A stretch of 5,230 nucleotides of DNA from a virus (lineage: Duplodnaviria > Heunggongvirae > Uroviricota > Caudoviricetes): IMG/VR virus record IMGVR_UViG_2548877011_000013; one strand, given 5' to 3'. Made by a program: the position numbers and the translations under genes. How positions within the stretch are numbered: position 1 is the first letter of the stretch; the number at the start of each line of letters is the position of its first letter. Under the pieces are notes generated by a model that saw nothing but the letters and a program-made list of their open reading frames with translations, had not been told where the DNA came from and searched no databases. Below, in pieces: positions 1 to 5,230 of the stretch.

Positions 1-192
1 ATGCACAAAGCATCTCCTGTTGAGTTAAGAACGAGCATTGAGATGGCACATAGCCTTGCTCAAATTGGAGTCAGGTTTGTGCCAATACCAGTAGAAACAG
101 ACGAAGAATTTCATACGTTAGCCGCATCCCTTTCACAAAAGCTGGAAATGATGGTGGCGAAAGCAGAAGCAGATGAGAGAGACCAGGTATGA
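1..192 (+). CDS. Small lambdoid early-region protein, lambda orf63-like (DUF1382-type); 63 aa
   Basis: ORF of exactly 63 codons starting at base 1 (window begins on the ATG). The sequence MHKASPVELRTSIEMAHSLAQIG...AKAEADER matches my recollection of the lambda orf63 family. Its stop TGA (190-192) overlaps the next ATG (189-191). Homology is from memory, not searched. Confidence 0.55.
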   Translation: MHKASPVELRTSIEMAHSLAQIGVRFVPIPVETDEEFHTLAASLSQKLEMMVAKAEADERDQV

Positions 193-272
193 CAACCACT
201 GAATGCATTTTTCTGGCAGCGGGCTTCATATTCTGTGTGCTTATGCTTGCCGACATGGGACTTGTTCAATGA
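189..272 (+). CDS. Micro-ORF encoding a 27-aa hydrophobic peptide (MTTTECIFLAAGFIFCVLMLADMGLVQ), putative single-TM small protein
   Basis: The ATG at 189 overlaps the upstream stop (gtATGA) and the stop at 270-272 overlaps the ATG at 269 (caATGA), so it is coupled at both ends. There is a weak purine-rich stretch (GAGAGAG, 175-181) upstream. The core is an uninterrupted hydrophobic run of about 19 residues. Below the 60-aa cutoff of the ORF track. Confidence 0.3.
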   Translation: MTTTECIFLAAGFIFCVLMLADMGLVQ

Positions 273-484
273 CACCTCAGCAAGAAAACGCCCTTCGCAG
301 TATTGCCCGTCAGGCTAATTCTGAAATCAAAAAAGCCAGACAGCAGTTTCCGGATAAAAACGTCAATGACATTTGCCGTAGCGTACTAAAGAAGCACCGC
401 GAAACGGTAACGCTGATGGGATTCACACCGACTCATTTAAGCCTGGTGATCGGCATGTTAAACGGCGTCTTTAAGGAACGGTGA
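269..484 (+). CDS. Small lambdoid early-region protein, lambda orf61-like; 71 aa from ATG 269 (alternative in-frame start at 203 gives 93 aa)
   Basis: Same reading frame as track ORF 203..484. I prefer the start at 269 because of the ATGA overlap with the upstream micro-ORF and because the 22 residues added by the 203 start are Cys-rich with no Shine-Dalgarno sequence. Position after the orf63-like gene matches lambda gene order. Family assignment is from memory. Confidence 0.5.
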   Translation: MTPQQENALRSIARQANSEIKKARQQFPDKNVNDICRSVLKKHRETVTLMGFTPTHLSLVIGMLNGVFKER

Positions 485-505
485 ACATGAAAAGCAAAAT
501 CATCA

Positions 506-530
506 GGGAGCTACAGGCTCCTTTTTTATT
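506..530 (+). terminator. Candidate intrinsic terminator: 5-bp GC-rich stem GGAGC(507-511)/GCTCC(517-521), 5-nt loop, followed by TTTTTTATT
   Basis: Read directly from the sequence: gGGAGCtacagGCTCCttttttatt in the 98-nt intergenic gap between 484 and 583. The stem is short, so this would be a weak, probably antitermination-sensitive terminator. Confidence 0.35.
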
Positions 531-582
531 GTTCGCATTCATCCTCAAGCGTATTAACCAACAATTCAGGGATTAATGGAAG

Positions 583-804
583 ATGGCAGACATCATTGAT
601 TCAGCATCAGAAATTGAAGAATTACAGCGCAACACAGCAATAAAAATGCGCCGCCTGAACCACCAGGCTATATCTGCCACTCATTGTTGTGAGTGTGGCG
701 ATCCGATAGATGAACGAAGACGCCTGGCCGTTCAGGGTTGTCGGACTTGTGCAAGTTGCCAGGAGGATCTGGAGCTTATCAGTAAACAGAGAGGTTCGAA
801 GTGA
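583..804 (+). CDS. TraR/DksA-family C4 zinc-finger protein (lambda Orf73-like RNA-polymerase secondary-channel binder); 73 aa
   Basis: Motif C35-x2-C38-x17-C56-x2-C59 (HCCECGDP...GCRTCASC) is the canonical TraR/DksA zinc finger. Length (73 aa) and position just upstream of ea22 match lambda orf73. The stop TGA (802-804) overlaps the GTG start of the next gene. Confidence 0.8.
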   Translation: MADIIDSASEIEELQRNTAIKMRRLNHQAISATHCCECGDPIDERRRLAVQGCRTCASCQEDLELISKQRGSK

Positions 805-1571
805 GCGAAATTAATTATCAGGCACTGCGTGAAAAGGCAGAGAAAGCAACTAAAGGAAGCTACATCGTAGGGCATACATCTGTTAACCAGCACGGCAATT
901 TAACAGGAGTTTTTGTTTGCCAAAAATGGAAAGGAGAACCCGGTGGCGTGATTGCGGAATGTCATGTTAACTGCCTGATTGAATCAGATGCTCAGGCTTA
1001 TGCAAACGCTGAATTCATAGCAGAGGCTAACCCGGCTACCGTGCTGGCACTGCTGGATGAACAGGAAAGAAACCAGCAATACATCAAACGCCGCGACCAG
1101 GAGAACGAGGATATTGCTCTTACGGTAGGGAAGCTGCGTGTTGAGCTGGAAGCAGCAGAGAACAACCTTATTGATAGTGAATGCCATGTTGCTGAACTGG
1201 AAGAAGCGCTACGCGATAAGCAGGCGTTACTTGAAGCCTCAGAAAAGCGCAACGCAAAATTACAAAGCGAGAATGCATACATCCGCAACCGGTACAAAGA
1301 ACTGGACCTATTAATCGGGAAAAACATTCTTGTCATGCAGGCTGCGATTATCGAATGGCAGGCAACTGGCGACGCTAAAAGCGGACTGGCATGGATTTAT
1401 AACACACTGTTTGGCCCAGGCGAATTACCGGACGAATCTGAGAAAGATGCTCAGGCCTACTTTAATCGCAAATATGCACCGATTGACGAAAATCTCATGG
1501 AGCTTCACAAGTGGTTTTGGGAACAAAGTGAAGCCGAGCGCGCCGCTGGCATTCGCATCAAAGGAGAGTGA
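801..1571 (+). CDS. Ead/Ea22-like family protein; 256 aa with a central coiled-coil region
   Basis: GTG start at 801 with GAGAGG 6 nt upstream, overlapping the upstream stop (GTGA). The N-terminus MSEINYQALREKAEKAT and the motif EFIAEANPATVLALLDEQE match the conserved Ead/Ea22 signature as I recall it. The middle region is heptad-like and rich in E/K/R/L/A. Confidence 0.7.
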   Translation: MSEINYQALREKAEKATKGSYIVGHTSVNQHGNLTGVFVCQKWKGEPGGVIAECHVNCLIESDAQAYANAEFIAEANPATVLALLDEQERNQQYIKRRDQENEDIALTVGKLRVELEAAENNLIDSECHVAELEEALRDKQALLEASEKRNAKLQSENAYIRNRYKELDLLIGKNILVMQAAIIEWQATGDAKSGLAWIYNTLFGPGELPDESEKDAQAYFNRKYAPIDENLMELHKWFWEQSEAERAAGIRIKGE

Positions 1572-1572
1572 T

Positions 1573-2328
1573 ATGATTCACTACCACGGTGGGCCTATTA
1601 CTCCTGATACGTGCGCAATGAGAGCATGGAAAGGGCGACATGCGTTTATCAGTTTTGCGCATTCAGGCCAGATCAATCTCGCGGCTGAATACTGTCAGTC
1701 GTTCGCGCTGGACAACGGTGCATTCACCGCCTGGAAAGCAGCTGGCAAAAACAAAATCGACTGGAGCGATTACTACGAGTTTGTTGCTCGCTGGAAGAAT
1801 CACCCAGGATTCGATTTTGCCATTATCCCGGATGTTATTGATGGCGGAGAGGAGGAAAATGATGCGCTTCTGAATGAGTGGCCTCACGGAAAACTAGCTG
1901 GCGTTCCAGTGTGGCACATGAATGAAAGTGACGAGCGATTTATTCATTTGTGCAATGAGTTTCCGCGAGTGGCTATCGGTAGTTGTGGCGACTATGACGT
2001 AAAGCGCCCAACTCTTGCGGTAGCCAGAATGAAAGACCTGATTCGTCACATTGTTGATGGGCATGGTCAGCCGGTTACGAAACTACATGGATTGCGCATG
2101 TTAAATCCGCTGATATTCACAAAATTACCCTTAGCCAGCGCAGATAGTACGAACGTCGCTCGAAACATCGGTATTGATAAAGCCTGGTCTGGGGCTTATG
2201 CACCTGCAAGTAAAGAGACACGCGCAGCATTAATGGTAGAACGGATTGAGGCACACAATAGCCCTGGTTCTCTTGCGTATTGTGAACAACGCGACCGCTT
2301 TGAAATGCAATTGCAACTAGCACTTTAA
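1573..2328 (+). CDS. TGT-fold protein, DpdA-like DNA-guanine transglycosylase candidate (7-deazaguanine DNA modification); 251 aa
   Basis: ATG at 1573, 2 nt after the Ea22 stop, with AGGAG at 1562-1566. The track ORF 1330..2328 is an out-of-frame upstream extension into Ea22. Motifs align in order and spacing with E. coli Tgt: LDNGAF (D47) to DSGGFQ, FAIIPDVID (D87) to IFDEC, VAIGSCG to AVGGL, and DSTNVARNIG to DCVMPTRNARNG. The C-terminal CxCxxC...H zinc module of tRNA TGTs is absent, as in phage DpdA. The ORF call is firm; the functional call is moderate. Confidence 0.5.
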   Translation: MIHYHGGPITPDTCAMRAWKGRHAFISFAHSGQINLAAEYCQSFALDNGAFTAWKAAGKNKIDWSDYYEFVARWKNHPGFDFAIIPDVIDGGEEENDALLNEWPHGKLAGVPVWHMNESDERFIHLCNEFPRVAIGSCGDYDVKRPTLAVARMKDLIRHIVDGHGQPVTKLHGLRMLNPLIFTKLPLASADSTNVARNIGIDKAWSGAYAPASKETRAALMVERIEAHNSPGSLAYCEQRDRFEMQLQLAL

Positions 2329-2338
2329 GGACTAACAA

Positions 2339-3169
2339 ATGACCACTATTACCAAAGAACGTATTGAATTGTTCATTAAAAATCCGCTTGAAAACGGGCT
2401 TACTCGTGGCGAACAAATGGAACTGGCACGAATTGCACTGGCATCACTGGAACGCGAACTGATTCGCCACGAGCATGCCAAATGGTCTGACTCCACATTT
2501 GGCTGCGTTGGCCCCATTGGTCCACTGAAACACCTCTCAAAAGAGGCTCTGGAAGCCGCAGCCGAACCAGACGATCTCAGCGAGTGGGCTGATATGCATT
2601 TCCTGTTGTGGGATGCACAGCGCCGTGCTGGCATCAGCGATGCTGAAATTACCGCTGCTATGGAAGATAAATTGAAGATCAACATGGAGCGCCAGTGGCC
2701 TGAACCAAAAGATGGTGAGCCTCGCTTGCACATTAAAGAACCCGGCAACTCTCCGGTAATTCCGGATGGTTTATCCACGGTATGCGCTGAGGCTTATCAG
2801 GTTGTAGGAGTTATGGCAGATGCGCTTGGTGTATTCGGTGATGCAGCAGTACAGAAAGTTCTGGATAACCTGTCACAGCAAAAACTTGTTCACAGAGATG
2901 TGCTGCCGTTCTCGCTTCCGGCAACTCCGGATGGTTGGATAAGCTGTAGTGAGCGAATGCCTGAAATGGGAGAGCGACAATGCTATGTGTTAGCAGCTGA
3001 CTTTAAAAACAACTACCCACCAAACATCCCCAACACTCAGGTCGGCGTATATGGCGACTGGTTTAATGATGGCAAGCCCACTTGGGATGACGGTGATGGC
3101 GAAGACCTGTATCTCAAAGAGGTAACCCACTGGATGCAGCTACCAGAACCGCCGCAGGAGGTGAAATGA
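2339..3169 (+). CDS. Two-domain phage protein: N-terminal MazG-like dATP/dGTP pyrophosphohydrolase domain (DUF550-type) plus C-terminal DUF551; 276 aa
   Basis: AAGGA 7 nt upstream of ATG 2339. The N-terminal ~120 aa is all-alpha with acidic clusters (KHLSKEALEAAAEPDDLSEWADMHFLLWDAQRRAGISDAEI) typical of the MazG/HisE-like fold. The C-terminus has DGWISCSERMPE ... VTHWMQLPEPP, which matches the DUF551 signature. Assignment from memory. Confidence 0.65.
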   Translation: MTTITKERIELFIKNPLENGLTRGEQMELARIALASLERELIRHEHAKWSDSTFGCVGPIGPLKHLSKEALEAAAEPDDLSEWADMHFLLWDAQRRAGISDAEITAAMEDKLKINMERQWPEPKDGEPRLHIKEPGNSPVIPDGLSTVCAEAYQVVGVMADALGVFGDAAVQKVLDNLSQQKLVHRDVLPFSLPATPDGWISCSERMPEMGERQCYVLAADFKNNYPPNIPNTQVGVYGDWFNDGKPTWDDGDGEDLYLKEVTHWMQLPEPPQEVK

Positions 3170-3252
3170 TGAATTGGCCTGAAGCATTCACCGCAGTTGG
3201 AGTTGCAATAGCGGTGGCATTTATTCTGTATTCGCTTTTCCGCTGGGGATAA
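3166..3252 (+). CDS. Micro-ORF encoding a 28-aa single-TM peptide (MMNWPEAFTAVGVAIAVAFILYSLFRWG)
   Basis: The ATG at 3166 overlaps the stop of the preceding gene (aaATGA), and the ORF ends 4 nt before the next gene. It has a 19-residue hydrophobic core flanked by Trp and Arg. The preceding GGAGG at 3157-3161 could serve as its Shine-Dalgarno sequence. Below the track cutoff. Confidence 0.35.
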   Translation: MMNWPEAFTAVGVAIAVAFILYSLFRWG

Positions 3253-3256
3253 AGGA

Positions 3257-3499
3257 ATGTTCGCTCTGATTCAACGTGGTCAGATATACACGGACAGAGC
3301 CGGATACCCTGTGGTGATTACTCGCAGTACTCAGCACTCAGTGTTCTTTCGACGCATGGACGGGCGCTCCGGACGGGTACGCATTGGTGAGTTCAACAAC
3401 CTGTTCGAACATATTGACCAACAGGAGTACCGCAAAATTCTGGCGGGCACTGAGCAGGAAATGCGCCTGAAAAAATTACGCGCAATGCAACGGAGGTGA
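3257..3499 (+). CDS. DUF4222-like small phage protein; 80 aa
   Basis: ORF with GGGGA 7 nt upstream of the ATG. The sequence MFALIQRGQIYTDRAGYPVVITR...FFRRMDG resembles the DUF4222 family common in enterobacterial prophage ea regions, from memory. Confidence 0.6.
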   Translation: MFALIQRGQIYTDRAGYPVVITRSTQHSVFFRRMDGRSGRVRIGEFNNLFEHIDQQEYRKILAGTEQEMRLKKLRAMQRR

Positions 3500-3502
3500 T
3501 AC

Positions 3503-3637
3503 ATGCATACGGCTTTTGAGTTCTGGGTTCGCAAGACATTCGGCAATCGCTACGACCTGACCCGTGATGTCGACGGCTTCTACTGCCGTGAAGTTGTGAA
3601 ACGAATGTTTGACGTGTGGTTCCACTGCCGTGGATGA
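3503..3637 (+). CDS. Unannotated small ORF, 44 aa (MHTAFEFWVRKTFGNRYDLTRDVDGFYCREVVKRMFDVWFHCRG), hypothetical protein
   Basis: GGAGG (3493-3497) sits 5 nt upstream of ATG 3503, and the ORF starts 3 nt after the upstream stop. It fills an otherwise unexplained 156-nt gap in a tightly packed operon. Below the track cutoff. Confidence 0.4.
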   Translation: MHTAFEFWVRKTFGNRYDLTRDVDGFYCREVVKRMFDVWFHCRG

Positions 3638-3655
3638 AAGTTTTATGAGGTTGGC

Positions 3656-3910
3656 ATGCAGACAATCATCTATCAGATAACCCCCAGCAAATGGTGTACG
3701 GAGAGAGTCCTTATTGCATCAACAGGGCTAAAGCCCGGCACCATCGAGCGGGCCAGAAGAAAGTCATGGATGCAGGGAAAAGAATACCGCCATTACGCTG
3801 TAGAAGGTGATCCTGGGCATTACAGTGAATGCCTGTACAACATCGAAGAAATTATGCGATGGATCGAAAACCAGAAACAACCAGGTGCCAAAAATGCAAG
3901 TTCCGGTTAA
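3656..3910 (+). CDS. xis: Excisionase / recombination directionality factor (Rac XisR-like); 84 aa
   Basis: Immediately upstream of the integrase on the same strand, with GAGG 5 nt before the ATG. Small and basic, with the segment ITPSKWCTERVLIASTGLKPGTIERARRK resembling a winged-helix excisionase N-terminus. Function is inferred mainly from position and size. Confidence 0.6.
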   Translation: MQTIIYQITPSKWCTERVLIASTGLKPGTIERARRKSWMQGKEYRHYAVEGDPGHYSECLYNIEEIMRWIENQKQPGAKNASSG

Positions 3911-3943
3911 CCTGTTAATGCTCCTGGACGTCTGGGAGGTTTA

Positions 3944-5230
3944 ATGAGTAACGCATCATACCCGACAGGCGTTGAAAACCATGGAGGATCACTCCGTATA
4001 TGGTTTCACTATAATGGCAAACGTGTCAGAGAAAACCTCGGTGTTCCTGACACAGCCAAAAACCGGAAGATCGCTGGTGAACTTCGCACTTCCGTTTGTT
4101 TTGCAATCAGAATGGGGAGTTTCGACTACGCCGCGCAGTTCCCTAATTCCCCTAACCTGAAACACTTTGGTCTGGGAAAAAGAGAGATAACCGTTAAGGC
4201 ACTTTCGGAAAAATGGTTGGACCTTAAGAAAATTGAGATTTGTGCGAATGCACTTAACCGTTACCAGTCAGTAATTAAAAACATGTTACCAATGTTAGGT
4301 GAAAAAAAACTGGTTTCATCCATAACAAAAGAGGATTTACTTTTCGTAAGGAGAGATTTGTTGACCGGTTACCAAAAGCTTTCTAATGGAAAGACTTCTT
4401 CCATAAAAGGGCGCTCAGTGGTCACGGTAAACTACTATATGACAACCATAGCTGGAATGTTTCAATTTGCAACAGATAATGGTTATACCTCAGGAAACCC
4501 ATTTAACGGTCTGGCTCCCTTAAAAAAGTCCAAGGTAAAACCAGATCCTCTCACCCGTGACGAATTTATTCGTTTTATTGAGGCTTGCCGTCATCAACAA
4601 ACAAAAAACCTGTGGATTCTCGCTGTATACACGGGTATTCGTCACGGGGAGTTGGTATCGCTGGCATGGGAAGATATAGACCTTAAAGCAAGGACTATAA
4701 CCATCCGTAGAAATTATACAAAACTTGGCGAATTCACTCCACCAAAAACCGATGCAGGCACCGGAAGGACAATTCATCTGGTTCAACCAGCTATTGATGC
4801 TCTTAAAAGCCAGGCGGAAATGACCATGCTTGGAAAGCAACATTCTGTAGAGGTGAAGCAGAGGGAATATGGGAGAACTGCTGTGCATAAATGCACTTTT
4901 GTTTTTAGTCCTCAGGTAACAAAACAGCAGCAGTTGTCCGGACCTCACTACAAGGTTGACTCCATCAGGGAGTCATGGACAAGTATCTTAAAACGCGCAG
5001 GTCTGAGACACAGAAAATCGTACCAATCCAGGCATACTTATGCATGCTGGTCACTTGCCGCAGGAGCTAATCCTAGTTTTATCGCAAGCCAGATGGGCCA
5101 CACAAACGCACAAATGGTATTCAATGTTTACGGAGCATGGATGAAAGACAACAATCACGAACAGATAGAACTCCTTAACAAAAGACTATCTGAAAGTGTC
5201 CCATGTATGCCCCATAAGAAAGCAGGGTAA
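3944..5230 (+). CDS. int: Tyrosine-type site-specific integrase, lambdoid (Rac IntR / HK620-like) with N-terminal arm-binding domain; 428 aa, complete
   Basis: GGGAGG 4 nt upstream of the ATG. N-terminal arm-type domain (LRIWFHYNGKRVRENLG...FDYAAQFP). Catalytic-core motifs GIRHGEL, LAWEDIDL, SRHTYACW, AGANPSFIASQMGH and NVYGAW, the last carrying the presumed catalytic Tyr. Stop TAA at the window end. Confidence 0.92.
   Translation: MSNASYPTGVENHGGSLRIWFHYNGKRVRENLGVPDTAKNRKIAGELRTSVCFAIRMGSFDYAAQFPNSPNLKHFGLGKREITVKALSEKWLDLKKIEICANALNRYQSVIKNMLPMLGEKKLVSSITKEDLLFVRRDLLTGYQKLSNGKTSSIKGRSVVTVNYYMTTIAGMFQFATDNGYTSGNPFNGLAPLKKSKVKPDPLTRDEFIRFIEACRHQQTKNLWILAVYTGIRHGELVSLAWEDIDLKARTITIRRNYTKLGEFTPPKTDAGTGRTIHLVQPAIDALKSQAEMTMLGKQHSVEVKQREYGRTAVHKCTFVFSPQVTKQQQLSGPHYKVDSIRESWTSILKRAGLRHRKSYQSRHTYACWSLAAGANPSFIASQMGHTNAQMVFNVYGAWMKDNNHEQIELLNKRLSESVPCMPHKKAG

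Follow-up and report, generated by a model that had tools for sequence, protein, structure and literature searches.

Several small single-pass proteins of the enterobacterial inner membrane are known, among them KdpF (29 aa), AcrZ (49 aa), MgtS (31 aa), and MgtR (30 aa). Proteins of this kind act by binding larger membrane proteins, and KdpF contains no basic residues. The type I toxins Hok, Ibs, ShoB, DinQ, and TisB are also hydrophobic and short, with 19 to 50 residues, and can damage the inner membrane. They usually have basic residues, and they are expressed from a promoter of their own together with an antisense RNA.

Phage λ serves as the reference for temperate phages. Its exo-xis block is actively studied for the way it modulates the induction of Stx prophages. 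Ribosome profiling of λ was reportedly carried out by Liu et al. in 2013. A review states that ribosome profiling confirmed the expression of orf61 and added ORFs of 7 aa and 31 aa to the block; the 27-aa ORF described here is absent from its list of extra profiled ORFs (PMC8614690). Among the small ORFs of the orf60a–orf73 block, orf2313 of λ (31 aa) was identified by ribosome profiling (PMC8614690).

The window analyzed here is a stretch of 5,230 nucleotides from a virus record of IMG/VR (IMGVR_UViG_2548877011_000013). Its ORF list and profile searches identify it as the early-left (exo-xis) region of a lambdoid prophage. A micro-ORF of 27 codons lies in it between an orf63 homologue and a 71-aa gene. 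From comparative sequence analysis, we think it probable that this micro-ORF is a genuine small gene, that it is translated as part of the lambdoid exo-xis (pL early-left) operon, and that its peptide matters.

The micro-ORF compares with the described systems as follows. Its peptide, like KdpF, AcrZ, MgtS, and MgtR, has fewer than 50 residues, appears to be essentially one hydrophobic helix, and has no other domain; like KdpF, it lacks basic residues. We propose, by analogy with those four, that it may bind larger membrane proteins. Unlike them, it is encoded by a phage, its ORF has 4-nt overlaps at both ends, and it has no family similarity in Pfam, NCBIfam, or PHROGs. It resembles the type I toxins in being hydrophobic and short. 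Membership of that class was rejected, as the ORF is embedded in the pL operon, no promoter-like site is found on either strand of 1–900, and the peptide has no K or R. Like orf2313 of λ (window 481..576), the micro-ORF is very small, lies in the same pL block, and is off the classic list of λ genes. Unlike orf2313, the 27-aa ORF has no mention in the literature searched, and the two sequences are unrelated. Relative to λ “orf61” and its Stx-phage homologues (vb_24B_7c; PHROG 303), the micro-ORF is the same DNA in another reading frame, with another product. The evolutionary signal is in the micro-ORF frame over 189–268 and in the orf61 frame only from 269 onward.

If the micro-ORF is a gene, then a conserved gene is missing from the lists of λ and the Stx phages, the start of “orf61” is misannotated, and the λ “orf61” is a chimera. 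The phenotypes of orf61 deletions and frameshifts, the failed attempts to obtain soluble protein, and the models of the 93-aa Orf61 would all have to be re-read. The micro-ORF is a simple and testable candidate for a phage-encoded small membrane protein, and its interest is that it sits in λ itself and overlaps a gene that would have been studied under the wrong frame.

Organization of the Locus

The features of the locus are collected in Table 1. In related records, bet, exo, and orf60a are directly upstream of the orf63 homologue. The micro-ORF is within the pL operon, between bet/exo and xis/int. The 71-aa gene, which is the body of the lambdoid “orf61”, is named “hypothetical protein” or “ZapA” by PGAP.

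Table 1. Features of the exo-xis locus, in window coordinates.
Feature	Coordinates	Strand	Basis or remark
orf63 homologue, DUF1382, 63 aa	1..192	+	Pfam DUF1382, E = 3e-31; annotated as DUF1382 / λ orf63 homologue in related records
Purine-rich Shine-Dalgarno-like stretch GAGAGAGACCAGGT	175..188	+	Within the last orf63 codons, ahead of ATG189
TGA stop of orf63	190-192	+	Overlaps the micro-ORF start
Micro-ORF, 27 codons plus stop, encodes MTTTECIFLAAGFIFCVLMLADMGLVQ	189..272	+	ORF list
5′ extension of “orf61” (93-aa form of many phage annotations)	203..268	+	Most likely noncoding in the 203 frame
71-aa gene, body of lambdoid “orf61”	269..484	+	PHROG 303, E = 1.5e-35; PGAP start
29/31-aa ORF	487 or 481..576		ORF list
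TraR/DksA homologue (λ orf73)	583..804		Gene order in window
Ead/Ea22 gene	801..1571		Gene order in window
Further small genes, then xis-like gene	Between Ead/Ea22 gene and integrase		
Integrase	3944..5230		Gene order in window

Junctions with the Flanking Genes

The initial annotation held that the start and the stop of the micro-ORF both overlap the flanking genes, and this is exact. At the 5′ junction, gtATGAca, the ATG at 189–191 overlaps the TGA at 190–192 of ORF 1..192. At the 3′ junction, caATGAca, the micro-ORF’s TGA at 270–272 overlaps ATG269, codon 23 of ORF 203..484. An in-frame TGA at 174–176 prevents any upstream extension of the micro-ORF. The double overlap had also been thought improbable by chance, and rough arithmetic bears this out: an ORF that fits exactly between two genes, overlapping each by 4 nt, is estimated to arise with a chance of about 0.6%, obtained by multiplying the probabilities of an A ahead of the upstream TGA (~1/4), of 26 stop-free codons (~0.29), of the right spacer phase (1/3), and of an A following the downstream ATG (~1/4).

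The junctions were followed through 125 haplotypes of the locus. ATGA is present at 189–192 in all 125, despite the variability of positions 185–188 (GGTATGA, GGCATGA, TGCATGA). The last orf63 codon is GTA or GCA, with position 189 as its four-fold degenerate site; this position never varies, although 185 and 188 do. The overlap of the start with an upstream stop is also kept across contexts, that is, in the 125 haplotypes and with two different upstream genes, orf63 and dam. At the 3′ junction, 269–271 is ATG in 100 haplotypes and GTG in 24 of the 125, and the A/G change at 269 is synonymous in the micro-ORF (CAA/CAG, both Gln). A rare variant, TAATGA, shortens the peptide to 26 aa with the stop still overlapping the start of the 71-aa gene.

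The energy of the anti-SD duplex for ATG189 is −5.6 kcal/mol, similar to the values at accepted genes of the operon (−4.9 kcal/mol for the TraR ATG583 and −5.8 kcal/mol for ATG2339). The value for ATG269, −3.9 kcal/mol, is weak.

Translation of the micro-ORF, its coupling by termination and reinitiation, the membrane insertion of its product, and a phenotype are what we infer, as follows. Ribosomes ending the upstream gene (orf63, or dam in some loci) at UGA190–192 would reinitiate at AUG189, with help from the SD-like stretch. The 27-residue peptide would be produced from AUG189. The stop at UGA270–272, atop AUG/GUG269, would then hand the ribosomes to the 71-aa gene, which has a weak ribosome-binding site of its own. 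The peptide, predicted to be a single hydrophobic helix, would most likely insert in the host inner membrane. There, soon after induction or infection, it would bind or perturb some component of the host membrane.

Independent transcription of the micro-ORF was rejected, as there is no σ70-like promoter site on either strand of 1–900. An RNA element or a leader peptide–attenuator was likewise rejected: the fold of 160–300 is weaker than that of shuffled controls (z = +1.43), and the stop overlaps the next start directly. No terminator-like site was found within 189–300. Given the ordinary RNA structure and the lack of a promoter-like site, neither an RNA element nor a separate transcript explains the locus.

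Genomic Contexts and Distribution

In E. coli BL21 and strain PEB21, a dam methyltransferase gene is in the place of orf63; the BL21 copy is a prophage remnant beside ren and emrE. In the dam context, similarity to the window starts exactly at the micro-ORF ATG, and the dam TGA overlaps that ATG as ATGA. The sequence GGGAGG is found 4 nt upstream of the ATG (−10.3 kcal/mol). The position of the mosaic break, at the start of the micro-ORF, indicates that the unit of exchange is the micro-ORF plus the 71-aa gene. Between diverged DUF1382 genes (78–80% identity) and the Ea22-like or other genes to which they are directly coupled, there is no counterpart of the small ORF, so it is the 71-aa gene, not orf63, with which the micro-ORF travels. 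The linkage is constant: the micro-ORF occurs only upstream of the 71-aa gene. In phages of the SfI/PEC1011 type, the 71-aa gene begins at the same ATG after unrelated sequence, with no micro-ORF, and this variant of the gene has a GAGG site of its own (−5.6 kcal/mol). In Escherichia sp. E1V33, a 14-nt deletion fuses the coupled, strongly SD-preceded ATG to the frame of the 71-aa gene; the remaining differences of this copy are synonymous or conservative in the micro-ORF frame. In a few records, orf63 is fused to the micro-ORF or the orf63 stop is read through.

The peptide is 100% identical in λ, 434, 933W, VT2-Sakai, and Phi24B (tblastn). The same search finds it in 176 phage records, every one in the exo-xis module, and in a λ record with reference-like coordinates, the micro-ORF is complement(30925..31008). 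The first 900 bases of the window are present, at 90–99% identity, in 3,509 of 5,426 complete E. coli genomes and in 269 phage records. A 211-base query spanning the micro-ORF (window 120–330) is found in 3,217 of the 5,426 genomes, with up to five copies per EHEC genome and roughly 4,400 copies in E. coli altogether, which were sampled for the comparisons below. Searches of genomes, phages, and species representatives detected no member of the family beyond Escherichia. The apparently distant homologues of the 71-aa protein P0068, P0065, and P0036 (49–70% identity) were set aside as damaged records rather than true divergence: one lacks a base every 60 nt, another is a read assembly full of errors, and a third carries an inserted IS element. 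Of the 20 matches among species representatives, most look like λ DNA that contaminates genomes of unrelated taxa; the one informative match is Escherichia sp. E1V33.

The micro-ORF had been described as unannotated. This stands for the λ, other phage, and RefSeq/PGAP records inspected, in which it is not a separate feature, but it does not stand for GenBank E. coli genomes and UniRef. The exact peptide is a “hypothetical protein” in several of those genomes (among them ETI79567.1 and KJW28683.1), with UniRef RepID A0A0A2SGE8_ECOLX. The micro-ORF is new to the λ, phage, and RefSeq annotation inspected, and its peptide has previously appeared as a “hypothetical protein” in GenBank/UniRef. The peptide sequence was not found in the literature searched, and keyword searches of the literature turned up no small ORF or membrane ORF for the exo-xis region.

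Substitutions in the Micro-ORF Frame

Loci were gathered without selecting on the micro-ORF, by an orf63 protein search, with DNA anchors flanking the ORF, with an anchor within the 71-aa gene (for metagenomes), and as individual diverged E. coli copies. The 334 places obtained, from phage, IMG/VR, E. coli, and metagenome sources, represent the 125 haplotypes. An intact 27-codon ORF is present in 123 of these, and the peptide is identical in 280 of the 334 places. Of 120 stretches that match the flanking anchors, 80 were listed, and all of these have the same spacing between the anchors, with no indels. Since the block is so similar everywhere, conservation alone is uninformative, and the kind of differences was examined instead. 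The selection test is based on 30 substitution types, as the module is 90–99% identical everywhere and confined to Escherichia.

The phase of the polymorphism follows the third positions of orf63 up to 188, those of the micro-ORF over 189–269, and those of the 71-aa gene from 269. In the segment 192–268, the micro-ORF frame has 14 synonymous types among the 30, whereas the observed transition bias would predict 26.6% (p = 0.014). Among the 17 types found in at least two haplotypes, 11 are synonymous in this frame (p = 0.0011); the same 17 give 2 synonymous changes in the orf63 frame and 3 in the 203/269 frame. The accepted 71-aa gene scores 18/30 in the same test. The dN/dS of the micro-ORF, from substitution counts, is roughly 0.2–0.4, about equal to that of the 71-aa gene. 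The amino acid variants mostly replace one hydrophobic residue by another (F8L, A10V, G12V, I14V, F15L, A21V, V26A), and a lineage at 90% identity has five synonymous changes and two nonsynonymous ones (A21S, D22G). The pattern shows purifying selection at the protein level in the micro-ORF frame and in no other sense frame.

The synonymous count is also raised, at 8/16, in the antisense frame whose third positions coincide with those of the micro-ORF. An antisense gene, ORF 71..256, was considered and rejected: the shared third positions raise its count, and over 71–188, where it overlaps orf63, the polymorphism keeps to the frame of orf63.

The initial annotation saw here a genuine coupled micro-gene, and the comparisons lend it support through the excess of synonymous changes, the 123 intact haplotypes, the invariant ATGA, and the dam context. 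It also named, as a check, conservation of the frame and the balance of synonymous and nonsynonymous changes in related loci; the frame is kept, and the changes are those given above.

A chance ORF in a noncoding spacer would look conserved if the module had spread recently, and the 90–99% identity of the block in every source, within Escherichia only, is what such a spread would give; conservation by itself says little against it. The three-base phase of the polymorphism, however, switches exactly at 189 and at 269. Position 189 is invariant among variable neighbors although orf63 would tolerate any base there, and the mosaic breakpoint falls precisely at the ATG. Chance alone would rarely give either the hydrophobicity of the product or the double overlap, and the RNA has no special structure. 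We therefore give the spacer reading very little credence.

Translation of 189..272 might instead serve only to carry ribosomes from orf63 to the 71-aa gene, the peptide itself being functionless. Such a relay would account for the overlaps at both ends, for the weak SD of ATG269 beside the GAGG site of the variant without a micro-ORF, and for the finding of the micro-ORF solely upstream of the 71-aa gene. A relay, however, needs a mere open frame, yet most of the recurrent changes are synonymous and the variants conservative, and the hydrophobicity of the product is far above chance. In λ, moreover, the micro-ORF is intact though the target of the relay is a frameshifted remnant. We consider a pure relay distinctly unlikely, and we prefer a translated gene whose peptide is under selection.

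The Start of the 71-aa Gene and the Makeup of orf61

The proposal of the initial annotation that ORF 203..484 really starts at 269 agrees with the ATG/GTG alternation at that position, with the PGAP start, with the variant of the SfI/PEC1011 type, and with the near-random substitutions in the 203 frame. In that frame, the 3 synonymous changes among the 17 recurrent substitutions compare with 27.7% expected (p = 0.89), and the changes include the radical F>S, S>P, G>R, and H>Y. ATG203 is invariant, but the same bases spell E5-C6 of the micro-ORF, and its SD (−3.8 kcal/mol) is badly spaced. The in-frame stop at 200–202, ahead of 203, is TGA, GGA, or AGA and is lost in 33 of the 125 haplotypes. 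Since this stop varies, the length of the 93-aa ORF is not conserved.

These data bear on a further reading, in which the segment encodes the N-terminus of a longer Orf61, with 93 aa if it starts at ATG203 or 103 aa if it starts, as in λ, at ATG173, and the 27-codon frame is accidental. The 93-aa form is given in many phage records and has been used in published structural modeling, the PHROG 303 profile spans the residues in question, and the 203 frame is open in 125 of 125 haplotypes. The fusion in Escherichia sp. E1V33 also puts a coupled ATG with a strong SD into the 203 frame. The substitutions just described, the variable stop at 200–202, and the alternation of ATG and GTG at 269 argue against a longer Orf61, however, and so do the 269 starts given by PGAP and found in genes of the SfI/PEC1011 type, which have unrelated upstream sequence. 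Even the fused E1V33 copy differs otherwise by changes that are synonymous or conservative in the micro-ORF frame, and two structure predictors disagree on the placement of residues 1–23 of the 93-aa Orf61 (PMC8614690). A longer Orf61 is in our judgment highly improbable as the explanation of this segment, and a 71-aa gene that starts at 269, preceded by the micro-ORF, fits better.

In λ, orf61 is annotated at 30839..31024 and contains the whole micro-ORF in another frame; the 93-aa form of the Stx phages spans micro-ORF codons 6–27. The λ “orf61” was created by T200G, through which the upstream stop is lost, and by an extra A in the run at 329–334, which shifts the frame. Of the 61 residues of the λ product, 32 come from reading across the micro-ORF in another frame, 22 belong to the real gene, and 7 form the tail that follows the frameshift. 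With these two changes, λ has an intact micro-ORF and a 71-aa partner that is a remnant.

Properties of the Peptide

The peptide has a GRAVY of 1.62, the highest among the 60 window ORFs of 20–40 aa. When window sequence was shuffled and 12,306 random 27-mers free of stops were taken from it, 4 equaled the best 17-residue hydrophobic stretch of the peptide, or about 3 in 10,000. The hydrophobic core is C6–A21, extending to V26. The 21-residue stretch C6–V26 has a mean Kyte-Doolittle value of 2.42, and the 15-residue core CIFLAAGFIFCVLML reaches 2.87; since D22 is inside the C6–V26 segment, the uninterrupted core has only 16 residues. There are no basic residues, and the acidic ones are E5 and D22, the latter being Gly or Asn in some variants. 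The orientation in the membrane is unpredictable for a peptide without basic residues. With fewer than 50 residues and one hydrophobic segment of bilayer-spanning length, the peptide has the makeup of a small single-TM protein. It has no match in Pfam; the best NCBIfam hit is MtrF at E = 0.034, below the cut-off, and the best PHROGs hit has E = 0.68.

The product had been described as essentially one transmembrane helix. The composition agrees with this, and most amino acid variants stay hydrophobic, so far as sequence can indicate. By these properties, the peptide is an uncharacterized, predicted example of the small single-helix membrane proteins. A holin or another membrane protein of a lysis cassette was rejected: such proteins are encoded in the late cassette and carry a charged C-terminal tail, whereas the micro-ORF has an early-left exo-xis location and its peptide is devoid of basic residues.

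Published orf61 Mutants and the Micro-ORF

Bloch et al. 2014 obtained their frameshift mutant of λ orf61 with the primer CTTCATATTCTGTGTG*TTATGCTTGCCGACAT (PMC4195576). This primer deletes C240, a base that belongs to micro-ORF codon 18 and lies ahead of the point at which the 71-aa gene really starts. With the orf61 frameshift mutant plasmid, phage development was delayed after induction by mitomycin C or peroxide (PMC4195576). Dydecka et al. 2018 deleted orf61 by replacing the ORFs as annotated (PMC6213356), and these deletions cover all of the micro-ORF in λ and most of it in Phi24B. In the same study, orf60a and orf61 expressed from plasmids gave insoluble aggregates (PMC6213356).

Since the two frames share the same DNA, the published deletion and frameshift mutants of orf61 also destroy the micro-ORF. 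The orf61 phenotypes could at present stem from either frame, and polar effects on downstream genes are also possible. The peptide would probably contribute to the pro-lytic phenotype credited to “orf61” in the literature. The stronger proposal, which attributes the pro-lytic “orf61” phenotypes of λ to the 27-residue peptide as the active product instead of to “Orf61”, we regard as rather unlikely; if it were true, the multiple copies in EHEC genomes would make the peptide relevant to the induction of Shiga-toxin phages. Ribosome footprints over the micro-ORF would have been credited to the overlapping annotated orf61.

A transcriptome of Phi24B with the exo-xis region deleted shows lower degP, htpX, and heat-shock regulon expression without the region (PMC10789677). 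The deletion removes many genes, including the TraR homologue, and we do not count this as evidence; the lower degP, htpX, and heat-shock expression is what a membrane-stressing product of the region would fit.

The orf61 Gene of Laboratory λ

The A-run at window positions 329..334 has one extra A in laboratory λ and its derivatives, so that the 71-aa gene, the body of the lambdoid orf61, is frameshifted in these phages. They also carry T200G, by which the upstream stop is lost. Given the extra A together with T200G, λ orf61 as annotated is a chimeric ORF. Among the matches listed, ev099, 2G7b, Turner, and other λ-like phages align without the extra A.

Copies of the λ type were found in species-representative genomes of unrelated bacteria (loci L219–L232), among them Shewanella, Pseudomonas, Bradyrhizobium, Kitasatospora, and Oceanobacillus. 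These copies bear the laboratory λ frameshift, and some lie on contigs of ~48.4–48.5 kb. Most likely, they represent contamination of sequencing libraries with λ DNA. Another record, L087 (GCA_002230785.1, NLPJ01000020.1), lacks about one base per 60 nt relative to the window, at positions 21, 81, 141, 201, 260, 321, and onward; the periodic loss looks like a line-wise file artefact. The “distant homologue” of the 71-aa protein in L087 is false, being a product of the base loss.

Variation around the Hydrophobic Micro-ORF

Two kinds of apparent variant are seen among the proteins P0083, P0084, P0093, P0095 (89 aa), and P0085 (105 aa). In a few records, small junction changes fuse orf63 in frame to the peptide of micro-ORF 189..272, and one cluster, with 20 members, displays apparent readthrough of the orf63 stop into a third frame.

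In E. coli BL21 (L212, NZ_CP053601.1 536464–538405), there is a defective prophage adjoining emrE and ren. In this prophage, the micro-ORF is intact and is retained together with the 71-aa gene and a TraR homologue, with a truncated dam methyltransferase pseudogene upstream of the three.

Junctions and Further Small ORFs

Overlap or near-abutment of starts and stops is the rule among the genes of the window operon.

Junctions and small features of the window, with the annotated λ orf61
Feature	Position	Strand	Remarks
ORF of 31 aa (GTG481) or 29 aa (ATG487)	481..576	+	reading frame
Terminator-like hairpin	505..523		inside ORF 481..576; T run after hairpin
orf73/Ea22 junction	801		GTGA
Junction after Ea22	1568–1574		GTGAtATG
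28-aa hydrophobic micro-ORF	3166..3252	+	ATGA overlap with upstream stop; GGAGGTG site
xis-like/int junction	3941–3946		TAATG
Annotated λ orf61	L006 (λ locus) 1074..1259		chimeric ORF

The start at 481 is GTG in the window, whereas it is ATG in λ. The 31-aa form has the same length as λ “orf2313”, a 31-aa product reported from λ ribosome profiling (review PMC8614690). The hairpin and the following T run read AGGGAGCTACAGGCTCCTT TTTTATTGTT.

A second hydrophobic micro-ORF, encoding the peptide MMNWPEAFTAVGVAIAVAFILYSLFRWG, starts at an ATG that shares bases with the stop codon of the DUF551-like gene 2339..3169 and is preceded by a strong site (−11.6 kcal/mol); 4 nt separate the stop of the micro-ORF from the start of the following ORF. 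In tblastn, the peptide has matches in 92 phage records at 48–100% identity, and the features covering these matches are named DUF551, Ea22-like, EaA, or hypothetical protein. Diversity in this family exceeds that in the family of the 189..272 peptide.

Follow-up and report, generated by a model that had tools for sequence, protein, structure and literature searches.

What benefit a temperate phage derives from a DpdA protein that comes without a synthesis pathway is a question that was raised in 2019, and no answer to it was found in the literature searched. The locus described here raises it again. The window (the whole stretch of DNA that was analyzed, 5230 bp) is the left end of a lambdoid prophage with every gene on the + strand, and, judged by its sequence relatives, the gene at 1573-2328 encodes a standalone phage DpdA-class protein of the tRNA-guanine transglycosylase (TGT) fold, a DNA paralogue of the tRNA enzyme. 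We put the probability that this protein is a functional DNA 7-deazaguanine insertase, that is, a singleton phage DpdA that sparsely modifies DNA with a base fed by the host, at about 0.65. An earlier reading made from the letters of the window (the sequence-only reading) had named the same class, and had proposed that the phage DNA is hypermodified to evade restriction. The features of the window are as follows.

1-192, + strand: DUF1382
To 484, + strand: ZapA-like ORF
583-804, + strand: DksA/TraR zinc finger
801-1571, + strand: Ead/Ea22-like gene of the exo-xis region, upstream of dpdA (PF13935, E 3.7e-36)
1562-1566, + strand: putative Shine-Dalgarno sequence AGGAG of dpdA, 6 nt 5' of the ATG, assigned from sequence
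1573-2328, + strand: dpdA CDS, ATG at 1573, stop TAA at 2326-2328, 251 aa
2339-3169, + strand: dATP/dGTP pyrophosphohydrolase (PF04447) and DUF551 fusion, downstream of dpdA (Pfam)
3257-3499, + strand: DUF4222
Between DUF4222 and the excisionase, + strand: 44-aa ORF
3656-3910, + strand: excisionase (PF06806, PF12167 and PF00589 for the excisionase and integrase pair)
3944-5230, + strand: tyrosine integrase, which with the excisionase marks the prophage end (Pfam)

For dpdA, the longest mechanical ORF in the program ORF list opens at TTG 1330; the MIHYHG start at 1573 is common to all homologues, which confirms the + strand ORF of 251 aa that had been delimited from the sequence alone. The stop codon of the ea22-like gene (TGA, 1569-1571) lies just 5' of the dpdA ATG, and this arrangement, together with the AGGAG box, suggests that dpdA is translationally coupled to the ea22-like gene and has no promoter of its own. 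A sequence scan found no promoter-like or terminator-like sites flanking dpdA, and we therefore rejected the possibility that it is a "moron" with its own promoter; the gene would instead be transcribed with the early-left operon following induction or infection. Given this position, the lysogen should not express it, and its expression should begin early once the prophage is induced or a cell is infected. A terminator-like hairpin with a T-run is also present at 505-523 (+), after the ZapA-like ORF and inside the leftward early operon; if it is a real terminator, the genes downstream of it, including dpdA, would need N-mediated antitermination for expression. The gene had been described as lying next to xis-int, and it is indeed upstream of these genes, but ~1.3 kb and four ORFs upstream of xis rather than beside it, directly after the ea22-like gene.

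An identical copy of dpdA is found in E. coli 2014C-3061, where the flanking proteins are 95-100% identical and the prophage is Stx1a-converting and integrated beside mlrA (yehV), with the integrase abutting mlrA/yehV. In this prophage, dpdA is downstream of N-cIII-kil-gam-bet-exo, which places it within the exo-xis section of the early leftward (pL) operon. [quoted passage not shown] The closest deposited phages to the window are BP-4795, VT1-Sakai, and YYZ-2008, with flanks 95-98% identical at 63-74% coverage. In BP-4795, a 63-aa ORF occupies the place of dpdA, and this ORF together with a DUF551-only protein replaces dpdA and the PF04447 gene, while Stx1a_EH2115 carries the target gene at 99.6% identity. 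In the fusion protein encoded downstream of dpdA, PF04447 corresponds to aa 42-137 and DUF551 to aa 199-273. RefSeq annotates its equivalent in 2014C-3061 (L001:20767-21597) as two pieces, a pseudogene fragment labelled "partial" and a shorter CDS; tblastn segments are 100% identical to the window protein along its whole length and the frame in the window is continuous, and the split is probably an annotation artefact. An unlisted 28-codon ORF (MMNWPEAFTAVGVAIAVAFILYSLFRWG) at 3166-3252 (+), which overlaps the stop codon of the fusion gene, looks, from its residues, like a single-pass hydrophobic peptide.

Sequence and profile comparisons support the assignment to the DpdA class. The target matches PHROG 887 far above chance (E 2.3e-103), and the experimentally validated DpdA of phage 9g matches the same PHROG at 2e-98. 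A direct BLASTP comparison of these two proteins gave an E of 3e-8, with LDNGAF paired to LDSGAF, KLHGLRM to KVHGFGI, and SADSTN to SCDSSS, and a family profile built from 46 diverse members aligned to a 9g-family profile over 237 columns with a probability of 99.5% (hhalign, E 4.3e-22). Among deposited phages, tblastn with the target protein returned 108 records, many of them labelled "queuine tRNA-ribosyltransferase," including MED16 (38% identity, E 1e-34), 7-11 (36%), HK106 (36%), and a Caulobacter phage whose homologue adjoins QueD. HMMER searches of Pfam, NCBIfam, PADLOC, and the PDB, with either the protein or family profiles, produced nothing significant; in particular, there was no match to the Pfam/NCBIfam TGT models (PF01702) at E<=0.1 and none to the PADLOC Dpd models, that for DpdA included. 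As the validated 9g DpdA fails these same searches, this negative says nothing about the function of the target. A merged family profile run against the PDB ranked the bacterial DpdA structure 7UI4 first, but at an E of 0.67, and hhalign could not align the family profile with the lone E. coli Tgt sequence, a one-sequence template being too weak to be informative. For the DpdA of MED16, a match to 2ASH at 99.2% probability has been reported.

The predicted structure agrees with this assignment. An AlphaFold2 model built from 146 sequences (pLDDT 89.1, pTM 0.87) has eight β/α units and is a (β/α)8 barrel of the TGT type. Against viral models, Foldseek gave 28 hits at E<=1e-3, of which the 10 with a functional name are all phage "queuine tRNA-ribosyltransferase" proteins, the rest being unnamed or uncharacterized. 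Of the profile and structure searches suggested by the sequence-only reading, the 9g-family profile match and the barrel agree with it, HMMER was null, and Foldseek against the PDB did not discriminate. As the best structural match, Cap10 ties with DpdA. The target may instead be a TGT-fold enzyme diverged toward another task; one candidate, in view of that tie, is Cap10-like binding or transfer of protein-linked 7-deazaguanine, possibly in counter-defence, and another is plain DNA glycosylase activity. Cap10 belongs to type IV CBASS, in an operon with a CD-NTase bearing an N-terminal Gly-rich tail and the QueC-like Cap9, whereas no CD-NTase, Cap9, or QueC-like gene is near dpdA and no such operon is present. 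Sequence similarity leads to the DNA-acting phage DpdAs rather than to Cap10, and two phages that have only DpdA (7-11 and MED16, discussed below) carry 7-deazaguanine in their DNA. Taken together, we regard a diverged role of this kind as improbable.

The motifs of the target follow the order of those in E. coli Tgt. LDNGAF (aa 46-51), IPDVID (85-90), VAIGSCG (133-139), and DSTNVARNIG (191-200) stand against DSGG at 89, FDEC at 142, GGL at 213, and FDCV at 263 with TRNARNG at 269 (the 263-275 block) in Tgt. The correspondences drawn in the sequence-only reading are reasonable. The motifs are present in the order that it gave, and the spacing is shorter in the target than in Tgt. In the bacterial DpdA of S. 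Montevideo (bDpdA, 7UI4), catalysis relies on Asp95 as general acid/base and Asp256 as nucleophile, the base being read by Asp130 and His181 with Leu236 stacked on it, and the substitutions D95A and D256A abolish guanine exchange (PMC10164549). The predicted active-site codons of the target are:

1711-1713, + strand: Asp47 (LDNGAF), predicted general acid/base, equivalent to bDpdA Asp95 and Tgt Asp89
1831-1833, + strand: Asp87 (IPDVID), predicted base-recognition Asp, putative equivalent of bDpdA Asp130 and Tgt Asp143
1915-1917, + strand: His115 (PVWHxxE), at the end of β5 in the model, invariant in every alignment, including the 9g family
2086-2094, + strand: His172-Gly173-Leu174 (KLHGLRM), on β7, with His172 invariant in all alignments
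2143-2145, + strand: Asp191 (SADSTN), predicted catalytic nucleophile, equivalent to bDpdA Asp256 and Tgt Asp264

An alignment of 146 homologues, the most distant at 45% identity, has 25 invariant columns, including D47, D87, H115, E118, G136, H172, and D191. With the 9g family, MED16, 7-11, and HK106 included as well, little or no variation is seen at D47, H115, G136, H172, D191, and S192. In the model, the conserved residues fall at or just past the C-terminal ends of β3, β4, β5, β6, β7, and β8. Asp47, at the end of β3, is invariant in three alignments and conserved to at least 90% in a fourth, and it pairs with the LDSGAF of 9g. Asp191, at the end of β8, is invariant in all alignments and pairs with the SCDSSS of 9g; in the merged-profile alignment (E 0.67), it falls on the TSIDST Asp of 7ui4_A, chain residue 276, which is Asp256 if the tag is assumed to be 20 residues long, the paper describing a 22-residue tag that includes the linker. 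The profile alignment to 7ui4_A, with the same E of 0.67, pairs "kvHglrm" with "QVHLLGI" and so places Leu174 on the base-stacking Leu236 of bDpdA. His115 is probably the counterpart of bDpdA His181, going by strand order and topology in the model and not by superposition. Asp87 is invariant in the clade alignment of the 146 homologues and conserved to at least 90% in another alignment; the Asp in VLDGIG of 9g is paired with it by hhalign but with Asp90 by BLAST and MAFFT, which makes the exact equivalence of the base-recognition Asp (D87 or D90) ambiguous, with an acidic residue at this position under either alignment. With D47, H115, H172, and D191 all conserved, the target keeps the full predicted catalytic set, subject to the D87/D90 ambiguity, and the conservation of catalytic aspartates anticipated from the sequence holds across homologues for D47 and D191 and within the clade for D87. 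Together with PHROG 887 and the 99.5% hhalign match to 9g, these aspartates bear out the placement in the phage DpdA class.

Three further residues, His3 and His5 at the end of β1 (MIHYHG, 1579-1587 in the window) and His23 in β2 (GRHA, 1639-1641), are invariant in the singleton clade and lacking in the validated 9g/CAjan-type DpdA1 proteins. This conservation pattern could point to a metal site or to another substrate.

PHROG and RefSeq names for this family would make the target a queuine/preQ1 tRNA-ribosyltransferase that remodels host or phage tRNA. Tgt shares with the target the barrel and the order of the catalytic motifs, but it is 124 residues longer (375 versus 251 aa), has a zinc subdomain and an N-terminal lid, and shows no similarity by HMMER, there being no match to a Pfam TGT model even at E 0.1. 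The model of the target opens directly with barrel strand β1, with no N-terminal hairpin, and the protein ends 60 residues past the predicted nucleophile. Neither a CxCxxC zinc motif nor conserved Cys residues occur in the 192 (146 + 46) family members, and the motif is also missing from 14/14 9g-family members examined, so zinc is not required for phage DpdA activity. The absence of the zinc region and the hairpin had been pointed out previously and is correct, but the loss of zinc is not special to this protein, being common to validated DpdA1. As the zinc subdomain and lid aid the holding of tRNA in TGTs, their absence makes a tRNA role unlikely; the sequence neighbours of the target are moreover phage DpdAs proven on DNA, and the annotation label is an inherited one. 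We consider a tRNA enzyme very improbable, and the substrate is likely to be DNA. The pI of the target (6.3) lies among those of validated DpdA1 proteins (5.1-6.6), which are all acidic, and is uninformative for DNA binding.

The target is not the first of its kind. In the classification of phages with DpdA by Hutinet et al. (2019; PMC6884629), group 3, "DpdA only," comprises 76 phages, among which Supplementary Data 1 gives BTP1 (SIU02687), SPN3UB (YP_007011024), SfI, HK106, SEN1, 7-11, and Vibrio phage Athena1. The target shares 92.8% identity with the proteins of the Salmonella phages BTP1 and SPN3UB, ~68% with those of SfI and Athena1, and 36-38% with those of HK106 and SEN1. As it has no linked folE/queD/queE/queC (with or without gat-queC and queF), it belongs to group 3 and not to groups 1-2. 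The DpdA-only proteins of BTP1, SPN3UB, SfI, HK106, and SEN1 resemble it in having the same length, a place in the early-left operon, and no pathway genes. In BTP1, dpdA follows an ea22-like gene and precedes xis-int, with a PF04447 gene after it, and in HK106 it likewise precedes xis-int, so that the BTP1 orthologue and the HK106 homologue (36% identity) share one slot just upstream of xis-int. Nothing material differs between the target and the BTP1 type, other than that it resides in an E. coli Stx1a prophage at mlrA/yehV with its flanks reshuffled. The family assignment, the standalone nature of the gene, and the idea that it relies on preQ0 from the host had all been published (Hutinet et al., 2019), and the target, as a near-identical member of a published class, is already known; it reveals no new kind of system and, with its orthologues listed in 2019, is not a new lead.

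More distant systems differ more clearly. The Queuovirinae DpdA1 proteins (9g, CAjan) share with the target PHROG 887, D47, H115, G136, H172, D191, and the lack of a zinc motif, but are only 16-22% identical to it and are longer (300-318 aa), carrying a further segment at the N terminus and a helical extension at the C terminus; their genes lie beside folE/queD/queE/(gat-)queC, and they modify 25-32% of G, whereas the target has no such genes. The bacterial DpdA of S. Montevideo is 14% identical and ~410 aa long, has a CXCX2CX22H zinc site as well as the insertions Ins1-3 and Ins8, needs the ParB-like ATPase DpdB, and belongs to an 11-gene dpd cluster; the target has neither this zinc site nor these insertions, and the partner genes are absent from the window and the prophage. 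The DpdA proteins of 7-11 (Salmonella) and MED16 (Pantoea) are in the target's own family (35-38% identity) and share its dependence on host 7-deazaguanine, although these phages are virulent, unlike the lambdoid prophage. The 7-11 protein (gp032, L104:2486-3190) as annotated starts at about residue 17 of the target and is without the β1 strand (MxHxHG) of other family members; tblastn to 7-11 starts at query residue 19, while the related SE131 and SeKF_80 match from residue 2. Going by this comparison, the 7-11 DpdA, the one assayed Salmonella singleton, may be N-terminally truncated, and if so, the reading of its very low dADG level is affected.

Published modification levels bear directly on what the target could do. 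DpdA of 9g, alone in E. coli, gave dPreQ0 at 0.03-0.3% of G; 7-11 DNA has 50 dADG per 10^6 nt (0.02% of G); MED16 has dADG at 0.13% of G, with "no noticeable effect" on the restriction enzymes tested, its DNA being cut by the tested enzymes with guanine-containing sites; and mycobacteriophage Orion, in a host without the pathway, has no modified guanine. High levels (25-32% of G, or complete replacement) are found only in phages with their own pathway, and no assay of any lambdoid or P22-like singleton DpdA was found in the literature searched. An active DpdA that gives substantial protection from restriction enzymes, as the sequence-only reading had proposed, would be in keeping with CAjan, 9g, and iggy, whose DNA is shielded by high-level dPreQ0 or dG+, and with the accessory nature of the exo-xis region and the presence in the prophage of Lar and a Dam-like methyltransferase (anti-restriction/modification genes). 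However, this shielding comes with a preQ0 pathway of the phage's own, and with DpdA-only relatives at 0.02-0.13% of G and MED16 DNA unprotected, bulk hypermodification that blocks restriction conflicts with the data. We accordingly consider substantial protection unlikely.

At such levels, with modification in relatives close to background, it must also be asked whether dpdA does nothing in the mosaic exo-xis region, as inert cargo or as a gene in decay. To survey its neighbours, 80 related IMG/VR loci were compared by clustering three ORFs on each side of dpdA, and no conserved neighbour was found; the commonest were mosaic DUF551 proteins, DksA-like proteins, RusA, and methyltransferases. 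The genes around dpdA are freely shuffled. By contrast, the ORF itself is full length, the 25 invariant columns of the 146 homologues include the predicted catalytic residues, homologues form 813 clusters (representatives at 50% identity, E<=1e-3), and the gene, which is present in 204/5426 complete E. coli genomes, is intact in 201/204. That dpdA is mere ballast is therefore hardly credible.

The same survey disposed of two candidate partners. The PF04447 gene had looked attractive, as BTP1 has the same pair and BP-4795 is without both, but it follows dpdA in a minority of the 80 loci, even where dpdA is 100% identical, and it was rejected; only the first 35 codons of the 2339-3169 gene travel with dpdA. 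Residues 145-243 of the Ea22-like protein (801-1571) match the PADLOC model PDLC02890, "DpdH," which is 127 positions long (E 5.3e-35). This C-terminal module was also rejected as a partner, as it adjoins dpdA in only 2/80 loci, and the model itself may carry the wrong label or include contaminating prophage sequence. In one locus, a 444-aa ParB-HTH protein (PF17762; L043:1500-2831) is directly upstream of and abuts the dpdA homologue (L043:2831-3583), and ParB-HTH proteins are found 0.2-0.6 kb upstream in three others (L035, L059, and L079). ParB-HTH proteins of the L043 type do not match the PADLOC DpdB model, and the protein is absent from the target window and prophage; as a partner, it is a lead only.

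We therefore return to the singleton DpdA as a functional, host-fed insertase. The target would be a DNA-guanine transglycosylase produced early in the lytic cycle, with a trimmed (β/α)8 barrel and no zinc. By analogy with the two-Asp double displacement of TGT and DpdA, Asp191 would attack C1' of a flipped-out deoxyguanosine, with Asp47 as general acid/base, and a free 7-deazaguanine base would take the place of the departing guanine. As folE, queD, queE, and queC are absent from the phage, the base must come from the host pathway, in agreement with the dependence on host-made 7-deazaguanine that had been predicted from the window. In E. coli, the queuosine pathway would supply preQ0, or possibly the QueC intermediate ADG. 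Host supply would then be limiting and modification sparse rather than bulk, and we would expect a level of ~0.01-0.3% of G, as dPreQ0 or dADG, at sites that are probably motif-restricted as in CAjan and iggy.

A different account of the sparse marks is that the DpdA-only enzymes of temperate phages form a function-shifted clade, with His3, His5, and His23 at the barrel mouth and a different host metabolite as substrate. We hold this to be doubtful, although a shifted clade that uses ADG from QueC would explain why dADG, and not dPreQ0, is present in 7-11 and MED16. Were it true, motif-specific marks might serve for escape from one particular defence, as a self-mark, or as a replication or packaging signal. 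That such a clade may act on protein-linked deazaguanine, as Cap10 does, is a more remote option.

Whatever the marks are for, naming the target a singleton DpdA is a useful annotation correction, as the RefSeq label of this gene in the 204 complete E. coli genomes is "hypothetical protein." The gene is present in ~4% of complete E. coli genomes, including in the Stx-converting prophages of clinical STEC. As the prophage is inducible and resides in E. coli, for which host que mutants are available, it would be a convenient genetic system for defining the role of singleton DpdA proteins in temperate phages.

Follow-up and report, generated by a model that had tools for sequence, protein, structure and literature searches.

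The gene at positions 2339–3169 (+) of the window, that is, the whole 5,230-nucleotide stretch of viral DNA analyzed here (IMG/VR record IMGVR_UViG_2548877011_000013), is an intact ORF of 276 aa and is best read, with a probability of roughly 70%, as an independent accessory ('moron'-type) mosaic gene of the EaA family, which carries a probable nucleotide-cleaving domain and whose adjacency to the upstream DpdA-like gene is non-obligate. The gene is already catalogued and is an ordinary accessory gene of lambda-like E. coli prophages. NCBI already lists a protein identical at 276/276 residues (P0001, 829 contigs), named 'DUF550 domain-containing protein [Escherichia coli]'. When 1.84 billion cluster representatives were searched exhaustively, 4207 relatives came up with E ≤ 1e-3, 573 of them with E ≤ 1e-30. 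The DUF550 core takes many positions along the chain in these relatives, which are 126–461 aa long. The protein is thus public under the same domain names, its family is familiar in lambdoid and P22-like prophages, and the significance of the find itself is low.

The window represents the early-left accessory (exo-xis, 'ea') end of a lambda-like prophage, in which every gene lies on the + strand. Based on the ORF list and on Pfam and PHROG matches, it begins with a DUF1382 gene (1–192, +), followed by a PHROG 303 gene (269–484, +; ORF list and PHROG), a DksA/TraR-type zinc-finger gene (583–804, +) and an Ead/Ea22-like gene (801–1571, +). A DpdA-like gene of the singleton DpdA group, encoding 251 aa, was assigned to 1573–2328 (+) by its match to PHROG 887 and by its listed relatives, confirming the position directly downstream of a TGT/DpdA-like gene that had been proposed for the DUF550/DUF551 gene, itself identified from the ORF list, Pfam and the identical NCBI protein. 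Further downstream lie a micro-ORF for a 28-aa hydrophobic peptide (3166–3252, +; ORF list), a DUF4222 gene (3257–3499, +), a 44-aa gene (3503–3637, +; ORF list), and the excisionase (3656–3910, +) and tyrosine integrase (3944–5230, +) genes, with DUF4222, excisionase and integrase all assigned from the ORF list, Pfam and PHROG.

The nearest complete genomes matched the window with 99.3–99.4% identity across 96% of its length, and the chromosomal mlrA directly abuts the block in them. The gene order in the matching lambdoid prophages was N-cIII-kil-gam-bet-exo ... DksA/TraR-Ea22-DpdA-DUF550-DUF4222-xis-int-mlrA, and the closest isolated phages were BP-4795, JLK-2012, YYZ-2008, and VT1-Sakai. 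The host prophage, which is lambda-like and has BP-4795 and the Stx1 phages among its relatives, is integrated beside mlrA and carries the gene in its early-left exo-xis/ea region. In BP-4795-type relatives, the flanks, including the DUF551 end, are common, while DpdA and the stretch from leader to linker are swapped for other cassettes. The gene shows the properties of the EaA type, as it is flanked on the early-left strand by exo/erf on one side and xis-int on the other, has the shared MTTIT...ELARIALASLE leader and is built from cassettes; this leader is common to dozens of architectures, and the gene is annotated as eaA or Eaa in P22, BTP1, and related phages.

PurZ- or DatZ-like genes were found neither in the window nor among the 31 genes annotated over 17 kb in the nearest relative, and a Z-genome cluster (purZ-mazZ-datZ) as the genomic context was rejected on the absence of PurZ and DatZ from both. 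A larger Dpd system, which was considered upon a PADLOC 'DpdH' match on the Ea22 C-terminus, was also dropped, as the same Ea22 variant is present in prophages without DpdA.

The DpdA-like ORF terminates with the TAA at 2326–2328 and the ATG of the DUF550 gene is at 2339, giving a 10-nt spacer; the gene does follow closely, as the sequence-only reading described, but the 11 nt given there is obtained by counting from the last stop base. A Shine-Dalgarno sequence AAGGA was read at 2327–2331 (+), where it overlaps the DpdA-like TAA and is placed 7 nt 5′ of the ATG. No promoter-like site and no convincing terminator were found between the DpdA-like and DUF550 genes, nor was a promoter-like site or credible terminator seen between the DUF550 gene and its neighbors. 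Expression would take place early after infection or induction, presumably on the long leftward transcript. As a separate observation, pairing of DpdA with an EaA-type gene at a fixed 10-nt spacer was seen in E. coli and Salmonella, even after replication genes (SPN3UB), with DUF550 as the middle cassette in ~1/3.

On the identical ORF of strain 13E0725, PGAP annotated a 'pseudogene' fragment plus a 245-aa CDS, and several trimmed versions of the protein are present among the entries P0044–P0053. These annotations would fit an artefact or a decaying fusion, in which the N-terminal 31–38 codons are the remnant of another gene and the real start is internal. However, the 245-aa model begins at a non-ATG codon, the ATT at window position 2432, that has no ribosome-binding site, whereas the full ORF has an ATG and an AAGGA at the right spacing. 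Moreover, the leader is intact and in frame in hundreds of genomes and forms the start of many other cassette combinations, making an internal start highly improbable. In view of the ATG, the ribosome-binding site and the many genes that begin with this leader, the split of the ORF in NCBI is probably an artefact of mosaicism.

Alignment of the relatives divided the protein into four modules, namely the leader, DUF550, an optional linker, and DUF551. That DUF550 and DUF551 are fused in this gene, as had been recognized from the letters, was borne out by Pfam with scores far above the cut-offs. PF04447 (DUF550, 'dATP/dGTP pyrophosphohydrolase') covered residues 42–137 (2462–2749, +; 1.3e-41) with 141.2 bits vs. 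a cut-off of 23 over profile positions 1–96 of 97, a domain that was also delineated by the alignment to MazZ (7ODY); PF04448 (DUF551) covered residues 199–273 (2933–3157, +; 6.4e-20) with 72.2 bits vs. a cut-off of 22 over profile positions 1–68 of 68. The leader cassette comprises residues 1–38 (MTTITKER...ELARIALASLE; 2339–2452, +), with partial PHROG matches at residues 1–45. It is common to many otherwise unrelated EaA-type proteins, in which it is followed by many different cassettes, and alternative versions of it exist; the leader segment alone made up most of the ~1780 sites in 1319 E. coli genomes. The linker cassette of 56 aa, residues 140–196 (2756–2926, +), is predicted to be helical and was defined by the alignment of relatives and by PHROG 28884 at residues 145–192. 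It is present in the 260–276-aa forms and cleanly absent from the ~220-aa forms.

The ends of DUF551, PDGWISCSERMP and HWMxLPEPP (HWMPLPEPP), are invariant, while the 40–70 residues between them are unrelated among variants, and at least 18 DUF551 core classes of <70% identity with the same ends were counted in the local data alone. Of the 120 best DUF551 proteins, only 9 had DUF550 as well. Such hypervariable cores between invariant ends, together with the many different N-terminal modules to which DUF551 is joined, would be consistent with a modular effector-adaptor engaged in an arms race, whose DUF551 tail guides the middle cassette, in anti-defence or superinfection exclusion, to a partner of host or phage origin that itself varies. 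DUF551 has also been called a portable domain in Ea22 V2 and YfdS (PMC10834534), and YfdS inhibits the initiation of replication jointly with YfdR, a protein with an HD domain (PMC4776307). However, no PADLOC defence family matched the 276-aa protein at E ≤ 0.01, and the AlphaFold2 models were of low confidence, with a mean pLDDT of 35 for the full protein (41 homologues, a shallow alignment) and a pLDDT of 47 for the DUF551 region (121 diverse DUF551 proteins). Further, the ends are identical at the nucleotide level, which argues that their 'conservation' stems mostly from recombination rather than from selection for an interface. An adaptor function of the tail is accordingly considered unlikely.

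In detail, the junction segments were nearly nucleotide-identical, including rare codons such as ATA and CGA, across at least 21 DUF551 cores, and in the last junction codon it was precisely the third base at which the variation set in. This pattern marks recombination at short linkers held in common, a classical lambdoid mosaic, and not long-term selection at the protein level. In this data set, the signature of the DUF551 family consists mostly of the two short junction motifs. The ELARIALASLE segment was likewise near-identical at the nucleotide level, and the leader acts as a recombination junction. The protein is put together from interchangeable cassettes joined at near-identical DNA segments, so that homologous recombination between prophages would keep reshuffling them.

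To the independent mosaic gene so described, the DUF550 domain would contribute the enzymatic part. Pfam at E ≤ 0.01 gave only PF04447 and PF04448 for the 276-aa protein, the canonical MazG profile (PF03819) was not matched, and NCBIfam gave no match. The sole PDB sequence match was the cyanophage S-2L MazZ (7ODY), a weak one at E = 0.81. In this weak alignment, the candidate metal ligands E69, E72, E82, and D85 align to E35, E38, E50, and D53 of MazZ, D92 to D60, F88 and L89 to I56 and L57, K111, N115, and W120 to K76, N80, and W85, and R118 to R83. In MazZ, E35, E38, E50, and D53 are the metal ligands, D60 contacts the guanine 2-amino group, I56, L57, K76, N80, and W85 belong to the pocket, and R83 is positioned at the beta-phosphate (PMC8342488). 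The acidic motifs E69-x-x-E72 and E82-x-x-D85 and the basic R118 are present as expected for the all-alpha NTP pyrophosphohydrolase superfamily, and residues 23–117 are predicted to be helical. Among 129 DUF550 cluster representatives, each from a different 50% cluster, the active-site positions were 99–100% conserved, with those of the two acidic motifs and of R118 at 100%.

From these residue patterns, we infer that the DUF550 domain is a MazG-like all-alpha pyrophosphohydrolase, which would be catalytically competent and favor guanine, possibly adenine, nucleotides. As the metal-ligand and guanine-contact residues of MazZ are identical in the protein and ~100% conserved, an activity converting dGTP/dATP to dNMP and PPi is likely; the domain would most likely cleave dGTP, possibly dATP or GTP, to the monophosphate and pyrophosphate. 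The substrate might instead be (p)ppGpp, a defence-signalling nucleotide or non-canonical dNTPs (house-cleaning), given that the substrates of MazG-superfamily enzymes vary widely and that activity on (p)ppGpp has been reported for E. coli MazG. However, the residue matching MazZ D60 and the pocket residues F88 and L89 are conserved, and the characterized DUF550 protein uses dGTP/dATP. Moreover, by the title of a study cited as reference 38 in PMC10516641, cyanophage MazG does not cleave the magic-spot nucleotides. A substrate of this other kind is therefore doubtful, and the suggestion of (p)ppGpp hydrolysis made earlier from the sequence found no support, as the positions through which the dGTP-specific MazZ contacts the metals and the 2-amino group of guanine are retained, which points to (d)GTP/dATP. 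With an active site that looks competent for (d)GTP/dATP hydrolysis, the protein would be a cheap candidate for a biochemical test.

Among characterized proteins, Acinetobacter phage SH-Ab 15497 has a DUF5664-DUF550 protein of the 'MazZ-2' type that gave PF04447 its name and is reported to turn dGTP/dATP into dNMP and PPi (PMC12884076; PMC8342488); it belongs to the same PF04447 family of MazG-like all-alpha pyrophosphohydrolases. However, it is fused to DUF5664 and is encoded in a purZ/datZ cluster of a phage with 2-aminoadenine DNA, whereas the fusion here is to DUF551 in a temperate lambdoid prophage. Similarly, the (d)GTP-specific diphosphohydrolase S-2L MazZ (7ODY) has identical metal ligands, guanine N2 Asp and beta-phosphate Arg, but the match is at E = 0.81 only, and the enzyme is of subfamily MazZ-1, has no DUF551 and is part of a Z-cluster. 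The P22 eaa and BTP1 gp22 eaA products resemble the window protein in their location in the ea/exo-xis region, a DUF550 core of 75–77% identity, the mosaic build and the MTTIT...-type leader, and BTP1 eaA likewise lies 10 nt after DpdA. Nevertheless, the leaders and C-terminal parts of these EaA proteins differ from those of the window protein, and the 321-aa BTP1 EaA has no detectable DUF551 of the window type, while the 'EaA'-labelled proteins of SPN3UB, S107, and Si3 are without DUF550. YfdS of the cryptic prophage CPS-53 and Ea22 V2 of Stx phages share the PF04448 signature as a portable domain (PMC10834534; PMC4776307), but their N-terminal modules differ from that of the window protein.

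The upstream DpdA-like protein matched PHROG 887 'queuine tRNA-ribosyltransferase' at 2e-103 and shares 93% identity with its BTP1 counterpart and 68% with that of SfI. It gave no Pfam, NCBIfam or PDB sequence match, and a 20-sequence profile searched against PDB was also blank. The label DpdA is thus a putative one, taken from PHROG 887 and the Hutinet 2019 list. In the supplement of that study, the BTP1 and SfI proteins are singleton DpdA of phages encoding 'only DpdA', the modification status of which is described as hard to predict (Hutinet et al., 2019). In Salmonella phage 7-11, a DpdA relative of 36% identity goes with only 0.02% dADG. A literature search on BTP1 and transglycosylase returned nothing relevant, and no family among the immediate neighbors of DpdA was present in more than 4 of 30–36 diverse loci as a better partner.

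The DpdA-like and DUF550 genes are adjacent in a shared operon with only the 10-nt spacer between them, and they could form a functional pair, in which the DUF550 enzyme lowers dGTP/GTP or shapes the purine pools and so favors the guanine-to-7-deazaguanine exchange in phage DNA by the DpdA-like protein. However, preQ0 is made from GTP, and a GTPase would thus work against the purpose of such a pair. DpdA, in addition, exchanges bases in finished DNA after replication, using the free base preQ0 without need of a nucleotide substrate (PMC10516641), which leaves a dGTP/GTP hydrolase without an obvious role. The same pair is found in Salmonella BTP1, and a nucleotide pyrophosphatase-like gene, the MazG/dUTPase-like CGPG_00068, likewise lies near a DpdA-family gene, DpdA3, in Cellulophaga phage phiST (PMC10516641). 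CGPG_00068, however, belongs to PF08761/PF12643, and it accompanies another DpdA subfamily in a lytic phage with full guanine replacement (PMC10516641).

The co-occurrence of the two genes was then assayed in several samples. In 80 IMG/VR loci with a DpdA of ≥90% identity, the next gene almost always started 9–11 nt downstream with an EaA-type leader, the spacer being 10 nt in most. Sixty-two distinct proteins were found at this position, and 19 of them, corresponding to 26/80 loci, contained DUF550; the remaining ones had unrelated middle cassettes, a zinc-ribbon tail, or DUF551 alone. In 80 IMG/VR loci with a DUF550 of ≥94% identity, DpdA was directly upstream in 15. DUF550 domains 100% identical to that of the window also occurred without DpdA, so the copies beside DpdA do not form a separate clade. 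In an unanchored sample, obtained with a 20-mer DNA scan in which the opening 20 bases of the leader had to match exactly, 102 slots were evaluable, of which 4 had both genes, 5 DpdA only, 16 DUF550 only, and 77 neither (Fisher OR 3.85, p = 0.07), with all 4 double-positive slots being of one 265-aa protein type. Thus, no significant association was found in the dereplicated or unanchored sample.

Among 5426 complete E. coli genomes, DpdA was present in 201, DUF550 in 500, and the DpdA-leader-DUF550 junction in 138, while the leader segment was located at ~1780 sites in 1319 genomes. DUF550 was therefore directly downstream in 138/201 DpdA genomes, compared with a background of ~26–30% of the EaA-type slots, giving a naive odds ratio of ~5 (p ~1e-27) in a heavily clonal set with just 124 nt between the two modules. 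The block of DpdA, leader, and DUF550 recurred with DUF551 tails of several kinds and with differing Ea22 variants and integrases, and was also present in Salmonella BTP1. The enrichment in E. coli is real but modest and lineage-confounded; it could reflect selection for the pair, but is equally expected from clonal over-sampling and the 124-nt gap.

In contrast, a scan of other genera with one genome per species, which gave 32 DpdA-like loci (~27 with usable flanks), including those of Erwinia, Pantoea, Yersinia, Rahnella, Proteus, and Aeromonas, found DUF550 adjacent to DpdA in 0 of the ~27 usable loci and within 6 kb in 2. The gene immediately downstream of DpdA in 30 diverse loci matched PF04447 once (BTP1), the rest being RusA, MT-A70, NinB, and unknowns. 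Among ten named phages, the adjacent pair was found in two, BTP1 and Stx1a_EH2115, while the other eight, SPN3UB, S107, Si3, AH07, RothD, PhiR5_1, SfI, and Vibrio D453, were without it. In the phage collection, DUF550 occurred in 441 records, 363 of them Klebsiella phages, and this DpdA in 108, of which 5 were Klebsiella phages. A consistent co-occurrence with DpdA across lineages, as expected of a Dpd-module partner gene, was thus not observed, the enrichment being seen in E. coli genomes only.

These results indicated that most DpdA homologues are without DUF550 and most DUF550 genes without DpdA, which together with the enzymatic considerations makes the functional pair improbable. The sequence-only reading had left the choice between a functional pair and an independent moron to a co-occurrence check. 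That check showed each gene to be mostly alone, DUF550 to be one of many cassettes following DpdA, and the two to be essentially never adjacent outside E. coli and Salmonella; it favored the independent shuffled cassette, although the modest, lineage-confounded enrichment in E. coli remains. The adjacency of DpdA and DUF550 is best explained by cassette neighborhood and linkage rather than by an obligate two-gene system, and should not be read as a system; a facultative interaction or benefit may exist in some E. coli and Salmonella prophages.

Another arrangement would make the DpdA-like gene and the following EaA-type gene, irrespective of its middle cassette, a real two-gene unit, in which the exchangeable middle cassette and the DUF551 tail tune or target the 7-deazaguanine DNA modification or the supply of its precursor. 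We regard this as quite improbable; if true, the EaA-type gene would serve a DNA hypermodification enzyme as an accessory whose cassettes are switched by recombination.

For the independent accessory gene preferred here, the physiological role would be a manipulation of nucleotide pools. Other genes of the exo-xis region are reported to affect the lysis-lysogeny decision. If the DUF550 enzyme depletes dGTP/dATP early after induction of a Stx-type prophage, it could affect the lysis-lysogeny balance or the competition of the prophage with other phages.

At its 3′-end, the DUF550 gene overlaps the micro-ORF, as its TGA (3167–3169) shares bases with the ATG of the latter (3166–3168) in an ATGA at 3166–3169, in agreement with the translational coupling that had been proposed for the two. 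The micro-ORF, although unannotated, is kept as a 27–28-aa ORF in at least 20 protein variants, with conservative hydrophobic substitutions.

In the Salmonella phage SPN3UB, the DpdA gene and an EaA-type gene (locus L302 3001-4789) lie after the replication genes, on the O/P-DnaC side, rather than in the exo-xis region, and in the Klebsiella phage RothD, DpdA and an Ead/Ea22-like gene (locus L306 3001-4222) are found at the same side. The spacer between DpdA and the next gene was still 10 nt in both phages; therefore, the junction of DpdA and its next gene moves between genome regions as one unit. Further, two more DpdA lineages, which have diverged to identities of 67-68% and 35%, were found elsewhere in the same exo-xis region (L089 522-1271, L151 1063-1812 and L122 10992-11738), either 5′ of the DksA gene or 3′ of the DUF550-DUF551 gene. 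These lineages and their positions indicate that DpdA-like genes entered the exo-xis region several times independently.

Two other neighbors of DpdA were each observed in a single case. In the Pantoea phage AH07 (L305 1682-3756), a DpdA of 88% identity is overlapped by an upstream ParB-like gene, which recalls the ParB-like protein DpdB that partners with DpdA in bacteria. In Erwinia sp. S63 (L274 5537-6753), a gene for a membrane protein of the Vut_1/YhhQ family, the family of preQ0 transporters, is located directly upstream of DpdA. The ParB-like and Vut_1/YhhQ proteins, although each comes from one locus only, are more plausible functional partners of this DpdA group than DUF550.

The Ead/Ea22-like gene at window 801-1571 (+) is directly 5′ of the DpdA-like gene, and the C-terminal part of its product (residues 145-243) matched the PADLOC 'DpdH' model PDLC02890 at 5e-35. 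Because BP-4795-type prophages without DpdA carry the same Ea22 variant as the window, the 'DpdH' name of this model may originate from prophage genes that by chance lay near dpd clusters.

The two ends of DUF551, PDGWISCSERMP (window 2933-2968) and HWMPLPEPP (window 3131-3157), recur in many loci (e.g., L003-L053 and L083-L152), and around at least 21 unrelated cores both are nearly the same nucleotide for nucleotide, down to the rare codons ATA and CGA. The Pfam DUF551 signature in these prophages is largely a pair of recombination junctions flanking a hypervariable cassette.

Database records of the DUF550-DUF551 protein vary. For the identical ORF in NZ_CP020092.1 (L001 8207-9037), the NCBI pipeline labels an N-terminal fragment as a 'pseudogene' and annotates a separate CDS of 245 aa whose start codon is not ATG; further trimmed forms of 244, 236, and 218 aa are also deposited (protein records P0044-P0053), and some nr records call the full protein 'dTDP-6-deoxy-L-hexose 3-O-methyltransferase'. 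Both the ORF split and the methyltransferase name look like annotation artifacts. A hydrophobic 28-aa micro-ORF, MMNWPEAFTAVGVAIAVAFILYSLFRWG (window 3166-3252, + strand), which overlaps the stop codon of the DUF550-DUF551 gene through ATGA, is absent from the PGAP annotation of the nearest genome. It is kept as a 27-28-aa ORF with conservative substitutions (W-P-E/D-A ... ICRWG) in at least 20 protein variants, and likely encodes a real small membrane protein.

Follow-up and report, generated by a model that had tools for sequence, protein, structure and literature searches.

A 27-codon reading frame of Escherichia coli phages, under purifying selection, very probably encodes a single-pass membrane peptide and moves as a cassette

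Introduction

Is the small reading frame between a DUF551 gene and a DUF4222 gene of this phage DNA a gene in its own right, and what would its peptide do? We addressed this question for the window, that is, the whole stretch of 5,230 nucleotides analysed here (IMG/VR virus record IMGVR_UViG_2548877011_000013). The frame lies on the + strand at 3166-3252, and its translation is MMNWPEAFTAVGVAIAVAFILYSLFRWG (28 aa). The window also holds xis and int genes and genes resembling orf63 and ea22 of lambda, from which we infer that it represents the exo-xis (early-left) region of a lambdoid prophage.

Results

The reading frame and its start

The 28-aa frame and its aaATGA overlap, in which the ATG at 3166-3168 shares bases with the upstream stop TGA (3167-3169), were confirmed from the sequence (Table 1). 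Regarding the start, the original prediction holds in part: ATG 3166 is in frame, but the family as a whole conserves the second ATG (3169) as start, with a 27-aa product, MNWPEAFTAVGVAIAVAFILYSLFRWG. The spacing from GGAGG is 7 nt for ATG 3169 vs. 4 nt for ATG 3166. Moreover, loci L056-L060 and L081 have GTG in place of the first ATG, and every 27-aa relative lacks that codon. Because of this replacement in some relatives and the short distance to GGAGG, ATG 3166 is not favoured as the main start, which is probably 3169.

The translation signals accompany the frame whatever gene precedes it. A Shine-Dalgarno (SD)-like site is placed 3-9 nt before the conserved ATG in 41 of 41 distinct upstream contexts, most of them with a GGAGG-type core, and the duplex energies range from -5.8 to -13.6 kcal/mol. 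All 11 upstream gene clusters retain a stop/start overlap, of 1 or 4 nt.

Table 1. Positions in the window of the micro-ORF, its signals and its neighbours
Feature	Position	Strand	Remarks
Upstream gene, 276 aa	2339..3169	+	PF04447 (dATP/dGTP pyrophosphohydrolase) and PF04448 (DUF551) domains
Shine-Dalgarno core GGAGG	3157..3161	+	Within AGGAGGTGA (3156-3164); inside the final codons (Q-E-V) of the DUF551 gene upstream
First in-frame ATG, start in the original prediction	3166..3168	+	Overlaps the upstream stop as ATGA
Stop TGA of the upstream DUF550/DUF551 gene	3167..3169	+	Overlaps both candidate starts (ATGA, TGATG)
Micro-ORF from the family-conserved start	3169..3252	+	27 codons and TAA; MNWPEAFTAVGVAIAVAFILYSLFRWG
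Predicted transmembrane helix	3184..3240	+	19 residues, A6-F24, of the 27-aa product
DUF4222 gene, 80 aa, downstream	3257..3499	+	Starts 4 nt after the micro-ORF stop

Selection on the peptide

For comparison, 262 copies were retrieved from phage, prophage, and metagenome sequences, of which 256 presented an intact 27-codon frame with unchanged start and stop positions. The stop codon, always at the same position, was TAA (68) or TGA (12). Substitutions were counted on a minimum spanning tree of the 79 unique coding sequences, which gave 118.5 synonymous vs. 75.5 non-synonymous changes and a dN/dS of about 0.21 (binomial p = 5.5e-27); omega was 0.19 in the first set of 39 coding sequences. Changes at codon positions 1, 2, and 3 numbered 37, 30, and 127, i.e., 127 of 194 fell on the third position. 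Residues M1, W3, P4, A6, G11, A15, S22, R25, and W26 were invariant, most of them with several codons in use. Pairwise identity was 0.83-0.87 in the ORF and 0.65 at the SD, vs. 0.33-0.38 directly past the stop and 0.37-0.46 further upstream; the limits of the conserved block are the SD site and the stop codon. The aligned copies share the signature M-x-W-P-E/D-A-[FLI]-(hydrophobic helix, invariant G11 and A15)-[YF]-S-x-[CF]-R-W-[GRW].

At the level of the aligned sequences, these counts demonstrate purifying selection on the protein. For the original prediction, a frame not conserved in related prophages would have counted against a gene, and we found the frame conserved there. It had also left the choice between a membrane peptide and a chance ORF, which the dN/dS value and the intact frames settle for a selected gene of a membrane-type peptide. 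We consider it very probable, judging from sequence comparison, that the gene is real, translated, and selected for its membrane peptide. Some copies are broken –by TGG to TAG in POCJ13, by a 1-nt deletion in vB_EcoS-689R5, and by loss of the stop in three loci– and the gene is thus dispensable.

The frame is very short, and the window holds 91 ORFs of at least 20 aa over six frames, among which one without function could lie here by chance. This is contradicted by the conservation, selection, SD, and hydrophobicity results, and relatives of 28 and 57% G+C argue against a conservation due to very recent common descent. Thus, a chance ORF is extremely improbable.

The conserved block falls precisely on mosaic boundaries, with an abrupt change of the flanks, and stretches such as TGGCCTGAAGCATTC are near-invariant, third positions included, in the phages of E. 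coli. Both would fit a nucleic-acid element –a linker for recombination where mosaic segments join, a site bound by a protein, or an RNA– in which the frame is incidental. However, such an element would account neither for the three-base periodicity of the changes and the large synonymous excess, nor for remote relatives that retain the peptide and not the nucleotides, nor for conservation boundaries that coincide with SD and stop codon. As for RNA, the fold z-score was +1.08, no better than shuffles, and Rfam returned no family at E <= 1 anywhere in the window; no promoter or terminator was found near the micro-ORF. We regard a nucleic-acid element as very improbable.

The selected gene could also be the antisense frame, which shares wobble positions and would leave the + strand ORF as its shadow. 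The antisense frame was free of stops in the first 40 unique sequences, with an omega of 0.22-0.24, and the POCJ13 record annotates a 42-aa antisense CDS at the site. Against this, no start is conserved for it, its ORF spans 26 or fewer of the 81 nt in 41 of 56 distinct contexts, and its length varies from 2 to 143 aa as set by the flanks, whereas the + frame has an SD, an ATG, a fixed stop, and a transmembrane profile. Since the wobble positions are shared, the low antisense omega would be the expected mirror of selection on the sense frame, and an antisense gene at this site is hardly credible.

The predicted helix and its distant relatives

The original prediction described a 19-residue hydrophobic core, and the calculations bear it out: the best 19-residue Kyte-Doolittle mean, over segment A6-F24, is 2.28, a value reached by 0.23% of the small ORFs in 200 shuffles of the window. 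Within the window itself, 2 of 62 small ORFs reach it, the present one and the first micro-ORF at 189-272. Four divergent relatives that we scored had means of 1.85-2.29. The helix is flanked by W3-P4-E5 at the N-terminal side and by R25-W26 at the C-terminal side, and replacements in the core are all hydrophobic-for-hydrophobic. No single conserved helix face was detected (conservation moment 0.149 vs. 0.129 permuted, p = 0.36). The ORF is almost certainly a real gene, with a 27-residue product that is predicted to span the inner membrane once and belongs to a widespread and uncurated phage family.

Contigs of 28 and 57% G+C carry the WPEAF...RW signature as well. In a full HMMER scan of 1.84 billion proteins for distant relatives, the one from the 28% G+C contig (P0023, E = 6.4e-6) shared 18 of 27 residues, nine of them via different codons, and another (P0034, E = 9.3e-4) came from the 57% G+C phage-like contig. 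Relatives of 29-33 aa do get called as genes, and some relatives carry basic C-terminal extensions, e.g., KNVRRD. A padded 41-aa query in the protein homologue search gave two partial fragments only, and the matches listed in an IMG/VR scan aimed at AT-rich relatives were E. coli-type copies.

Searches of Pfam, NCBIfam, PHROG, PADLOC, Rfam, and PDB (profile) returned no match above cut-off. KdpF (TIGR02115) scored 14.7 bits in one relative only, vs. an NCBIfam cut-off of 26.85, and the DUF883_C glycine-zipper (PF19029) scored 13.2 bits vs. a Pfam gathering threshold of 27. With a repaired POCJ13-type peptide, tblastn gave no match, possibly due to the low-complexity filter. Longer database "proteins" containing the peptide were discarded as out-of-frame calls or contig-edge fragments, and a protein cluster mixing the peptide with 121-aa DUF551 proteins as a clustering artefact that represents no fusion.

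Neighbours of the cassette

The original prediction coupled the frame to the DUF550/DUF551 gene, DUF550 being presumably the PF04447 domain, and this link did not hold across loci. The cassette of SD and ORF follows at least 11 different upstream gene clusters, several of them without DUF551, and precedes 27 different downstream contexts. The six non-DUF551 upstream representatives were of 933W p77 type, of "ACLAME 31" type (two), an Ea22-like C-terminus, a 220-aa protein of Av-05, and a 176-aa protein (methyltransferase in PGAP), and none had a Pfam match above the family cut-off. The DUF4222 gene is the downstream neighbour in 35 of the first ~100 loci but not in the other 26 downstream clusters. 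These many contexts indicate an independent module rather than a DUF551 accessory: the cassette is mobile among many gene neighbourhoods, and its coupling to the DUF550/DUF551 gene is local to the present window. Variable neighbours do not favour the idea that the peptide accompanies a "cargo", and among the loci compared no conserved neighbour pointed to a partner protein.

On inspection, we rejected a fusion by frameshift or readthrough that would give a membrane-anchored DUF551 protein: the sequences ahead of the stop differ wholly between contexts, and no shared slippery site was seen.

In the window the micro-ORF bridges two genes, overlapping the stop of one and ending just before the start of the other, so its translation alone might matter, for handing over ribosomes or shielding the transcript, with a peptide that has no function. 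A relay of this kind would not keep a dN/dS of 0.21, invariant residues with several codons, or WPEAF...RW across 28-57% G+C. Besides, most of the 27 downstream clusters have no gene coupled to the micro-ORF on that side, the following gene lying tens to hundreds of nt away and/or on the opposite strand. We find it very improbable that the peptide is a mere by-product of translation.

Occurrence and annotation

A 111-nt query (the ORF with short flanks) had matches in 1610 of 5426 complete E. coli genomes, and 918 of them matched over at least 80% of its length (range 17-30%). The ORF was found in phages 933W, VT1-Sakai, VT2-Sakai, BP-4795, and YYZ-2008. Further copies lie on an E. coli plasmid, in phage Av-05 (120 kb), and within the nin region of lambdoid prophages. 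The Qin prophage (hokD region), the sole K-12 prophage examined, had no copy, and there was no lambda record among the tblastn matches listed for the peptide.

The original prediction called the frame unannotated, which is right for RefSeq/PGAP and for every inspected phage record but not for a few GenBank genomes, where it appears as a hypothetical protein (ASL58468.1, 28 aa; ETI78407.1, 27 aa). Prodigal has a minimum gene length of 90 nt, common to the usual gene callers. The ORF was probably missed by annotation pipelines because its length of 84-87 nt is just below this minimum.

In the literature, a search of 8 million full texts did not find the peptide strings. They are also absent from the supplements of Hücker 2017, a ribosome profiling screen of EHEC Sakai that covered ORFs of at least 30 aa only. 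The ORF is not mentioned in the hokW paper (PMC8621323), nor is a transmembrane micro-ORF in the two exo-xis papers searched.

Discussion

At the level of expression, reading the window as an exo-xis region suggests that the peptide would be made from a delayed-early polycistronic transcript, and therefore upon infection or induction, but not while the lysogen is repressed. Translation may proceed via a strong SD of its own, located in the final codons of the upstream gene, combined with termination-reinitiation where stop and start overlap. In the membrane, the short acidic N-terminus would be outside and the Arg-Trp end cytoplasmic. The positive-inside signal is weak in the 27-aa form, with one Arg vs. 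the free C-terminus.

At the functional level, we propose that the helix and the juxtamembrane motifs could pack against a larger protein of the inner membrane, be it of host or phage origin, and change its activity. By analogy with other bacterial small membrane proteins, such a modulator role is the likeliest of the functions considered, and we put it forward tentatively, at somewhat short of even chances.

Instead, the same gene product could act in lytic growth by depolarising the inner membrane or making it permeable, as Hok, TisB, Ibs, ShoB, and small lysis proteins do; this concerns its function only. A 27-aa peptide that is nearly all hydrophobic helix would suit such a role, as would the apparent position of the window in the early operon of a temperate phage and a hok/mok toxin gene 153 nt downstream of the micro-ORF in 22 of the first ~100 loci. 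Broken copies would also be expected if expression were costly. However, the strongest conservation lies in the juxtamembrane motifs W-P-E-A and Y-S-x-C-R-W and in the small residues G11, A15, and A17 rather than in overall hydrophobicity, which points to specific contacts. The frame is translationally coupled to an ordinary upstream gene instead of being silenced by a structured leader, and it is located outside any lysis cassette, where a holin, antiholin, or spanin gene would stand next to an endolysin: its place is exo-xis in the window and, in other prophages, the nin region. We saw no sign of an antisense RNA, with no Rfam match and no promoter-like site on either strand in 2900-3700, the latter a weak negative given by a simple consensus scan. 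Toxin families of Pfam, NCBIfam, and PADLOC (HOK_GEF, Ldr, Ibs, TisB, and others) gave no match above cut-off. Thus, a membrane-damaging toxin or holin-like peptide seems unlikely to us, although it deserves weighing.

Returning to a modulator, its target might be one highly conserved inner-membrane machine of the host –an insertase, a protease, a transporter, or a division component– against which the WPEAF...RW peptide would be a pan-phage microprotein. We offer this as a long shot. It would explain why the same 27-residue helix is found across hosts of 28-57% G+C, and why the SD and ORF form a self-contained cassette attachable after almost any early gene. If true, major Shiga-toxin phages would carry a widespread factor of host takeover or exclusion that is invisible in RefSeq.

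Whatever its function, the gene is present in the reference Stx phages 933W, VT1-Sakai, and VT2-Sakai, and the 111-nt query that covers it matches 17-30% of complete E. coli genomes, yet it has no RefSeq annotation or curated family. The micro-ORF is a well-supported candidate for research on small phage proteins, and it illustrates well how a mobile cassette can consist of an SD and a micro-ORF alone. Moreover, work on Stx phages in which exo-xis was deleted or overexpressed may have altered an unrecognised membrane peptide.

Among known systems, MgrB-PhoQ, AcrZ-AcrB, MgtS-MgtA, KdpF-KdpABC, and PmrR-LpxT are pairs in which a small single-pass inner-membrane protein modulates a larger membrane protein. 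The micro-ORF product resembles these regulators in having fewer than 50 aa, one helix, aromatic and basic residues at the interface, and conserved small residues in the helix, and in having been overlooked in early annotation. They share no sequence similarity with it, and they are chromosomal core genes, whereas the micro-ORF is phage-borne and mobile, lacks its own promoter, and is coupled to variable upstream genes in what appears to be an early phage operon. This class of small single-pass inner-membrane proteins has been reviewed (PMC12648545).

The smORF clusters of Entero67K have 15-70 codons, are under purifying selection, mostly hydrophobic and potentially transmembrane, and unannotated (Fesenko et al. 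2024, PMC11188072). The micro-ORF shares these class traits, but it overlaps the upstream gene by 1-4 nt, unlike the intergenic Entero67K smORFs. The peptide strings are absent from the supplementary files of Fesenko 2024 that were searched.

Type I toxins (Hok/Gef, TisB, Ibs, ShoB, Ldr, and hokW-sokW of Sp5/933W, PMC8621323) are likewise small hydrophobic peptides of prophages, and the micro-ORF often stands beside hok/mok. Unlike them, it is translationally coupled to an upstream gene, with no family match and no sign of an antisense RNA, a structured leader, or any promoter, its own included.

Finally, the small exo-xis proteins of lambda –Orf60a, Orf61, Orf63, Orf73/TraR-like, Ea8.5, and Ea22– have been studied (PMC3824215, PMC8614690, PMC10789677), and the micro-ORF has in common with them the neighbourhood, the status of a non-essential accessory gene, and, apparently, early expression. 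Unlike the micro-ORF product, none of these named proteins is known to be a membrane peptide. The peptide thus represents a new, uncurated family within a known kind, the small single-pass membrane proteins.

Genomic context

By its gene content, the window covers the early-left (exo-xis) end of a lambdoid prophage, which is integrated beside mlrA (yehV). Positions 1573-5223 match E. coli 2014C-3061 (NZ_CP027548) without a difference, whereas at 815-1063 the ea22-like gene diverges from it and differs in length by a net 132 nt, which marks a mosaic joint within the gene.

Features of the window in their order along it
Order	Feature	Position	Strand
1	DUF1382 gene, lambda orf63-like		+
	Other micro-ORF	189-272	+
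2	orf61-like ORF		+
	Terminator-like hairpin	505-523	+
3	TraR/DksA-like gene		+
4	ea22-like gene		+
5	251-aa ORF		+
6	DUF550/DUF551 gene	2339-3169	+
7	Micro-ORF	3166-3252	+
8	DUF4222 gene	3257-3499	+
9	44-aa ORF		+
10	xis		+
11 (last)	int		+

The DUF550/DUF551 gene is one unbroken 276-aa ORF with PF04447 and PF04448 (2940-3770 in the retrieved locus L001); in NZ_CP027548, PGAP splits it into a 'partial' pseudogene fragment and a CDS from window position 2432. The hairpin, eight pairs followed by TTTTATTGTT, lies within an otherwise operon-like run. The other micro-ORF, MTTTECIFLAAGFIFCVLMLADMGLVQ, reaches a Kyte-Doolittle 19-mer mean of 2.33. It has tblastn matches in 175 phage records –lambda included– with identity of at least 90% throughout and at least 92.6% among the matches listed; its copies diverge too little for a coding-selection test.

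Sigma-70 promoter-like sites were depleted over the window (1-5230), with 1 vs. 7.2 ± 2.7 expected in shuffles, and none was near the micro-ORF. The depletion fits a long co-transcribed early operon. Since the gene content is shared with lambda, the micro-ORF peptide would be made from the delayed-early leftward transcript.

A selected gene for a small hydrophobic peptide

The ORF of the original prediction is present (product MMNWPEAFTAVGVAIAVAFILYSLFRWG), and its ATG at 3166 does lie across the upstream TGA (3167-3169), but we corrected the start codon to 3169. There, a second in-frame ATG begins on the final base of that stop, and GGAGG (3157-3161) lies 7 nt before it, compared with 4 nt for ATG 3166. 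Relatives either have GTG as the first codon (loci L056-L060 and L081) or lack that codon (all other lineages); therefore, the family-wide product is the 27-aa peptide from 3169, and the 28-aa form may be an additional product. A Shine-Dalgarno (SD)-like site, mostly with a GGAGG-type core, was found 3-9 nt 5′ of the conserved ATG in 41 of 41 distinct upstream sequences, and the overlap with the upstream stop was invariably 1 nt (TGATG) or 4 nt (ATGA). Translation could proceed by SD-driven initiation, termination-reinitiation, or both.

A tblastn search gave matches of 100% identity to the peptide in BP-4795, VT1-Sakai, YYZ-2008, and several Stx1a phages, and relatives at 48-70% identity in 933W, VT2-Sakai, Min27, ArgO145, PhiR12, PhiR49, and Av-05. 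Profile-guided scans of GTDB genomes, IMG/VR, and metagenomes gathered hundreds of further copies, with at least 445-529 tblastn-confirmed copies per IMG/VR scan. Frame conservation in relatives had been named beforehand as a test, and 256 of the 262 extracted copies retained the full 27-codon frame, its ATG and stop codon at constant positions. Broken copies carried a nonsense codon (one, POCJ13), one and the same 1-nt deletion (two), or a lost stop with the frame running on for 11-26 codons (three).

The 79 distinct CDS encode 35 peptide variants. On a minimum spanning tree, they presented 118.5 synonymous vs. 75.5 non-synonymous changes over 19.8 vs. 61.2 sites (dN/dS, omega, 0.21; binomial p = 5.5e-27), distributed 37/30/127 by codon position. 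Moreover, the conserved block has sharp edges: mean pairwise identity was 0.37-0.46 further upstream, 0.65 in the 14 nt with the SD, 0.83-0.87 in the ORF, 0.92 in the stop codon, and 0.38 in the 10 nt after it.

Omega exceeded 1 in both other sense frames and two antisense frames. The wobble-sharing antisense frame gave 0.24 and had no stop in the sequences checked. However, it had no conserved start and in 41 of 56 contexts covered no more than 26 of 81 nt, and we take its low omega to mirror selection on the sense strand. Nor did any RNA family, RNA structure, promoter, or terminator account for the conserved block.

When 1.84 billion representative proteins were scanned in full with HMMER, 14 matched at E ≤ 1e-3. 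One relative, MNITNWPEAFTYIGCAFAIAIIFYSMFRWG, lies on a 28% G+C contig adjoining a Ser/Thr kinase and a PP2C phosphatase, and another, ...MGWPEAFTAVGISLSYAVIGYAMFRYR, on a 57% G+C phage-like contig. They keep 18/27 and 15/27 residues of the window copy, with different codons at 9 and 8 of the identical ones, respectively. At the sequence level, these different codons at identical residues settle that the conserved entity is the peptide rather than the DNA.

The 28% G+C relative (L263 1-3740, an ENA metagenome contig) is the most distant one. It has 30 aa, overlaps the end of a 118-aa gene, and sits just 3′ of the 549-aa Ser/Thr kinase-like and the PP2C-like proteins, both weak Pfam matches. 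No record of the phage collection matched the DNA of this contig, and the neighbouring proteins had no PHROG match.

The predicted hydrophobic core was confirmed: its best 19-residue Kyte-Doolittle mean, 2.28, is far above chance, with 0.23% of the small ORFs from shuffled windows attaining it. Across the 79 CDS, M1, W3, P4, A6, G11, A15, S22, R25, and W26 are invariant, with 2-4 different codons in use for each of P4, A6, G11, A15, S22, and R25. Core replacements are hydrophobic-for-hydrophobic in every case. Conservation centres on the interfacial motifs WPEA and YS-x-C-RW and the mid-helix small residues G11, A15, and A17; overall hydrophobicity is not the conserved property. An acidic residue is always present in the N-terminus, where basic residues never occur; Arg is a constant of the C-terminal end, and longer relatives add basic tails (KNVRRD; RWR in 933W). 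This charge pattern favours a predicted N-out/C-in orientation, with a weak signal for the 27-aa form.

Neighbours and mobility

The proposed coupling to the DUF550/DUF551 gene did not hold as a general feature. At least 11 upstream gene clusters precede the SD+ORF cassette, many with a C-terminal DUF551 domain. Six representatives of non-DUF551 contexts –933W p77-type, two 'ACLAME 31'-type, an Ea22-like C-terminus, the Av-05 220-aa protein, and a 176-aa protein that PGAP labels methyltransferase– all stayed below the cut-off of every Pfam family. Downstream, 27 clusters follow, including DUF4222, hok/mok (153 nt away in 22 loci), RelE/ParD (other strand), and KilA-N. The cassette also occurs in the nin region between replication genes and rusA, on an E. 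coli plasmid, and in the 120-kb phage Av-05. Thus, the DUF550/DUF551 coupling is one arrangement of many.

In the 933W-type phages (L004/L008 1201-1650), where the hok/mok pair is mokW/hokW, the micro-ORF ends 153 nt 5′ of it, close to where the hok promoter region might be.

Annotation and prevalence

The micro-ORF had been described as unannotated. RefSeq/PGAP and every phage record inspected do leave a gap of ~87 nt, but a few GenBank genomes list a hypothetical protein. Pipelines call relatives of 29-33 aa and almost never the 27-aa form, which fits the 90-nt minimum of common gene callers (Prodigal). Two annotations over the micro-ORF look like artefacts: in POCJ13 (L009 1206-1334), a 42-aa antisense CDS (AHZ95239.1) opposite a sense ORF interrupted by TGG -> TAG, and in vB_EcoS-689R5 (L010 1199-1309), a 36-aa CDS (URC08898.1) that is an out-of-frame reading after a 1-nt deletion.

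Of 5426 complete E. coli genomes, 1610 had a match to a 111-nt query; in 918 of these, the match spanned 80% or more of the query. The peptide had no match in curated family libraries. Conserved hydrophobic intergenic smORFs are numerous in Enterobacteriaceae (PMC11188072), so the kind is already known, and a conserved small phage membrane ORF is not surprising in itself. The family, the behaviour of its cassette, and its prevalence appear undescribed in the sources searched.

Possible function

The comparative evidence is solid and establishes the micro-ORF as a selected, SD-equipped gene for a single-helix hydrophobic peptide. Between a membrane peptide and a chance ORF, the former stood, as a gene not tied to DUF551. 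We infer that, early in lytic growth, the gene yields an inner-membrane microprotein.

Non-specific membrane damage by this product is a live rival to specific helix-helix or juxtamembrane contacts with a larger membrane protein. We favour specific contacts because motifs and small residues are conserved and not overall hydrophobicity. This is a tentative, reasoned guess, since the test for a single conserved helix face was negative (p = 0.36) and no conserved neighbour among the upstream and downstream clusters suggested a partner. The proposed mode would resemble that of MgrB, AcrZ, and MgtS, small membrane proteins that contact a larger one through such helix-helix or juxtamembrane contacts.
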